DNA of 64,000 bases from a virus: IMG/VR virus record IMGVR_UViG_3300025132_008118, one strand, 5' to 3'. Below, in pieces: positions 1-64,000 of this stretch. The notes beneath the pieces are model-generated. The model worked only from the letters and a program-made list of their open reading frames with translations, was not told where the DNA came from and did no database searches. Position 1 is the stretch's first letter; the number at the start of each line of letters is the position of its first letter. The position numbers and the translations under genes are program-made.

Positions 1-480
1 ATGCTATCAACACAAAATATAGCTAAAACTAATGAAGTACTTGATAAAACGTATAAAATATTTAAAGATCTACCGGTAGAAGATATTACGTTTGTATCTG
101 GATTGAAAGGTTATGAAAAATATGCAGGTCAATGTGATGGTTGGAAGACTGCAAAAGGTATGCCTATTCATGTTAAAGCTGCTTACTACCATAATATGTT
201 ACTAGAAAAGTTTGATATTGAAAAGAAATATGAAACTATTAGTTCAGGAGATAAAGTTAGATACTTTTACTTACAACAACCAAACCCGTATAATTTACCA
301 AGCTTGGCATACAAGTATTATTATCCGGAAGAATTTAAAAAGATATTTCATGTTGATTACGATAAAATGTTTGAAAAAAATCTTTATGCGGTTATTGAAA
401 GATTTTATGATAATGTTAAATGGGCTATTCAAAAACCTGGTAATGCAGTTCAGACAAACTTATTTGATCTTTTAAGTTGA
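1..480 (+). CDS. gp43: DNA polymerase family B, C-terminal part (T4 gp43-like; gene starts upstream of the window)
   Basis: KGMPIHVKAAYYHN...SGDKVRYFYLQQPNP matches the C-terminal thumb motif of T4-like polymerases; lies upstream of uvsX. Confidence 0.85.
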   Translation: MLSTQNIAKTNEVLDKTYKIFKDLPVEDITFVSGLKGYEKYAGQCDGWKTAKGMPIHVKAAYYHNMLLEKFDIEKKYETISSGDKVRYFYLQQPNPYNLPSLAYKYYYPEEFKKIFHVDYDKMFEKNLYAVIERFYDNVKWAIQKPGNAVQTNLFDLLS

Positions 481-504
481 ATTATATAAAACAGTTATTA
501 AAAT
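477..504 (+). promoter_or_regulatory. sigma70-type promoter TTGAAT-N16-TAAAAT
   Basis: -35 at 477-482, -10 at 499-504, ATG 6 nt downstream at 511. Confidence 0.55.
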
Positions 505-510
505 ATATGT

Positions 511-879
511 ATGTCAGATAAGAATTATACCACATTTATTGATAACGCAGGTCGTGCAATTTTTGCCGAGCTTGATAGTGAAACGGATGATAAGCTTGTT
601 GCTAAAAATCCTGTCATGATTACAGTTCAACAAGGGGAGAATGGTCAAATGGCTGTTCAGTTATTTCCTCTATTCTTTCAAGAATTTGTTCAACCGGGTG
701 AGAACGATTCACGTGCTAATTACTTTACTTATGCAAAAAATAATATTGCATTGGGTAATAATTTTGCTATTGAAAATCGAATTATTGAGCAATATGAAAA
801 AATTGTAAACCCGGTCCTAGTACCAGCTGATCAATCAGCAGCTGGTGAGCCAGAAGTTATTAAGTTATTCGACGAATAA
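511..879 (+). CDS. Conserved T4-like hypothetical protein, possibly Sm-like fold
   Basis: 122-aa ORF with its own promoter; KNPVMITVQQGENGQMAVQLFP resembles small proteins found next to gp43 in marine T4-like phages. Confidence 0.45.
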   Translation: MSDKNYTTFIDNAGRAIFAELDSETDDKLVAKNPVMITVQQGENGQMAVQLFPLFFQEFVQPGENDSRANYFTYAKNNIALGNNFAIENRIIEQYEKIVNPVLVPADQSAAGEPEVIKLFDE

Positions 880-906
880 AAAAATAAAATAAATAAAGAA
901 AGAAAC

Positions 907-937
907 AGCCTCTCATAACTAAAAAATATGAGAGGCT
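907..937. terminator. Stem-loop, probable intrinsic terminator
   Basis: Perfect 11-bp inverted repeat AGCCTCTCATA (907-917) / TATGAGAGGCT (927-937), 9-nt loop, A-rich tract upstream. Confidence 0.55.
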
Positions 938-945
938 TTCCATGT

Positions 946-1170
946 ATGTCTCCTCAAGAAATATTTGATTATAAATTAGGGTGGAAATCTTATTCATTTT
1001 CTGTCCCGTTTCATTCAGATTGGGAAATGGAATATAGAGATTACTGTAAAGAAAATTTTAATAAATGGCAGTGGGATATGTATAAATGGTCAAACGTTTA
1101 CGAGCATACGATGTTATTTGAAAAAATAAAAGATGCTGATAAGTTTAAAGAATTTATTGATAAACGATAA
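946..1170 (+). CDS. Hypothetical phage protein (probable start at ATG 946, MSPQEIFDYKLGWK)
   Basis: The ORF-track start at 928 lies inside the hairpin; W/Y-rich 74-aa protein. Confidence 0.55.
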   Translation: MSPQEIFDYKLGWKSYSFSVPFHSDWEMEYRDYCKENFNKWQWDMYKWSNVYEHTMLFEKIKDADKFKEFIDKR

Positions 1171-1184
1171 ACATATACTATAAT
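1157..1184 (+). promoter_or_regulatory. sigma70-type promoter TTGATA-N16-TATAAT
   Basis: ATG of uvsX 8 nt after the -10 box. Confidence 0.65.
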
Positions 1185-1192
1185 AGTAGTAT

Positions 1193-2293
1193 ATGAGTAA
1201 AGAAATTGATGATATTTTATCTGTAATTGATAAGTCTAATCCATATGCATCTTTCTTAAATGAAAGTGCTATTAGTAATGTAGATGGTTGGTTAGATACT
1301 GGATCGATGGTACTAAATGGTATTGTATCTGGTTCGTTGTTTGGTGGTATACCGAAAAATAGAATGACCTTATTGGCTGGTCCAAGTATGACTGGTAAGA
1401 GTTTTATTTTACAAAAGATTCTAGCTAATGCTCAAAAAGAAGGTTTGATACCAGTTATATTTGATAGTGAAAATGCTATTGATAGAGACGGTGCTGCTGC
1501 TTTAGGATTAGATGTTAGCAAAGTAAAATATGTACCTGTATTTAGTATTGAAGAATGCCGTAATACAATTTATGATTTTTTAACAAAAGTTAAAGAAAAC
1601 GGTCAAGAAGGTAAATTTATTATTGCAATTGATTCATTAGGTAATATGGAAAGCCAATTACAGATCAATCGTCAGGAAAAAGGTAATGTAAGTGCTGATA
1701 TGGGTAGTAGAGCTAAAGCTATGAAATCTTTATTACGTACTTTAACTCAATTATCTGGTTTAACTAAAACTACTATTTTAGCTACTAATCATATCTATGA
1801 GGACCCGGCTGCATTATTTCCTTCGTTAGTTAAAGCAATGCCAGGTGGTACTGCTACTGTTTACTTACCTTCAGTTACTATTCAATTAGCTCGTAAGCCA
1901 GTTAAAGAAGATAAGAATACAGATGGTAAGTTAGCTGTAGGTCAGAAGAATTATTCAGGGGTTATTCTAAGAGCATTGACAGTTAAGAATAGATTCGTTA
2001 AGCAATATTTACAAGGTGAAATGTATCTATCTTTTGATAAAGGTCTAAACAAATATTATGGTTTATTGGATCTTGCAGTAGGGTTAGGAGCAGTGATACA
2101 AACTGGTTCTACTTATACATTACCTGATGGTAAGAAACTTGGCTATTATAGTAAATGGAAAGACGATACAGAATTATGGGATAATACTATTATACCTGTT
2201 GTAGAAGAAAAAATTAAACAAGAATGGAAGTACAGTAATAAATCAGAAGAAGATGAAATTATACCAGACGAAGTAAACGATGAAGAAGAATAA
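1193..2293 (+). CDS. uvsX: RecA/UvsX-like recombinase
   Basis: LDTGSMVLNGIVSG, Walker A GPSMTGKS, FDSENA, IAIDSLGNM, TNHIY, KNRF. Confidence 0.93.
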   Translation: MSKEIDDILSVIDKSNPYASFLNESAISNVDGWLDTGSMVLNGIVSGSLFGGIPKNRMTLLAGPSMTGKSFILQKILANAQKEGLIPVIFDSENAIDRDGAAALGLDVSKVKYVPVFSIEECRNTIYDFLTKVKENGQEGKFIIAIDSLGNMESQLQINRQEKGNVSADMGSRAKAMKSLLRTLTQLSGLTKTTILATNHIYEDPAALFPSLVKAMPGGTATVYLPSVTIQLARKPVKEDKNTDGKLAVGQKNYSGVILRALTVKNRFVKQYLQGEMYLSFDKGLNKYYGLLDLAVGLGAVIQTGSTYTLPDGKKLGYYSKWKDDTELWDNTIIPVVEEKIKQEWKYSNKSEEDEIIPDEVNDEEE

Positions 2294-3026
2294 AATAGTT
2301 ATAACCTTATCAGGGGGAATGGATTCATCTGTTCTACTTTATAAAGCAGCTGAGCAATATAATGAAGTACATACTGTAACATTTAATTATGGTCAACGTC
2401 ATGATAAAGAATTAGAAGCAGCAGAAAAACAATTAGTTAACGCTATGCATGATTTTCCTAATGTTACATTTACTAATAAATTATTAGACGTTACTTATAT
2501 AAAGGATATAGCTGATACATCTTCTCTAACTAATAATAAAATTGATACACCTGATGTAAAAGATGTAATGGGTGAAGCTCAACCTAAATCATATGTACCA
2601 TTCCGTAATTTAATGTTTTTAAGCATATTACTATCATATGCAGAAAAAATGGAAGCTGATGAAGTATGGTACGGTGCAGCAGAAGCTGATAGTCTTGCTG
2701 GTTATTGGGATGGATCTATACAATTTGTCGATAAAATAAATCAAATTTGCTTATTAAACCGTGAAAAGGATATAAGAGTTAGAGCTCCTTTACTTGAAAT
2801 GAGTAAAAAGGAAATTATTTTAAATGGTGTTGAGCTTGGTGTAAATTTTGCTGATACTTACACATGTTATTCTGGTGAATATCCATGTGATGCAAATAGC
2901 GCAAGTAGTGCACTTAGATTAAAAGGGTTTGTAGACGCAGGATTGCAAGATCCATTACGTTATAAACAGCAAGATAAGTTAGATTTAGTTTATACAGATA
3001 ATAATTGTAAAGCTATAATATATTAA
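2280..3026 (+). CDS. queC: QueC-family PP-loop ATPase (7-cyano-7-deazaguanine synthase-like) with a degenerate Zn site
   Basis: SGGMDS PP-loop, FNYGQRH..EL, YVPFRN..FLS, APLL.MSK.EI, TCY.G; CxxCxxC replaced by D/S/S and YPDC by YWDG. Confidence 0.85.
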   Translation: MKKNKIVITLSGGMDSSVLLYKAAEQYNEVHTVTFNYGQRHDKELEAAEKQLVNAMHDFPNVTFTNKLLDVTYIKDIADTSSLTNNKIDTPDVKDVMGEAQPKSYVPFRNLMFLSILLSYAEKMEADEVWYGAAEADSLAGYWDGSIQFVDKINQICLLNREKDIRVRAPLLEMSKKEIILNGVELGVNFADTYTCYSGEYPCDANSASSALRLKGFVDAGLQDPLRYKQQDKLDLVYTDNNCKAIIY

Positions 3027-4546
3027 TAACCGTGTCTATGCATTCTCTCTCGTGAATGAGCATTTTGCATTTTTTGTCTGTACTGATTAAGTAGATAGTT
3101 ATTAATATCTTGTTGGGACATTGCAACTTGCTCTTCTTCTTCATCTTTAGGTAAAGCCTTTTTCATTAAATGACCACCCGCAGCCGCTGCAGCTCCACCC
3201 GCAGCCGCTAATCCTAACACTGGTAATATATTATCTTCAGCAGGTTCATCTTCTTCTTCTGATTTCTTTTTTGCATGATTGTATTCAAAAGTATCGCCAT
3301 CGCCGACATCGTCGTAATGATCTGCAACTGCTCTTGCATGAGCTTGACCTGCTCTTTCCTTCTCTTTCTTCATTATTTTATCAGCTCTTGCTTCTCCATA
3401 TTCATAAGTTTCTTCATCGCCGCTCATTGGGCAATTTTCAGCTTCTTCTCTTCTACCTTCTTCTTTATTCATTGCAGCTTTAATGGCCTTATCTCTAGAT
3501 CCCATATATTCATCTGTTGATGATTCTAGCTCACCATCACCATCGTGATCCTTTTTAGCCGTTTCTTCACCTTCTATTCTTCTTCCATAACGATCAAACT
3601 TACCTTCTTCACCTTCAGGGAAATCAGCAACTAATTTTTCTCTATCACCCATTTCTATTTCACCACCAAATTTATCAACTTTTTCTGTTTCACTTGGCTT
3701 TACAATTACAACTGATACTACATCATCTTGTTTTATATCATCTAAGTTAAGTTTAGTACCTTTAAATTTGTTTAGGGTAACTCTATATTTTAAACCATCA
3801 CTAATAGTAGTATATAAATCGTTATCTCCCACTCCACCTTCTGATTTGAACACTTTATCTCCTCCTAAATTTAATTGAAGAGTTTCAAAACCTGTATCAC
3901 CCTTCTTAAGACCTTCTTTTGCAGCTCCTCTTTCTCTTGTTGTAATTTTTACATCTGATCTACCTGCCAAAGGTTTTGAAACTTGTGAAACTACATTTAT
4001 TGCATTTTGAATATCATCATTTGATAAATTTTCTAAGTCTAATTCGGGATTTTCTTTTTGTAAAAATCTAATTACTTTAGTTGCAAAATATCTAGGTGTC
4101 ATTGTACCTTTTAAATCACGGATATCTTCCATTCCCATTAGTTTGGCTCTAATAGGGTCTGTTATTTTCTTACCCCTTGCTTCTTCTATTAAATCATAAT
4201 CTATGCCTTCCAGATAACCTTCAGTTGAAATTTTTACTTGTGCAAATGCTTTTCGAATATCGTCGTCAGATGCATTTGAAATATCTAATTGAGGATTTTT
4301 ATCAATAATCTGCTGAGCATAAATTTTTGGCGATACTCTGCCCATTTGAGATGCAATATCCAAACTACCTAATCTTGCTGCTAATTGTGCCACCGGGTGC
4401 TTTATTGTTTTCCATTTTGCAGCAAGCATGCTTTTATCAAAAGGGTTAGTGGTTAATTCTTCGATATAATCGTAGTCAATACCATCCATATAGCTTGATG
4501 TGTTTTCGTTAATAATTTTTTTATTGCTCCAGTTATGTAAACTCAT
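3023..4546 (-). CDS. Acidic late protein, probably head/prohead-associated; two 92-aa N-terminal repeats
   Basis: TAAATA box 5 nt upstream; repeats GIDYDxIEE...NPxLD; DHDGDGELES..EYMGSRDKAIK motif; Gly/Ala hydrophobic segment near the C-terminus. Confidence 0.55.
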   Translation of the reverse strand: MSLHNWSNKKIINENTSSYMDGIDYDYIEELTTNPFDKSMLAAKWKTIKHPVAQLAARLGSLDIASQMGRVSPKIYAQQIIDKNPQLDISNASDDDIRKAFAQVKISTEGYLEGIDYDLIEEARGKKITDPIRAKLMGMEDIRDLKGTMTPRYFATKVIRFLQKENPELDLENLSNDDIQNAINVVSQVSKPLAGRSDVKITTRERGAAKEGLKKGDTGFETLQLNLGGDKVFKSEGGVGDNDLYTTISDGLKYRVTLNKFKGTKLNLDDIKQDDVVSVVIVKPSETEKVDKFGGEIEMGDREKLVADFPEGEEGKFDRYGRRIEGEETAKKDHDGDGELESSTDEYMGSRDKAIKAAMNKEEGRREEAENCPMSGDEETYEYGEARADKIMKKEKERAGQAHARAVADHYDDVGDGDTFEYNHAKKKSEEEDEPAEDNILPVLGLAAAGGAAAAAGGHLMKKALPKDEEEEQVAMSQQDINNYLLNQYRQKMQNAHSRERMHRHGY

Positions 4547-4551
4547 ATTAT

Positions 4552-4557
4552 TATTTA
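4552..4557 (-). promoter_or_regulatory. Late promoter box TAAATA
   Basis: TATTTA on the + strand, 5 nt from the ATG at 4546. Confidence 0.65.
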
Positions 4558-4585
4558 TTGATTTTTTTTAATTTTATACTATAAT
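4558..4585 (+). promoter_or_regulatory. sigma70-type promoter TTGATT-N16-TATAAT
   Basis: Back-to-back with the divergent late box; ATG at 4594. Confidence 0.65.
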
Positions 4586-4593
4586 ATAGTTAT

Positions 4594-5265
4594 ATGTGTG
4601 GTATTTATTGCAGTAATGATTTGTCTACCTTTGAAATTTTACAGGAGGCTAATAAAAAGCGTGGTAATTTTTCGACTGGTATATTTTACTGTTATAATAA
4701 AGCTAATTATAATATACTCAAAGAAAAAGGTAATATAAACTGGAATAAAACTAAAATACCGCACCAAGAAGGCCATATATACTTGGGTCATAACCAGGCT
4801 CCTACCGAAACAGGTAGAGGTTGGCAAGAGGAAACGTCTCATCCATTTTGGGTAGGTGATTGGATAGTAGCTCATAATGGTGTTTTAACTAATTCTAATG
4901 AATTAATTGATGAATATATACCAATGCATGATAACCCTGTAGATAGTAGTATAATACCAGCATTATTAGATGAATTTGAATATACCCATGGTCCTTGTGA
5001 AGACGCTGAAACTGAAGTACAAAATATATTATACACTATAGAAAAACTTAAAGGTACATTTGCTTTATGGATAGTTAATATTAAAACTATGAATGTATAT
5101 ATAGCAAGACAAGGTAGCACATTATATTACAAAGACGCTAATATATCATCAATTAAGGGTAACGGTTATAAAGAAGTATTACAGGGTGTACTTTATAACT
5201 TTTCATATGAAGGCTTAACTGAAATAGACGGGTTTGTATATGACTCACCATTTTTAACATTATGA
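4594..5265 (+). CDS. Class II (Ntn) glutamine amidotransferase domain protein
   Basis: N-terminal MCGI (catalytic Cys), NKKRG, GHNQAPT, SHPF, AHNGVLTN, VDSSII, LKGTFAL. Confidence 0.88.
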   Translation: MCGIYCSNDLSTFEILQEANKKRGNFSTGIFYCYNKANYNILKEKGNINWNKTKIPHQEGHIYLGHNQAPTETGRGWQEETSHPFWVGDWIVAHNGVLTNSNELIDEYIPMHDNPVDSSIIPALLDEFEYTHGPCEDAETEVQNILYTIEKLKGTFALWIVNIKTMNVYIARQGSTLYYKDANISSIKGNGYKEVLQGVLYNFSYEGLTEIDGFVYDSPFLTL

Positions 5266-5735
5266 ATATAAATTACGTAACAATTAACCAATTAACTGAA
5301 ATAGATAAATTAAGATTTATTAAATTTATTTACGATAATACAGACTCCTTTATTTTAAATACATTTGGCCATACATGGTCAGGTAGAGATTGGTGGTCTG
5401 AGCATCCAATAGAGGTATGTACTGATGATACGGGTAGGGTACTTGGATTGCATGCATATACTGTGAATACTAAAGCAGAAGATACATTAAAAACATATTA
5501 TATAGTTACATCTAAATATAATAGGGGTAAAGGTATTGCTAAATTGTTAATTAAAAATGCTTTATATAAACATAAAGATGATATTAAATTTTATTACGTT
5601 AATTCAGATGTAAAAAGTGAAGGAGCTGTCTTTTATAAAAAATGGTTCGGAGACAGTTTTACCCTTGAAGATAATGATTTTTCTTCGCAAGATATGATTT
5701 TTAAGGAACCGGTTTATAATATTATAGATGGGTAA
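5262..5735 (+). CDS. GNAT-family acetyltransferase
   Basis: Acetyl-CoA motif A YIVTSKYNRGKGIAKLL; later AVFYKK. Confidence 0.7.
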   Translation: MNINYVTINQLTEIDKLRFIKFIYDNTDSFILNTFGHTWSGRDWWSEHPIEVCTDDTGRVLGLHAYTVNTKAEDTLKTYYIVTSKYNRGKGIAKLLIKNALYKHKDDIKFYYVNSDVKSEGAVFYKKWFGDSFTLEDNDFSSQDMIFKEPVYNIIDG

Positions 5736-6066
5736 TTTAAAAACTACAGGTAAGCCGCGTCAATTTGAAACCGGTGCTCAACGAGATAACGGAGATGGTA
5801 AACTTCGAATGAGTTTAGTACCTCATAAGGCCTTAAATGGGGTAATGATGAGGTATTTACAAGGGGCTGATACATACGGGGAAAATAATTGGAAGAAAGG
5901 TATGAAACACTCAGTTTTGTACGATAGTACTATGAGACATCTCATGCAAGATTTTACTGGTGATGATAGTGAAGACCATTTAGGAGCTGCTTTATGGAAT
6001 ATTATGGGTATGATCTGGAATAGAGACCATAAACCTGAAATGGATGATAGAAAAGAATATGAGTAA
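5728..6066 (+). CDS. dATP/dGTP diphosphohydrolase-like protein (DUF5664-type)
   Basis: FETGAQRD..DGKLRMSLVP..AL, GA.TYGENNWKKG, STMRHL, DHLGAALWN. Confidence 0.85.
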   Translation: MGNLKTTGKPRQFETGAQRDNGDGKLRMSLVPHKALNGVMMRYLQGADTYGENNWKKGMKHSVLYDSTMRHLMQDFTGDDSEDHLGAALWNIMGMIWNRDHKPEMDDRKEYE

Positions 6067-7153
6067 AGTATTTGTTTCCGGTTGTTATGATATTATTCAT
6101 GCAGGTCATATAGAATTTTTTAAAGAAGCTCTTAAACAAGGAGATAAACTGGTAGTGTGTATACCATCTGATGAAGTATTATATCAGTATAAAAAAAGAC
6201 GACCTAGTATACCAATCGAGCATAAGATAGAAATTTTAAATAATATATCTTTTATTGATGAGGTGGTAATTGGTGGTAATTTAGATAAAAATGGTTTAAA
6301 TTTTAAAGACATTATAATAAAAATATCACCAGACGTTTTAGTTGTTACGTCAGATGATAAGTTTGAAAAAAGCAAAAGAAAATTTTGTACAAAGCACAAT
6401 ATAGGATACGTTAAACTAGAAAAAACTCCTCCAAAGTTTGACCCAATAAGTACATCATCTATTCTTAATAATATTAAAACACCAAATGAAGCTCCCTTAC
6501 GGGTTGACTTAGCTGGTGGTTGGTTAGATGTACCTGAACATGCAAGAGATGATGGGTTTATAGTAAATTGCGCAATATCACCAACTGTATCTTTACATAA
6601 TTGGCCGTATGAAACCCAATCTGGACTCGGAGGTAGTGGAGCATGGGCATTATTGAATGGTAAAGATGGGGTACAAAGTGAATTAGATTTAGGTGTTGGG
6701 TGGCAAGACCCAGCTGTAATAAAAGAAACTGGTTTATGTGTTTGGAAAAGTGGTGAAAAACCTCATCTTATCTTAAAACGAAACGGGGATATATTAAAAG
6801 GTAAAATGGCATTACATTACACTGGAATTAGTCATGATACTCCGTCATATGTTAAAAATAATCGTGATTATAATTTGTTAGCTAGGTCTAGTCGTTTAGC
6901 ATACACAGGGGTACAAAATAATAATTTAGAGCAAATATGTGCTGGTATTAATATGAATTATGAAGTACAATTAAAAGAAGGTATGAATGCATCACCAGTT
7001 ATTGAAAATACAATAGCAACCAAATATTGCGGTGGTGGTTTTGGTGGATATATTTTATCTGTATTTTATAATAAAATAGATCGTGATAAATTTATTAATA
7101 ATTATCAACATTTTGGAGCAATTAAAATAGAACCATACTTAAATGAAATATAA
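6059..7153 (+). CDS. Fusion of an HxGH nucleotidyltransferase and a GHMP-family sugar kinase
   Basis: N-terminal SGCYDIIHAGH; C-terminal APLRVDLAGGWLD, SGLGGSG, GWQDP, KYCGGGFGG; start taken at ATG 6059. Confidence 0.8.
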   Translation: MSKVFVSGCYDIIHAGHIEFFKEALKQGDKLVVCIPSDEVLYQYKKRRPSIPIEHKIEILNNISFIDEVVIGGNLDKNGLNFKDIIIKISPDVLVVTSDDKFEKSKRKFCTKHNIGYVKLEKTPPKFDPISTSSILNNIKTPNEAPLRVDLAGGWLDVPEHARDDGFIVNCAISPTVSLHNWPYETQSGLGGSGAWALLNGKDGVQSELDLGVGWQDPAVIKETGLCVWKSGEKPHLILKRNGDILKGKMALHYTGISHDTPSYVKNNRDYNLLARSSRLAYTGVQNNNLEQICAGINMNYEVQLKEGMNASPVIENTIATKYCGGGFGGYILSVFYNKIDRDKFINNYQHFGAIKIEPYLNEI

Positions 7154-7799
7154 AATTTATACAACTACTAAAGGTGAGAAAGAAGATACTTTATTATATA
7201 AATCTCTTAATAAAAAATATTACGATATACCAGTACATTATGAAGAAAAAAATACTAAAAGTTTGCAAAGCTGTTATAACAGCTTTTTGGAGGACGCTCG
7301 TAATAATAACGTTGATATCTGCGTATTTGTCCATGATGACGTTTTTATTAATTGCGGGGATTTGTTGCATAGGTTGGACAATTATGGAAAAATGTATACA
7401 GTTTTTGGTCTCGCAGGGGCCAAGGCATGCAAGGTTAAAGAACCTGCTTTATGGCATCTTATGTCCGAAAGAAAAGACCAAAGAGGAAATGTTGCTCACG
7501 GATATCCTGACCAATATCAGTATACTTCGTTTGGCCCTATTCCAGGCCGTGTTTTGGTTATTGATGGTGTCTTTATCGGCATTAATATACGAAATTTACC
7601 AACTAATGTAAAGTTTGATGAATCATACCCATCTAAGTTTCATTACTATGATTTAGATTTTAGTCTAGAATGCAATAAAAATAGTGTTAAAATAGGGGTT
7701 GTGGATATACCAATAATACATTCAAGTCCAGGTCTAACAAACCCTAACGAAGAGTTCTATAAAGGACAGGAATACTTTATTAAAAAATGGAAACGGTAG
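7143..7799 (+). CDS. GT2-like glycosyltransferase
   Basis: SCYNSFL, VFVHDDV (DxD-like), VIDGVFIGI, FHYYDLDFSL, IIHSSPG. Confidence 0.75.
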   Translation: MKYKIYTTTKGEKEDTLLYKSLNKKYYDIPVHYEEKNTKSLQSCYNSFLEDARNNNVDICVFVHDDVFINCGDLLHRLDNYGKMYTVFGLAGAKACKVKEPALWHLMSERKDQRGNVAHGYPDQYQYTSFGPIPGRVLVIDGVFIGINIRNLPTNVKFDESYPSKFHYYDLDFSLECNKNSVKIGVVDIPIIHSSPGLTNPNEEFYKGQEYFIKKWKR

Positions 7800-8224
7800 T
7801 ATTAGTTACAGGGGGATTTGATCCTTTACATTCAGGGCACTTAGCTTATTTTAGAGCAGCCAAGAAGCTAGGCGATAAGCTTATTGTTGGTATTAATTCC
7901 GATTCGTGGTTAGAGCGTAAAAAAGGAAAAAACTTTTTACCTCTTAGTGAAAGGTACGAGATAGTATCCGCGCTAAAGTATGTTGATAATTGTATACTAT
8001 TTAACGATGAGGATGATACTGCAATTGAAGCCATACGTAATGTTATAATGCTGTACCCTTTTGATAGGATTATATTTGCTAACGGAGGTGATAGAGTTGA
8101 GGGAAATACCCCTGAGGAAGATGCCAAGTTCTTTCCGGAAAAAGATATTATCTTTCAATATGGAGTTGGAGGGCTTGATAAAAAAAATAGTAGTAGTTGG
8201 ATATTGCAAAGATGGGAAAAATAA
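7787..8224 (+). CDS. Cytidylyltransferase-like protein (RfaE domain II/TagD family)
   Basis: VTGGFDPLHSGH, LIVGINSD.WL.RKKG, ER.EIV.AL.YVD, FANGGDR. Confidence 0.85.
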   Translation: METVVLVTGGFDPLHSGHLAYFRAAKKLGDKLIVGINSDSWLERKKGKNFLPLSERYEIVSALKYVDNCILFNDEDDTAIEAIRNVIMLYPFDRIIFANGGDRVEGNTPEEDAKFFPEKDIIFQYGVGGLDKKNSSSWILQRWEK

Positions 8225-8523
8225 CACAAACGAGATGGGGTAGTTACAATGTTTTATTAGAAGGTAAAGATTATAAAATTAAAACTTTACATATTGAACC
8301 AGGCAAATCATTAAGTGATCAAAGACATTTTCATAGAAATGAACATTGGTTTATTTTAGAAGGAGAATTATCTCTTAACGGTGATATATATCACAAAAAT
8401 GATTTTATTAATATACCAGTTGAAAAGTGGCATTTACCAGCTAATATTAGTAATAGTATGTGTGTTATTTGCGAAATACAATATGGTGATAAATGCATAG
8501 AAGAAGATATTGAAAGAAAATAA
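8212..8523 (+). CDS. Cupin, mannose-6-phosphate isomerase type II C-terminal-like
   Basis: RWGSY.VL, KIK.LHIEPGKSLS.QRH.HR.EHW, EIQYG..C.E.DIER. Confidence 0.8.
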   Translation: MGKITQTRWGSYNVLLEGKDYKIKTLHIEPGKSLSDQRHFHRNEHWFILEGELSLNGDIYHKNDFINIPVEKWHLPANISNSMCVICEIQYGDKCIEEDIERK

Positions 8524-9863
8524 TGGAAGATATAGGTAGATTAAATTTAGATTATTATGAGCAGGTTATAGTTTATAAGAGCTTAACTAACGAAAGTTAT
8601 CTAACTCAAATTATAGATCATATAAAGCCGGATTACTTTAATGATAAAAATATTAAGACAGTCTTTAATTTAATAACTAATTTCTATATTAAGAGGCAGA
8701 GTATACCTACTATTACTGAATTAAAGTCATACTTAATTAATGATGAACTTAAAGAAAGTTTTAGATCAGTTGTAAAGAATTTTCCTAATATTGATAAAAA
8801 CTTTAATGATGAAGAATTAACTTCTAATACTGAACGTTTCTTAAAAGAAAGGGCAATATATAATACAATGTTATCAGTTGCTGAAGATGTTAGTAAAGGT
8901 GAAGTTAATACGAGTTTTATTTTAGATAGCTTTGAAAAAAGCTGTAACGTTAATTTAAAAGAAGAAATAGGTTTAGATTTATTCGAAAATATTGATAAGG
9001 TTGTAGATGATTTGAATATAGATCAACCTACCATATCTTCAGGTTGGAAATGGTTAGATGATAAAATAGATGGAGGTTTCTTAGAAAATGGTAGATCGTT
9101 ATATGTATTTGCTGGTGAATCTAACGTTGGTAAATCTATATTTTTAGGTAATATAGCTTGTAATATAGCTTCAAGAGGTAAGACGGTTTTAGTTATTAGT
9201 CTTGAAATGTCAGAGATGATATACGCAAGAAGATTATCATCTAATATAACTAGAATACCGATGAGAGAACTAAAAGGAGCTGGTCAATCTTTATCAGCTC
9301 AAATAAAAAGTTATAATAGTGGTAAACCTAATAGTAAAATTTTAATTAAAGAGTTTCCACCTAGTACTGTTACGCCGCAGAATATACAAGGTTATATTAC
9401 TGAATTAAAAAATAGAGGTATTAAAGTAGATGCAGTGGTTCTTGATTATTTGAATCTATTAAAAAGTCCTCTCGGTGATAATTCTTATGAAAGAGTTAAG
9501 CATGTTGCTGAGGGTATACGAGCATTAAGTTATGTTTTTGAATGCCCGTTTATTTCTGCAACTCAGTTAAATAGGTCAGGTTACGATGAAGAGAATCCTG
9601 GTTTAGATACCATATCAGAATCTATTGGAATGGCTGCTACTGCTGATTGTATTTTTAGTATATTTCAAGATGATGAAGATAAGGAGTTAGGTATAGTTAA
9701 GATGGGTATGATGAAAAATAGATATGGTGCTAATTATGGCTATACAGCATTAAGGTTAAATTATGACACGTTAACTATTTCAGAGGATGAAACGTTAAAC
9801 GTTGACGATGAAGGTAGCGAAATGTCTGATTTAACTAATACTCTCAACCTGTTGAGTAATTAA
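8523..9863 (+). CDS. gp41: Replicative DnaB-like helicase (T4 gp41-like)
   Basis: Walker A GESNVGKS, SLEMSE, IKEFPP, VVLDYLNL, SATQLNRSG, SESIG, KNRYG. Confidence 0.93.
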   Translation: MEDIGRLNLDYYEQVIVYKSLTNESYLTQIIDHIKPDYFNDKNIKTVFNLITNFYIKRQSIPTITELKSYLINDELKESFRSVVKNFPNIDKNFNDEELTSNTERFLKERAIYNTMLSVAEDVSKGEVNTSFILDSFEKSCNVNLKEEIGLDLFENIDKVVDDLNIDQPTISSGWKWLDDKIDGGFLENGRSLYVFAGESNVGKSIFLGNIACNIASRGKTVLVISLEMSEMIYARRLSSNITRIPMRELKGAGQSLSAQIKSYNSGKPNSKILIKEFPPSTVTPQNIQGYITELKNRGIKVDAVVLDYLNLLKSPLGDNSYERVKHVAEGIRALSYVFECPFISATQLNRSGYDEENPGLDTISESIGMAATADCIFSIFQDDEDKELGIVKMGMMKNRYGANYGYTALRLNYDTLTISEDETLNVDDEGSEMSDLTNTLNLLSN

Positions 9864-9873
9864 AAAGAGGAAC

Positions 9874-9879
9874 TAAATA
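9874..9879 (+). promoter_or_regulatory. Late promoter box TAAATA
   Basis: 6 nt before the ATG at 9886. Confidence 0.5.
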
Positions 9880-9885
9880 AAATAA

Positions 9886-10773
9886 ATGCCTAAGATCCAT
9901 ATAATTACAGATGCAGATCTAGACGGAGCTGGTTCATACTTATGTTTAAAGCAAGCTTATAATGATGTAACGTTAACGTATTCAGTTACCACAGAAAAAA
10001 AGTTTATTAGTGATGTAGCTTATTTTAAATTTGAAGATTATGATTTAGTAATTATTAGTGATTTAAATCTAAAAGAAAGTGAAATTAGACTTTGTGATTT
10101 AAAAAACGTTATTGTAATTGATCATCACGCTGAGCATATAGAACTAATTGATAATTATAAAAATGCTAAACCAATAGTAAAAGACTACCCATCATGTACT
10201 AAGTTAATATATGATACCTTCAAGTTAGAAAATAAGCTAAATAAAAATCAAAAATTATTGGTTAAACTAATAGATGATTACGATAGTTATAAATTAAAAT
10301 TACCGTTTAGTAAACCATTAAATCAAGTATTTTGGTCTTATACAGGGGATAGAGTTAATAAATTTGAAAATGATTTTAAAGATGGTTTTTTTGGTTTTAA
10401 TCAATTTCAAAAAAATGCTTTAAAAATTGTTGAAAATAAAATTAATAACTTTTTTAAAGATGAGACCATACACAGAGGTGATATAAAAATTGGTAATACT
10501 GTTTATAATGTAGCAGGTGTTATGGTATCATTTAGCCCGAATGAAATAGCTGAACGTATTATAGATCAATATGGAGTAGATTTCGTTATAATGGTAAACC
10601 TGGAAGGTAAAAGTGTTTATATGAGACGGAGCAATAATTGCCCGCTGAATATGGGTAGATTAGCCTTTAAACTTATGAACGGCGGCGGTCATCATGATGC
10701 TGCTGGTGGAACTTTAAACGATTCGATAATTAATATTACTAAATTACTTAAACCAATTATTAATGAAAAATAA
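9886..10773 (+). CDS. DHH/DHHA1-family phosphoesterase
   Basis: DADLDG, ISDL, IDHH, DDYD, GGGHHDAAG. Confidence 0.85.
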   Translation: MPKIHIITDADLDGAGSYLCLKQAYNDVTLTYSVTTEKKFISDVAYFKFEDYDLVIISDLNLKESEIRLCDLKNVIVIDHHAEHIELIDNYKNAKPIVKDYPSCTKLIYDTFKLENKLNKNQKLLVKLIDDYDSYKLKLPFSKPLNQVFWSYTGDRVNKFENDFKDGFFGFNQFQKNALKIVENKINNFFKDETIHRGDIKIGNTVYNVAGVMVSFSPNEIAERIIDQYGVDFVIMVNLEGKSVYMRRSNNCPLNMGRLAFKLMNGGGHHDAAGGTLNDSIINITKLLKPIINEK

Positions 10774-11047
10774 TAGCCCTTATCAAAATATTCAAACTGC
10801 AGAGTTTGAAAAATCTTTTTATTCATTTTGCACTTTCGTAGCGCTATTACATGATAAAAAAATGAATTTTGCTACTGTTTTCTTAAAAATACTTGAAAAT
10901 AAAGCTTTACGTGATATATTTATTAGTATTATAGAAGAAGAAAATGACTTTACCGCAATTAAAAAATATATTCAAACTGAACCTTCTGTGACTAAAAGTA
11001 AGTATGTAACTAAATTTTTGAATAAATTTGATGGATTCAATGACTGA
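10763..11047 (+). CDS. Hypothetical protein (gp33-like by position only)
   Basis: 94-aa ORF overlapping both neighbours. Confidence 0.45.
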   Translation: MKNNSPYQNIQTAEFEKSFYSFCTFVALLHDKKMNFATVFLKILENKALRDIFISIIEEENDFTAIKKYIQTEPSVTKSKYVTKFLNKFDGFND

Positions 11048-11672
11048 TATAGAAAAGGTAATTTATAATAATTTTTTAGAAGTTAGTAAAAAGGTTAATA
11101 ACAAGCCAGTAAAGTATAGAAAGAATTTTGATAATTTTCCGGATGAAAGTTATATCATTGTTAATAAATTAAGTAGTTTTTTCTTTAAATTTAAACATTT
11201 AAAAATAAAAGATTTTTTCGAAGCACCGTATTTTGTTTACGATGAAAATTATTTTGATTTAAAATTTTATCTTGGACCTAAAGCAATAAAAGCCTATACT
11301 TTATACAATGATAAGTTTCTTTTGAATAATCCTGATGATGATAAGACATTATCTAAAATGCAAGAATCGATAAAATTTATTTACAACTATTGTAAAGAAA
11401 GAGATGTCAATATTAAAGATTACCTTACAATAAAAGAAGGTGAATATAATGTTTTTCTTAAGCATATAAAAAATAGAGATATTATTATCTTTGTATTATT
11501 TGCTTTTAGTAATTTTGAAAAAGTAGTAGGTTCTATAGATACAGAGATAAAAAATATGTATAGTTCTAATTTCTCTCGATTGAACTATATTAGAACAAAA
11601 TACTATTCTAGCTCTAAAGCAAAGAAAATAATTAATAATTTTAAAATATTCGTTGAAAAACGAAAAGTATAG
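11028..11672 (+). CDS. Hypothetical protein, possible gp59-like helicase loader (start probably 11040)
   Basis: Basic and aromatic-rich, about 210 aa, directly upstream of gp32 as T4 gene 59 is. Confidence 0.4.
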   Translation: MMDSMTDIEKVIYNNFLEVSKKVNNKPVKYRKNFDNFPDESYIIVNKLSSFFFKFKHLKIKDFFEAPYFVYDENYFDLKFYLGPKAIKAYTLYNDKFLLNNPDDDKTLSKMQESIKFIYNYCKERDVNIKDYLTIKEGEYNVFLKHIKNRDIIIFVLFAFSNFEKVVGSIDTEIKNMYSSNFSRLNYIRTKYYSSSKAKKIINNFKIFVEKRKV

Positions 11673-11680
11673 TCTATAAT
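11653..11680 (+). promoter_or_regulatory. sigma70-type promoter TTGAAA-N16-TATAAT
   Basis: ATG of gp32 6 nt downstream. Confidence 0.65.
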
Positions 11681-11686
11681 TAAATT

Positions 11687-12544
11687 ATGAGTAATATAAC
11701 GAGTTCAATGTTTGATAGTATTAAGTCTGCATTAGCAGCAGATAATGATAATAATAAGAGTGCAATAGGTGATATCTTAAAGACGCCTCCTGGTAATACC
11801 TTTACTGTAAGGTTACTACCTTATGCTAAGGATCCTTCTAAGACGTTCTTTCATTATTATCAGCATGGTTGGAATAGTTTTGCTACTGGTCAATATACAA
11901 GTGCAATATCTCTTCAAACCTTTGGTGAGAGAGATCCTATTGCTGAAGAGCGATATAAGATTCTTCGTACTGGTAATGAAGAAGAAAAAGAGAAGGCTAA
12001 GGCAATTGTACGTTCTGAGAAATGGTTAGTTAATGTATATGTTGTTAATGACCCTGTTAATCCTGAAAATAATGGTAAGGTTAAAATGCTTCGTTATGGT
12101 AAGCAGATTCATAATATTATTACTGATGCAATTGAAGGTGAAGATGCAGCCGAATTAGGTCCTCGTATATTTGATCTTGGTCCAGATGGTGTTAACTTTA
12201 GAGTTAAGGTTGAGAAGCAAGGTGATTTCCCGACTTATGTATCGTCTAAGTTTGGTATGCCGGGTGCAATTGATAATCTAGATGAAGATCGTCATAATGC
12301 AATTTATGAAAACGTATTTGAACTATCTAGTGTATTTAGCGTTAAGAGTGCAAATGAACTTAAGACGATGATGGATGAGCATTATTATGTTAGAGATGCA
12401 TCAGCTGATAATAGTGTTGTTGAAAATGTGGTAGTCGATACCCCTATTGAAACTACTCCTACAGCAGCTCCTGTTACTGAGACTAAAAAAGATGATAATG
12501 AAGATGAAGTTCTAAAAGAGCTACTTGAAGGTTTAGACGTTTAG
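11687..12544 (+). CDS. gp32: Single-stranded DNA-binding protein (T4 gp32-like)
   Basis: VRLLP, HGW, TFGERDPIAE, NVYVVNDPVNPENNGKV..L.YGKQI, FDL, acidic C-terminal tail. Confidence 0.92.
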   Translation: MSNITSSMFDSIKSALAADNDNNKSAIGDILKTPPGNTFTVRLLPYAKDPSKTFFHYYQHGWNSFATGQYTSAISLQTFGERDPIAEERYKILRTGNEEEKEKAKAIVRSEKWLVNVYVVNDPVNPENNGKVKMLRYGKQIHNIITDAIEGEDAAELGPRIFDLGPDGVNFRVKVEKQGDFPTYVSSKFGMPGAIDNLDEDRHNAIYENVFELSSVFSVKSANELKTMMDEHYYVRDASADNSVVENVVVDTPIETTPTAAPVTETKKDDNEDEVLKELLEGLDV

Positions 12545-12548
12545 TAAT

Positions 12549-13103
12549 ATGAGCGATCAAATGCCAGAAATGATACCAATGCCTGGTAATCCAGGTGGAG
12601 GACCCCCTCCGTCAGAGTTATCACGAAAGCTATCTCCGCAGGAAGAAAGAGATACATTACTCAATTTTATGGGTCATATGTACGGGGAAGCAAAAAAAAT
12701 GGATGGTAACATTATTGGTGAAGCTACTACTTTGAAGAGGGGTGCGGGTGAGGAAATAAAGAAGCAAATTGAACAAGTTTATGCTCAACCGCATCAGCCT
12801 GCACCACCTCCGGTGCAGGCTACTCCTCCTCAACCAGAAGTACAACAATCTCAAGTAAGTGTGGAGCAACCAGTAGTATCTATTCAAGAGCAATCAGTAG
12901 ATAATAGTCAATTATCATTTAACTTTAATACTACAGAAAAAGATGAGTTATTTTTATTAGTTGAAAGAGTTTTGACTAGATTAGACCGTTTAAATAAAAA
13001 AGTTGATGATTTAACTGAAACGGTAAAAAATTCTAAAGTTACTTCCTTACCTATAAAAAAGCAAACAAAAAAAAAGTCAGTGGGTAAAAAAGAGGAAGTC
13101 TAA
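12549..13103 (+). CDS. Hypothetical Pro/Gln-rich protein
   Basis: 184-aa ORF with low-complexity linker, coiled-coil and basic tail. Confidence 0.55.
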   Translation: MSDQMPEMIPMPGNPGGGPPPSELSRKLSPQEERDTLLNFMGHMYGEAKKMDGNIIGEATTLKRGAGEEIKKQIEQVYAQPHQPAPPPVQATPPQPEVQQSQVSVEQPVVSIQEQSVDNSQLSFNFNTTEKDELFLLVERVLTRLDRLNKKVDDLTETVKNSKVTSLPIKKQTKKKSVGKKEEV

Positions 13104-13120
13104 TATAATAGATATAGTTT

Positions 13121-13855
13121 ATGGGTTATTTAAAAATTAAAAATAAAAAAGATTTTGTATCTAACTTTTTAGGTCCAGTTTCAAATCTAAATGATGCTTG
13201 TATTTTATCTGTAAAAGATAATATAATAAGTTGTACATTAGCATCAGCAGATGCAACTATAGTATGTAAATCATCTATGGAAGTAAATACTGATATACCT
13301 AATAATACGACTTTAAATTTACCTGATATTAAGAAACTTATTAGAGTTTTAGATATTATACCTACAGCAGATGTCGAACTAAAGGTAAACGAAAATAATT
13401 TATCTTATAATCAGAATGGTTATAAGTTTAAATACCATTTATTGGATGATGGTATTATTAAACAACCTTCTTTAAACGTTGAAAAGGTAAAAAAGCTTGA
13501 ATTTAATACTAAATTTGTAGTTAAAGAAAGTGAATTAAATACTTTGTTTAAAGGTAGTAGTTTTGCTACTGAAACATCTAAGGTCTATCTTTTTGAAGAA
13601 GATAATAAGATTTATAGTGAGTTAGGTGATAGATCTAGACATAATTCAGATAACTTTGTATGTTTATTGAGTGATAATTTTGAAGGTAATATAGTTAAAC
13701 CTCTACCAGTAAACTTCGATTCATTTCGTTTAGTAAGTTTTTCGGGTAGTCGAGAAGTTAACTTTAGTGTTAATACAGATATGGGGGTAATAACTTGCAA
13801 CTTTAAAAGGGGTGATAGTGAATTGATTTATATTATCTCCGCATTAATTAATTAA
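13121..13855 (+). CDS. gp45: DNA polymerase sliding clamp (gp45-like)
   Basis: 244 aa; LNLPDIKKL..VL, KFKYHLLDDGII..P pattern; position in the replication block. Confidence 0.7.
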   Translation: MGYLKIKNKKDFVSNFLGPVSNLNDACILSVKDNIISCTLASADATIVCKSSMEVNTDIPNNTTLNLPDIKKLIRVLDIIPTADVELKVNENNLSYNQNGYKFKYHLLDDGIIKQPSLNVEKVKKLEFNTKFVVKESELNTLFKGSSFATETSKVYLFEEDNKIYSELGDRSRHNSDNFVCLLSDNFEGNIVKPLPVNFDSFRLVSFSGSREVNFSVNTDMGVITCNFKRGDSELIYIISALIN

Positions 13856-13858
13856 TAT

Positions 13859-14215
13859 ATGAAGAAGGATTGGTCAGAACATAAAGTAAAAAATAAAATT
13901 AAAACTGCAGGTTATTTTATTAAGAGATTGAAAGATAACGGTTTTGTCGTTTTAAAAATGTTTAACGCATATTCACAAGTAGATCCAAGAAGATGGTCTG
14001 TACTAGTTGACCCGGGTTATCATAGTGTATACATTACCTGTTTTAATAATAAAGATGAAAAAGGTGAAGTACTATTTGAATTCGATGACGGAGGTAATAA
14101 CTTTAATAAAGGATTTTATTTAAAAACTGACAGTATCGAAGCTGTTATAAATCAGCTACTTGAAAAGGGTATCAATAATGACCCAGCGAAAAATCCATTT
14201 AGTAGAATTAAATAA
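13859..14215 (+). CDS. Hypothetical protein
   Basis: 118-aa ORF in operon context. Confidence 0.55.
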   Translation: MKKDWSEHKVKNKIKTAGYFIKRLKDNGFVVLKMFNAYSQVDPRRWSVLVDPGYHSVYITCFNNKDEKGEVLFEFDDGGNNFNKGFYLKTDSIEAVINQLLEKGINNDPAKNPFSRIK

Positions 14216-14219
14216 TTAA

Positions 14220-14543
14220 ATGAGTGACGAAGACGAAAACAACGAGAGCGAAGAAGATCTAGTTGATAAGAACATCGTCAATAAAGATATCGACCCTGAT
14301 ACTGAAAGTTTAATAAGAGATGCTTTAAAAACTTTAGTCCAAGAAAAATTTAATAACAGAAAAACCGATGATGAAATCGAAGCAATGATTTCAACATGTG
14401 CTGAGTTTATGAAATGTTTTGTTATTATGGGTTACGACTTTAAAGGTAATTCAATAAAACCTATTTTCTATGCAAAAAATGATATAGATACCGATGCTCT
14501 TACTCAGTATATTCAAAAATTTATAATGAATTCTTTACATTGA
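14220..14543 (+). CDS. Hypothetical protein (late box TAAATA at 14209-14214)
   Basis: 107-aa ORF with acidic N-terminus. Confidence 0.5.
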   Translation: MSDEDENNESEEDLVDKNIVNKDIDPDTESLIRDALKTLVQEKFNNRKTDDEIEAMISTCAEFMKCFVIMGYDFKGNSIKPIFYAKNDIDTDALTQYIQKFIMNSLH

Positions 14544-14567
14544 TTTTTAGTTTTTTTAAGCTAAAAT
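14540..14567 (+). promoter_or_regulatory. sigma70-type promoter TTGATT-N16-TAAAAT
   Basis: ATG 6 nt downstream at 14574. Confidence 0.6.
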
Positions 14568-14573
14568 ATATAT

Positions 14574-15452
14574 ATGAATGTTTTAATACTCGGTAAGGGT
14601 TATGTAGGTAACCATTTACTAACATATCTAACTAATGCATCTAAAGATGACGTGCATTTAAATCTATTTTATAAATCTAAAAAAGATTTGGATTATACTA
14701 ATTCTGAAATATTGTATAATTTTTGTTTATCAGAAGAAATTGAAACAGTTATCAATGCTTCAGGCTATACTGGTTCACCTAATGTAGATAGTTGTGAAGA
14801 TAATAAACAAGATTGCTTTTTTTACAACGTAAATGTCCCAGTAAGTATTGAAAGTATTTGTAAATCTTTAGATATTAATTTTATTCATATTGGTTCAGGG
14901 TGTATATATGAAGGGTATGAAAAAGAATTTACAGAAAAATGTACACCTAATTTTGGATTATATCAACCGCATTCAAGCTTTTATAGTAAGACAAAACATA
15001 TATCTGAATTAATGCTCGATACTAATTTTACTAATATTATTCGAATTAGAATGCCTATTGAATGTAAGTTAACTAAAAAAAATCTATTAACTAAACTTAT
15101 GAATTACCCTAATTTGATTGATTTTGTCAATAGTAAAACAGATATGATAGTTTTATGTAAATTTATCGAAACTGTAATAAAAAACTTTAAAGCTGGTATA
15201 TACAATGCAGTTCACTCGAGTGCATTAGGTACTGAAGAGGTTATTGACATTTTAAAAGAGTATGGTATTAAAAATGACGATTGGAAGTTTATACCTTACG
15301 ATGAGCTTGAAATAAAATGTAATCGGAGTAATTGTGTGTTATCTAATCAAAAAGCCAAAGATGAATTTGATTTTGATTTCGGGAATGAAGAACATTACTT
15401 AAGAATAAACGCATCTATGATTGGAAGGGAATTAAAATGGAAAAAGAATTAG
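14574..15452 (+). CDS. NDP-4-keto-6-deoxyglucose reductase, RmlD or NRS/ER (3,5-epimerase/4-reductase)-like SDR
   Basis: ILGKGYVG, INASGYTGSPNVDSCE, HIGSGCIYEG, SFYSKTK, RIRMPI. Confidence 0.75.
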   Translation: MNVLILGKGYVGNHLLTYLTNASKDDVHLNLFYKSKKDLDYTNSEILYNFCLSEEIETVINASGYTGSPNVDSCEDNKQDCFFYNVNVPVSIESICKSLDINFIHIGSGCIYEGYEKEFTEKCTPNFGLYQPHSSFYSKTKHISELMLDTNFTNIIRIRMPIECKLTKKNLLTKLMNYPNLIDFVNSKTDMIVLCKFIETVIKNFKAGIYNAVHSSALGTEEVIDILKEYGIKNDDWKFIPYDELEIKCNRSNCVLSNQKAKDEFDFDFGNEEHYLRINASMIGRELKWKKN

Positions 15453-15871
15453 TGGGGTTTACAGCAGGTAATTTTGATTTATTACATCCTGGTTACATAT
15501 ATACTTTTGAAGAAGCAAAAAGACATTGCGATAGATTTTTAGTATTCCTACAGAAAGATCCTTCAGCTACTAGATATACAAAATACAAACCTGTTATACC
15601 TTATTATGAAAGATATAAGACGTTAATGGCAATTCAGTATGTTGATGAAGTTTATATGTACCAAACAGAAGAAGAATTAATAGAATTAATTAAATTTTTT
15701 AAACCTGATATTAGAATTTTAGGTGAAGATTATATTGGTAAATCATTTACAGGTGACAATTTACCTGGTAAAGTTATATATACAACTAGATCTCATGAAT
15801 GGTCAACAACTAGAATTAAAGATTTAATTACTCAACAAACTATAAAACAAAATCCTGATATAATTAAATGA
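15437..15871 (+). CDS. Cytidylyltransferase (TagD-like)
   Basis: FTAGNFDLLHPGY, RY..L.AIQYVDEV, ILGEDY, WSTTRIK. Confidence 0.82.
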   Translation: MEKELVGFTAGNFDLLHPGYIYTFEEAKRHCDRFLVFLQKDPSATRYTKYKPVIPYYERYKTLMAIQYVDEVYMYQTEEELIELIKFFKPDIRILGEDYIGKSFTGDNLPGKVIYTTRSHEWSTTRIKDLITQQTIKQNPDIIK

Positions 15872-16728
15872 GTAGAAAAATATTAGTAACAGGTGGCGCC
15901 GGTTTTATCGGTAGCCATTTATGTGAAAGATTAGTAAAAAAAGGTTATGATGTAACGTCAATTGATAATTATTTTACCGGTAATAAAGATAACCATGTTG
16001 ACGGTGTAAAATATATTACTGGTAACACGGGAGATATTAAATGGTCTGAATTGGATACACCAGATATTGTTTACCATTTAGGTGAATATTCTCGAGTAGA
16101 GCAAAGCTTTCAAGATATTGAATTAGTGTATAAATTTAACACTCTAGGTACAGTTAAAGTATTGGAATTTGTAAAAGATCGCGGCTGCAAACTTATTTAC
16201 GCTGGCAGTGGTACAAAATTTAGTGATAACGGTGCTAACGCATCTCCTTACGCTTTTACAAAAGCTCAAAATACACAATTAATTATAAATTACGGTAAAT
16301 GGTATAATATATCTTACGCAATAACATATTTTTATAATGTATATGGTCCAAGAGAAATAAAAAATGGTAAGTATGCAACTCTTATAGCATTATATAAAGA
16401 AAAGGTAAAAAATGGTAAAAATCTACCAGTAGTTTTACCTGGCGTTCAAAGAAGAAATTTTACTCATATAGATGACATTGTTGATGGGTTAATATTAGTT
16501 GGGGATAAAGGTCAAGGCGATAATTATGGTATTGGTCATCATGAATCATATTCAGTTATCGATGTTGCAATGATGTTTTCTAATTATTTTAACGTTGACA
16601 TAGAAGAGTTGCCAGAACGAAAAGGTAATAGAATAACTGGTGACTTAGTTACTGAAAAAATAAAATCTTTAGGGTGGTTACCTAAGAAAAATTTAAAGGA
16701 ATATATAAAAAATGAAAGAAGAAGGTAA
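15868..16728 (+). CDS. NAD-dependent nucleotide-sugar epimerase/dehydratase
   Basis: VTGGAGFIGSHL, SPYAFTK (YxxxK), YFYNVYGP, RNFTHIDDIV. Confidence 0.88.
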   Translation: MSRKILVTGGAGFIGSHLCERLVKKGYDVTSIDNYFTGNKDNHVDGVKYITGNTGDIKWSELDTPDIVYHLGEYSRVEQSFQDIELVYKFNTLGTVKVLEFVKDRGCKLIYAGSGTKFSDNGANASPYAFTKAQNTQLIINYGKWYNISYAITYFYNVYGPREIKNGKYATLIALYKEKVKNGKNLPVVLPGVQRRNFTHIDDIVDGLILVGDKGQGDNYGIGHHESYSVIDVAMMFSNYFNVDIEELPERKGNRITGDLVTEKIKSLGWLPKKNLKEYIKNERRR

Positions 16729-17671
16729 AAATATACTAGTAACGGGTGGTTACGGGTTCATCGGTGGTAACTTTATACGATTTCTACGAGATAACTTCCC
16801 TCAGCATAAAATAACATGTATAGATAAAGATGGTTATGCATCAAATAAAGATTATGTTAAGGGGTTATGCGATAAAGAGTATAAATTAGATATTATCAAT
16901 ACATTAGAGTTAGAAAATGTTTTTTTAACTAATGATAAGTTTGATTACGTTTTTCATTTTGCAGCAGAATCTCATGTTGATAATAGTATTAGCGGTCCCA
17001 AGGTTTTTATTGAATCAAACGTATTAGGTACGCAAAATATGTTAGAATGTTTCCGGAAAATTAATAATAATTACGGTAGATTTATACATATTAGTACTGA
17101 TGAGGTTTACGGGCATCTAGGGTTCAATGATCCATCATTTACTGAGTTAACTCCTATTGCACCTCGTTCTCCCTATGCTGCAAGTAAGGCATCAAGCGAT
17201 CTCTTATGTATGTCATATATTGAAACGTTTGATTGTAACATAAGTATAACGAGATGTTGTAATAACTATGGTCCAAATCAGCATAATGAAAAATTTATAC
17301 CAACAATCATAAAATCCTTGAGTCAAGGTAAGAAAGTACCGATATATGGCGAAGGTTTAAACGTTCGTGAGTGGGTACATGTACATGACCACAATTTAGC
17401 AGTGTGGTCTGTTGCAACACAAGGTAAAAATGAAGTTTATAATATTGGATCCGGTCTAGAACTATCAAATATTGAATTAGTAGATAAAATATGTACAATT
17501 ATGGGTAAGGACTTAGATAAAAACGTTATTTTTGTTAAAGATAGGCTCGGTCATGACTTTAGATACAGTATTAATTGCAATAAAATTAAAGAAGACTTGT
17601 TATATGAACCATTATACAATGATTTTGATGAACAATTAGCGGAATTAGTAAAAATTTATGAGGAAATCTAA
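16712..17671 (+). CDS. rmlB: dTDP-glucose 4,6-dehydratase
   Basis: VTGGYGFIG, HFAAESHVDNSI, HISTDEVYG, YAASKA, NNYGPNQH.EKFIP, DRLGHDFRY. Confidence 0.92.
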   Translation: MKEEGKNILVTGGYGFIGGNFIRFLRDNFPQHKITCIDKDGYASNKDYVKGLCDKEYKLDIINTLELENVFLTNDKFDYVFHFAAESHVDNSISGPKVFIESNVLGTQNMLECFRKINNNYGRFIHISTDEVYGHLGFNDPSFTELTPIAPRSPYAASKASSDLLCMSYIETFDCNISITRCCNNYGPNQHNEKFIPTIIKSLSQGKKVPIYGEGLNVREWVHVHDHNLAVWSVATQGKNEVYNIGSGLELSNIELVDKICTIMGKDLDKNVIFVKDRLGHDFRYSINCNKIKEDLLYEPLYNDFDEQLAELVKIYEEI

Positions 17672-17936
17672 GATAAAAGCTGGGAACATGTATGCTTGTC
17701 ATCATGGACAGTGGGCAGGTCAAATGTTTTGTTTTATACGCCAGAATAAAAAGGAACAGACGTATAATTTTTTAAGAATGCCTGATATGGTAACAGTAGA
17801 AATGTCTCAAAACGATTTTAATAACGGTTTAGATAAGGATATTATAAAATTTGTCGAAAAATGTCCAAAATACGTGTTTAAAGTTATAGAATCTCAATAT
17901 AAAAAGAATGAAAATACTAACGATAGACGGAAATAA
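17658..17936 (+). CDS. Hypothetical protein
   Basis: 92-aa ORF overlapping both neighbours. Confidence 0.5.
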   Translation: MRKSKIKAGNMYACHHGQWAGQMFCFIRQNKKEQTYNFLRMPDMVTVEMSQNDFNNGLDKDIIKFVEKCPKYVFKVIESQYKKNENTNDRRK

Positions 17937-18792
17937 TTTAGTACATCGAGTATATTGGGTAGCTAATAATATAAAAAACGTATCCGAAAATTATCATGTA
18001 TATATGTTCCTGAATAGCGTTAAAAGTTACGTGGAAATGTACCAACCGGACAAAGTTTTGTGTGTATGGGATGAAAAACCAGACTATAGACCTAATAAAC
18101 GTAAGGAACTCTTAGAAGATTATAAAGGAAATCGTGATCCAGAGTACGGTAAAGAGGTACATAATAAGAATGAAATAATTAAAGAAATGCTAAATACATT
18201 AGGTATACCATCAATATTTCCTAGATCATATGAAGCTGACGATGTTATTAAAATAATAAACGATGCATATGATAAAATGAGCACAACTAAATTTTATTTA
18301 ACTAAAAAATTATTCAGACATGTTATTGTTACTGTAGATAAAGACTTATGCCAGTTAATTTCTAGTAAAGTTTCGGTATATGACCCAATAAGAAAAGTTG
18401 AAATTAACAAAGAAAACTTTAATGAAATATTGAAATATGATAAAAAAGATTTTATTAAAGTAAAAGCGTTAACTGGTGATAAAAGTGATAATATTCCCGG
18501 ATTAAAAGGTTTTGGTAAAGTTAAAATAGATAAGTTCCTTGCAGGGGAAGTTGTTTTAACTGAAGAAGAAAACGCTACATACAGTAGAAATTTAGAATTA
18601 GTTACGTTAACTGATGATAAAGATGAAAAGGAATATGTTTTAAATCAATTATCAGAGATTAAAAATGAAACTGATTATGACCAGTTTAAAAAATTAAGTA
18701 AAGATTACAATTTAAGTCAAATTGTAAAAAATGATACAAAATGGTATATTACCTTTTTCCAAAAAAATAGATTATTAGAGTTACTATCATAA
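17908..18792 (+). CDS. rnh: 5'-3' exonuclease / T4 RNase H-like flap endonuclease
   Basis: IDGNNL, VWDE, YKGNR, YEADDVI, VTVDKDLCQL, LTGDKSDNIPG..GFG. Confidence 0.9.
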   Translation: MKILTIDGNNLVHRVYWVANNIKNVSENYHVYMFLNSVKSYVEMYQPDKVLCVWDEKPDYRPNKRKELLEDYKGNRDPEYGKEVHNKNEIIKEMLNTLGIPSIFPRSYEADDVIKIINDAYDKMSTTKFYLTKKLFRHVIVTVDKDLCQLISSKVSVYDPIRKVEINKENFNEILKYDKKDFIKVKALTGDKSDNIPGLKGFGKVKIDKFLAGEVVLTEEENATYSRNLELVTLTDDKDEKEYVLNQLSEIKNETDYDQFKKLSKDYNLSQIVKNDTKWYITFFQKNRLLELLS

Positions 18793-18800
18793 ATATTAAT

Positions 18801-19046
18801 ATGCAAGATCAATTTATTAACCCACAACAAATACGGTCACCATTTACCGGTGAGACTGTTAGACCAGTTTATAATACCTATGATGCTAATGGTAAAACGT
18901 ATGAACAAGCAGTGATGTCTGATCCAGTTACTGGTCATATTATTAAAAAGGGTTTAGTTTCTATTAAAGATGCTAAGACCGGTGAAGTCATACAAGATTA
19001 TAAGTCAGCATTATCTCAAAGTAATACAACTCAAAGCAGAAGATAA
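18801..19046 (+). CDS. Hypothetical late protein
   Basis: TAAATA at 18790-18795, 5 nt before the ATG; 81 aa. Confidence 0.55.
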   Translation: MQDQFINPQQIRSPFTGETVRPVYNTYDANGKTYEQAVMSDPVTGHIIKKGLVSIKDAKTGEVIQDYKSALSQSNTTQSRR

Positions 19047-19048
19047 GC

Positions 19049-19076
19049 TTGAAATATATAATATTGCATTTATAAT
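19049..19076 (+). promoter_or_regulatory. sigma70-type promoter TTGAAA-N16-TATAAT
   Basis: GTG start of the primase 6 nt downstream. Confidence 0.65.
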
Positions 19077-19082
19077 TATAAT

Positions 19083-20123
19083 GTGATAGTTATACCAGAG
19101 CAATACGTTGTAAACGTTTTATATGAGAATGTCTATAAGATCTCATATAATAAATATACTAAAACTTATAATGGTTGCTGCCCTATATGTAAAGAAGGAG
19201 GGTCTTGGGGTAAAAAGAAACGATTCTATTATATACCTAATAAAGAATTAGCGTATTGCCATAACTGCGGGTATAGTAAAAAGGCTTTAACGTTTGTAAC
19301 GGAAGTAACGAATAAACCATTGCATATTATCGTTAATGAAGTTAAGGATTTTGATGTAGAAATACAAATACCAAATGAAGAAAATGTAGAGATAAGTAAA
19401 ACTATTGATAAAAGTTTACCTGAAGATTGTATTAATTTGTCTGATAGTAGTCAGGTAGAGTATTATAAAGATAATACTACAGTAAAAATAGCTTTACAAT
19501 TAATTAAAGACAGAAAATTAGATAAAGGTATCAATAAACCAAAAACATTTTATTTATCCTTAAAAGATCCTGTTCATAAAAATAGATTAATACTACCCTT
19601 TTATGATGAAAATGATAATATAATTTTTTATCAGTCTAGAGGTTTAACTAAAAAGGACTTATATGAAAGACCGAAATATCTAAGTAAAGTAGGTTCAGAG
19701 CGAAGCTTGTATGGTATCCAAAATATAAATTCAGATTTAGATAACGTTTTTATATTTGAAGGTCCTATTGATAGTTACTTTGTTGAAAACGGTTTAGCAA
19801 CTTGCGGTATTACTGAAAAAAGTAACAAGATGTTTACAACATTACAGTTACAGCAAATTAATAAACTAAACTTATATGAAAAAATTTATGTATTAGATAA
19901 CCAATACTGTGATAAAGCTGCTTTAAGTAAAAGTATCATATTAGCTGATAACAATGAAAAGATTTTTATATGGCCTAAAGAGTTGAAGCAGTTTAAAGAC
20001 TTTAATGATATATGTGTAGCTGGTAATAAAGACAAAATAAAACCTGAATTTATATTAAAAAATACTTATTCAGGTCTTAAAGCTAAATTATTATTAACTG
20101 AAATTAAAAATCACCTTCTATAA
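19083..20123 (+). CDS. gp61: DNA primase (T4 gp61-like)
   Basis: Zn finger CPIC...CHNCG, RLILPF, YQSRGL, KYLS, TOPRIM IFEGPIDS, VLDNQ, KDFND. Confidence 0.9.
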   Translation: MIVIPEQYVVNVLYENVYKISYNKYTKTYNGCCPICKEGGSWGKKKRFYYIPNKELAYCHNCGYSKKALTFVTEVTNKPLHIIVNEVKDFDVEIQIPNEENVEISKTIDKSLPEDCINLSDSSQVEYYKDNTTVKIALQLIKDRKLDKGINKPKTFYLSLKDPVHKNRLILPFYDENDNIIFYQSRGLTKKDLYERPKYLSKVGSERSLYGIQNINSDLDNVFIFEGPIDSYFVENGLATCGITEKSNKMFTTLQLQQINKLNLYEKIYVLDNQYCDKAALSKSIILADNNEKIFIWPKELKQFKDFNDICVAGNKDKIKPEFILKNTYSGLKAKLLLTEIKNHLL

Positions 20124-20358
20124 GTGAATCGTGTGCTTTTCTTAATTCAGGGTCGTCAACATAAGGCTCTTGCTTTAATACATCAACAGCATCGAACACC
20201 TTTCCAAGTATTTGATTTATTTTATCTTCTAATTCAGGAACTTCTTGTTTAAGTTGCTCTAGTAAATTTACAGCACCTTCTGACAACTCTTCATTTTCAT
20301 CATGTGTATTGTCAAATTGAGCATAAGCTTCGAAAATTAAATCTTGATCTGTTTTCAT
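20104..20358 (-). CDS. Small acidic late protein, putative internal head protein
   Basis: N-terminus MKTDQDLIFEAY; TAAATA 5 nt upstream. Confidence 0.55.
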   Translation of the reverse strand: MKTDQDLIFEAYAQFDNTHDENEELSEGAVNLLEQLKQEVPELEDKINQILGKVFDAVDVLKQEPYVDDPELRKAHDSLIEGDF

Positions 20359-20370
20359 ATTATTATTTAA

Positions 20371-21006
20371 TTAAAATGGATATAACCTAGCGAGACTAGT
20401 AAACACTTCTAGAGCGTCAAAATCATTAGTATCTATTTTATCAATTTCCATAAGAGCATCTTCCATTTCAAGTAATATAGGCTTTAAAACTCCTTCTAGT
20501 TCAGGTTTACTGTTCATAAGCTCTTCAAGTCTTTCGAAAACAGAAGGTTCATCAACGTCATAGTCTGTATTACCTTCTTCATTATCTTCAATGAATTCAT
20601 CTTTGAGAACGGAATCTTCAATATCTTGCCTTAGTTGTGGAGAAATACTGCCTAAATCTATTTCATTATGATCGTCAAGTTCTTTGTTATACTTAAAAAG
20701 AGAAGTTATTTCAACATCGTGACCTGATATTTTTGCTTGTACGATATATTCATCACCATTTAACATTAATGCATCATTTTCATATTCTTCCATTTCACTG
20801 TGAGTCTTATTAGATTGAGCACTAGGTGGGCGAGTTTTTCTATACCTACCACCTGAACCATCTCTTGCAGCATCTACATTACTTGGTGCACCTCCTCTGG
20901 ACATATCAAATGATTTACCTTTAGGAGCTTTAGATGTACCTTTTTGCCAATCTTCAGTTAAAGCTTGGGTATAGGCTTCAAAAATTAAGTCTTGATCTTT
21001 ATTCAT
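20371..21006 (-). CDS. Acidic late protein, putative internal head protein
   Basis: N-terminus MNKDQDLIFEAY...LTE, nearly identical to the neighbouring gene. Confidence 0.55.
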   Translation of the reverse strand: MNKDQDLIFEAYTQALTEDWQKGTSKAPKGKSFDMSRGGAPSNVDAARDGSGGRYRKTRPPSAQSNKTHSEMEEYENDALMLNGDEYIVQAKISGHDVEITSLFKYNKELDDHNEIDLGSISPQLRQDIEDSVLKDEFIEDNEEGNTDYDVDEPSVFERLEELMNSKPELEGVLKPILLEMEDALMEIDKIDTNDFDALEVFTSLARLYPF

Positions 21007-21015
21007 ATTGAGTTT

Positions 21016-21432
21016 TTAATTAAATTTGTATTTAGGATCATTAGCACCTGCTAAATAACCTTTTAAAATTTCACTTAAAGAAGATATTTCCATTGCAACT
21101 CTGGCAATCTTTTTTGTTTCAGCATTTGAAATACTATCAAAAATAGTATCAGGTTCTGCTGAATTAAGTGACGTTTGAATGCTATCTGAAGTACCATTTA
21201 AGTAATCCCCAAATCTATCCATTTCATCAATCCAACTACTTAACTCTTCATACATCTGTCTAGACTGAGAACTTACTGCGTTTTCACTATCAGCTGGAAC
21301 ATCTACATCAAACTCTTCAGGTGATGTCTCTGGATCAAGGGTAGAAGCCATTGCTTCTTGATCAGTTAACTCGGTATTTTCATCATCTTGTTCAGATAAA
21401 AACTTTTTAAATCGTTTTTGGTATAAGCTCAT
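21016..21432 (-). CDS. Acidic late protein, putative head protein
   Basis: MSLYQKRFKKFLSE; TATAAATA 5 nt upstream. Confidence 0.55.
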   Translation of the reverse strand: MSLYQKRFKKFLSEQDDENTELTDQEAMASTLDPETSPEEFDVDVPADSENAVSSQSRQMYEELSSWIDEMDRFGDYLNGTSDSIQTSLNSAEPDTIFDSISNAETKKIARVAMEISSLSEILKGYLAGANDPKYKFN

Positions 21433-21437
21433 ACTAT

Positions 21438-21449
21438 TATTTATAAATA
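21438..21449. promoter_or_regulatory. Overlapping divergent T4-type late promoters (TATAAATA on both strands)
   Basis: TATTTATAAATA; each box is 5 nt from an ATG (21432 minus, 21455 plus). Confidence 0.75.
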
Positions 21450-21454
21450 TTTAT

Positions 21455-21835
21455 ATGCAATCATACAAAAAATTTAAAGACTTTGTAAAAGTAATTAAAG
21501 AAGACGCTGGGCAAGAAATAATGCCCGATGTTACTAGAGACCAACCTGGTCAAAAAACAGAGTATCCTTCCCAACCATCTAGCGTTCAAGATATAATGAG
21601 CAGACAAAATCGAAGTGATGTTGCTCCAGAAAATGTACCATATCCATTAAATGAATTTGACGATGTTGTTGCTGGTGCATTTGTATCTTTACAAAATTTA
21701 GAAGAATTATTAAAGATAGCAAACACTAATACAGTTATTAAAGATAAGAAACCAATAGAAGGTATCGGCAAAGAGATAGTTGAATTAAAAGGTAGATTAG
21801 TTGATATTAGTAAAAAAGTTAGTAAAATAAAGTAA
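21455..21835 (+). CDS. Late protein, putative head protein
   Basis: MQSYKKFKDFVKVIKE N-terminus. Confidence 0.55.
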   Translation: MQSYKKFKDFVKVIKEDAGQEIMPDVTRDQPGQKTEYPSQPSSVQDIMSRQNRSDVAPENVPYPLNEFDDVVAGAFVSLQNLEELLKIANTNTVIKDKKPIEGIGKEIVELKGRLVDISKKVSKIK

Positions 21836-22197
21836 TGAAGAAATTAATAACGTCATTAACATTAACTTTTTTAGTTAGTGGTATATTTGGTATACTCTTT
21901 AGAGATTGGTTAGTGTTTGGATTGGTTACAATATTACAGATTTTATTCTTTTATTTCTTTAATACTATATATGAAAATTTTTTAATTAAAAGAGCTGTTG
22001 AAATTAATGCTCTAGCAGAAAAAGCAAAATATGATAATACAGTTACAGTTAGTTGTCCATGTGGTTCCACTCAAGATGTTGTATTATCATTAACTGAAGA
22101 TACTATTTATCGTTGCAATGATTGCAAAAATGAAATAAGAGCTACTACCAATATTGGTACTGCATTAGTTACCACCCCGTTAATGACTAAAAATTAA
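21835..22197 (+). CDS. Membrane protein with a C-terminal Cys cluster
   Basis: Two N-terminal hydrophobic helices; CPCG...CNDC. Confidence 0.55.
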   Translation: MKKLITSLTLTFLVSGIFGILFRDWLVFGLVTILQILFFYFFNTIYENFLIKRAVEINALAEKAKYDNTVTVSCPCGSTQDVVLSLTEDTIYRCNDCKNEIRATTNIGTALVTTPLMTKN

Positions 22198-22613
22198 TGG
22201 ACGAAAATGAAATAGATAGAATTGCTGATAAAATTGCTACTGATATACCTAGTACATCATTGCACCCTGTTAATGATTCAACGGAGATAAATATAGAACA
22301 AATAGTAGATTTATTCACCGGTAAAGATAATGATAAGAAAGCTCAAATGGTTACCGGTAGAGTTTATCAAAAAAATAAAAAACTTAAATTCTTAGAAACT
22401 TTTTTTAAATTAATTGAAGAAGAAATTAGTAAACTAGAAACTAAGAATAATAAAGATTTAGATAATTCATTTTTTAATTTAAATAAAAAAATTCTTTCAG
22501 CCAATATCTATAATATAAAAGAAATTATTAATCTTTACGGTATTGATGAAGATAGATTAGTCACATTTTTAGTAGGAACTGTGATACAATCTATATATGA
22601 TAAAAAAGACTGA
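22197..22613 (+). CDS. Hypothetical protein
   Basis: 138-aa ORF coupled by a TAATG overlap. Confidence 0.5.
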   Translation: MDENEIDRIADKIATDIPSTSLHPVNDSTEINIEQIVDLFTGKDNDKKAQMVTGRVYQKNKKLKFLETFFKLIEEEISKLETKNNKDLDNSFFNLNKKILSANIYNIKEIINLYGIDEDRLVTFLVGTVIQSIYDKKD

Positions 22614-22860
22614 TGATATAATTCAAGAATACGGTATAGATTTTGTTGCAAGATTTGCGTGTTTATATGAAGGTGTTAATGTAGCTTGTAGTAGAGCTGA
22701 AAGAATAGGTTATGATACTGAATATAGTTCAGCTTGGATAAAACCTACAGCATTTCAAAAATACGTAGACGAAAGATACTTAGATATGAAACATGATATT
22801 CAACTATATTTGAAAGGAATTGATACAGATGAAATTTATCCCTGGGATGAGGTTTATTAA
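22597..22860 (+). CDS. Hypothetical protein
   Basis: 87-aa ORF. Confidence 0.5.
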   Translation: MIKKTDDIIQEYGIDFVARFACLYEGVNVACSRAERIGYDTEYSSAWIKPTAFQKYVDERYLDMKHDIQLYLKGIDTDEIYPWDEVY

Positions 22861-23038
22861 TAGAACCGGTACCAACACAAAATTATTTACAACTAATAAA
22901 TTGTATATACTTCATGATATCAAAAGATTAAATGAAGATACAGTATCTTATACATTTTTAATTGACGCAGATATAAAAGAAATTAAATTTAAATCCTTTA
23001 AACAAGCAGAAGATTGGTTACAGCAAATTGCTATTTAA
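22820..23038 (+). CDS. Hypothetical protein (start may be 22847)
   Basis: Short ORF ending in a stop overlap with the gp14-like gene. Confidence 0.4.
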   Translation: MIQMKFIPGMRFINRTGTNTKLFTTNKLYILHDIKRLNEDTVSYTFLIDADIKEIKFKSFKQAEDWLQQIAI

Positions 23039-23979
23039 TAATAATCCCCATATACATCGGTATCATTACTTGACATATCAAAAACGTCTTCTTTACTGGT
23101 ATTATCAGCTGAATATAATTCATAATCTTCTCTTTTCGGTAATGATGGAGGGTTTGTACCGGGTAATCTACCAGCAAATTTGTCTTCATAAACTTGATCA
23201 TTGGTTCTTTCCCCACCAGTTGATAACCCAGCTTGTAAAGTATATAAATCTTCAGTCGCAAGATCTGATAACCGACTTGTATCAGTAGACATATCAGCAA
23301 ATCCAACATCACTTCTAGCATTATTGAAATCTATATTTGGTTCAAAGCTATAATCTAATCGTTTTGCCTTTAATAAAAATACATAATGGCCTTGTAAATT
23401 ATTAATTTGGGATATATCTTGATCTAATTTTTCAGTAATTTCGAAAAATTTAGACTGTCTATTATTAGGTCTATCATTACCATATTCAGTTAGTTCAAAA
23501 ACATCACCAGCTTTTGGCTCTACGATTGGACCGAAATCAAAATATCGATCATAAATACCTTCAGGTATTTTACCATTTACAATATTATTAGAACCAAAAG
23601 GTTCAAAAACTGAAGATAATGTATAAAATTCATCATAAAAAGAAGATATATGAATATATGCAGTTACTTCATCGTCACTGTCAAAACCAAATTTGGATAA
23701 AGTAATTGCATTTTCATTTAACGTGACCGCTAAAGTAATTTTTCTTGGATCTGCAAAAGTTTGTGTAGGTTGTTCACCGTAAAAGTTATCTGCACTTAGT
23801 GTATTATACGTATTAACGTAATAATTTACTTTAACACCAAATTGATTTATTTGTTCTCTCCACCAATTAGAGAATAGTATACGTTCACTTGCTTGAATTG
23901 ATTTATCGGTAAATCTATAACAAGTTTCATCGGTCTGCACTATACCGGGGTAATCACAACTGTAATCTATTTGACTCAT
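23035..23979 (-). CDS. gp14: Neck/head-completion protein (T4 gp14-like)
   Basis: WREQINQFGVKVNY, DNFYGE.P...F, LSKFGFDSDDE.T.YI, PKAGD. Confidence 0.78.
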   Translation of the reverse strand: MSQIDYSCDYPGIVQTDETCYRFTDKSIQASERILFSNWWREQINQFGVKVNYYVNTYNTLSADNFYGEQPTQTFADPRKITLAVTLNENAITLSKFGFDSDDEVTAYIHISSFYDEFYTLSSVFEPFGSNNIVNGKIPEGIYDRYFDFGPIVEPKAGDVFELTEYGNDRPNNRQSKFFEITEKLDQDISQINNLQGHYVFLLKAKRLDYSFEPNIDFNNARSDVGFADMSTDTSRLSDLATEDLYTLQAGLSTGGERTNDQVYEDKFAGRLPGTNPPSLPKREDYELYSADNTSKEDVFDMSSNDTDVYGDYY

Positions 23980-24320
23980 TTTTCTAAAACAAATTTCTTT
24001 AATTTTTCATCGAAATATAACTTTATACCAGTACTACCTAATTTTTTAACTTCTCCTTTAAACGGTATAACTTTATATTCTTTACGTATATATTCTAAAT
24101 CTGCAGAACTACAAACTTTTTTACCAGTACCACCACGCAGTTGTTCTATTGATGAATTCTTTGTTGGGTCAGTTTTAACATAATCAGGTACAATATTTTC
24201 ATGCTTACGGAAGTACCGGGGATCACTACTACTACCGGGGATCGCTCTTCTATGTCTATGATTAATACCAGGTTTAGACCCTTGGTATTTATTTTCAAAA
24301 AACTTATGAAATTTTATCAT
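23976..24320 (-). CDS. Basic late protein, putative internal head protein
   Basis: MIKFHKFFE N-terminus; TAAATA 5 nt upstream. Confidence 0.5.
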   Translation of the reverse strand: MIKFHKFFENKYQGSKPGINHRHRRAIPGSSSDPRYFRKHENIVPDYVKTDPTKNSSIEQLRGGTGKKVCSSADLEYIRKEYKVIPFKGEVKKLGSTGIKLYFDEKLKKFVLEK

Positions 24321-24334
24321 AATTATATTTAAGC

Positions 24335-24369
24335 AAAAAAAAGCGCAACCAAATTAATGATTGCGCTTT
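24335..24369 (-). terminator. Intrinsic terminator
   Basis: AAAGCGCAA/TTGCGCTTT stem followed by a T8 tract on the minus strand, downstream of the 24390-25283 gene. Confidence 0.7.
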
Positions 24370-24389
24370 AAATTTTAAATCTACTTTTT

Positions 24390-25283
24390 TTATTGAATAT
24401 AGTCACCAGTCGAGCCGGTTACTGTGCTATGTACTTTATTTTGCTTGCTTTGAAGAGCAGCTTTTCCATCAGCTAATGGTTTTGGTTCAGCATCAACATA
24501 CTTTTTAGTTGAATCAGATGCTTTCTTTCCTTTTGCTTTAAGCTTACCAACCTTGTTATGACCCGGATGGGTTAAATTTGTACCAGCTGTATCAGGCACT
24601 GCTTGCATTTCTACTGCTTCCTTATGGGTATCATCTTCTTCTCCTTCACCATCATCATCTTCTTCAGCTTCTTCAAATGATTGGAAACCTTCTTCACTTT
24701 CGTAATCTTCTTCCCCATCGTCTTCTCCTTCACCATCACCATCTTCATCTTCATCGCCCATTGCTGCTTGCAATAAGTCGCAAAGTGACTTGGCCATTTC
24801 ACGATCAAGTGTAACTGTAATATCATCACCCTCACCTGGTTCATCGACTTCAGTATCAATACCGAGTGCGTCTAATTCTTGTGTTTCTTGATCTGAGTGA
24901 CCCATTTCTTCACCCATCACATTTTCAAAAAGTTTATCAAAAGTAGATTTCATATAATTATTTATACTCTCTTTTACTTTTTTCTCTATTTTTTTATTAT
25001 TTTCGTTATATTTTTCAGAAGAATAAATTTCACTGTTATATAATTCGTCTTCTACACCATTATGTTTCGGGTCAATAACATTGTCATATATTTTTGCTTT
25101 TTCAGCATTTGCCGGTCCAGATGTATTATCATTAGCAAAACCTTTCTTAATATCATTTGCTTTAACAGGTGGCTTGCCTGGTTTAGTACCCATTTTAGCT
25201 GCTTTAACCCCAGGAGCTTTTTCAGATAAAATATTATTATTATATGTATTCCAAATTTCGGTTAGAGTATTTACTCGTGTCAT
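24390..25283 (-). CDS. Highly acidic late protein, prohead core/scaffold-like
   Basis: Start at ATG 25283, 5 nt after TATAAATA; long D/E tract; ILSE motif. Confidence 0.5.
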   Translation of the reverse strand: MTRVNTLTEIWNTYNNNILSEKAPGVKAAKMGTKPGKPPVKANDIKKGFANDNTSGPANAEKAKIYDNVIDPKHNGVEDELYNSEIYSSEKYNENNKKIEKKVKESINNYMKSTFDKLFENVMGEEMGHSDQETQELDALGIDTEVDEPGEGDDITVTLDREMAKSLCDLLQAAMGDEDEDGDGEGEDDGEEDYESEEGFQSFEEAEEDDDGEGEEDDTHKEAVEMQAVPDTAGTNLTHPGHNKVGKLKAKGKKASDSTKKYVDAEPKPLADGKAALQSKQNKVHSTVTGSTGDYIQ

Positions 25284-25284
25284 G

Positions 25285-25296
25285 TAAATATTTATA
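25285..25296. promoter_or_regulatory. Divergent late promoter boxes
   Basis: TAAATATTTATA between the minus-strand acidic gene and the terminase. Confidence 0.6.
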
Positions 25297-25301
25297 GCGA
25301 G

Positions 25302-26987
25302 ATGATTAAAAATAAACAAAACTATATGAATAATCCTAATCTACCTACAGTAGGGGCGGAATTCGAATATACTCCAAGCATGGTTAAAGACTTAAAAAAG
25401 TGTAAGAAAAATATTTTACACTTTGCAGAAAGGTTCTTTTATATTATATCATTAGACGAAGGTAAAAAGACAATCGACTTGCATTACTGTCAAAAAAGAG
25501 CATTGCGTAAGATGAGAGATAATCGCTTTTTTATATTATTAGCTAGTCGTCAGATAGGTAAGACGACAATGATGACAATTTATGCTTTATGGATTGCATG
25601 CTTTAATGAAGATCAAAGAATATTAATTGTGGCTAATAAAGAAGGTACAGCGTTGGAAATAATGAGCAGAATAAGATTAGCATATGAAGAATTACCTAAT
25701 TGGTTAAAACCAGGTGTTAAAGAGTATGGTAAGACTTCTATTTTATTAGCAAATGGTACAAAGATAGGTATATCAACCACAACCGGTACAGCTGCTCGTG
25801 GTCAATCAGTTAACTGCCTTATTCTTGATGAGCTTGCTTTTATTGAACCTCATTTGGTAGATGATTTCTGGAAATCAGTATACCCGATCGTTTCATCATC
25901 CAAAAAATCTAAAATCTTTATAGCGTCAACCGCAAATGGCACAGATAACCTTTTTTATAAATTATACTCTGGTGCGGAAAATGGTGAAAATGATTGGGCT
26001 TGTGATAAAATTTTATGGAATGAAGTACCTGGTAGAGATGAAAAATGGAAACAACAAACTATTAATAGTATTGGTAGTAGGGAAGCGTTTGAGCAAGAAT
26101 TTAACTGTGAATTTATTTCATCAGGTGAAAGTTCAGTTAATGATGAATTATTTGAAAAGCTTAAAAGTAAAACTTCCGAACCAAAATTTGTATTCGATAA
26201 TGGTAGATATCTTTTATGGGATGAACCTTCTGAAAACGGTATATATATAGCAAGTGTCGATACTGCTGAAGGTTTGGGTAAGGATGCATCAGTAGTTCAA
26301 ATATTAGATTATACTGACCTAACTAACATTAAACAAGTTGCAGTATATCATAATAATGAAATATCACCATATAATTTCACTGAAAAAGTTTATGAAATAT
26401 TACAACATTGGGGGAATCCATTAGTTTGCGTTGAAAGAAATAACAGCGGTGGTCAAGTAGTAGATATTCTAAAAAATACTCACGATTATGAAAATATTGT
26501 ATCGTGGGGTGGTTCATTAGCCAATAGAAAGAAACAGCAATTAGGTATTATTTCACATACCAACACAAAATATAAAGCAGTTACTAATATGCGCTATTGG
26601 GTTAATGAATTAGAGTCAGTGCAAATAAATGATAGCAGAACAGTTAAAGAATTAAAAAACTATGTAAAAGCTGCAAACGGTACATGGAATGCAAAGAAGG
26701 GATATCATGATGATTTAGTCACCTCACTCATGTGGAACCTGATTATACTTGATAATGATATAGTTGAAACTTATTTCGATGTGGTGAAAAAAGATACTAA
26801 TAATAGACCTTTAGAACTGCAACAAATGGATTTTGGTATTAAATATTTTATGGACCCAACTTCTTTATATTCCAATGAAAAAAGCGGGCTCAACAATACA
26901 CTACCGGTTATTATAGGTAACGCTTCTAATACTAATAGTGAAATAGATCAATTATATATGCAAGGCTTTAAAGTATGGGGACAATAA
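25302..26987 (+). CDS. gp17: Terminase large subunit (T4 gp17-like)
   Basis: ASRQIGKT (Walker A), ILDELAF, ISTANG, EQEFNCEF, VDTAEG, HDDLV. Confidence 0.93.
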   Translation: MIKNKQNYMNNPNLPTVGAEFEYTPSMVKDLKKCKKNILHFAERFFYIISLDEGKKTIDLHYCQKRALRKMRDNRFFILLASRQIGKTTMMTIYALWIACFNEDQRILIVANKEGTALEIMSRIRLAYEELPNWLKPGVKEYGKTSILLANGTKIGISTTTGTAARGQSVNCLILDELAFIEPHLVDDFWKSVYPIVSSSKKSKIFIASTANGTDNLFYKLYSGAENGENDWACDKILWNEVPGRDEKWKQQTINSIGSREAFEQEFNCEFISSGESSVNDELFEKLKSKTSEPKFVFDNGRYLLWDEPSENGIYIASVDTAEGLGKDASVVQILDYTDLTNIKQVAVYHNNEISPYNFTEKVYEILQHWGNPLVCVERNNSGGQVVDILKNTHDYENIVSWGGSLANRKKQQLGIISHTNTKYKAVTNMRYWVNELESVQINDSRTVKELKNYVKAANGTWNAKKGYHDDLVTSLMWNLIILDNDIVETYFDVVKKDTNNRPLELQQMDFGIKYFMDPTSLYSNEKSGLNNTLPVIIGNASNTNSEIDQLYMQGFKVWGQ

Positions 26988-27589
26988 ATCAATCACAGTT
27001 TAATAAAAGTAGATTAGATAAGTTTTTACTTGTTTTGAATCTACCACCTATACTAAAAGATATTAGTAATCAGTATATAGGTAGCAGAAAAAATACCAGT
27101 ATAATAGAAAATAGTTTACAATTTTCAGTATATGGTACCGTGGTACCTCAAATACAAGTACCTGAGGAAAGCTTATATTATGCAGGTCAATCAATGAAAT
27201 TGTCAACGCATACAAGACCAGTTTATGAAAACGTAACTGTTAATTTTACTATTGATAATGAATTTAATAATTATTGGGTAATATACAAATGGCTTGATTT
27301 AATGAATGATGAAAAGATCTCAACGTTTAATAGTAAAGATATATTTGACAAACCTAATATTTCACCTAAAGAAAAGAAAAACTCAAAAACTCTAACCCCA
27401 ACTGATTTATATCAAGCCGATATTTCATTATATGCCAAGGATGAATTTGATAAAAATAAGGTTAAATTTGTGTTTACCAAAGCATTCCCTGTAAATTTAG
27501 GCAGTATTGATTTTAACTACCGGGCCTCGGGTGAAATTGAAACAACTTTAGAATTTGCATTCTCTCAGTTATTAGTTGAATTGGTATAA
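26975..27589 (+). CDS. gp3: Tail completion/tube terminator (T4 gp3-like)
   Basis: YENVTVNFTIDNEFNNYWVIYKWL; AFPVNLGSIDF. Confidence 0.6.
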   Translation: MGTINQSQFNKSRLDKFLLVLNLPPILKDISNQYIGSRKNTSIIENSLQFSVYGTVVPQIQVPEESLYYAGQSMKLSTHTRPVYENVTVNFTIDNEFNNYWVIYKWLDLMNDEKISTFNSKDIFDKPNISPKEKKNSKTLTPTDLYQADISLYAKDEFDKNKVKFVFTKAFPVNLGSIDFNYRASGEIETTLEFAFSQLLVELV

Positions 27590-27606
27590 TTTTTACCTCA
27601 GGATGC

Positions 27607-27614
27607 TATAAATA
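27607..27614 (+). promoter_or_regulatory. T4-type late promoter TATAAATA
   Basis: 7 nt before the sheath ATG. Confidence 0.75.
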
Positions 27615-27621
27615 ATAGTAT

Positions 27622-30003
27622 ATGGCACGTACAATTCAATCTCCCGGAGTAGAAATTAGAGAAATCGATCAATCTATAAGACCTGTAGTTCCTGCAGGTA
27701 CAAACGTTTTAATTACAGGTTTTGCTGATAAAGGACCTACTGATGAAGTTATTCAAGTAACTTCACGTAGTGAGTTTGCTGATATCTATGGTGAACCAAC
27801 TGTACCAGCAGAATTATATTTTTCAAGCACCGCCAGAGCTTTATTTAATAGCCCAGCAAATGTGTTTGTTTATAGAATGCCATACGGTAAAGATAGAGGT
27901 ATTGGATTTGGTAATAATTATAGTGTTTTAGCATACCCTGCATCTGCAATTTCAATTAATGATGCAGCATCTGCAAGTGAAGCATTACCAACTTTTAGTA
28001 ATACTGGAGCAGTTAGTAGTACACGTACAGTATTAATAGGTAAACCAGAACATTTTACAATTGATCAAGAAACATATTTTAACATCCAGCAAAAAAATGG
28101 TTTTGACTGGGTAGATGAAACATCATCAAGCTTTGATACTTTAGCATCACTTGGTAAAGCAGCATTTCTAGTCATTAATAAAGCTCAGACAACAATTGAC
28201 CAATCTTTTCAAGGGTTCTATTTCGGTGCTATTGATAATACAAATTTAAACCCAGCGACAAATTTTGATGGAATCATAGATATTCAAACACTTACCAATG
28301 CAATAAGTGGTAATGCATTAAATTTAAAAGCTGAAACGTTTATCAACTTACCTACTACAAGATTAGATAATGTGCTTTCAGCGAAAAGTAGTAATAATGT
28401 AGATACATTTGGAGCTAATGATAATAGTATATCTGAGCAAATGGAAAATTTAACTGACTATGATATATCATCGAATCAGTTCGACGATACTTTATCGATA
28501 GGTTTATTTAGATTAGGGGTTACACCAGCTACTAATAATACAATTAAATTAGCTCTAAATCTTGAAGAAACAGTAGTTGGTTCGACAGATTACCATAGAC
28601 GTATTAATGATCCTCAAGGTGGTGAACCTTTACCATTCAGAATTGAAACTGAGAATCAATTACCAACAATGGATATAATGGTTAATGATTTCTTGAGTAA
28701 TAGAAATACATCAACATATTTAGATGCAGATGGTATACCTAAAACTAAGATTAGATTTGTAACTAATAAAACAAAAGATTTAACTAATAATTGGACCACT
28801 TTATCAGCAGCATATGGCGGTACAGTTAATACACAAGCTGATCTTAAAACACTAGTTGGTTCAGTGCAAACAAATGCCTTACTAGGTACTACTAATAGTT
28901 TATTTGCTTTAGGTTCATACGCTGATACGGATCTTAGTAATAAAATAATTGGTAACATTCCTCAAAAATTAGATCGACTATTGGACACAGTTGAAAATAC
29001 TGAAAGATTTGACATTGATATTACAGTCGACGGTGGTCTATCAACAATTCACTCATCAGTAAAAACATTAAACGCTGATTCATATGACGACACAACGCAT
29101 ATCCAATCCATCAGCGGTTTTCAGACAACAAGAACAGATAATACAGGTTTAAGTGATCAATCAAGCAAATATAGAGGTTATTGGAATGATGTTATAAATA
29201 GATTTGTAACATTTGCAGAATTTAGAAGAAAAGATCATATCTTTATTGCTGATTTACCCAGATCAATTTTCATTCAAGGGGATAGTTTCTTAACTTTACA
29301 AGATAGTAATAAGAACTTCTCTAGAGATATACTTAACCCAATAAAAGCATTTGGTTCTCAAGTTAATTCTAGTTATGCAGCGACATATGGTCAATGGATA
29401 CAAAGTAATGATACATTATATGGAGGTTTATCTTATTGCCCATCATCTGGATATCTTGCTTCGATCATGGCTAATACAGATGCTAATTTTGATCCATGGT
29501 TTGCACCGGCAGGTTTTGCAAGAGGTAGATTAACTGGAGCAGCTGGCTTAGCATTATTTCCAACACAGAAACAAAGAGATCAACTATATAAGATATCTGT
29601 TAACCCGATTCCTTCATTTCCAGTTGAAGGACCTGTTGTATTTGGTCAAAAGACATTACAAAAGTTACCAAGTGCATTTGACAGAATTAATGTTAGACGT
29701 TTATTCTTATATCTTGAAAAGGCTACAAAGAATACAGTTAGAAACTTTATATTTGAACCAAATACACTATTAACAAGAACTAGAGTAGTTAATACATTAA
29801 CACCTATTTTTGAAGATGTTAAGAATACGGAAGGTTTATTTGATTATCTAATTATTTGCGATGAAAGAAATAATACACCAGATATTGTCGATGCAAATGA
29901 ATTAAGAATTGATATTTATTTAAAGCCAACAAGAGCTGCAGAGTTTATATTAGTTAATTTCTACGCAACAAAAACAGGTACAGATTTCAACGAATTAGTT
30001 TAA
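27622..30003 (+). CDS. gp18: Contractile tail sheath protein
   Basis: SPGVEIREID, WFAPAGFARG, QRDQLY...VNPI, FGQKTL, FDRINVRRLF, FEPN, IDIYLKPTRAAEFI. Confidence 0.95.
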   Translation: MARTIQSPGVEIREIDQSIRPVVPAGTNVLITGFADKGPTDEVIQVTSRSEFADIYGEPTVPAELYFSSTARALFNSPANVFVYRMPYGKDRGIGFGNNYSVLAYPASAISINDAASASEALPTFSNTGAVSSTRTVLIGKPEHFTIDQETYFNIQQKNGFDWVDETSSSFDTLASLGKAAFLVINKAQTTIDQSFQGFYFGAIDNTNLNPATNFDGIIDIQTLTNAISGNALNLKAETFINLPTTRLDNVLSAKSSNNVDTFGANDNSISEQMENLTDYDISSNQFDDTLSIGLFRLGVTPATNNTIKLALNLEETVVGSTDYHRRINDPQGGEPLPFRIETENQLPTMDIMVNDFLSNRNTSTYLDADGIPKTKIRFVTNKTKDLTNNWTTLSAAYGGTVNTQADLKTLVGSVQTNALLGTTNSLFALGSYADTDLSNKIIGNIPQKLDRLLDTVENTERFDIDITVDGGLSTIHSSVKTLNADSYDDTTHIQSISGFQTTRTDNTGLSDQSSKYRGYWNDVINRFVTFAEFRRKDHIFIADLPRSIFIQGDSFLTLQDSNKNFSRDILNPIKAFGSQVNSSYAATYGQWIQSNDTLYGGLSYCPSSGYLASIMANTDANFDPWFAPAGFARGRLTGAAGLALFPTQKQRDQLYKISVNPIPSFPVEGPVVFGQKTLQKLPSAFDRINVRRLFLYLEKATKNTVRNFIFEPNTLLTRTRVVNTLTPIFEDVKNTEGLFDYLIICDERNNTPDIVDANELRIDIYLKPTRAAEFILVNFYATKTGTDFNELV

Positions 30004-30031
30004 TAACAAAGTCATCTAATTAAATAATTAC

Positions 30032-30436
30032 ATGGCAGATACCAAAGTATCAGATTTAACTCCTATAACTGTTGCTAGTGACAGTGATGTATTATACATT
30101 GTTAGAGCATCTACAGGGGGGACTTCTAATAAAATAACCTTTCAAAATTTACTAAGCGGGGTTAATGATAGTATTACCACGTTAACAACAACTGTTAATA
30201 CAAATCAAAGTACTGTACTTGATCTTTCAGGTACCTTTGAATCTGCTAATATTGACATAGGTCCTTTAACAACTACCACTCGAATATTATGTTCAGTTCA
30301 ACTTGGTTTATCAGCTGAATTAGATGAATTGTCTGATGATGTTGAAGGTACAATAGGGACAGGTTTATCTCGAGATGTAACAATAAGCGGTACAACATTA
30401 AAATTCTTAAGCGGAGTATTAATCCAAGTAACATAA
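30032..30436 (+). CDS. Virion structural protein (fibre/collar-like)
   Basis: MADTKVSDL...DVLYIV...NKITF head motif; late box at 30021. Confidence 0.5.
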   Translation: MADTKVSDLTPITVASDSDVLYIVRASTGGTSNKITFQNLLSGVNDSITTLTTTVNTNQSTVLDLSGTFESANIDIGPLTTTTRILCSVQLGLSAELDELSDDVEGTIGTGLSRDVTISGTTLKFLSGVLIQVT

Positions 30437-30437
30437 A

Positions 30438-31025
30438 ATGGCAAATAGAAAATTAACAGAATTACCTACTTTATCACCAATTAATTTTGATAGTGATGAT
30501 ATACTTTATATTGTAGATGTACAAACAGATATATCTAAAAAAATTACTTATGCATCATTAGTCGGTGATAATGTAACTGCATTATCAGCTTATGATGCAC
30601 TTAATACATTAGATATAAATTTTTTATCCGGTAGTATAGATGCTTCTAATGCGGGTATAGCTGCATTAGAAGCAGGGGCTATAGGTCAAACGACAAAGAT
30701 TACCGCAATATCCGCTGCTGTAGCTGAAAATATAACTGATATCGTAACTGTATCTGCTATAGCTGAAGCTGCTGCAGACCCGACGGAGATAAATTCTGTA
30801 CGGACGGATGTTAATATAGTTAGTACCGTGCAACTTGGTTTATCTGCTGAAGCAGATGAATTAAGTGATGAAGTAGAAGCTTTGGCAACAGTATTAGCTA
30901 CAACATCTGCTGTTACTGATAAATTTACCATGACAGCAGCTGCTACTAGTGATTTATCCGCTAGCCACACTTTCAATGTAAACTTAGGCGGTACTACATA
31001 CAAAATATTATTACGTCAAGCTTAA
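30438..31025 (+). CDS. Virion structural protein, paralog of the upstream gene
   Basis: MANRKLTELP...DILYIVD...KKITY; shared VQLGLSAExDELSDxVE. Confidence 0.5.
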   Translation: MANRKLTELPTLSPINFDSDDILYIVDVQTDISKKITYASLVGDNVTALSAYDALNTLDINFLSGSIDASNAGIAALEAGAIGQTTKITAISAAVAENITDIVTVSAIAEAAADPTEINSVRTDVNIVSTVQLGLSAEADELSDEVEALATVLATTSAVTDKFTMTAAATSDLSASHTFNVNLGGTTYKILLRQA

Positions 31026-31060
31026 TTAAATTTAGTATAAATGAATAAATATTAATAACC

Positions 31061-31606
31061 ATGGCACAGACTAGACAAACAATACAAAATTTTTATACAC
31101 AAGCTCAAGAAAAAGACTTTGCAAGGAATAATCTTTTTAGAGTTTTAAATGTAAACTTCGGCGGTGGTACAGAGATCAATTTTAATGAAGATGATTTAAT
31201 TTACGCGAAGACAGCTACCTTACCTGGTAAAGAAGTGACATCACAAACAGTACCATATATGGGATTAGATTTTAATGTACCTGGTGTTACCAAATATACA
31301 GGAAGCGCTGGTTACACTATTACCTTTAGATGCGATGAAAGCTATGATTTAAGAAATAGATTTTTACAGGTTTTAAATGATACTTTTAATGATGCAGATA
31401 GTACAGGTAATTATTTTATGCCTACAGCTGAAAGTGTTATTGACTTAGCTTTATTAGACAAGGAATTAGATAGAGTATCTCAATTCCAATTAGTAGGTGT
31501 CGCTATTAAAAGTGTTGGAGAGTTAAGTTACGATGTAACTGCTGAAGGTACAGTCCAAGATTTCGACGTTACAGTTACATATCATTACTTTAGGCAAACA
31601 GCTTAA
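31061..31606 (+). CDS. gp19: Tail tube protein
   Basis: DFARNNLFRV, LPGK...VPYMG..F.VPG, ITFRCDE, FDVTVTYHYF; followed by a terminator. Confidence 0.8.
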   Translation: MAQTRQTIQNFYTQAQEKDFARNNLFRVLNVNFGGGTEINFNEDDLIYAKTATLPGKEVTSQTVPYMGLDFNVPGVTKYTGSAGYTITFRCDESYDLRNRFLQVLNDTFNDADSTGNYFMPTAESVIDLALLDKELDRVSQFQLVGVAIKSVGELSYDVTAEGTVQDFDVTVTYHYFRQTA

Positions 31607-31623
31607 AATTTATTAAGTTGTAG

Positions 31624-31652
31624 AAAAGCTCTCTTCGTGAGAGCTTTTTTTT
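31624..31652 (+). terminator. Intrinsic terminator
   Basis: AAAAGCTCTC-TTCGT-GAGAGCTTTT plus T run. Confidence 0.85.
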
Positions 31653-31653
31653 G

Positions 31654-31661
31654 TATAAATA
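31654..31661 (+). promoter_or_regulatory. Late promoter TATAAATA
   Basis: Directly after the terminator, 7 nt before the ATG at 31669. Confidence 0.72.
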
Positions 31662-31668
31662 TATTTAA

Positions 31669-32514
31669 ATGCCTATAAAAATATTAAATTCAGTTAATAA
31701 TGCATTAAGAGGAGTTACTAACCCTATTAATAGTATTGTAGGTGGTTCATTAGCTCAGCCAGGATTATCATTATTTGGTACCAATTTACCAGGTTCTCCG
31801 TTAGTTAGTTTTAGAGATACATTCTTAAAAAGTTTAAGTCAGTGGAATACTTCTATACCTTTAAATACACAATTTATTGTATTAATAGACAATTTTCCAC
31901 TCGGTTTAACAACACGTATATTGAGAGATTTAGAACCAGTTGTCAATTCTACAGGTTTTGATATCGATTTACCTAAGGAAACTACAGCTAATTTTAAAAA
32001 TCAAGGTATGGTTGGTTGTATATTTGCAAATCAGTTTAATATTCCCGATGATACGGTTGAAGCAGATAAAGCTACAATACAAAATAATAGAGGATTTATA
32101 CCTGGTTCAGTATTAAAAAATAGAGGCAATTTTGGTAATTTTAATTTAAGTTTACGTGAAACTAATACATCATTTGTAGATTTTGTTATGAGACCATGGG
32201 TTATTATGTCGTCTCATTATGGGCTAGTTGCAAGAAATCCTAATGATCAAAGTGAAGTTTTAAAGAACCCAAAAACAAATTTAACCGTTGTGCAGTACAC
32301 TAGAAGTAAAGAAGGCTTATCTCAAATACCTAGAAAAACATGGAGATTTTATAATTGTGTACCAACATCTATTTCTACTAGAGATTACTCTAATAGTGAA
32401 GATGAAAGTGTTAAAAATTTTAACACAACTTGGACATTTGATAATTATGAAATAAGTAGTAATTTATATCTTAGTGTTTCTGAGATGTTAAAAGCTATTA
32501 ATCCTATATATTAA
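31669..32514 (+). CDS. Tube-fold baseplate protein (gp54/gp48-like initiator)
   Basis: Tube-like pattern RETN.SFVDFV.RPW, RKTWRFYNCVP, TTWTFDNY. Confidence 0.5.
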   Translation: MPIKILNSVNNALRGVTNPINSIVGGSLAQPGLSLFGTNLPGSPLVSFRDTFLKSLSQWNTSIPLNTQFIVLIDNFPLGLTTRILRDLEPVVNSTGFDIDLPKETTANFKNQGMVGCIFANQFNIPDDTVEADKATIQNNRGFIPGSVLKNRGNFGNFNLSLRETNTSFVDFVMRPWVIMSSHYGLVARNPNDQSEVLKNPKTNLTVVQYTRSKEGLSQIPRKTWRFYNCVPTSISTRDYSNSEDESVKNFNTTWTFDNYEISSNLYLSVSEMLKAINPIY

Positions 32515-33281
32515 TGAATTCGTATTACTTTGATGAATATAAGATAACTGAACTAAGTTATTTTGAATATAAAAATCTGGTTAAAAAATTGATATCAGCT
32601 GAAGATAATTCAATAGTTAATATATTTGAAGAGATAATAGATTTAAAAGTCGATAGTACGAAAAAATTAAATATTAGTGACAAAATAAAAATATTATTGC
32701 TACTAAGAAGTATTACTTTAGGAGAGGTACTTGAAATAAGTGTAAAACAAAAAATATTTAAATACGATATAAATGATATTATCGATAGCATTCGATCAAA
32801 AAATAATAAATTTAAATATGGGTCTTTAGTATTTAATGTACCGAAAAAAATTTATTATACGAGTAAATTTGAATGTTTAATTGATAATTTTTATAGTTTT
32901 GTAATTAATGGTAAAACTAAAATTATAGAAGAATATAACTATAAACAGAAAGAGATTATACTGCAAAATTTAATAGGGTTTAAAACGAAAGAACTAACAA
33001 CTCAATTTGATGAATATATATCAGATTTTTATCTAAAGTATATAAATGATATTGAAATAAATTTATATGATAGTAATTTATTAAAATTTATTAAAGGTTT
33101 ATTTGAAATCGATCTTAATGAAATGTATGATATAGAATATAACATAATGAGTCATTTGAAATTTGACCCATCAGTTTTTAATATGTATGGTTTACCAGAA
33201 TTAAGAATTTTTCTTAATAAATTTGTAAAGGAAAAGGAAGAAAGTAAAAATCAAGATAGTGGTAATGCTAGTATAACTTAA
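32514..33281 (+). CDS. Baseplate hub assembly protein (gp26/gp51-like)
   Basis: ITELSYFEYK N-terminus; MSHLKF...M.LPELRIFL C-terminus resembles gp51. Confidence 0.45.
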   Translation: MNSYYFDEYKITELSYFEYKNLVKKLISAEDNSIVNIFEEIIDLKVDSTKKLNISDKIKILLLLRSITLGEVLEISVKQKIFKYDINDIIDSIRSKNNKFKYGSLVFNVPKKIYYTSKFECLIDNFYSFVINGKTKIIEEYNYKQKEIILQNLIGFKTKELTTQFDEYISDFYLKYINDIEINLYDSNLLKFIKGLFEIDLNEMYDIEYNIMSHLKFDPSVFNMYGLPELRIFLNKFVKEKEESKNQDSGNASIT

Positions 33282-33292
33282 TAAATAACGTT

Positions 33293-34042
33293 ATGGATGA
33301 TAATTTTAATTCACTATTAAAACAGATAGAGTCAAATAAGACTAATATACTTGCTTACTTACCTACTCAACAAACTGATATTGAATTGAAATCCTTAACA
33401 GTTGACCAACAAAGTGTTATTTTGGATTCAGTATCTGATATAACCTTATTACAATCAAACCCAATTTATCTTATTATTAAGTTTAATACAGGATTTAACA
33501 ATATCATCAAACAAAATTCAGATAGGGAAGTTTTTGAAAAAATGACTTCGGTAGATAGAGCAAATATTATTATTTCTTTTAGAAAAGAAATTTCAGATCA
33601 AGTTGAACAGGATGGTGAAACTATTAATTTAATGAAGATTTTAGAACGTAATAAAACTATTAATTCTATAAATTTGGAAGAAACTATTCAAAAAGATAAT
33701 TTTACATTTAAAGTATCTATACCAACATTATCAGTAGATACAATAGTTAATAAAATTTTATCTAAAAAATTAAAAGATAATCCAACATCTGGGAATTTGG
33801 TAAGCGATATTTATCTTTATGAAATTTTAAAATTTGTAGATTTTATACAATTTGAAGACGGTGAAGAAGTTGAAATTAAGAAAGATTTCAAGAACTTACA
33901 ACTTTTAAAGAAAATAAATTTATCTACCCTTAGCCCGGTTATTAAGTTTATTGAAAAGGTTAGAAGTTATGAAGAAGAATTTATAACTATACCAAATACT
34001 CAAGATAAATTATTACTGACTCCAGATTTATTTGTAATTTAG
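33293..34042 (+). CDS. Baseplate hub assembly protein (gp26-like)
   Basis: IELKSLTVDQQ; position upstream of the tape measure gene. Confidence 0.45.
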   Translation: MDDNFNSLLKQIESNKTNILAYLPTQQTDIELKSLTVDQQSVILDSVSDITLLQSNPIYLIIKFNTGFNNIIKQNSDREVFEKMTSVDRANIIISFRKEISDQVEQDGETINLMKILERNKTINSINLEETIQKDNFTFKVSIPTLSVDTIVNKILSKKLKDNPTSGNLVSDIYLYEILKFVDFIQFEDGEEVEIKKDFKNLQLLKKINLSTLSPVIKFIEKVRSYEEEFITIPNTQDKLLLTPDLFVI

Positions 34043-34062
34043 TAAATTAATTAAATATTTAC

Positions 34063-35724
34063 ATGGCCGATGTTACAGTCTTAGAAGCTATATCTTTATT
34101 AACCAAAGTATCTGCTGATAATAGCAGCATGCTGAAGAAACTATCTAAACGTGTTGATAGTATTACACCTGGTAAGGGTTTAAAAAAGGAAAAAAAAGAG
34201 TTAGTAAAAAAGGCAGACCCGGTTATAGTAACTGATTTCGGTAAAGCTGCTGAAAAAGATTTAGCGATGCTAGCCGGAGATGCTGAAAAGGAAAGACAAA
34301 AAACTGAAACTGAAAAGAATAAAAATAATAATCTTTTAAAATTATTAGGTTTGGCAGGGGCTGCTGCTTTAGCGTTAAAATTTCTTTTTGATGGTGAAGG
34401 TTTTGTCGGTCTAACTCAAGGATTTCAAAGAGTTTATGGAAAAGTTGAAAAATTTGCAAAATCAGCAAAAGGGTTAATTGATGATATAGGTAAAAGATTA
34501 GGTACATTTTCTGATGATGTTGGAGCTAAGGTCGGTACAATCGTGGATGATGTAATGGCAAAAACTAGCACCTGGGCTGCTAAAGCTAAAGATGGTATTA
34601 AAAATGCCATGGATGATATTGGTAGAAGATTGGGTACTTTCGGAGACGATATAGCAAGAGGTGTTACAAATATTATAAATAGAGCATCTAGTATGGCTGG
34701 TAGAGTATCAACTGCGATGGCAAATACACCTGGAGCTTTCAGAAACGTCATGACTGGTGGTCGATCAGCGCCGAGAAGTCCAACATCTACGCCTAAGCCC
34801 AGGGCATGGTGGCAAAAAGCGGGGGACTTTGTATCTGATTCAGTTAGTACTGTTGGTAAAGGTCTTAAAACCGTAGGAGGTGCTATATCTGATACAGGAA
34901 GGGCAGGGATAGATTTCGTTGTGGACACGGGCGTCGCGGCTAAGGATTTTGCTAAAAATCAGATATTAGATCGCATATCAGCAGCATTTAAAATAATAAA
35001 ACCTCTTTCATTATTGAAGGGTGTAGCAAAAAGCCCACTTTTAGCACCAGCACTTGAATCATTCTTTGCTGGTAAAGATATTAATAATAATATTGATAGG
35101 TATTCTGCAGGAGAAATAGATAAAAAGGAATTAGATAATTTGGTCGGTGAACGTTTAATTAAAGCTATTACAGGTGTTGTAGGGGGAGCAGGTGGAGCTA
35201 TACTCGGTGGGATGTTAGGCGCAGTTGGAGGACCATTAGCATTTGTTGGAATGCTAGCAGGTGGAGTATTAGGGGATATAAGTGGTCGATTTATTGGTGG
35301 TTTAATTTCACAAGCATTAGGTTCTAAGACTGGATCAGTAGGAGAGTTTGCTTTAAGCTCACCTTTATTTACAGTACCACCTGGTTCAGGAGCTGCACAA
35401 TTTGATAAAGTACCTGAGGAAATTGATGATGGTATTATTACTAAGGACGGTAAAGTTATAAAACCAGATTCACAAGACACATTATACGCAATGAAAGATG
35501 GTGGACCTTTAGGAGAAGCGTTAAATAAAACGCCAAAAATGTTAGGTAAATTGATAGACGTTGAATATGATAGCTTAGCATTAATGAAAGAGCAAAATTT
35601 ATTACTTAGATCTATACTTGAAAAAACAGGTGCAGTTAACCCTGTTGGGCCTAATCAACCAAATCAAATTAAAAATTATGACCAGAGTGGTGATCCATTT
35701 AGATCACTACAAATGGGATATTAA
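34063..35724 (+). CDS. Tape measure / gp29-like hub protein
   Basis: Ala/Gly-rich amphipathic repeats, glycine-zipper hydrophobic segment GGAGGAILGGMLG, DDGII..DG motif. Confidence 0.6.
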   Translation: MADVTVLEAISLLTKVSADNSSMLKKLSKRVDSITPGKGLKKEKKELVKKADPVIVTDFGKAAEKDLAMLAGDAEKERQKTETEKNKNNNLLKLLGLAGAAALALKFLFDGEGFVGLTQGFQRVYGKVEKFAKSAKGLIDDIGKRLGTFSDDVGAKVGTIVDDVMAKTSTWAAKAKDGIKNAMDDIGRRLGTFGDDIARGVTNIINRASSMAGRVSTAMANTPGAFRNVMTGGRSAPRSPTSTPKPRAWWQKAGDFVSDSVSTVGKGLKTVGGAISDTGRAGIDFVVDTGVAAKDFAKNQILDRISAAFKIIKPLSLLKGVAKSPLLAPALESFFAGKDINNNIDRYSAGEIDKKELDNLVGERLIKAITGVVGGAGGAILGGMLGAVGGPLAFVGMLAGGVLGDISGRFIGGLISQALGSKTGSVGEFALSSPLFTVPPGSGAAQFDKVPEEIDDGIITKDGKVIKPDSQDTLYAMKDGGPLGEALNKTPKMLGKLIDVEYDSLALMKEQNLLLRSILEKTGAVNPVGPNQPNQIKNYDQSGDPFRSLQMGY

Positions 35725-35761
35725 ATTTTACTATAATTTTTACCAGGATTAAATATTTATA

Positions 35762-36937
35762 ATGCCTGACTTATACAGTTTTACATTTGATGATGATCAA
35801 ATTTTACCGATATTAACTAGAGGTGGTTCTAATACAATAAATCCCTTTAGTTATACCGGTGATGGTAGAATATATGGTAAGATTAATAATAATTCTACCG
35901 ACCCGATCGATGTAGTAACTACTTTCCCGTGGACTAAAAGCCCAACTACATCAAGACAGGATGTACCTACAGCATATATTAAAGAAAAAAGACTATTAAC
36001 TAACTCTACTTTGGCTAATTTCTTTTATAGTGTTTTAGCTGGTGCAGATGTATTAGAAAGTGCTGCTGATAGAGTGAGTAGTGGTAATATTCAAATAGGT
36101 GCTAATGAACTTAACGTATACGATACCTTAAGTGCAGCGGGGGTATCTTTTCCTGGAGTTAAAAAAGGTATATCTGATAAAGCTGAAAAATTTAGTTCAA
36201 ATGTAGAAAAATATAAAGATATGGCCACTGGTTTTTTAAGTCAAGGTAATCAAAAAGATAATATACTTAAACCTTATAACGGATTATATTATACTGAAGA
36301 TACAGGGTTTAAATATTTTTTACCATATTTAAGTAATAGTTATCTAGGTGCTGATAATACATTTTCTGATGATTCACAGAAATTAGCAGGTCTTGATACT
36401 ATATCACAAACTTTACAACAAGGTTTTAACGCGGCAAGAGGGGTTGCTTTTATGGATAAACCCGGCGTTTATGTTGAGCAGAGCAAACAATTTCAGTTTG
36501 GTCAAGAAGGTAAAACTTTTAACTTAACTTTCCCTTTATTGAATACGGGTAGTTATGAGGATGTTAAAAGAAATTGGCAATTAATTTTCGGGTTAATATA
36601 TCAAAATAAACCAGGCCGTATTAATAGAAATTTGCTAGAATTGCCTGTTATTTATGAATTTTATATTGAAGGTATGGCATATATGCCATATAGTTATATC
36701 TCTAGAATACAGGTAGATTTTATCGGAAATAGGAGAACGATGGGAATTGATATACCTAGTTTTAACAATGTAAGTGGTAACCCAACTTTAGAAGATCGTA
36801 CTTCAATTAATACAGTTATACCTGATGCATATAACGTTAGTATAACTTTTGAAGGTTTAAATAAAGAAACGAAAAATTTCCTAATACGTAGTTTAGGGGA
36901 CCCGGTAATTAAAGTTAGAGAAAGAGGGGTTATATAA
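35762..36937 (+). CDS. Baseplate/tail tube cap protein (gp48-like)
   Basis: TFNLTFPLLNT, ELPVIYEF; late box at 35750. Confidence 0.45.
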   Translation: MPDLYSFTFDDDQILPILTRGGSNTINPFSYTGDGRIYGKINNNSTDPIDVVTTFPWTKSPTTSRQDVPTAYIKEKRLLTNSTLANFFYSVLAGADVLESAADRVSSGNIQIGANELNVYDTLSAAGVSFPGVKKGISDKAEKFSSNVEKYKDMATGFLSQGNQKDNILKPYNGLYYTEDTGFKYFLPYLSNSYLGADNTFSDDSQKLAGLDTISQTLQQGFNAARGVAFMDKPGVYVEQSKQFQFGQEGKTFNLTFPLLNTGSYEDVKRNWQLIFGLIYQNKPGRINRNLLELPVIYEFYIEGMAYMPYSYISRIQVDFIGNRRTMGIDIPSFNNVSGNPTLEDRTSINTVIPDAYNVSITFEGLNKETKNFLIRSLGDPVIKVRERGVI

Positions 36938-37299
36938 TGCTTGGAAATTATCAAAATAATATTATCGATTTAAAAAATTTAGATTTAACTAGATATGAAA
37001 ATATTTTTAAAGTTTACGGTACTGGTGATAAAAATTTTTATTATTATAATATAAATAAAAAAATATCTATACCAGATAATATGGATGAAAGGTTATTTTA
37101 CCATGTCGTTTTACCTAAAGGTATACCATTAACTACTTTATCTTATAATGCATATGGTACAATTGACCTATGGTGGCTGATCTTAATTTTAAATAATATA
37201 ACCAACCCGGTGAAAAGCTTGCCAGATGGTGAAAAAATAAGACTATTAAAACCTCAATATATTGAACAAATTCTTGATTCAATCGAAACGCAATTGTAA
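36937..37299 (+). CDS. gp53: Baseplate wedge protein (gp53-like, LysM-like)
   Basis: LTTLSYNAYGTIDLWWLILILNNI.NP. Confidence 0.75.
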   Translation: MLGNYQNNIIDLKNLDLTRYENIFKVYGTGDKNFYYYNINKKISIPDNMDERLFYHVVLPKGIPLTTLSYNAYGTIDLWWLILILNNITNPVKSLPDGEKIRLLKPQYIEQILDSIETQL

Positions 37300-38879
37300 T
37301 GAGAAGTGATTATATTAAAAATAATTTAAACGGTGCAGAAGCTAAAGCAAATTCATATAAAATTGATGGTCAATTTTATTATATAAGAGCTGTTTTAGTT
37401 AATCCTGATGGTGATAGATTGGATCTATCAAAAGGTGCACTTTATAATATATCATTAGTAGATAATTTAGTTGACCCTTTTTTGAAAGCAGAAATAATGT
37501 TGTATAATGATAATCATGCTATTGAAAGAACAGTACCAACTTCTGAAAATTATCAAAAAGGATTTACATTTAGAGGAGATGGTAGAGATGTTATATTTTT
37601 AGAGATTATACCTCTTAAAAGTATAAAAGAAAGTTATAGGTTGGAAGAATCAGCGGAATATAATGTAGTTTTTTCTTTAAGGAACTTATTTACAGTCGTC
37701 GAAGATACTGATACTATTATAGAAGGAACTTTATACAAAAAATTAAAGTTGTATGATTTAGATGAAAGAAAATTACTAGAAAAGAATATATATTTTAACT
37801 CGATCAATACAATAAATTTTAATGAAAGCAATACTTTATCTGCTGTACCACTTTTTAACTTAGATAATGACGAAAGAGGAAATAATACAGGTATAATGCT
37901 TAGAGAATTATTAAAATTTACATTAAAACAAGGAGATGAGGATATATTCTACACAGAGAAACGAGGGAGACGGAATGGGTCTGAAGCAATAAGTTATGTA
38001 GATTTTGAAAACGGAGCTACGTCAGTTAATTATAGTAGTAATACATATAAAAAGGCAATTGATGATTTTAATTATCTGTATGATTTACATGTTAGTAATT
38101 TAGATACCAAGGATTATAGTATACTAAAAAAAGATTATTTTACTGGTAAATATACATTAATAAACATGAAGAGTTTTTTTGATAGAGCTAACGATGGAGA
38201 TCAAAGTGGTACATATACAATTGAAAAAATAAATATTTCCGGTGCTGGTACTAGTAAAGTTAGTAATCAAGGAGGTAAAACAGCTAAAAATACTCCAGAA
38301 TTTAATGAAAAGAGTCAAGCTTTAAACGTTAGATTTTTTAATACTAGTTTTGATATATTAAACGAACAGGTCAATACTAAATTAGTACATGAATATAATT
38401 TTGAAGATAAAACATTTAATATTTTGCAAAGTGATAGTAATATAAATAATTCTAAAGAAAAATTTACTAATAATTATGTTCAGAATATGAAAGGGGAAAA
38501 CCAACCGTACCCATCTCAAATTAACACTAACCTTAAAAAATTAAATTTTAACTATGAAAATGTTTATAATTTATACGGTGGTAATGAAAATGTACGATTA
38601 GGTAAAGGTTTAAATCGACTTTTAAAGAGTACTTTAATGTCTAATTTAGGGGTTGAAGTTACATTAAAAGGTCAAATGTTTAGGAGATCAGGAAAGTTTA
38701 TAACTATTGATAGAGCTAGTCTAGATCCAAAAAATAAATTTGATGATAAATTTCTAGGCACGTACTTTATAATTAATGTAGAACATACTTTTATAAAAGA
38801 TGATTTATATATTAATAAGTTATACGCAGTTAAAACATATTATTTTAATGACTTAAAATTTAATGAGAATCTAGATTAA
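37299..38879 (+). CDS. Baseplate hub protein (gp27-like)
   Basis: 526 aa after gp53; C-terminal VTLKG...RSGKFITI, LG.YFIINVEHTF. Confidence 0.55.
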   Translation: MRSDYIKNNLNGAEAKANSYKIDGQFYYIRAVLVNPDGDRLDLSKGALYNISLVDNLVDPFLKAEIMLYNDNHAIERTVPTSENYQKGFTFRGDGRDVIFLEIIPLKSIKESYRLEESAEYNVVFSLRNLFTVVEDTDTIIEGTLYKKLKLYDLDERKLLEKNIYFNSINTINFNESNTLSAVPLFNLDNDERGNNTGIMLRELLKFTLKQGDEDIFYTEKRGRRNGSEAISYVDFENGATSVNYSSNTYKKAIDDFNYLYDLHVSNLDTKDYSILKKDYFTGKYTLINMKSFFDRANDGDQSGTYTIEKINISGAGTSKVSNQGGKTAKNTPEFNEKSQALNVRFFNTSFDILNEQVNTKLVHEYNFEDKTFNILQSDSNINNSKEKFTNNYVQNMKGENQPYPSQINTNLKKLNFNYENVYNLYGGNENVRLGKGLNRLLKSTLMSNLGVEVTLKGQMFRRSGKFITIDRASLDPKNKFDDKFLGTYFIINVEHTFIKDDLYINKLYAVKTYYFNDLKFNENLD

Positions 38880-39754
38880 TGGCAACTAATAAAAAAAATA
38901 TTCTACCAGAACTTGCAGATACCGTGGTAAACGGTAATATTAGTTTCTATGAAAGTAGTTCAGAACTATTAAAAATTTTTAAAGATGTATCTTTAGATGT
39001 TGTTAATTTTTTTATTGAATTAGACGATACTAGGAGTTCAGATAACGTTATTAAAGATTTAACCCAAAAATATATTGATTTAAACAATAAAAAGTTACTA
39101 ATAAACAAAAGTGAATTACCAAATAATTTTAAATTATATTTAAATGAAAAATTTCAAAATTTACTATACCTATTTAAAGTTACAATACTAAAAAATGTAG
39201 ATAATATTGATGAAAGTATTTTTTCTGCATATTCAGATGATATCGGAATGACATTAGAAGTAAATCATAATTTAGGTTTAACCAATACCCCAATATTTGA
39301 TACGCTATATAATTTAGAATCAAGTGGTCCCCCTATTACTATACCGCCTATAATGTATAATAAAGTTAGTAAACAATTATTGAAAAATTTTAAAAAAATG
39401 TCTTTAAAAAACGATGCATTATTAAAAAGAAATCTTCGTAGTATAGCTGGTTATGGTCAAGAAAATATTTCTAAAACACCACACGGGGCTAATTTAGTCT
39501 ATGACAATTTTGTATCTACAACTAAAAAAGAAATTACTAATTTAAAGACAAGCAAAATATTTCAAGTTTTTGGAGAAAATCTAGGAGATCTTATTACATT
39601 TTATAAAAATTTAAATATACGAGAACAACCAGACAATAAAGCATATTTAGTTAGTTACGAAAATAATATTGAAGGGGTTCAAAATATTCTAGATATGTTT
39701 AATAATAATTTGTATACAACTACAACTATTAATACTACTTTTTCTGGGGTTTAA
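38879..39754 (+). CDS. Hypothetical protein
   Basis: 291-aa ORF coupled by TAATG. Confidence 0.5.
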   Translation: MATNKKNILPELADTVVNGNISFYESSSELLKIFKDVSLDVVNFFIELDDTRSSDNVIKDLTQKYIDLNNKKLLINKSELPNNFKLYLNEKFQNLLYLFKVTILKNVDNIDESIFSAYSDDIGMTLEVNHNLGLTNTPIFDTLYNLESSGPPITIPPIMYNKVSKQLLKNFKKMSLKNDALLKRNLRSIAGYGQENISKTPHGANLVYDNFVSTTKKEITNLKTSKIFQVFGENLGDLITFYKNLNIREQPDNKAYLVSYENNIEGVQNILDMFNNNLYTTTTINTTFSGV

Positions 39755-40209
39755 TTACCACTTACATCAGCATCAATTACTTTAGCATCATCAATTAATT
39801 GTTTGAGTAATTCTTCTCTATTTATAGTTAGACCTACCTGTTCATTACTTTTATCTTGTAATTCTTTTTTGCTTTGTATATCCATTTCTTTAACTTGTAT
39901 CTTAGCTTCGTTAGCTTTATCTTGTAATAGAATTTTATTTAAACTCTCAATGGCTGATGCAGAAGCACCAATTAGTTTACTTAAAGCATCTACATCTCTT
40001 GAATCTGGGGCTGAAGTAATAAATTGCTTGACATCCTCAACGTAATCAACACTACCTTTAATTAGTTTTCCAGAATATTGTAGTAAAAAATCTTCTAATT
40101 TTTCTTTATCAAGATTAAAATCTTGCTTTTCTAATTCTTTTTTTGCAACGTTTACACCCTTTAATTGTGAGAGTAAATCATCAACAACAATATCTACATC
40201 ATCATTCAT
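39751..40209 (-). CDS. gp16: Terminase small subunit (gp16-like)
   Basis: KLI..S...APDSRDVDALSKLI...A.AIESLNK matches the gp16 helical core; late box at 40218. Confidence 0.6.
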   Translation of the reverse strand: MNDDVDIVVDDLLSQLKGVNVAKKELEKQDFNLDKEKLEDFLLQYSGKLIKGSVDYVEDVKQFITSAPDSRDVDALSKLIGASASAIESLNKILLQDKANEAKIQVKEMDIQSKKELQDKSNEQVGLTINREELLKQLIDDAKVIDADVSGN

Positions 40210-40232
40210 TGTAAAAATATTTATTGCTGAAG

Positions 40233-40260
40233 TTGAATAATTAAACTAATATAGTATAAT
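40233..40260 (+). promoter_or_regulatory. sigma70-type promoter TTGAAT-N16-TATAAT
   Basis: dUTPase ATG 6 nt downstream. Confidence 0.65.
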
Positions 40261-40266
40261 AGAGAT

Positions 40267-40731
40267 ATGGATAATGTAGTTATAAAGTTTGTTAAAACGC
40301 ATGAAGATGCTAAATTACCTACTAAAGCTCATCAAGGAGATAATTGTTTCGATTTATATGCAGTGGAAGATACTGTAATTCCTAGAGGTACTTATGGTCC
40401 GGTAGATGATATTAAAATAGGTAGTGCAATTGTACCAGTAGGTATTACAGTTGGTTATATTTCAGAAGGATACGGCTTTGTTTTGAGACCTAAGTCAGGT
40501 TTAGGTTTTAAAGCTGGGTTACAACCTCATTTAGGTGAAATTGATAATGGGTATCGTGGAGATTGCGCAGTAAAAATGTATAATTTTTCAAATAAAGATT
40601 ATACCTATAATAAAGGTGATAAAGTAGCACAAATTAAAATAGAAAAAATTTATGATACTACAATTGAGTGGTCTGATAGTATTGAAGAGGCAAAACGTGG
40701 GGATGCAGGCTTCGGGTCATCAGGTAAATAG
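40267..40731 (+). CDS. dut: Trimeric dUTPase
   Basis: FDLYA, RPKSGLG, GEIDNGYRGD, KVAQ, RGDAGFGSSG. Confidence 0.93.
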   Translation: MDNVVIKFVKTHEDAKLPTKAHQGDNCFDLYAVEDTVIPRGTYGPVDDIKIGSAIVPVGITVGYISEGYGFVLRPKSGLGFKAGLQPHLGEIDNGYRGDCAVKMYNFSNKDYTYNKGDKVAQIKIEKIYDTTIEWSDSIEEAKRGDAGFGSSGK

Positions 40732-40751
40732 GAACTTTGATATAATAGATT

Positions 40752-40859
40752 ATGGGGAAAGTAACAAGACAAAAGATAACCGAAAGAAAAGTAGGTAATG
40801 CGAAGGTGAGAAAGACGGTAACTGTAACAGTTACAAAGCCATCAAAAAGAAAAAAATAA
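40752..40859 (+). CDS. 35-aa basic peptide absent from the ORF track (MGKVTRQKITERKVGNAKVRKTVTVTVTKPSKRKK)
   Basis: Extended -10 TGATATAAT (40738-40746) 5 nt upstream; its TAA overlaps the clamp-loader ATG (TAATG). Confidence 0.55.
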   Translation: MGKVTRQKITERKVGNAKVRKTVTVTVTKPSKRKK

Positions 40860-41773
40860 TGTTTAATAACTTATACGTTGAAAAGTATAGACCTAAAACA
40901 TTATCAGATTTGGTATTATCTGATAGTAATAGAAAGTATTTTGAATCTATTACCGAAGAAATACCAAATCTGCTTTTCGTTGGTACACCTGGTTTAGGTA
41001 AGACTACATTAGCTAGAATATTAGTAAATGATATATTGGAGTGCCAATATCTGTATATCAATGCTTCAGATGAAAATGGTATAGATACCATACGCTCTAA
41101 GGTAGTTGGCTTTAGTCAGACTAAGTCTCTCGATGGGAAACATAAAGTAGTCATACTAGATGAGGCTGACGGTATTACCATTGACGGGCAACGCGCACTA
41201 CGTAATACAATGGAGGAATACAGTAGTATGACTCGATTTATACTTACAGCTAACTATAAGCATAAAATTATACCTGCCATTCAAAGTAGAACTCAATTCT
41301 TTGATCTAACTCCACCGTTTGATGATGTTGTCAAACGTGTTATCGATATTGTAAAGCAGGAAGGTATTAAGATTGAAACTGATCAGAAACCTAATTTTGT
41401 AAATCTAATAAAACAAAGTTACCCTGATATTCGTAAGGTATTAAATAGTATTCAAAAAGCTACTATAGGTAATATCTTTACAGTTGATCATAGCGTTGAT
41501 AGTAAAGAGATAGTTAACGTTATCCACAAGCATATTGTATCTAAAGATTCTTTAAAACTTAGAAAGTATCTAATTGAAAACGAGAACGAGTTTCAGGGCG
41601 ATTATCATAACTTAATGAAGCAGTACTTAAATTATGTATATACTTCTAGTTTGGATGACAATAAAAAACGTCAATATATAGTGACTATTTCAGATCACAT
41701 GTATAAAGACGTATTTGTATTAGATAAAGAGATTAATGCTTTTGCATGCTGGGTTAATCTTGAGAAAATTTAA
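40859..41773 (+). CDS. gp44: Clamp loader AAA+ subunit (gp44/RFC-like)
   Basis: VEKYRPKTL, GTPGLGKTT, INASDENGIDTIR, ILDEAD, QRALRNTMEE, SRT. Confidence 0.93.
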   Translation: MFNNLYVEKYRPKTLSDLVLSDSNRKYFESITEEIPNLLFVGTPGLGKTTLARILVNDILECQYLYINASDENGIDTIRSKVVGFSQTKSLDGKHKVVILDEADGITIDGQRALRNTMEEYSSMTRFILTANYKHKIIPAIQSRTQFFDLTPPFDDVVKRVIDIVKQEGIKIETDQKPNFVNLIKQSYPDIRKVLNSIQKATIGNIFTVDHSVDSKEIVNVIHKHIVSKDSLKLRKYLIENENEFQGDYHNLMKQYLNYVYTSSLDDNKKRQYIVTISDHMYKDVFVLDKEINAFACWVNLEKI

Positions 41774-41784
41774 TAAATAATTAA

Positions 41785-42237
41785 ATGAAGGATGATTTAC
41801 ACCTTATCGCTGAACAATATGATATAGTTTTAAACGAAGCGGCCGAGACTGAGCGAAGAAAACGTAATGCAATTGACAATCTTCAAACAGCTCTAGATGT
41901 AATTGGTCTGGACCCCCTCTTCCAAGTCGGAACTACTGCGGATTTAGTAAATTTTGTAATATCTGGACTCAGATCAGGATTAGCTTTAGCAAAAAAAGAG
42001 AATGATATAGCTAAAGAACATGCAATTAACGCTGGTATATCCGCTATATCTTTAATACCATTTGCAGATGTAATTAAGATATTAAAATTCCGTAAATTAG
42101 GTAAACTAAAACGCCCAGCGACAAAGCTAGCTGTTCAAGGTGGTAAAGCTGCTAAAGCATATGGTGCGAAGAAAAAACTAGAAAGAATTGCTAATGCTAA
42201 ATCTGAAAAATCGGATCAAGATAGTATCGATATTTAG
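41785..42237 (+). CDS. Late protein with a pre-toxin-TG-like hydrophobic hairpin
   Basis: TAAATA 5 nt upstream; LDVIGLDP..GTTADLVN...AGISAISLIPF. Confidence 0.5.
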   Translation: MKDDLHLIAEQYDIVLNEAAETERRKRNAIDNLQTALDVIGLDPLFQVGTTADLVNFVISGLRSGLALAKKENDIAKEHAINAGISAISLIPFADVIKILKFRKLGKLKRPATKLAVQGGKAAKAYGAKKKLERIANAKSEKSDQDSIDI

Positions 42238-42785
42238 ATTAAAATAAAAGCTAATACCGCTAGTCCAGCTCCTGTTTTTGAATCAAGGAATGAACCGGTT
42301 TTGTCTAAAAGTTCAACCCACCAAGATGGTTCTTTAGATGGGTATTTTTCTGCTAGATCGTCCGCTAAAGTCTTTTTCAAGCGAAGAATTTCTGACTCAG
42401 GAAGATCATCTCCCTTTTCTGCTATTTCAGCTAATCTAATTTCTTTTTCGTACTTCTTTTCAAAATCTACTTCATCATTAAACTCTTCTAACCTTTCCTT
42501 ATTTTTTCCTATAATATAATTTATAGCTTTACCTAAAATTCTAGCTCCTATAAATATCGAAGCAGTTACAGCAATACCTTCAAGAACAACTCCTGTAAAT
42601 TCTTTAATCTTTCCCCAGACGAACCCGGTCGGATCACTCACCACATCGAATACTCCCTTAGCCCCTTCAACTGGCGCAGTTCCCGCAGAAGCTGGGAAAG
42701 GCATAAACGGCATATACTCTAATAAAACTTTTTGAAACTCAGCTTCTGCTTTTGCATCTTCGTGAAACTCTTGAAAAGTTTTCAT
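42234..42785 (-). CDS. Putative internal head protein with hydrophobic segments
   Basis: MKTFQEFHE N-terminus, similar to T4 internal-protein targeting peptides; hydrophobic middle and C-terminus. Confidence 0.55.
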   Translation of the reverse strand: MKTFQEFHEDAKAEAEFQKVLLEYMPFMPFPASAGTAPVEGAKGVFDVVSDPTGFVWGKIKEFTGVVLEGIAVTASIFIGARILGKAINYIIGKNKERLEEFNDEVDFEKKYEKEIRLAEIAEKGDDLPESEILRLKKTLADDLAEKYPSKEPSWWVELLDKTGSFLDSKTGAGLAVLAFILI

Positions 42786-43366
42786 TAACCTTCAATTGGC
42801 ATATACTGCGAAGTATAATTTTCATTAACTGCAGGTGATTTAGTCGCTGGGGATGAAGGAATCTTAGTATTTTGTGTTGGATTTGACATTTCCGTTTTCT
42901 TAAGGCTATTACCTTGCTGTGTCATAGTTTGTTGCTGCTCTTCATTTTCTTCTGGTTCTTTAGGATCAATTTGCACTTTATTATGATACTCAGTATCAGG
43001 GTCTTTCGGTGTTCTGTTAATACCAGTATCAATAGGCTCTAGCATATCACTCGTAACGGTAACTTGGCCTTGCTGGTCAGTCAAACCATTAGCTATTTCT
43101 TTTGCTACTGTAATATAGAAAAAATTACCCCTATTATCACTATTGCCTGGGGCAGAGGAAGGGTATTCGGTAGATATACTTTTTACTTTATAATTACCTT
43201 CTGAGTCAAAATAGTCATCAATATATTTTTGTTGTTCTTTATTTTGGGATTTGTAGCCTTCTTTAGATTTATAATCGCTAGCTAATTTAACTAAACCACC
43301 AGTAGTAAAGCCGCTATTCATCTTTTTTTGAATATTTTCTATTAAATTTAAGAATTTTTTTGCCAT
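42785..43366 (-). CDS. Hypothetical late protein
   Basis: MAKKFLNLIE; TAAATA boxes at 43371 and 43377. Confidence 0.5.
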   Translation of the reverse strand: MAKKFLNLIENIQKKMNSGFTTGGLVKLASDYKSKEGYKSQNKEQQKYIDDYFDSEGNYKVKSISTEYPSSAPGNSDNRGNFFYITVAKEIANGLTDQQGQVTVTSDMLEPIDTGINRTPKDPDTEYHNKVQIDPKEPEENEEQQQTMTQQGNSLKKTEMSNPTQNTKIPSSPATKSPAVNENYTSQYMPIEG

Positions 43367-43446
43367 AATATATTTATATTTATGTTGTCTAATAGTTTTT
43401 TCTATCTTTTTCCGGTGAAACTATATTAGTTTAAAAAAGTATCAGG

Positions 43447-43454
43447 TATAAATA
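43447..43454 (+). promoter_or_regulatory. Late promoter TATAAATA
   Basis: 5 nt before the ATG at 43460. Confidence 0.72.
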
Positions 43455-43459
43455 TTCAT

Positions 43460-43783
43460 ATGGCATGGTTGTTTACAGCAAGTACTATTATTATTAATCT
43501 ATCATCAGCCGCAAGTTACGGCTCATCAGAGTTTCCTGGTAATAATCCAACTATCAATTTATCATTAAATGCAAACTATGATATAAATATACTACCCAGT
43601 ACGTTTGATACCGCTATTAGAAATGGTATAAGTGATACAAGTGTTGTAACGGGGGTATATAACAACGATCCAACTTCCGGTATTACCAACAAAACTTTAA
43701 TGTGGACGCCTAAAATAGCAGGTACCTATTATTATGTAAATACTAATAACACATCTATTAACGGTCAAATTATAGTAAGCTAA
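43460..43783 (+). CDS. Small beta-sandwich (cupredoxin-like) virion protein
   Basis: WTPKIAGTYYY...NGQIIV pattern; no Cys/His/Met metal ligands. Confidence 0.4.
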   Translation: MAWLFTASTIIINLSSAASYGSSEFPGNNPTINLSLNANYDINILPSTFDTAIRNGISDTSVVTGVYNNDPTSGITNKTLMWTPKIAGTYYYVNTNNTSINGQIIVS

Positions 43784-46700
43784 TGAATATTGAAGAATTA
43801 AGAGAAAAATTATCAAAGGTAGATTTACTATCAGCATACCCATTCGTAAATGGTTATGGTATTTCCGCTAAAACTAATAAAGAAACAAATAATGATGAAC
43901 TAGTAGTTCAATTTAATGTATCAAAAAAACTTGATAGTTCATTAATATCTCAAGATTATTTTTTACCGAGCACTTTATCTGCTCATGGAATAGATATTAA
44001 AACTAAGGTTACCGGTCAGTCTAAGCCTTCAACAAAATTTGAGTTCGATTATTTACCAACTGAAGAAATTGATTATATTAAAAAAATAAGTAAGGATGAT
44101 ATTGATACCTTAATTGAAGTTAATGAAATTGAACATGAATTAATGTGTGATATGGGTCAAGATTTTTACGATGCATCCAAACTATACAAGGCAACATTAG
44201 TTAGTTATTTTAATGATCAAAGCACGATAAATGAAAATCATAAGAAATCAAGACCTTTATCTGGAGGTTCCTCATCAATATGGTATGATGGAGGTGGTGA
44301 TGCCACTTTAGGTATTTTGGCGAGGGATAAACAAGATAAATCCATTGTTGCTCTTTCAAATAGCCACGTTTACTCTGATGTACTATTATTAGGTGAAGAA
44401 GCAGCTAAGTATGGAAGAAATAATAATATGTTGTCTTTATCAGCAAGGCAGCCGGGTAGAAATAATTTTGGTAATTTAGATAAAACTGTCGACCATATAG
44501 GTATACCAAAAAGAACTAGTATACTTTCTTTCGATAATTCTAAAAACAATTTTGCTGACGCAGCTATTGTAGAATTATCTTCAACTGTCTTTGATGATAG
44601 TTCTAATTCAGTTATTTATTTTGAAGAAAAAGGACCATATGAATTTGCTACAAATCAAGAAATATATTCTATGGTTGATCCTGGGGCCCCTAATTACCAA
44701 AGCCCAGTTTTTAGAAGTGGTAGAACTTTAGGTCCACTTGGTTTTCCTGGCAATTTACACAAAAAGACAATATTAACAACGTTAAACTCATACAAACATC
44801 CAATTAATTTAACCCCGTTTTTATCAACATCTGACAGTACTAATATATTTAGCCAAGGTTTAAGTTCTATAACGGTAGGAGATACCACTGCTCTTGGCAC
44901 ACGACAAAATACCGGGCATATATTTTACCAAAGCAGAGATAGGACAAAAGTTTATATTACTGGTAGAAAACAAGGTTATATGTATAGAGCTGACTACCCA
45001 AGCGGGGGTGGATATGATATTTTTCCAAATCTTGCACTTTCTGCTGGGGATCAATTAGAATTAGCCATAGAAGATAATAATAAAATTAAAATTTTCGGTA
45101 CGTATGATGGAATGGAAGGAGCTTTCTATGTAAACGATAACGATCAAGTATTTTTTGGAGGTGCAAAACCTCATAATCATCAATATAAGTATGCCGGTCG
45201 TTATACTTTTCGAGAAATAGAGGATGGTTATGGGTATTCAGGGGTTGGTTTATCAGGTAATTTTGTACAACCCTGGACAGAATTAGTTTTAAACGACTCA
45301 GATATTACTACACCTGGTATTAAAAAAGTATATTTTAGTGAAAAGGTAAGTTATATTTTAACCAACAATAATAAACTTTTTGTAAGAGGTGGAAACTTTT
45401 TATATCGACACCCAGTGGGTATTGAAGGGGATGACGCAAACATCATTTACTATAAACATAACAACACTGGTGATTATTATGCAAATAACCCGGCGTTATC
45501 TTCGATTTGGTTAGGACATCAAACAAGTTACCAGTTGTATAATGGTGGTCAAGCAACGGGATACGGCTCGCAGGGAGATTTTTACCCCACGTTTACCCAA
45601 ATCCCTGGAGAATGGTTAGATTTTGCATGTGAGGCTAAGGGGTTATATAATAGTACTAGTCTTACTTTAGCTATATCAGCGAATAATAGATTATGTGCTG
45701 CATATCATACTATCAGTTTAAATGAAGGCCCGGACTACGATATTACCCCAGTTAGACCAACCGGAAGAATAATCCAAGGTTCACGAGTCAATTTGGGAGG
45801 TAGTTATATGATAGAGGGTTTGATTAATGATTTAATCGAGAATAGTTACGATGCTGTATTTTTATCTACCACAGGCGTCGCTTTAACATCAACACATGTT
45901 GAAACTTTGTGCAGTATGGCTTCATTTAATTTTACTGATAATGTTATACCAATTGTAATAGATGGGAATGAAGTATTCGTTAAAGAGATATTAACGAAAG
46001 AAAAGGGCATTGGCAGTCTTCCACAATATGGCGATCATTATCAAAGATATTTTGAACTGCCAGATTATACTAGTGAGCCCTGGGCTCGCTCTATTGGTTC
46101 CAACTTTCCGGTATACGGTATGCCCCGGAGGAAAGATTTCTCTACCGGTGAAGGTATTAATTTAATATCTGTAAATAATGAATTGATAAATTTGCAAGGT
46201 AGACGGGCAATGTTTGATAGAACCGGGGTTTTTAATAGTAATAACTCGGCGTTTTTAAGTGCCCATGGTGAACCAGTTATATGGAACGAAACATGTAAAA
46301 AGATTGCACCTATTACAAATAATACCGGTTACAGGCGTAATCCAGTGAATCCATTTTTTATATCTGGTGGAGATATTTTTATATACGGTGAAGCTAATTA
46401 TAATTTTTCTGACGCGTCGGTCCTCTGGAGCGAGTTTTGGAGCAAAGCTAATATTTTTGGAAATGATATTCAAGCTCCTTTGAGCGCCGTCTTGGTAGAT
46501 AACTTCCCGCCCCCGACGGCCACACCGGGACGGAGTCTGGCTAATGTTCAGGTTACAAATAATAGTAGTTTTAATCTAGAAAAGTATAGCTTTAAAAACG
46601 CTTTTAAATATGATAATTTTCCAAATTTTGACTTTATATCAGGATTTTTTAATGCCACGGATAACGGATACGTTGACGGTATTTGTAAATCTTCTATAGT

Positions 46701-47085
46701 TTTTTCTGACAATAACGGGGTTTCCGCTATTGGTTATAATGTTAATGATGAAATGCATTTAGAAGATATAAGATATAATAGTGATATAATCGTAGATTCA
46801 GTCGATTTTACGCAGCGCATCACTTTTAATACCGCGGTGCTAACTGTAAATAATAATTTTTCTATAAAATCAAAATTTGAAAGATTCCCGGTGACGAAGA
46901 GCGGTGATTCTGGTACTGCAGTATTCGGTTTATTAAGTTCCACAATACCAAGTTTGAGTACATGGAAATGCCTTGGTTTGGTATATGCCGGGCCGACACC
47001 CGCGAACAATGCGCCGGGTCTTTGCTGTTCTATAGAAAACATATCAAATGAACTAGATATTGAGTCATGGCAAGGAGGCATTTAA
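43783..47085 (+). CDS. Trypsin-like serine protease with a very large internal insertion, probably a virion protein
   Basis: ATLG, LSNSHV (His), ADAAIV (Asp), FRSGRT, KSGDSG (Ser), CLGLVYAG. Confidence 0.7.
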   Translation: MNIEELREKLSKVDLLSAYPFVNGYGISAKTNKETNNDELVVQFNVSKKLDSSLISQDYFLPSTLSAHGIDIKTKVTGQSKPSTKFEFDYLPTEEIDYIKKISKDDIDTLIEVNEIEHELMCDMGQDFYDASKLYKATLVSYFNDQSTINENHKKSRPLSGGSSSIWYDGGGDATLGILARDKQDKSIVALSNSHVYSDVLLLGEEAAKYGRNNNMLSLSARQPGRNNFGNLDKTVDHIGIPKRTSILSFDNSKNNFADAAIVELSSTVFDDSSNSVIYFEEKGPYEFATNQEIYSMVDPGAPNYQSPVFRSGRTLGPLGFPGNLHKKTILTTLNSYKHPINLTPFLSTSDSTNIFSQGLSSITVGDTTALGTRQNTGHIFYQSRDRTKVYITGRKQGYMYRADYPSGGGYDIFPNLALSAGDQLELAIEDNNKIKIFGTYDGMEGAFYVNDNDQVFFGGAKPHNHQYKYAGRYTFREIEDGYGYSGVGLSGNFVQPWTELVLNDSDITTPGIKKVYFSEKVSYILTNNNKLFVRGGNFLYRHPVGIEGDDANIIYYKHNNTGDYYANNPALSSIWLGHQTSYQLYNGGQATGYGSQGDFYPTFTQIPGEWLDFACEAKGLYNSTSLTLAISANNRLCAAYHTISLNEGPDYDITPVRPTGRIIQGSRVNLGGSYMIEGLINDLIENSYDAVFLSTTGVALTSTHVETLCSMASFNFTDNVIPIVIDGNEVFVKEILTKEKGIGSLPQYGDHYQRYFELPDYTSEPWARSIGSNFPVYGMPRRKDFSTGEGINLISVNNELINLQGRRAMFDRTGVFNSNNSAFLSAHGEPVIWNETCKKIAPITNNTGYRRNPVNPFFISGGDIFIYGEANYNFSDASVLWSEFWSKANIFGNDIQAPLSAVLVDNFPPPTATPGRSLANVQVTNNSSFNLEKYSFKNAFKYDNFPNFDFISGFFNATDNGYVDGICKSSIVFSDNNGVSAIGYNVNDEMHLEDIRYNSDIIVDSVDFTQRITFNTAVLTVNNNFSIKSKFERFPVTKSGDSGTAVFGLLSSTIPSLSTWKCLGLVYAGPTPANNAPGLCCSIENISNELDIESWQGGI

Positions 47086-49473
47086 ATGGGGACAAGAACT
47101 GACATAATTTCTTTAGATAATCAGACATCAAATGTCTATAGAGTTACTCTCTCTGGTAGAGAATATACTGCGGTAGGTGTTTCCAATGACCATGTTATAC
47201 AAAATGTAAGTACACCTGATACGAATTATAACCCAGGCGCACCAGACCCAGTATCAGAGCAAAGTTATAGTATTATACCGTTATCAGCTTCTGTAGATGA
47301 AGGTACATCTTTATCTGTTAGTATATCAACAACTAATGTTTTTAACGGCGCTGTATTATATTGGACCGTAACAAATGGTGGGGATTTTGTTATAAATACA
47401 GACCAAGTAACTATTACCAATAATTCAGGTCAATTTAATGTTACACCTATAGCTGACTTAACAACTGAAGGTCCTGAAACTTTTTATATAAATTTAAGGA
47501 CGGGTAGTAATAGTGGTCCTATTGTCGCTGTATCTAATGCATTAACAATTAATGATACAAGTATCACACCAGATCCACCTATACCTACATATGCAATAGC
47601 TGCAGATGAAGATAATGTTGATGAAGGCTCCGCATTAAATGTAACAGTTACAACTGAAAATGTTGCAAATAGTACAACTTTATATTGGGATACTGCATTA
47701 CTTGGACAAACCTCATCAACAGCGGATATTGTTCCTGCTGAGGGGGAAGTAATTATTAATAGTAATTCAGGTAGTATTATTGTAACGCCGGATGCGGATT
47801 CTTTAACTGAAGGCCTAGAATCATTTTTTGTATTATTAAAAACAGGTAGTAGTTCTGGACCGATAGTCGCTTCAACAGGCCTTATAACAATTAATGATAC
47901 CAGTACTGATGAGCCGACACCACCACCAGGAGAGCCAGAACCAGAAAGCCCTACACCTAGTCCCCCACCGGTAGCATCAGCCCTCGTCTCATCAGATGGT
48001 GATACAAATCAAACCAGTAATAATATAATTAATATATTTGCAAATTTTGATACCACAGCAGTAACAGACCCTGAAAGAGAATATTATAACTTGCCAAGAA
48101 ATGAATTACCTGTATTAAACCAGGTTACTGCTAGTACAAGAGTAGTAATAACTGAAAATGCTCCAATAGATAAGTTAGTATTTAGTACCACTGGTATTGA
48201 CGGCTACGGGTATAACGATACTACTTTTAATTTCGATACTAATTATTTTCAGAATCAAATTATATATTTTACCGTTAGAGTTAAAACGGTGAACAATTAC
48301 CCAGCCAAATATTTAAATAATTTAAATATTGGTAATGGTTCTACTAATGATACTATAACAATTGATTTAAAAGATGAAAATAATAACTCTTTAGCTGCTT
48401 CTATATCTAGTGATTTTGGTGTATTATCAGCAGATGTTGTTGGAGGATTTTTTAAAGGAGCTTTTCAGTATAATGGTTCTGCTAATAATGTAAAATTAAA
48501 AGCTAAAGCAACGTCAAATAATGTGCCGGTATTTGGTGAAAGTAATACTTTTAATATAGTGCCTGTTAGTGGTAGTAAGGAATTTCGTAAGATAAATGAA
48601 AATAACAATCAAAAAGATAATTTTATAAGTTATTTATACCAACCTAATTTAAGAGATAATCCTAGATTTTTTACAGATATAATAGGTCAAATAGTTGGCG
48701 ATGCAAATGACCCTAGTACCCTTGGGGTAAAGGTTTATGAGAAAATATCTAACTTTTTGCTGAATTCAAATGATATAGAATATGCAAATATAGATAATTT
48801 AATTAGTAACCTAAAACTAATTGATAGCAATGTTAATAAATTCTCAGAAAGCTACCCAGCAAGTCTAAAACGTATTGTCGATTTTTTCAGCGTTAACCGT
48901 TCAAAGATAATACCTATAAAAAATAAATTCAACCAAGACTTTAATAGTAAAGGTAGATCTGATAGCGGTCTAGGTAAAAATTTAGGTAGTGAAATAAAAT
49001 TATCAGATACCCTATCTGGCGGGGATAATTTTAAACCCATAGTAGCCTATGAAAAATTCAGTCAAAGATATTATATGCTTAATACTGACCCTACAAGTGG
49101 TTTTGATTTTAGATATTTAGGAAGTAATAAAACCTATCAAATATCATCGTATAATACAAACTGGGGTTGGGGGTTAGTTTTACCTGATGGAGTTGGAGAT
49201 TTTACATATATGCTTGATATTAGTGGTAATAATCTCGTTTTAGAAAACGGTTTTAGAATTTTAAATGAAGATAGAGGTTTAGATACTAATCAAATATCAA
49301 AATATTATACTTTTTTTGAATATATTTCAACGTCTAATAACAGTAATATATTTGCATTTTATGATGATGCTAATATAAATTCAAATAGTGACCTATCATC
49401 TTTAAGTGCAATTAATAATAGTATTGATGAAATTATATTAAAAGATATCTATTCAGGTACGAAATTAATTTAA
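47086..49473 (+). CDS. Large virion protein with two Calx-beta/Ig-like repeats and a Pro-rich linker
   Basis: Repeats VDEG...LYW...TP.AD..TEG.E.F...TGS.SGPIVA...TINDTS, 108 aa apart. Confidence 0.6.
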   Translation: MGTRTDIISLDNQTSNVYRVTLSGREYTAVGVSNDHVIQNVSTPDTNYNPGAPDPVSEQSYSIIPLSASVDEGTSLSVSISTTNVFNGAVLYWTVTNGGDFVINTDQVTITNNSGQFNVTPIADLTTEGPETFYINLRTGSNSGPIVAVSNALTINDTSITPDPPIPTYAIAADEDNVDEGSALNVTVTTENVANSTTLYWDTALLGQTSSTADIVPAEGEVIINSNSGSIIVTPDADSLTEGLESFFVLLKTGSSSGPIVASTGLITINDTSTDEPTPPPGEPEPESPTPSPPPVASALVSSDGDTNQTSNNIINIFANFDTTAVTDPEREYYNLPRNELPVLNQVTASTRVVITENAPIDKLVFSTTGIDGYGYNDTTFNFDTNYFQNQIIYFTVRVKTVNNYPAKYLNNLNIGNGSTNDTITIDLKDENNNSLAASISSDFGVLSADVVGGFFKGAFQYNGSANNVKLKAKATSNNVPVFGESNTFNIVPVSGSKEFRKINENNNQKDNFISYLYQPNLRDNPRFFTDIIGQIVGDANDPSTLGVKVYEKISNFLLNSNDIEYANIDNLISNLKLIDSNVNKFSESYPASLKRIVDFFSVNRSKIIPIKNKFNQDFNSKGRSDSGLGKNLGSEIKLSDTLSGGDNFKPIVAYEKFSQRYYMLNTDPTSGFDFRYLGSNKTYQISSYNTNWGWGLVLPDGVGDFTYMLDISGNNLVLENGFRILNEDRGLDTNQISKYYTFFEYISTSNNSNIFAFYDDANINSNSDLSSLSAINNSIDEIILKDIYSGTKLI

Positions 49474-49546
49474 TTGAATTTTAATACTTTAGTTTTAAAT
49501 AGATATACGAAAATTGATATATAATTTTCATTATAAATATTAATAG

Positions 49547-52500
49547 ATGTCTTTATCTCCAACATATCAAAATTTAAGTGCTTTATCACCTCTTTATTTT
49601 AAAGATTCTGATGAAAAACTAGAATTTATTAATCAAGATAAATTTACATTGCAAGGTTTAAATTTAGTTACATATAATATTAATCAAAGTGCTAATGATA
49701 GTTTTATAAAAAATTACTCAGTAAACAATCTTATTAAAGATAAATCTTCTAGTGAAATTTTTAATTTAACTAGAAAAATAGATACACAAGATTTAAATAC
49801 AAAATTACATTTTAAATCTACCCAAAATTTATTAAGTGCGACATTTTTCTTACAGGTTCTTACTACAGAAGATGATAAAGAAACAGTAGCAACGTTTAAT
49901 ATTGATTTAGAAAATCTTAACGGTTCAAAATTTTTAGTAGATTTTGTAAATAAAGATTTTTGTACAGTATCTTTTTTCGACGGTAAAATTCCTAAATTTT
50001 TATATGATGCTAGCCGGGATGCATTAATTTTTAAATTTTTAAGTACTGAAAAAATACCATTAACATCGTTTTATTATTTTAATTATTTTTATGATAGTGA
50101 AAATAAAAAATTAAGATTATATAAAGATAATAACATAGTAACAACTGTAACAACAGTTTTAACTACTAATGCAAAAGCATTATCCACAGGGTCTGATGGT
50201 TATCAGTTTTTTGTTAATACATTATTATCAGCAGAAATAGATTCTATAGGATTATTACCATCAAATGAGGAAAGATTATCAAACGGTACTATAAGTGTAG
50301 GTAATGAAATTAAATTATTGAATAATGATAATATTGATCAATTTACATATTATGATTTTCAAGATAACTATAGATTATCGAACGATACAATTAGCGGAGT
50401 TAAATATGATTTTTTAACTTATTACACTTATTCAAATGTAATAACAGGTGATAAAAATTATGCTAATTTAAAGTTTTTTAACTTAAAAAATCATATATCT
50501 AACGATAATATCGCTTATGGCGGACCATTAGAAAATAGAGATGACAATTTAGAATATAGGGGTAGAGAATATCAAAATTTTACTAATCAAAAAAGTAAAG
50601 AAAAAGATTTTGATAATATATCTTTAAATTATACTTTTTTCGATAAAGAATATAAAATAGGGTCTAAAGACTACACAGCGTTTACATTACCAGGTGATCT
50701 ATTTCCTTTCCGAAAAATTAATATTAATGATACCGGACTTGCTACTAATGGATCATTTGCAGCAACAAGTCCGTATTTCAGCGATAAAGTATTCAAGCTA
50801 ACCGATACAAATAAAAATAAATTACAAAATAGTTTTATAGAAGATCAGGAATTTTTAGTATTGCAAAATGATGTAAGTTTATTTGTGTTGCAAAGTGGAG
50901 ATCTGTTAGGTTTTCAAAGTATAAATGATACACAGTCAAATGATATTTTCGGTGATTATTTATGTACATGGTTAAAAGGAGATGGAATAACTAAAGGTGT
51001 ATGGTTTGATAGATATTATCTACCTAAAGAAAATTCATATACAGTATCATTCTCCGGTAATTCAAATATTTTTAATAATACAACCCAAGCTGCTGAATTT
51101 TTTAAAAATAATGAAACCGATTTAGTTTATTATGACTTAAAGAGTAATATGACATTCGAACCAAGTGCATCATACGGTTATCAGCGAATTAATAATAAAC
51201 AAATTAATACTTATATCGATGGTCAAAAAGATAAGTTAATAAAAGATTCATTTAATATTCAAACATCAGCTGTACAGATGCAAGATATTAATGAAGTTAA
51301 TCTTAATGACACGAAAGGTTATGATAATTTAGATATACAAGCAATACCTAATAGAGACTTTAATATAGGTTTCGAATTAGAATTAGATTCTCTCTCATCT
51401 TTAGATTCATTTCAGCTAGCTGGTAATTTATATGAAGATGGTTTTGCTTTGAAAAATAACTTTTTCTTTACACCGTTTATATTTATACCACAAGGTAATG
51501 TGGTTCATATATATGATAATAATTTAAAGTTATTGAGATCAAATACATATAAAGATACAGAAAATATTTTAGATGTGCTTTATATAGAACAAAATAATAA
51601 TATAGTTCTAATTTGCGATAATAGGGTAATAAAAACTAATTATTTCGGTGAGATACTAAATGAAAGATTTCCGGATGACGGGTTTGCTAATAGTGCCCTT
51701 TTGTTGGAAATTATTAAATCATATAAAAGTAAAACATACTATGGTTATAATAATGTATTTTTTGTCAGTAACCAATATATAACTAATGATTTTCTTATAA
51801 ATTTCGATTTAAACAATCTTATACCCCTTCGGAGCTCGATTCTACAACAACAATATTTATCTGACCCGTTATCAGCTTCGTATGATAGTTTAGTACCAAC
51901 AGCGACTGGTAGTTATAGATTTCTTAATGGGGTTGAACCGAATAAATTAAACAATAATGTTGCATGTTCATTAGATAATGTTAACAGATTTATATCTAAG
52001 CAATTAATACCAGGTGAAGCCTTTTTAACAACATCATTATCATCCGAACTAAGTGGTGGTATAATACAAGGTCAGTCTTATGATGAAAATTATTATACCG
52101 TTATTCAAACTGCAACCGGTGAACCAACTTTTAATAGTTCATTTTTAACTTATTTTGACTTTATACAAGATGGGAGAGCTAGAATTGTTTTTGATAATTT
52201 AAACGTAGTTCAAAACGAAGACCCAATTTTAGATAGTATAAACGCTCAAATTTACGATATTAATTCGGTTAATGAAAGATTATTTGTACAATATGTAAAC
52301 TTAACAGCTGGTAAAGGGTTTGTGCAAGAGTTTACCCCAGAAAGATTTAAACTTTCAGCGTATGAACTAAGTGAAACGGTAAATACTGGTTATAAGATAG
52401 ATTTTCTTGAGGAAAATAAAGAATTAAAGATAATGTCATTTGCAAGAGACTTATCATCAAATATAGTTGTAGATAAGATAAACGCGACTACCGGTCAACT

Positions 52501-53524
52501 TGAAGAAACGTATAGTTTATTATTAACTGGTCTCGATACTACCAGACGTACTATTTATGCTGCTAATCAAGAAATACCTGTATCGACATTCGGGACTAAT
52601 TCATTAACTGCTCTTTACCCGAAAGGTTTGTACAAATACAGAAGAATAGAAAATAATGCATATGAAGATATTATAGCATTCAATTCTGGACTATCTACTA
52701 AATTTGTAGAATTATCAGTTAACAGACCTCATTTTACCCCAATAAATTATCACGCAATCGATCAAAAGTATAGCTCCTATAGAGATCAGTTAGTATTTAA
52801 ATTTAATCTTAACTCCTTAATTGATGTCGAAACTATAACTGAAAAATGGAACAATGCAGGGCCGCCTTTAACAGCTACAGGTTATTCTGCATTTACTTGG
52901 TCTAACCCAGTTTCATCATTAAGTGCGTGGGATGGAGAGTTTATAATAACAAGCTCAGAAGATTTAGCTAATGTCGAAATAATATTTGTTGTACCAAACG
53001 TTTCAATTAAAAATTATTTTAATATCGATTTAGACTTAAATTTAGGTAAAATAAAATTATACAATAATGGTCTATTTTTTGGAGATATATCTTTTAATCC
53101 GAACCTAATACCAATTGAAAGAATTATCTATCCAGAATTATTTATAAATACACAAAATATTCGAAATATACCTATTGATGAAATAATAAAAGATATTTCA
53201 TATAATAGTTCGGGGGGAACTTTAAAGAACATAAAAGTGCATAACACATCATTTGATCAAAGTTTGATAAATTATTTAGAGTTACAGACTAAACAAATAG
53301 ATCCTTTATATTTTAGAGTACCATGTGGAACTAGAAATAATAATGAAGAAATTGATACGTTATTTACATACAAAATTCCTGGTAATATTAGCAATCATAT
53401 AAAAGTGAACATTAAAGATGTTGATATAAATAATGATATAAAACAAAAGTTAATTGATTATTTACAGCGTTCTGTAGAAGTTATTACACCATCTCAACAA
53501 AAATTAATTTATAACATCGATTAA
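49547..53524 (+). CDS. Large virion structural protein (1325 aa)
   Basis: TATAAATA at 49532-49539; N/D/F/Y-rich, in the structural block. Confidence 0.5.
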   Translation: MSLSPTYQNLSALSPLYFKDSDEKLEFINQDKFTLQGLNLVTYNINQSANDSFIKNYSVNNLIKDKSSSEIFNLTRKIDTQDLNTKLHFKSTQNLLSATFFLQVLTTEDDKETVATFNIDLENLNGSKFLVDFVNKDFCTVSFFDGKIPKFLYDASRDALIFKFLSTEKIPLTSFYYFNYFYDSENKKLRLYKDNNIVTTVTTVLTTNAKALSTGSDGYQFFVNTLLSAEIDSIGLLPSNEERLSNGTISVGNEIKLLNNDNIDQFTYYDFQDNYRLSNDTISGVKYDFLTYYTYSNVITGDKNYANLKFFNLKNHISNDNIAYGGPLENRDDNLEYRGREYQNFTNQKSKEKDFDNISLNYTFFDKEYKIGSKDYTAFTLPGDLFPFRKININDTGLATNGSFAATSPYFSDKVFKLTDTNKNKLQNSFIEDQEFLVLQNDVSLFVLQSGDLLGFQSINDTQSNDIFGDYLCTWLKGDGITKGVWFDRYYLPKENSYTVSFSGNSNIFNNTTQAAEFFKNNETDLVYYDLKSNMTFEPSASYGYQRINNKQINTYIDGQKDKLIKDSFNIQTSAVQMQDINEVNLNDTKGYDNLDIQAIPNRDFNIGFELELDSLSSLDSFQLAGNLYEDGFALKNNFFFTPFIFIPQGNVVHIYDNNLKLLRSNTYKDTENILDVLYIEQNNNIVLICDNRVIKTNYFGEILNERFPDDGFANSALLLEIIKSYKSKTYYGYNNVFFVSNQYITNDFLINFDLNNLIPLRSSILQQQYLSDPLSASYDSLVPTATGSYRFLNGVEPNKLNNNVACSLDNVNRFISKQLIPGEAFLTTSLSSELSGGIIQGQSYDENYYTVIQTATGEPTFNSSFLTYFDFIQDGRARIVFDNLNVVQNEDPILDSINAQIYDINSVNERLFVQYVNLTAGKGFVQEFTPERFKLSAYELSETVNTGYKIDFLEENKELKIMSFARDLSSNIVVDKINATTGQLEETYSLLLTGLDTTRRTIYAANQEIPVSTFGTNSLTALYPKGLYKYRRIENNAYEDIIAFNSGLSTKFVELSVNRPHFTPINYHAIDQKYSSYRDQLVFKFNLNSLIDVETITEKWNNAGPPLTATGYSAFTWSNPVSSLSAWDGEFIITSSEDLANVEIIFVVPNVSIKNYFNIDLDLNLGKIKLYNNGLFFGDISFNPNLIPIERIIYPELFINTQNIRNIPIDEIIKDISYNSSGGTLKNIKVHNTSFDQSLINYLELQTKQIDPLYFRVPCGTRNNNEEIDTLFTYKIPGNISNHIKVNIKDVDINNDIKQKLIDYLQRSVEVITPSQQKLIYNID

Positions 53525-53530
53525 AAACAT

Positions 53531-55501
53531 ATGTCAGCAAATAATATAACAACAGATTTTTATGTCGGTCAAGATTTAGAAAACAACTCTAGTGATGAAT
53601 ATAAATCAATAACAACTGCAAAAAAAGTAGCATTTACAAAAGGAAATGAATTTACTTTCGATGGGGTCGATTATATCGGTTATTATAACTATGATGGTAC
53701 TAATTTTTACAAAACTAAAACCTTAAAAGATGATAAACTAGTAGTTGTCGAAAATGTAAATACAGATATTATTGATTCAAAAAAATTCTTTGATAGAACT
53801 ATTTTTACTGAATTAAACCCCTCATATGTGTTAGATGATATTTTATTCAAACCTAATGAAATAATAAATAAAAATTCAATAAATTTTAAACTTAATTTAT
53901 TATATGATAACTTTATTGATTTGTATAGATTTTCAAATATTAATAACCCTTTAATACCGACAGATTTTAATGCATATGCAGTATTATCAACCACATCAAC
54001 AAGTACTGAGTGGCAGTGGGTGTCATCCGACGTTAGATTTATTTCCGGTGGTCTTGACCCAAGCTTAATTTCTTTTTCAGCTTATAATGAACAATTTTTT
54101 GAAGTTGATAAAATGAATACCATAGCTTTGAAAAGTACAAAGGAACCTGAAGAATATACCCTATTTGTAACTACTAGTTCTTACTTATTCGCATATCAAT
54201 TAGATCGAAATGATACAATGTTTGATCTTGTATTAAGTGCTGATTCAATTGGTATCGATGGTATGCTTAAATTTGAAAATATTACTAGCATGGCAGCTGA
54301 TAAAGAAAACGATATTCTTTATTTAAATGACAGAGGCAAACAACAAATTTTTAAAGCTGAAACAAAAACAATTATTAATAAAGACCGTACCGGTGTTAGA
54401 CAGTTTAAATTATTAGAAACTATAGGGGGTAAAGGAAAAGATAATACTAATTTTAATGATAATACATATATAGAATATGGTAACGGTAATATATTTGTAT
54501 TTGATGCTGTCGATAACAGTATAAAGAAGTTTAGTGATAGATTCGTTTTTAAACTCAGATATGCTAATGTAAATTTATTTACAGAAAATGAATTTATTAG
54601 TATGACGTATAATCATACATTCGATTTACTGTACATATTAACTAAAACTTATAAAGTTGTAGTATTAAATGCTAATAACTTTGAAGAAGTTGATAGGTAT
54701 ACATTAACCAGTAACCCGTTTGAATTTTCTATACCCCTTATAGGGGCTTTTGAACTGCCAAGTAAAATAGTTTTTTCTGAGAATGATAGTAATGTTTACT
54801 ATTTACAGACAACAAAAAACGTATATAAATATTTTGTAAATACTCAAACCAAAAATATTGAAAGATTTACTATTGATATTTCATTCGATTCTGTAAATAT
54901 GTGGAATACAATATTTGCTAGATTTTCTGCTTTTGATACCAAATGGGACGAACTACCAGATTTCGACAAATTTACATTAGCATCGACCGGATTAACAATA
55001 ATAGATAGTAATGTAGAAGATACAGATAAAATATTATTATGGTCAAATAAGAGAATATTTAGTTTTAATGACGATAATAATCACGTTTCTTTATTGAATA
55101 CAACAAGACCTAACTTTTATAAGAAAAGTGAAATATTTTTAAATGATGAATATTTTAATAATATAACGTTTAATTCTACTATATTCAGGCATTTATTTAA
55201 CTTAAATTTATTAAGTTCAAATTTAAACAAACAGATACTTGCTGTATTCGATACAATAGAAACTGATGGTTATTTAAGATTTAAGGACTTCTTAGAAATA
55301 TCATATGAAGATAAAGAAATATTAGATTTAAATAATCAAAAACAATACTTCGCCGGGGTTAATGAAACATTAAATGGTAATACATTAAATAGAATAATCA
55401 CTAACCTTTTCGAATATCAAAATAATATTATACAAGCAGTCAAAACTAAAAGAATTGGTGAAAGGATACCCATTTTAAAGACAGTACTATTAGATAAATA
55501 A
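53531..55501 (+). CDS. Virion protein with an NHL/beta-propeller-like region
   Basis: DILYLNDRG, GGKG..NTNFN, IFVFDAVDNSIKKF repeats. Confidence 0.5.
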   Translation: MSANNITTDFYVGQDLENNSSDEYKSITTAKKVAFTKGNEFTFDGVDYIGYYNYDGTNFYKTKTLKDDKLVVVENVNTDIIDSKKFFDRTIFTELNPSYVLDDILFKPNEIINKNSINFKLNLLYDNFIDLYRFSNINNPLIPTDFNAYAVLSTTSTSTEWQWVSSDVRFISGGLDPSLISFSAYNEQFFEVDKMNTIALKSTKEPEEYTLFVTTSSYLFAYQLDRNDTMFDLVLSADSIGIDGMLKFENITSMAADKENDILYLNDRGKQQIFKAETKTIINKDRTGVRQFKLLETIGGKGKDNTNFNDNTYIEYGNGNIFVFDAVDNSIKKFSDRFVFKLRYANVNLFTENEFISMTYNHTFDLLYILTKTYKVVVLNANNFEEVDRYTLTSNPFEFSIPLIGAFELPSKIVFSENDSNVYYLQTTKNVYKYFVNTQTKNIERFTIDISFDSVNMWNTIFARFSAFDTKWDELPDFDKFTLASTGLTIIDSNVEDTDKILLWSNKRIFSFNDDNNHVSLLNTTRPNFYKKSEIFLNDEYFNNITFNSTIFRHLFNLNLLSSNLNKQILAVFDTIETDGYLRFKDFLEISYEDKEILDLNNQKQYFAGVNETLNGNTLNRIITNLFEYQNNIIQAVKTKRIGERIPILKTVLLDK

Positions 55502-55505
55502 TTAT

Positions 55506-56348
55506 ATGTCAACTTCAGTAACAGGCTTAGCAGGTGAAATAGTAGCGTTCACATATCCATCACTTATAAAAGTGGCCGATAATGGTAACATGCCTCCGGT
55601 TGCTAGTGGTAATAGAAATGGGCTCGCAGTTTTTACTCACCCTAATAGATCTGCATCACCCACAGCTTTATCAAGATTATCAGACGGTAGCGGTATTGTA
55701 GGCTCATTAGCAATAGGACCACAAACCGCCGGAGCTAAAATATTTGGCCCATTACTAGTAGATGGCGGTACTGGTAGCGTCGAATCAAAAGTAGTAGAAA
55801 TTAAAAATGGAGGTCTTTGCCTTGAAAAACAAATTTGTGCAGCGGGTACAGGTACCCATACTATCAACGGTACCGCACAGCTAGGAACATTAAAAGTTAC
55901 TGATGGCTCGACTTTATGCGGTGCTATTTTAGGCTGTAATAATTTAGCAATATGCGGTACTTCTACTTTAAGCGGTTGCGTGACACTGCACGGGGGTCTC
56001 AATGTTGACAGTGGTAATCTTTTCGTTACCGGTACTATTGACGCGACTGATGATATTACAGCATTTAAAACATCAGATAAAAGACTTAAAAATAATATTA
56101 TCAAAATTGATGATTCAAATGATGTAATTAATAGTTTGAATGGCTATAAATATGAATGGGATGAAAAAGCTACACAAAACGGGGAAGATGTTGGTGTAAT
56201 AGCTCAAGAAGTTAAAGAATTTATACCTTCTGCAGTTAGAGAAAATGGAAAAGGTTATCTATCAGTAGATTATGTAAAACTTATACCATACTTAATTGAA
56301 GAGATAAAAAGCTTAAACAATAGAATTAAAATATTAGAGGAGAAATAA
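55506..56348 (+). CDS. Short tail fibre/spike with a C-terminal S74 intramolecular chaperone
   Basis: SDKRLKNNI, GYKYEW, VGVIAQEV, LSVDYVKLIPYLIEEIK. Confidence 0.82.
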   Translation: MSTSVTGLAGEIVAFTYPSLIKVADNGNMPPVASGNRNGLAVFTHPNRSASPTALSRLSDGSGIVGSLAIGPQTAGAKIFGPLLVDGGTGSVESKVVEIKNGGLCLEKQICAAGTGTHTINGTAQLGTLKVTDGSTLCGAILGCNNLAICGTSTLSGCVTLHGGLNVDSGNLFVTGTIDATDDITAFKTSDKRLKNNIIKIDDSNDVINSLNGYKYEWDEKATQNGEDVGVIAQEVKEFIPSAVRENGKGYLSVDYVKLIPYLIEEIKSLNNRIKILEEK

Positions 56349-57112
56349 TGGCAACTTTATTAGGAAAAAATATAAATGAAACGTACGAAGGTTTACTAAA
56401 AACCTTTACTAATCAGTGCCTGGGTTCAAATAACACAATTTCAGATGGTTTAGGTAATCCTACTGCTTTAAATTTAGGCAGTTCTGGTAATGGTTCTTCT
56501 TTTGATAATTCATTAGTAGTCGGTACTACTTTACTCGCTTGTAATGCTCTTACCACTAATAGCAATCTGTGTGTAAAAGGTTCCGGTACATTTGATAACA
56601 ATATTAAGGTTACCGGTAATACCCTTGTAACTGGTAATCTAACAGCTTCAAACTTTTTATTTGCTGGAGCGGGTTGCTTCAATGGTGGTATTACTTTTAA
56701 CAATACAATAGGAGTTTGCGGTGTATCAAACGTAAAAGATACTAACGTTACCGGGTGCGTAGATATTACGTGTGATTTAACTGTAGGAGGTACTATTAGT
56801 GCTAGTGGTGATATTATTGCGTTTAACACATCTGATAGTAGATTAAAAGAAAATTTAATTCCAATTGATTCTGAAAATTTTGTTAGTAATTTAACTGGCT
56901 ACGAATTTGACTGGAATGAAAGGTCAAAAAGATCTGGTAAAGGAAAAGGAATTATAGCTCAAGATTTATACAATATTGATGAAAGTTTAGTTAGAGAAAA
57001 TGGCGATGGTTATCTCACTGTAGACTATACAAGTCTTATACCTGTACTAATTGAGGAAGTTAAAAGATTGAGCAAAGAAATAGATTCGTTAAAAAATTTA
57101 CAACACCATTAA
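56348..57112 (+). CDS. Second short fibre/spike with an S74 chaperone
   Basis: SDSRLKENL, GYEFDW, GIIAQD, LTVDY.SLIPVLIE. Confidence 0.82.
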   Translation: MATLLGKNINETYEGLLKTFTNQCLGSNNTISDGLGNPTALNLGSSGNGSSFDNSLVVGTTLLACNALTTNSNLCVKGSGTFDNNIKVTGNTLVTGNLTASNFLFAGAGCFNGGITFNNTIGVCGVSNVKDTNVTGCVDITCDLTVGGTISASGDIIAFNTSDSRLKENLIPIDSENFVSNLTGYEFDWNERSKRSGKGKGIIAQDLYNIDESLVRENGDGYLTVDYTSLIPVLIEEVKRLSKEIDSLKNLQHH

Positions 57113-57879
57113 TTAAACGTAGGCTCGAAATAACGGAAACTACCAAAACCTGAAGTACCCACTAACGTACTATCATCAGCTGATAACGTGCTTAGTAAAA
57201 GCTCCCCTGAAGACAATTTACCATATATAAAAGTACTATTAGTTTTTACACCATCAATAATTTCAAATTTTTCATCTGGTGATGTAAAGAAGAAACTTTT
57301 ATTCTGATATTGGAAATTAGTATTATCTAAATAATTTTCTTCTAATTGTAAAGGTGCATTATTTCCGTCTACACTAAGATTTATCTTGTAATTATTAGCT
57401 GACAATTCTTGTGATGTTGCAATATTATTAAATCTCGTTATTAAAAACTTTACTGTACTTTCACTTTCATTTTGCGTTTCTGCATCTTGCGTTAGAAAAA
57501 TTTTATCAGGTACCGGGTCTTTAACGTTAATAACAAAACCTTCTCTAGATCTAAAAAAGTCCCCACCACTTGTAGCAACTACTAATGTAACTTGAAAATT
57601 ACCAGATGTTTTATACGTATGGAATGCTGAAAGATTATTTTCAATAATGGTACCATCACCAAAATCTATAAAAAAATTAGTATCTGAAATCATAGGATCA
57701 GCGGTTGAAAAATCAGGTACAGCATAAACCCCACCTAAGTTACCTGAATATATAGTACTACTAAGATCTGTGCTATTAGAAGTACCTCCTAATACTTTAT
57801 CAAAATTTCTATTATATATACCAAGCTGTATAACTATACCTGACAACGAACTATAATCTTTATTAAAACTGTAATTCAT
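57109..57879 (-). CDS. PKD-domain virion protein
   Basis: IDFGDGT...HTYKTSGNFQVTLVV. Confidence 0.65.
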   Translation of the reverse strand: MNYSFNKDYSSLSGIVIQLGIYNRNFDKVLGGTSNSTDLSSTIYSGNLGGVYAVPDFSTADPMISDTNFFIDFGDGTIIENNLSAFHTYKTSGNFQVTLVVATSGGDFFRSREGFVINVKDPVPDKIFLTQDAETQNESESTVKFLITRFNNIATSQELSANNYKINLSVDGNNAPLQLEENYLDNTNFQYQNKSFFFTSPDEKFEIIDGVKTNSTFIYGKLSSGELLLSTLSADDSTLVGTSGFGSFRYFEPTFN

Positions 57880-57880
57880 T

Positions 57881-59710
57881 TTATGCGTTTTCTACAATAA
57901 TATTAGATAGTATGGATTTATTTGAAAGGTAAGGGTACTTAAAGAATGGTAATTTAATATCACTACCAATTATCTGTATATCATTATCAGGGTATATAGG
58001 GTTACAAACAACAAGACTAATTCCTTCGACTTCATTAACTTGGACATTATTAACAATTCGTCTTGTTCGTATATCTTCAATACCTTCAATATTAAAAATT
58101 TGATTACTTATCTCCTTTAAACTTACTAAATCACCTAAATTTAAAGAATCAAAATAATTAATAAATATATTATTAATTCTTTCTTTTATTGCTTCTGTAC
58201 TTGAATTACTTAATACGTTTCTCTTTATAACTAAAAAAGACTCATTGTTTATATCTTTAGTAATAGTTTCAGTTTGATTTTCTCCTTTTCTGGCTCCTAA
58301 ACCAAATGAAGTATATACCGGATCTACAGGTACAATATTAATATTAGCCTGTTGTTGTTCTTTAAATGAATTTATAATTGATGATTTTTGAGAGGTTGAA
58401 ACAAAATTAAGATTATCATTTTCATCGACATTGTTAAATTTAGATACTAAAAATAAATAAACATTATTAATTTGATTTATAGAATTAAAATTTACCTGGT
58501 TAAATAAAACTCTACTATCATCATTTGGTTTATTTAAACCAATATTTAAAAAATAATTTAAATACTGATCAACATAATCATCATTATTAACTACACTAAA
58601 CGATTTTAAAACTTGCGAAAAATTAGCAGAAAGAAAATCATTATAATCTTTTATGGTTATAATTCTGTTTTGTAATTGGAAATTTTTGGCAGCATTATTT
58701 CTAATAGTTTCAGTATCTTCTTTTTCTACTGGTGGTGTTGATTGAAGGCTGTTCGAAAAATTTAAATACTGAAGTTGTTGCGTAGTTAAAAAATTAAATG
58801 TATTATTGTATATATCTTGACTAATTTGATTGAATCTAGGAGTAGTATATAAAATTAATTTACTACCATCTAATACTCCCGGTGATATAACTCCTGCTTG
58901 CCCTGAACTTTGTATATAATATATAAAAATACTATCACCTTCATTAAGTTTTTTACCAAACACTCCATTACCAAATTTAAATTCGTAAAGTCCATTTTCA
59001 TTCAATCGTTTTTCGAATACAGTTGAATCTGAATTTTCTAAAAATAAACTTGACGTTTCAGTATATTCAAGAATTTTTTTAGTATCAGCGTCCTGCACAT
59101 AAATTCCAATAGAACCGCTATCTATATCAATTTTTAAATTATCATCATTACTTTTCACTGCCAAAGTTACAGATTCAAAATCTTCCCCTAACGCAGTTAT
59201 TTCTGGATACTCAAAATATTGACCCTCTCTTAAAATATTTTCACTTGAAAAATTCTTTAAATTTTGTTCACCTGGTACAGTTTTATTAAAAGTACTATCA
59301 TTAATAAATGAATAATAAAGACCGCCTACAGCAAAATAACTATACCGTTTAATTGTATATGCGTCTTGTGGTAGTAAACTTGAAACGTTTAAATTAAATG
59401 AAAGTAAAGAAGTTTGATAACCTTTTGGCTTATAATCAATCAATTTAACGATTCTATTCATATTTTCATATATACTTGTATCGGTAAACATCGACTCTGC
59501 AGACGTTTGATTAAGATAAAATAAAAGTAAATGGTAACTATAAGCAATAACGTCAATTATAGATGACATATTACTACCTTCAAAAGACTGGTCAGTGTAT
59601 ACACCACCTTGATTCAATCTTGTTTGAATGAGTTCTTTTAGTGATTTTGCATCAAAAGCAGTATAACTGTCTCTTGATAGACTAAAATCAGTTAAATTTT
59701 CCTTCGCCAT
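57881..59710 (-). CDS. gp6: Baseplate wedge protein (gp6-like)
   Basis: FDAKSLK, DQSFEGSN.S..IDV.AY, ESMFTD, FGNGVFGKKL, RIITIKDY. Confidence 0.85.
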   Translation of the reverse strand: MAKENLTDFSLSRDSYTAFDAKSLKELIQTRLNQGGVYTDQSFEGSNMSSIIDVIAYSYHLLLFYLNQTSAESMFTDTSIYENMNRIVKLIDYKPKGYQTSLLSFNLNVSSLLPQDAYTIKRYSYFAVGGLYYSFINDSTFNKTVPGEQNLKNFSSENILREGQYFEYPEITALGEDFESVTLAVKSNDDNLKIDIDSGSIGIYVQDADTKKILEYTETSSLFLENSDSTVFEKRLNENGLYEFKFGNGVFGKKLNEGDSIFIYYIQSSGQAGVISPGVLDGSKLILYTTPRFNQISQDIYNNTFNFLTTQQLQYLNFSNSLQSTPPVEKEDTETIRNNAAKNFQLQNRIITIKDYNDFLSANFSQVLKSFSVVNNDDYVDQYLNYFLNIGLNKPNDDSRVLFNQVNFNSINQINNVYLFLVSKFNNVDENDNLNFVSTSQKSSIINSFKEQQQANINIVPVDPVYTSFGLGARKGENQTETITKDINNESFLVIKRNVLSNSSTEAIKERINNIFINYFDSLNLGDLVSLKEISNQIFNIEGIEDIRTRRIVNNVQVNEVEGISLVVCNPIYPDNDIQIIGSDIKLPFFKYPYLSNKSILSNIIVENA

Positions 59711-59722
59711 AAATATATTTAA

Positions 59723-60196
59723 TTAATAACTATAAAAACCAGATTTGTTTAATCTACCTTTTAAATTTAAAGGATTATTATTAAATTCAGGTATATTAAT
59801 TAGTAGATTTAATTCATATTCCCCTGCTTCAATATCTGCTACAACCTCAATTTCATTTATTTGTATCCTTGGTTCAAAACCAACAAAAGTATTATTTATT
59901 GTCTCACCAATTACAGTAGCTCTTGCCTTTGATACAGGTAAGAATAAAAGATCTCCAAAGTTCATACCAAATTCCGGGTTAAGTATTTTTTGACCTGGAA
60001 AGGTAGTTATTAAATTAATTAATGAATTTTTTATAGCTTTAAAATTAACCGATGTATTTAAATCTTTTAAATTTTCCGGACTTTCTAATTGGTCTCCCTT
60101 TACTACACCCACATTTACTTTCAGATCAATATCCCTATAAAGTATATCATCAGTCTGATTTATTACAGGTTCTAAAATATTTAGTTTTATAGGCAT
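59723..60196 (-). CDS. gp25: Baseplate wedge protein (gp25-like)
   Basis: AIKNSLINLITTFPGQKILNPEFG, FEPRI. Confidence 0.85.
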   Translation of the reverse strand: MPIKLNILEPVINQTDDILYRDIDLKVNVGVVKGDQLESPENLKDLNTSVNFKAIKNSLINLITTFPGQKILNPEFGMNFGDLLFLPVSKARATVIGETINNTFVGFEPRIQINEIEVVADIEAGEYELNLLINIPEFNNNPLNLKGRLNKSGFYSY

Positions 60197-60217
60197 ATAG
60201 ATATTTAGTAAAAGTTA

Positions 60218-62956
60218 TTATGTACTAATAAAATTATATAAAGTATTATTTTTATCAATTAAATTAAATACAAAATTATCATTATTGGTTTTTTGGCCGT
60301 TAATAGCTTTTAACTCTAACGGTGTTAAGTCTGAAATTAATTTTATAGCAACTAAATTAATAGTAGTTATACCACCATTTTCGTAATGTAATTTTATCGA
60401 ACCAGTTGATGATATTGCATCATTAAATGATGTATAAATATGGCTAAAATTACTTAACTTAAGTGTATTATCAGATGATTGAAACTTTGAATATATTGTA
60501 TCGGTACTATTATCACCGTAATCTATTTCCGCTTTATATAAACTCATACTGGCTGATAATTGAGTCACATTTTGTAAATCAAAATTTATATCAGTTGTAC
60601 CAGAGTAAGCAAAAGTAACTGTTCTAGAGAAATCATCTTCTGGGAATGATAATGATGGTAAAGTTAAATCCCCTGAACCTGGTAAAAAATTAAAAGTGTC
60701 AGATAATTGAGCTGCATTTATAACTGCATTTCTCGTATTAGTAATAGCTGAATTATTAAAATTTGTAAAAAGGTCATTAACAATAATGGAAATTTTATTA
60801 TTAACTATTTTATAATTAAAATAATGTAATACTAGTGATTCGTTTTGATTTAAGAAAGTTGTTGTTAAAATATAAGAATCATCATAACTATTATATTTTA
60901 AATCACTATTAACTAATCTATTAATTGTTACACTAGCATCAGGTGAATTGAAATTGAATGTATTTAAAAAGTAAGTAGATGTTTCTGTGTTTCTAGTACT
61001 TATTTCATCTATAGTTTTCTTCTGTGTATCGAACTTATATAATTCATAACGAAATGTATTTGAATTACTTGAACCTGATAAACTTATATTAAATTTATAT
61101 ATCGAACCAGCATTATAACAATCTTTTGTAATGAATGCAAAACTAGGATGGGTTAGATCTTTTTCAATTATTAAAGGAGAAATTATTTGTTCTATATAAT
61201 TACCATCATATTTAAAAGTATCAACAATTGAAAATGAACTTAAATCTATACTATATGTATCTTCATAAACATTAATATCTAAGATATCAGAACTAGTGAT
61301 TTGTTGATATAGAGTACTATTATGTGTAAATTTATTATAAATAGTATTGAAGTTTGAACTAGATAACGGTTTTAACGTTTTAGTCGTTACATCTTTAACA
61401 TATATTGATTTTAAACTATTAATTTTACCACTAAAACCAGATAGTTGTTCAATAACGCCGTATCGGTTTTCGGAAATATCAATTGTATTACCTGATTCAA
61501 ATGCAGCATTTTGAACGATATCTATATCAGCTGTATTTCTTATTACACCTCTATTAGGTATTACTTGTATATATTCATTACCGTATATATCTGTTTCAAT
61601 TTTATCCACTGAACCATAATTAACTAGATCAGTAACTGAATCCGGAAATTGACCACTATTATTGATATCGATACGTCTATTTTCTAATGATTGGTATGAA
61701 TGGAAATAATGATTTCTTTCATTGGCTTTAACTGTGTTACGTGAAGAGGAAGAAGAAATATTCTTATAACTATTATTATCAAAATAGAAGTTAAAGGGGT
61801 TATCTCTTTTTGTGTTACTTAAGTTTATCACATCCCCATATTGATCGGGGTCTGGAAAAACATACACATAATTATCAATTAGTTTAGATTTTATTTTTCT
61901 TATGTATTCACCGTCTACCTTTAAAATAGAAAATTTAGTAGGGTTAAAAAATAAACCAATATCTCTTTCAAAATCACTAGGTATTTTTTCTTTAGCCATT
62001 ACTGAAGGGAAGTTAATATTAAATAAATTTTTTGCTTTATTTTTAGCCTCAAACAATTTACCAGATACAAATTCAGTACCAGTATTGCTCAAATAGTAAT
62101 AATCAGTACCTACTAAATGTTCAGATAATTCAGCTTCAAAAAGAACTCTATAAGTATCGGTATCATTAGTAATTTTATAATCTATAAAATCATCCCGACG
62201 TAATAGACTTGTATTAACTTCATTAAACTCAACTACTAATTTATATGGGTTTAATTCGGTAAGAGTAATCTTATTGTTATTTAGCACCTCTACCAATGCT
62301 TGATCAATATCTAAAAATGAATTTACATTTATATCATTAGTAATATACGTTTCGTTTGCTTCCACAGAAAGTGGGTTAACATCGAAATAATCGTTAAATG
62401 TATCGTACCCTAATTCTATATCAACCCTTAAAGATGATAATGAAACAACATCTCCGGTGTAATCAGGACTAGTAAAAAAATTAGCAATGTTATTTCTAAT
62501 TTGATCTTTAACACTTAAGTTACTACCTTTACCTTGTTTTTCTCTTAATTCTCTTTGGAATGTATTTCTTTTTTCTCTATAATAATCTAAAATTTCTACT
62601 ATTTTTGCTCTATAAAATGGTATTATCTTAGTTAGAGAATCTTTATCGAAAAAATCAACAGTATTAAAAAATCTTCTTTGTTCTTGTGTAGAATATTTTA
62701 AAGTTAAATCATTAAAGAAGTTTAAATAAATTGATCTAATATTAACTGAGTTATTTTTATTATTATCAAAATCAGTTTCTTTCCACTTTTCTAAGTATTT
62801 TTTATATTGATTGAAATTTTCCAAATCATTAGTATCGATAACTTTTACATAATTTAAATACTCGATAAAATTAAATGGGCTACCGACGTCAAATTTATCG
62901 TCAGATAAAGTATTAGTTATACTATTATTAACAACATACTCTGTGAATTTTATCAT
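60218..62956 (-). CDS. Large virion structural protein with a C-terminal PKD-like segment
   Basis: Late box at 62964-62969; IDYGDNS...FSHIY near the C-terminus. Confidence 0.5.
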   Translation of the reverse strand: MIKFTEYVVNNSITNTLSDDKFDVGSPFNFIEYLNYVKVIDTNDLENFNQYKKYLEKWKETDFDNNKNNSVNIRSIYLNFFNDLTLKYSTQEQRRFFNTVDFFDKDSLTKIIPFYRAKIVEILDYYREKRNTFQRELREKQGKGSNLSVKDQIRNNIANFFTSPDYTGDVVSLSSLRVDIELGYDTFNDYFDVNPLSVEANETYITNDINVNSFLDIDQALVEVLNNNKITLTELNPYKLVVEFNEVNTSLLRRDDFIDYKITNDTDTYRVLFEAELSEHLVGTDYYYLSNTGTEFVSGKLFEAKNKAKNLFNINFPSVMAKEKIPSDFERDIGLFFNPTKFSILKVDGEYIRKIKSKLIDNYVYVFPDPDQYGDVINLSNTKRDNPFNFYFDNNSYKNISSSSSRNTVKANERNHYFHSYQSLENRRIDINNSGQFPDSVTDLVNYGSVDKIETDIYGNEYIQVIPNRGVIRNTADIDIVQNAAFESGNTIDISENRYGVIEQLSGFSGKINSLKSIYVKDVTTKTLKPLSSSNFNTIYNKFTHNSTLYQQITSSDILDINVYEDTYSIDLSSFSIVDTFKYDGNYIEQIISPLIIEKDLTHPSFAFITKDCYNAGSIYKFNISLSGSSNSNTFRYELYKFDTQKKTIDEISTRNTETSTYFLNTFNFNSPDASVTINRLVNSDLKYNSYDDSYILTTTFLNQNESLVLHYFNYKIVNNKISIIVNDLFTNFNNSAITNTRNAVINAAQLSDTFNFLPGSGDLTLPSLSFPEDDFSRTVTFAYSGTTDINFDLQNVTQLSASMSLYKAEIDYGDNSTDTIYSKFQSSDNTLKLSNFSHIYTSFNDAISSTGSIKLHYENGGITTINLVAIKLISDLTPLELKAINGQKTNNDNFVFNLIDKNNTLYNFIST

Positions 62957-62995
62957 ACTATAATATTTAATACAGGTTAATAACTATCAAATTAA

Positions 62996-64000
62996 CTAAA
63001 ACCCTCCAGTATAATCAGCTGAAGCTGGTCCTGAATATGTTTCAGCGTTGGTAGCTGCTCCATAGGTCGCTGCACTTGACAATGTTTTAGAATATGTTTC
63101 GTCAATAGTTATACCACTTTTTTGAGTATTAAATTGTGGTGAAGCAGGAACTCTTTGATCGCTATTGATACCATTATTTTTAGCTGAATTACGCACACTT
63201 TGATTACCATCAGTTAACGTTAAAGGTAGATTATTAAATGTATGAGTATGTGGATAAGTTGCAATTGTATCAGCTATCGGTATACCGGTCTGGGTACCAC
63301 CGAACACTGGTACAGTAGCTGAACCAGGCCCATCTGTCCAAAAATAGTCTACGTACCCGATAATAGCTCCTTGTACAGTTTGTCCTAATACTTGGGTTGT
63401 ATTTGTTACTTGCGTTTCAGCCGGTGCAGTTACATGTTGTAAATAAGTTTCTCCTTCTACTGATAAACCTCCACCAATTATTACGTTCTTATTTACCCCA
63501 AGACTACTATCTACTAAAACTTGTCTTTGTCTTTTATTACGTAGTTTTAAAATTTCTGCACTTATATTAATTACTTTAGCATCTAAATTAATTTCATTTT
63601 CCGAACCAATGTTAACTTGTTGACCAGCTACGTTAGTAATGCTACCAGATATATTAGTTGGTCCGTATGATTTTAGATTAATACCACCAGCACCTACCAT
63701 AACATTATACCTATTATTAACATTTAAATTATATGTACCACCGGGTAAATCTTGAACATCAACATATTCAAGTAACGGACCAGAATCACTATTAACATAA
63801 GTAGCTTTACTACCTACAAGAACTTCATTGTTTATTAGTTTACCAATTGGATCGAATCTAATACTACCGTAATCATTCATTACTGTTCCAATATTTTCTA
63901 ATTTATTTTTACTAATTTCAATTATTTCACTACCACCAAGACCGAAATCTCTTTCTTTAATCATTAAATCAGCTTGAACTTTTGTTATTTCTTCACTTAA
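62996..64000 (-). CDS. Baseplate spike (gp5/VgrG-like) C-terminal region; gene starts beyond the window
   Basis: Frame is open to position 64000; beta-helix-like YNLNVNNRYNVMVGAGGINL; next to wedge genes. Confidence 0.5.
   Translation of the reverse strand, partial: LSEEITKVQADLMIKERDFGLGGSEIIEISKNKLENIGTVMNDYGSIRFDPIGKLINNEVLVGSKATYVNSDSGPLLEYVDVQDLPGGTYNLNVNNRYNVMVGAGGINLKSYGPTNISGSITNVAGQQVNIGSENEINLDAKVINISAEILKLRNKRQRQVLVDSSLGVNKNVIIGGGLSVEGETYLQHVTAPAETQVTNTTQVLGQTVQGAIIGYVDYFWTDGPGSATVPVFGGTQTGIPIADTIATYPHTHTFNNLPLTLTDGNQSVRNSAKNNGINSDQRVPASPQFNTQKSGITIDETYSKTLSSAATYGAATNAETYSGPASADYTGGF

Follow-up and report, generated by a model that had tools for sequence, protein, structure and literature searches.

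The question raised by this locus is whether four phage genes, encoding a QueC-like protein, a class-II (Ntn) glutamine amidotransferase (GATase), a GNAT-fold protein and a DUF5664 protein, form a new purine-modification pathway, as an initial annotation had proposed, or belong to one already known. The genes lie in a window of 64,000 nucleotides, the whole stretch analysed (IMGVR_UViG_3300025132_008118). The analysis assigns them to one arm of a DpdA3-type 7-deazaguanine system that is already known. The reading favored here, with a probability of roughly 0.6, is that this QueC arm serves a system in which a preQ1-derived 7-deazaguanine would replace guanine and the GNAT would acetylate preQ1.

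Table 1. Features of the locus, numbered from the first nucleotide of the window.
Feature	Coordinates	Strand	Size	Description
Promoter-like site	1157-1184	+		TTGATA-N16-TATAAT, 8 nt upstream of the uvsX start
uvsX	1193-2293			End overlapped by the QueC gene
QueC	2280-3026	+	248 aa	Predicted preQ0 synthase, zinc-less type
Zinc-motif remnant in QueC	2865-2918	+		
Opposite-strand gene	3023-4546	-	507 aa	Acidic, low-complexity
Promoter-like site	4558-4585	+		TTGATT-N16-TATAAT, 8 nt upstream of the GATase start
GATase	4594-5265	+	223 aa	Stand-alone class-II (Ntn) glutamine amidotransferase, without synthetase domain
GNAT	5262-5735	+	157 aa	GNAT-fold acyltransferase, variable tailoring slot
DUF5664 (PF18909)	5728-6066	+	112 aa	Stand-alone, predicted dNTP (dGTP) diphosphohydrolase
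Sugar-related context	6044-8523	+	four genes	Nucleotidyltransferase-kinase fusion, GT2, second nucleotidyltransferase, small cupin-like ORF
GT2	7143-7799	+		One of the four sugar-related genes
Helicase	8523-9863	+		DnaB-type replicative helicase, last gene of the operon

All reading frames were confirmed at the positions first annotated, and both the existence of the four genes and the order in which they lie are direct results of the computation. Their place between uvsX and the helicase was upheld, as were the overlaps among the last three (4 bases between GATase and GNAT, 8 between GNAT and DUF5664). Their direct neighborhood was not, since the opposite-strand gene parts QueC from the other three, and the placement next to the replication genes fails where the four sugar-related genes separate DUF5664 from the helicase. 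The opposite-strand gene is conserved in position and very variable in sequence (33-78% identity across loci), matches no Pfam, PHROG or PADLOC family and is preceded on the minus strand by a TAAATA-type box. It probably encodes a late virion protein outside the pathway. Five matches to the pattern class of the two promoter-like sites occur in the window, where chance alone would give 0.62, and the promoter type of the operon is common to uvsX, gp32 and primase. The first site would drive transcription of uvsX and QueC. Judged from the second, the start of the GATase operon is nearly leaderless.

The QueC protein matches the Pfam QueC family (5.9e-53) and the PDB QueC structures 2pg3 and 3bl5, and exceeds the cut-off of the NCBIfam equivalog TIGR00364 (165.5 versus 150.3 bits). 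Its motifs SGGMDS, YGQRHDKE and VPFRN retain the canonical substrate signatures YxQxHxxE and VPxRN. QueC enzymes have been characterized as zinc-dependent (PMC13329287). Of the four cysteines expected to bind zinc, this QueC lacks two or three; C196 and C203 are retained, and Ser207 and Ser210 stand in place of two cysteines. This SASS-type loss is common to all sister loci and to the QueC of Flavobacterium phage immuto_2-6A, and the chemistry of the zinc-less enzyme might be altered.

With immuto and sister-phage proteins as tblastn queries, FolE, QueD, QueE, DpdA and QueF were absent from the window, in agreement with the first reading for the four of these that it had listed. The rest of the pathway is found in sister contigs, which carry FolE2, QueD, a QueE-like gene, DpdA3, a kinase and a bimodular QueF; all six are present in G001, a GNAT-type contig that is 88% complete. 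Together with the equivalog assignment of QueC, these genes argue against a new purine pathway and against the suggestion that the substrate may not be CDG.

The closest characterized relative is immuto_2-6A, whose DNA contains fdPreQ1, as shown by mass spectrometry (PMC10516641). One sister contig (G005) encodes a DpdA3 with 51% identity to that of immuto (E 1e-83), and the adjoining P-loop kinase has 34%; bimodular QueF, QueD, the zinc-less type of QueC and an NTP pyrophosphatase associated with the system are also shared. In immuto and phiST, MazG-type NTP pyrophosphatases adjoin DpdA3 (PMC10516641), and immuto has a PRA-PH/MazG-type hydrolase instead of DUF5664. The window's group differs further in having FolE2 rather than FolE, and tblastn comparison revealed no immuto homologues of the stand-alone glutaminase, DUF5664 or GT2. 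The tailoring gene lies in the QueC arm here and beside DpdA3 in immuto, and the window has a GNAT in the position of DpdN.

This position is the most informative part of the locus. The same gene order recurs in 31 loci found via QueC and 80 found via GATase, a linkage far above chance. Sorted by what lies between glutaminase and DUF5664, the 80 loci comprise 56 with GNAT (including L152, where it is displaced about 300 bases downstream), 15 with an orthologue of DpdN, eight with an empty slot and one interrupted by the contig end. The orthologue is 40% identical to immuto DpdN (E 1e-39), a predicted dPreQ1 formyltransferase, and the immuto phages were its only matches among 50,697 phage records. 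The replacement is gene for gene: DNA homology ends at the final bases of GATase and picks up again where DUF5664 begins, in its first bases, and start codons overlap with stop codons at these borders. At least six changes between GNAT and DpdN have occurred, with six to seven required on the GATase tree, all forced by well-supported branches. DpdN was found neither in the window nor in G001, and never together with GNAT in the genomes compared.

The GNAT itself scores slightly under the Pfam cut-offs (23.8 and 20.4 bits) and contains an RGKGIA motif. Its AF2 model (pLDDT 87.9) matched in Foldseek only N-acetyltransferases of the GNAT fold, generic matches resembling amine N-acetyltransferases. 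Sequence searches found no homologue outside this phage lineage, in which the gene is retained down to 41-48% identity, always inside this operon. Because GNAT and DpdN swap at one slot with breakpoints at gene borders, the GNAT is most likely a preQ1/dPreQ1 N-acyl (acetyl) transferase giving acetyl-preQ1, a function argued from genomic position alone. The proposal that it acylates the product of QueC thus keeps its acylating role and loses its substrate, which most likely arises after QueF and bears the preQ1 amine. Like DpdM (dPreQ1 methyltransferase) and DpdN, it would be a single small enzyme decorating the 7-aminomethyl nitrogen of preQ1, but with a GNAT fold, a presumed acyl-CoA donor and a product that is unreported.

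Phages often exchange unrelated genes at fixed genomic sites, and the GNAT could be such an accessory gene, e.g., a host-takeover or anti-defense acetyltransferase at a recombination hot spot. The base would then be plain dPreQ1, as in the empty-slot loci, which form a single clade. The empty slot of that clade, the lack of a characterized relative and the generic fold matches fit this explanation, which is nevertheless unlikely: the 79 readable loci hold only two alternative occupants, both from families transferring small acyl groups to amines, and the exact breakpoints, the mutual exclusion of DpdN and GNAT and the retention of GNAT in this operon all speak against it.

Less likely still, the target of N-acetylation or N-formylation by the slot enzymes is an amino sugar rather than preQ1, the sugar coming from the neighboring nucleotidyltransferase, kinase and GT2 and being destined for a glycan or a glycosylated base. 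Sugar-activation genes and GT2 do lie downstream in the same operon, GT2 alone being kept in all related loci, and PF00551 and GNAT families both include sugar N-acyltransferases. However, the sugar-activation genes are gained and lost independently of the slot gene. The PDB matches of the slot formyltransferase to sugar N-formyltransferases (0.005 or weaker) are far surpassed by PurN (2e-7), and the enzyme is orthologous specifically to immuto DpdN, whose gene is flanked by DpdA3 and kinase-QueF and has no sugar genes near it.

The glutaminase scores right at the cut-off of GATase_6 (27.1 bits) and also matches GATase_7 and the NCBIfam N-terminal domains of GlmS and PurF. Its catalytic residues Cys2, R23-G24, H94-N95-G96 and D117 are invariant among the homologues compared. 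Homologues lie directly 3' of QueC in KVP40 and in Vibrio phages 1.081.O and 2.275.O, and the two genes are adjacent in three phage lineages, which supports the earlier idea of a free glutaminase serving QueC. In the KVP40-/nt-1-like Schizotequatrovirus phages (KVP40.0124, KVP40.0125) and in 2.275.O, QueC is followed inside deazaguanine clusters by a PF00310/Ntn protein. This is a glutaminase of some 200 aa that likewise stands alone and shares the conserved residues; the literature searched assigns it no role. Because of this recurring pair, the glutaminase probably supplies ammonia to QueC. The QueCs of these phages resemble the window protein in that their YPDC motif reads GYWD, but keep all four zinc cysteines; their systems have DpdA2/ArcS-type partners and low-level modification, and are without GNAT, DpdN or DUF5664.

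The pair also recalls the fused Gat-QueC of phage 9g, which makes dG+ (PMC6884629) and likewise belongs to a phage deazaguanine pathway in which a class-II glutamine amidotransferase acts together with a PP-loop enzyme of the QueC family. Both window proteins match the fused-type family phrog_10428, and they might convert preQ0 to G+ (archaeosine) for insertion into DNA. This is improbable. The genes are separate, in reversed order and divided by the opposite-strand gene, and families of the GlmS and AsnB types are closer to the glutaminase than phrog_10428 is. The bimodular QueF of the group and the DpdN of the sisters both require preQ0 and then preQ1, and the DpdN/GNAT and DpdA3 context favors preQ0 as well. 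DpdN-type sisters retain the same QueC and glutaminase, and therefore the product of the pair would be preQ0, not G+.

A QatC/QatB-type protein modification (deazaguanylation), for which bacterial defense systems use QueC-fold proteins (PMC13329287) and which had been offered as an alternative, is scarcely credible, as PADLOC detected its QueC model and no QatC, the canonical substrate motifs and equivalog score are retained, a QatB-like partner is lacking and the genome group has the whole deazaguanine pathway.

DUF5664 matches dGTP_diPhyd_N over the whole domain (7.5e-20) as well as phrog_801 and phrog_18716; its structure was modeled only poorly, and no fold match to the model was significant. 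The gene is present in 36 of 52 GNAT loci, all 14 DpdN loci and none of seven empty-slot loci. It is predicted to be a facultative dNTP diphosphohydrolase of the module. Two points weigh against the favored reading: roughly one GNAT locus in three lacks the gene, and phages whose DNA is ordinary commonly carry it. A stand-alone DUF5664 enzyme was shown experimentally to hydrolyze dATP, dGTP and dUTP (PMC12884076), which makes the suggested clearing of a competing dNTP plausible. Arthrobacter phage Wayne has a stand-alone DUF5664 and Acinetobacter phage SH-Ab 15497 a DUF5664-DUF550 fusion; both carry 2-aminoadenine in place of adenine, and dATP is the preferred substrate of the Wayne enzyme (PMC12884076). 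The same domain thus occurs in a base-replacement setting, whereas here guanine is the base predicted to be removed and the gene is facultative.

In the favored DpdA3-type pathway, FolE2, QueD and QueE would form CDG, which the zinc-less QueC would convert to preQ0 with ammonia released from glutamine by the stand-alone Ntn glutaminase, a pairing of glutaminase and PP-loop enzyme reminiscent of asparagine synthetase. QueF would reduce preQ0 to preQ1, and the slot gene product would place an acyl group on its aminomethyl, with the free base, a nucleotide or DNA as acceptor. DpdN would formylate preQ1 to yield fdPreQ1 in the sister phages; in the window phage, the GNAT, with acetyl-CoA as the probable donor, would yield 7-(acetylamino)methyl-7-deazaguanine. 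DUF5664 would lower the competing nucleotide by converting dGTP to dGMP, possibly feeding a nucleotide-level route, and DpdA3 would insert the base into DNA. Because a predicted acetyltransferase sits where the sister phages have a formyl-adding enzyme, this uncultured marine T4-like phage probably carries an acylated DNA base that has so far not been described.

Uncultured marine T4-like phages that are widespread are proposed here, with a probability of about 0.45, to carry a formyl or an acetyl mark on a preQ1 replacing guanine, the cassette for the mark being swapped between close relatives. The acetylated base would be an undescribed natural DNA base, and the QueC of the system would be zinc-free and would depend on glutamine, with dGTP being cleared in most members. 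The DpdA3 system, QueF, DpdN and the activity of DUF5664 are already published. In the literature searched, neither a GNAT as preQ1 tailoring enzyme, nor repeated exchange of GNAT and DpdN cassettes, nor a stand-alone glutaminase partner for QueC, nor a zinc-less QueC was found, and a search for acetyltransferases in 7-deazaguanine DNA modification returned nothing relevant.

Coordinates of the features in the window and, where an L-number is given, in single related loci
Feature	Position	Strand	Remark
Promoter-like TTGAWW-N16-TATAAT	1157-1184	+	8 nt before uvsX start
uvsX	1193-2293	+	
QueC	2280-3026	+	family profiles
507-aa acidic, low-complexity gene	3023-4546	-	between QueC and GATase; no family match
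Promoter-like TTGAWW-N16-TATAAT	4558-4585	+	8 nt before glutaminase start
Class-II amidotransferase (glutaminase, GATase)	4594-5265	+	family profiles
GNAT	5262-5735	+	family profiles
PF18909/DUF5664 protein	5728-6066	+	family profiles
Four sugar-related genes	6044-8523	+	before DnaB helicase
GT2 (PF13712)	7143-7799	+	upstream of DnaB
DnaB helicase	8523-9863	+	
DHH/DHHA1 phosphoesterase	9886-10773	+	directly 3' of helicase
Promoter-like TTGAWW-N16-TATAAT, three further sites	11653-11680, 19049-19076, 40233-40260	+	before gp32, primase and one further gene
QueC-then-glutaminase, KVP40	L050:6004-7328		
QueC-then-glutaminase	L051:5004-6319		
QueC-then-glutaminase	L048:7207-8615		
Displaced GNAT and neighbors	L152:5001-8828		221 kb IMG/VR contig
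Kinase of G005	L047:4281-4835		between DpdA3 and QueF
gp211 of immuto_2-6A	L052:5878-6273		between QueE and FolE
gp208 of immuto_2-6A	L052:7317-7841		just upstream of DpdA3

The initial annotation had placed four genes between uvsX and the helicase, the last three overlapping one another. The overlaps stand (4 bases for GATase/GNAT, 8 bases for GNAT/DUF5664), but a 507-aa gene on the opposite strand and four sugar-related genes had been overlooked. Throughout the lineage the opposite-strand gene separates QueC from GATase; a TAAATA-type box lies upstream of it. It diverges fast, with 33-78% identity across loci against 73-94% for QueC, and the sole match of the DNA of the region to 50,697 phage records consists of 115 bases within it. 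The GT2 gene adjoins DnaB in most loci; it is present in every related locus reaching that far and is also kept in the clade with an empty slot (the position between glutaminase and DUF5664), while the surrounding genes (nucleotidyltransferase, kinase, cupin-like) are variably present. Exact matches to TTGAWW-N16-TATAAT number five in the window, against 0.62 expected, and all of them lie 6-8 nt before a start codon, a spacing that suggests leaderless or near-leaderless mRNAs for the replication genes. Since the glutaminase shares this promoter-like class with uvsX, gp32 and primase, the modification module is probably transcribed together with the replication genes.

The rest of the pathway has been read in related contigs. 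An exact 45-mer taken from the end of the window has no match in IMG/VR, and the single contig reached via a window protein extends some 2.5 kb beyond that end without reaching dpdA. The same gene order was found, via QueC, in 31 IMG/VR loci, whose parent contigs contain QueF, QueD and the type-IB GTP cyclohydrolase FolE2. The sister contig G005, which is collinear with the window, bears a cassette in which genes for a TGT-like protein, a P-loop kinase and a QueF of the bimodular kind make up a set of three. In this contig and in G001, another sister, the TGT-like protein is a DpdA3 51% identical to that of Flavobacterium phage immuto_2-6A, and the kinase of G005 is 34% identical to the kinase adjoining DpdA3 in the latter. 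G001 (185 kb, 88% complete) holds QueD, FolE2, the DpdA3-kinase-QueF cassette and a QueE-like radical SAM gene. The full set for preQ1 synthesis (FolE or FolE2, QueD, QueE, QueC, QueF) is complete in it, with the QueE-like gene scoring below curated cut-offs. DpdA3 was not found within the 64,000-nt window, and in the sister contigs the PF01702 (TGT) profile detected none, the family being too divergent for it; the cassettes were located with QueF and the immuto DpdA3 as probes. Given these genes in the sister contigs, CDG is almost certainly the substrate of QueC, and the initial suspicion that it might not be is not supported. By the gene content of the sister contigs the system is probably of the DpdA3 type, a type linked to complete guanine replacement (PMC10516641). 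PurZ-type purine replacement is rejected, since a PurZ context is lacking and the deazaguanine genes are there as a whole set.

The placement of the cassette differs between the two contigs. In G005 it shares the strand of QueC and follows it at a distance of about 61 kb. In G001, QueC is at 101.5 kb (+) and DpdA3-kinase-QueF at 21.3-23.6 kb (-), 80 kb upstream on the other strand; the contig could be rearranged, chimeric or assembled in permuted form. For the G005 kinase there is a match to NadR in its ribosylnicotinamide-kinase part (positions 164-320 of TIGR01526, 2e-8) and another to a PHROG annotated 'thymidylate kinase'; from the NadR-type match, its substrate could be a nucleoside and not a nucleotide.

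The content of the slot varies among these phages. In three sister loci without a tblastn match to the GNAT, the gap holds a PF00551 formyltransferase of 177-182 aa. Of the 50,697 phage records, those of the immuto phages alone match it (40% identity, E 5e-30), and the pairwise comparison with immuto YP_010114479.1 gives E 1e-39. That protein is DpdN, the predicted dPreQ1 formyltransferase (PMC10516641). Among solved structures PurN is closest to the slot formyltransferase (2e-7), with sugar N-formyltransferases at 0.005 or weaker. A wider set of 80 loci was collected via the glutaminase (92-39% identity); the slot contains the GNAT in 56 (in one, L152, displaced about 300 bases downstream) and a DpdN-like gene in 15, is empty with GT2 directly next in 8, and is cut off by the contig end in 1. 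DpdN is absent from GNAT-type contigs, with no PF00551 orthologue in the window or in G001, and the GNAT is absent from DpdN-type contigs. A tree of the glutaminase, built from 53 distinct sequences, requires six to seven changes between GNAT and DpdN. Well-supported branches force every one of them, and in several sister pairs the slot is the sole difference. A smaller tree of QueC, GATase and DUF5664 is consistent with it. In two such pairs, DNA identity is 90-93% until the glutaminase gene is within a few bases of its end, and homology returns, at 80-94%, at the DUF5664 start or about a dozen bases before it. The empty-slot loci L153 and L155-L161 (GATase 39-41% identical) have QueC and GATase with GT2 next, and lack GNAT, DpdN and DUF5664; this clade may make untailored dPreQ1.

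The GNAT itself is predicted to have the GNAT fold. Its Pfam scores are just under gathering (Acetyltransf_7, 23.8 vs 27 bits; Acetyltransf_1, 20.4 vs 20.7 bits), and precomputed Pfam GNAT matches are present in many homologues. In Foldseek the AF2 model (pLDDT 87.9) reaches a probability of 1.0 with numerous GNATs (TM-scores 0.6-0.74), and it is likened to amine N-acetyltransferases such as SpeG, PaiA, RimI and NatC, with no more specific match. The CoA-binding motif (R/Q-x-x-G-x-G/A) is RGKGIA at residues 88-93, with G91 invariant and R88 and A93 nearly so. No match was obtained by tblastn in phage records, in NCBIfam or in PADLOC, and a protein atlas search returned viral GNAT clusters only. 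Fold searches of PDB and BFVD gave GNATs of a generic kind, and neither Mom-like nor base-modifying enzymes were prominent; adenine modification of the Mu Mom kind is rejected.

Because they replace each other gene for gene, GNAT and DpdN are read here as alternative tailoring enzymes of one amine. In the window's phage the GNAT would then N-acylate preQ1, most simply to N-acetyl-preQ1. The main rival is that the slot is a hot spot and the GNAT an unrelated accessory gene in it. All GNAT homologues with at least 48% identity were found in the slot and nowhere else, and the displaced L152 copy, 41% identical, remains in the operon of the glutaminase. A second possibility is that the slot enzymes acylate an amino sugar, sugar-related genes being close by; it is weakened by the slot formyltransferase being a specific DpdN orthologue and by the sugar genes, which come and go independently. 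Next to the GNAT in L152 come, in this order, a 161-aa ORF, an opposite-strand gene of GIY-YIG-like type and DUF5664. The N-terminus of this ORF resembles, as judged by eye, nucleoside 2-deoxyribosyltransferases, and the vicinity of such a gene to one for a dNTP diphosphohydrolase is reminiscent of DmtZ and DUF5664, which are paired in Z-genome phages.

The amidotransferase consists of the glutaminase domain alone (223 aa), and its profile matches are to GlmS and PurF, in each case to the N-terminal domain. The catalytic set of class-II (Ntn) enzymes, namely N-terminal Cys, Arg, Asn-Gly oxyanion hole and glutamine-binding Asp, is complete: the protein begins MCG, and across 7 diverse homologues there is no variation at the N-terminal Cys, R23, H94-N95-G96 or D117. 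Homologues occur immediately 3' of QueC in KVP40 (KVP40.0124/KVP40.0125), Vibrio phage 1.081.O and jumbo Vibrio phage 2.275.O, the pairs being embedded in clusters of FolE, TGT-like, QueF and QueC genes. In 2.275.O, QueF and QueC are separated by a gene for a 'vitamin uptake transporter' (COG1738). No role has been assigned, in the literature searched, to the stand-alone glutaminase of KVP40/nt-1-type phages or of 2.275.O. QueC is described there as ammonia-using, and the fused Gat-QueC is the sole amidotransferase form mentioned. The fusion has the GATase domain N-terminal to QueC in one polypeptide, whereas in the window QueC comes first and GATase follows as a separate gene 1.5 kb away, with the opposite-strand gene between. 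Synthesis of G+ as in Gat-QueC is another reading of the pair, weakened by the presence of QueF and DpdN in the genome group; dG+ as main product is rejected. The sister phages of DpdN type keep the same QueC and glutaminase, and their pathway must run via preQ0 and preQ1, so that the glutaminase is most simply seen as an ammonia source. It would release glutamine-derived ammonia to QueC, as asparagine synthetase is likewise supplied.

QueC is well recognized by its families (TIGR00364 equivalog, 165.5 bits vs a cut-off of 150.3; Pfam PF06508, 5.9e-53). The canonical motifs are the SGGxDS P-loop, YxQxHxxE and VPxRN (PMC13329287), which are kept as SGGMDS (11-16), YGQRHDKE (37-44) and VPFRN (106-110). 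The YPDC motif is altered to YWDG at residues 142-145, with the essential Tyr retained, and the QueCs of KVP40-type phages have the same YWD variant. The zinc motif C(x)8CxxCxxC is incomplete, C196 and C203 remaining and Ser207 and Ser210 replacing the two others. This loss is common to all sister loci, of which more distant ones keep one cysteine, and the QueC of immuto_2-6A also lacks these cysteines, with the same SASS stretch. The DNA of that phage is fully fdPreQ1 by mass spectrometry (PMC10516641). A zinc-less QueC thus appears to be the normal QueC of preQ1-type DpdA3 phages, and its conversion of CDG to preQ0 is predicted because the genome group has QueF and DpdN downstream. The QatC/QatB-like pair offered as an alternative in the initial annotation finds no support, as PADLOC gives the QueC model only (4.1e-16), no Qat model for the QueC-like protein and no match for the neighboring genes.

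DUF5664 is an accessory and not a core part of the module, being present in 36/52 GNAT loci, 14/14 DpdN loci and 0/7 empty-slot loci. Phages whose DNA is ordinary frequently have the domain as well (421 records, most of them from actinophages). The window protein matches PF18909 over profile positions 2-99 of 99 (71.2 bits vs a cut-off of 27). The stand-alone DUF5664 of Arthrobacter phage Wayne converts dATP, dGTP and dUTP to monophosphates, with pyrophosphate as the other product (PMC12884076); by analogy, the 112-aa window protein can be a complete enzyme. Removal of dGTP by this putative diphosphohydrolase would fit with complete guanine replacement. It has no PDB sequence match, and its AF2 model is poor (pLDDT 67) and gave nothing significant in Foldseek; MazG-type entries appeared only at E > 4, which is not evidence for that assignment. 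In immuto, tblastn with the window protein found nothing, and a PF18909 profile search was blank, a weak negative since all 14 control genomes were blank too. Other DpdA3 phages have an NTP pyrophosphatase of a different kind adjoining DpdA3: gp208 of immuto is of the PRA-PH/MazG type, and CGPG_00068 of phiST, near DpdA3, is described as dUTPase/MazG-like (PMC10516641). A small protein with a phosphoribosyltransferase domain, gp211, is also found in immuto, with a weak homologue in G001 (26% identity). Both gp208 and gp211 hint at nucleotide-level handling of the base.

The 7-deazaguanine derivatives known from DNA number eight, among them two in which preQ1 is tailored, with methyl or with formyl. 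A GNAT replacing the formyltransferase predicts acyl-preQ1 as the ninth, with a precise mass to look for. The exchange of GNAT and DpdN, at least six times among near-identical phages, would be a live example of mark diversification and is in line with the view that host nucleases recognizing modified DNA put phages under pressure to vary the marks on theirs. QueC, described as ammonia-dependent, may have a dedicated glutaminase partner, and phages fully replacing guanine appear to use a QueC without the zinc site. The recurrence of NTP pyrophosphatases with DpdA3 bears on whether complete replacement takes place at the nucleotide level or on finished DNA.
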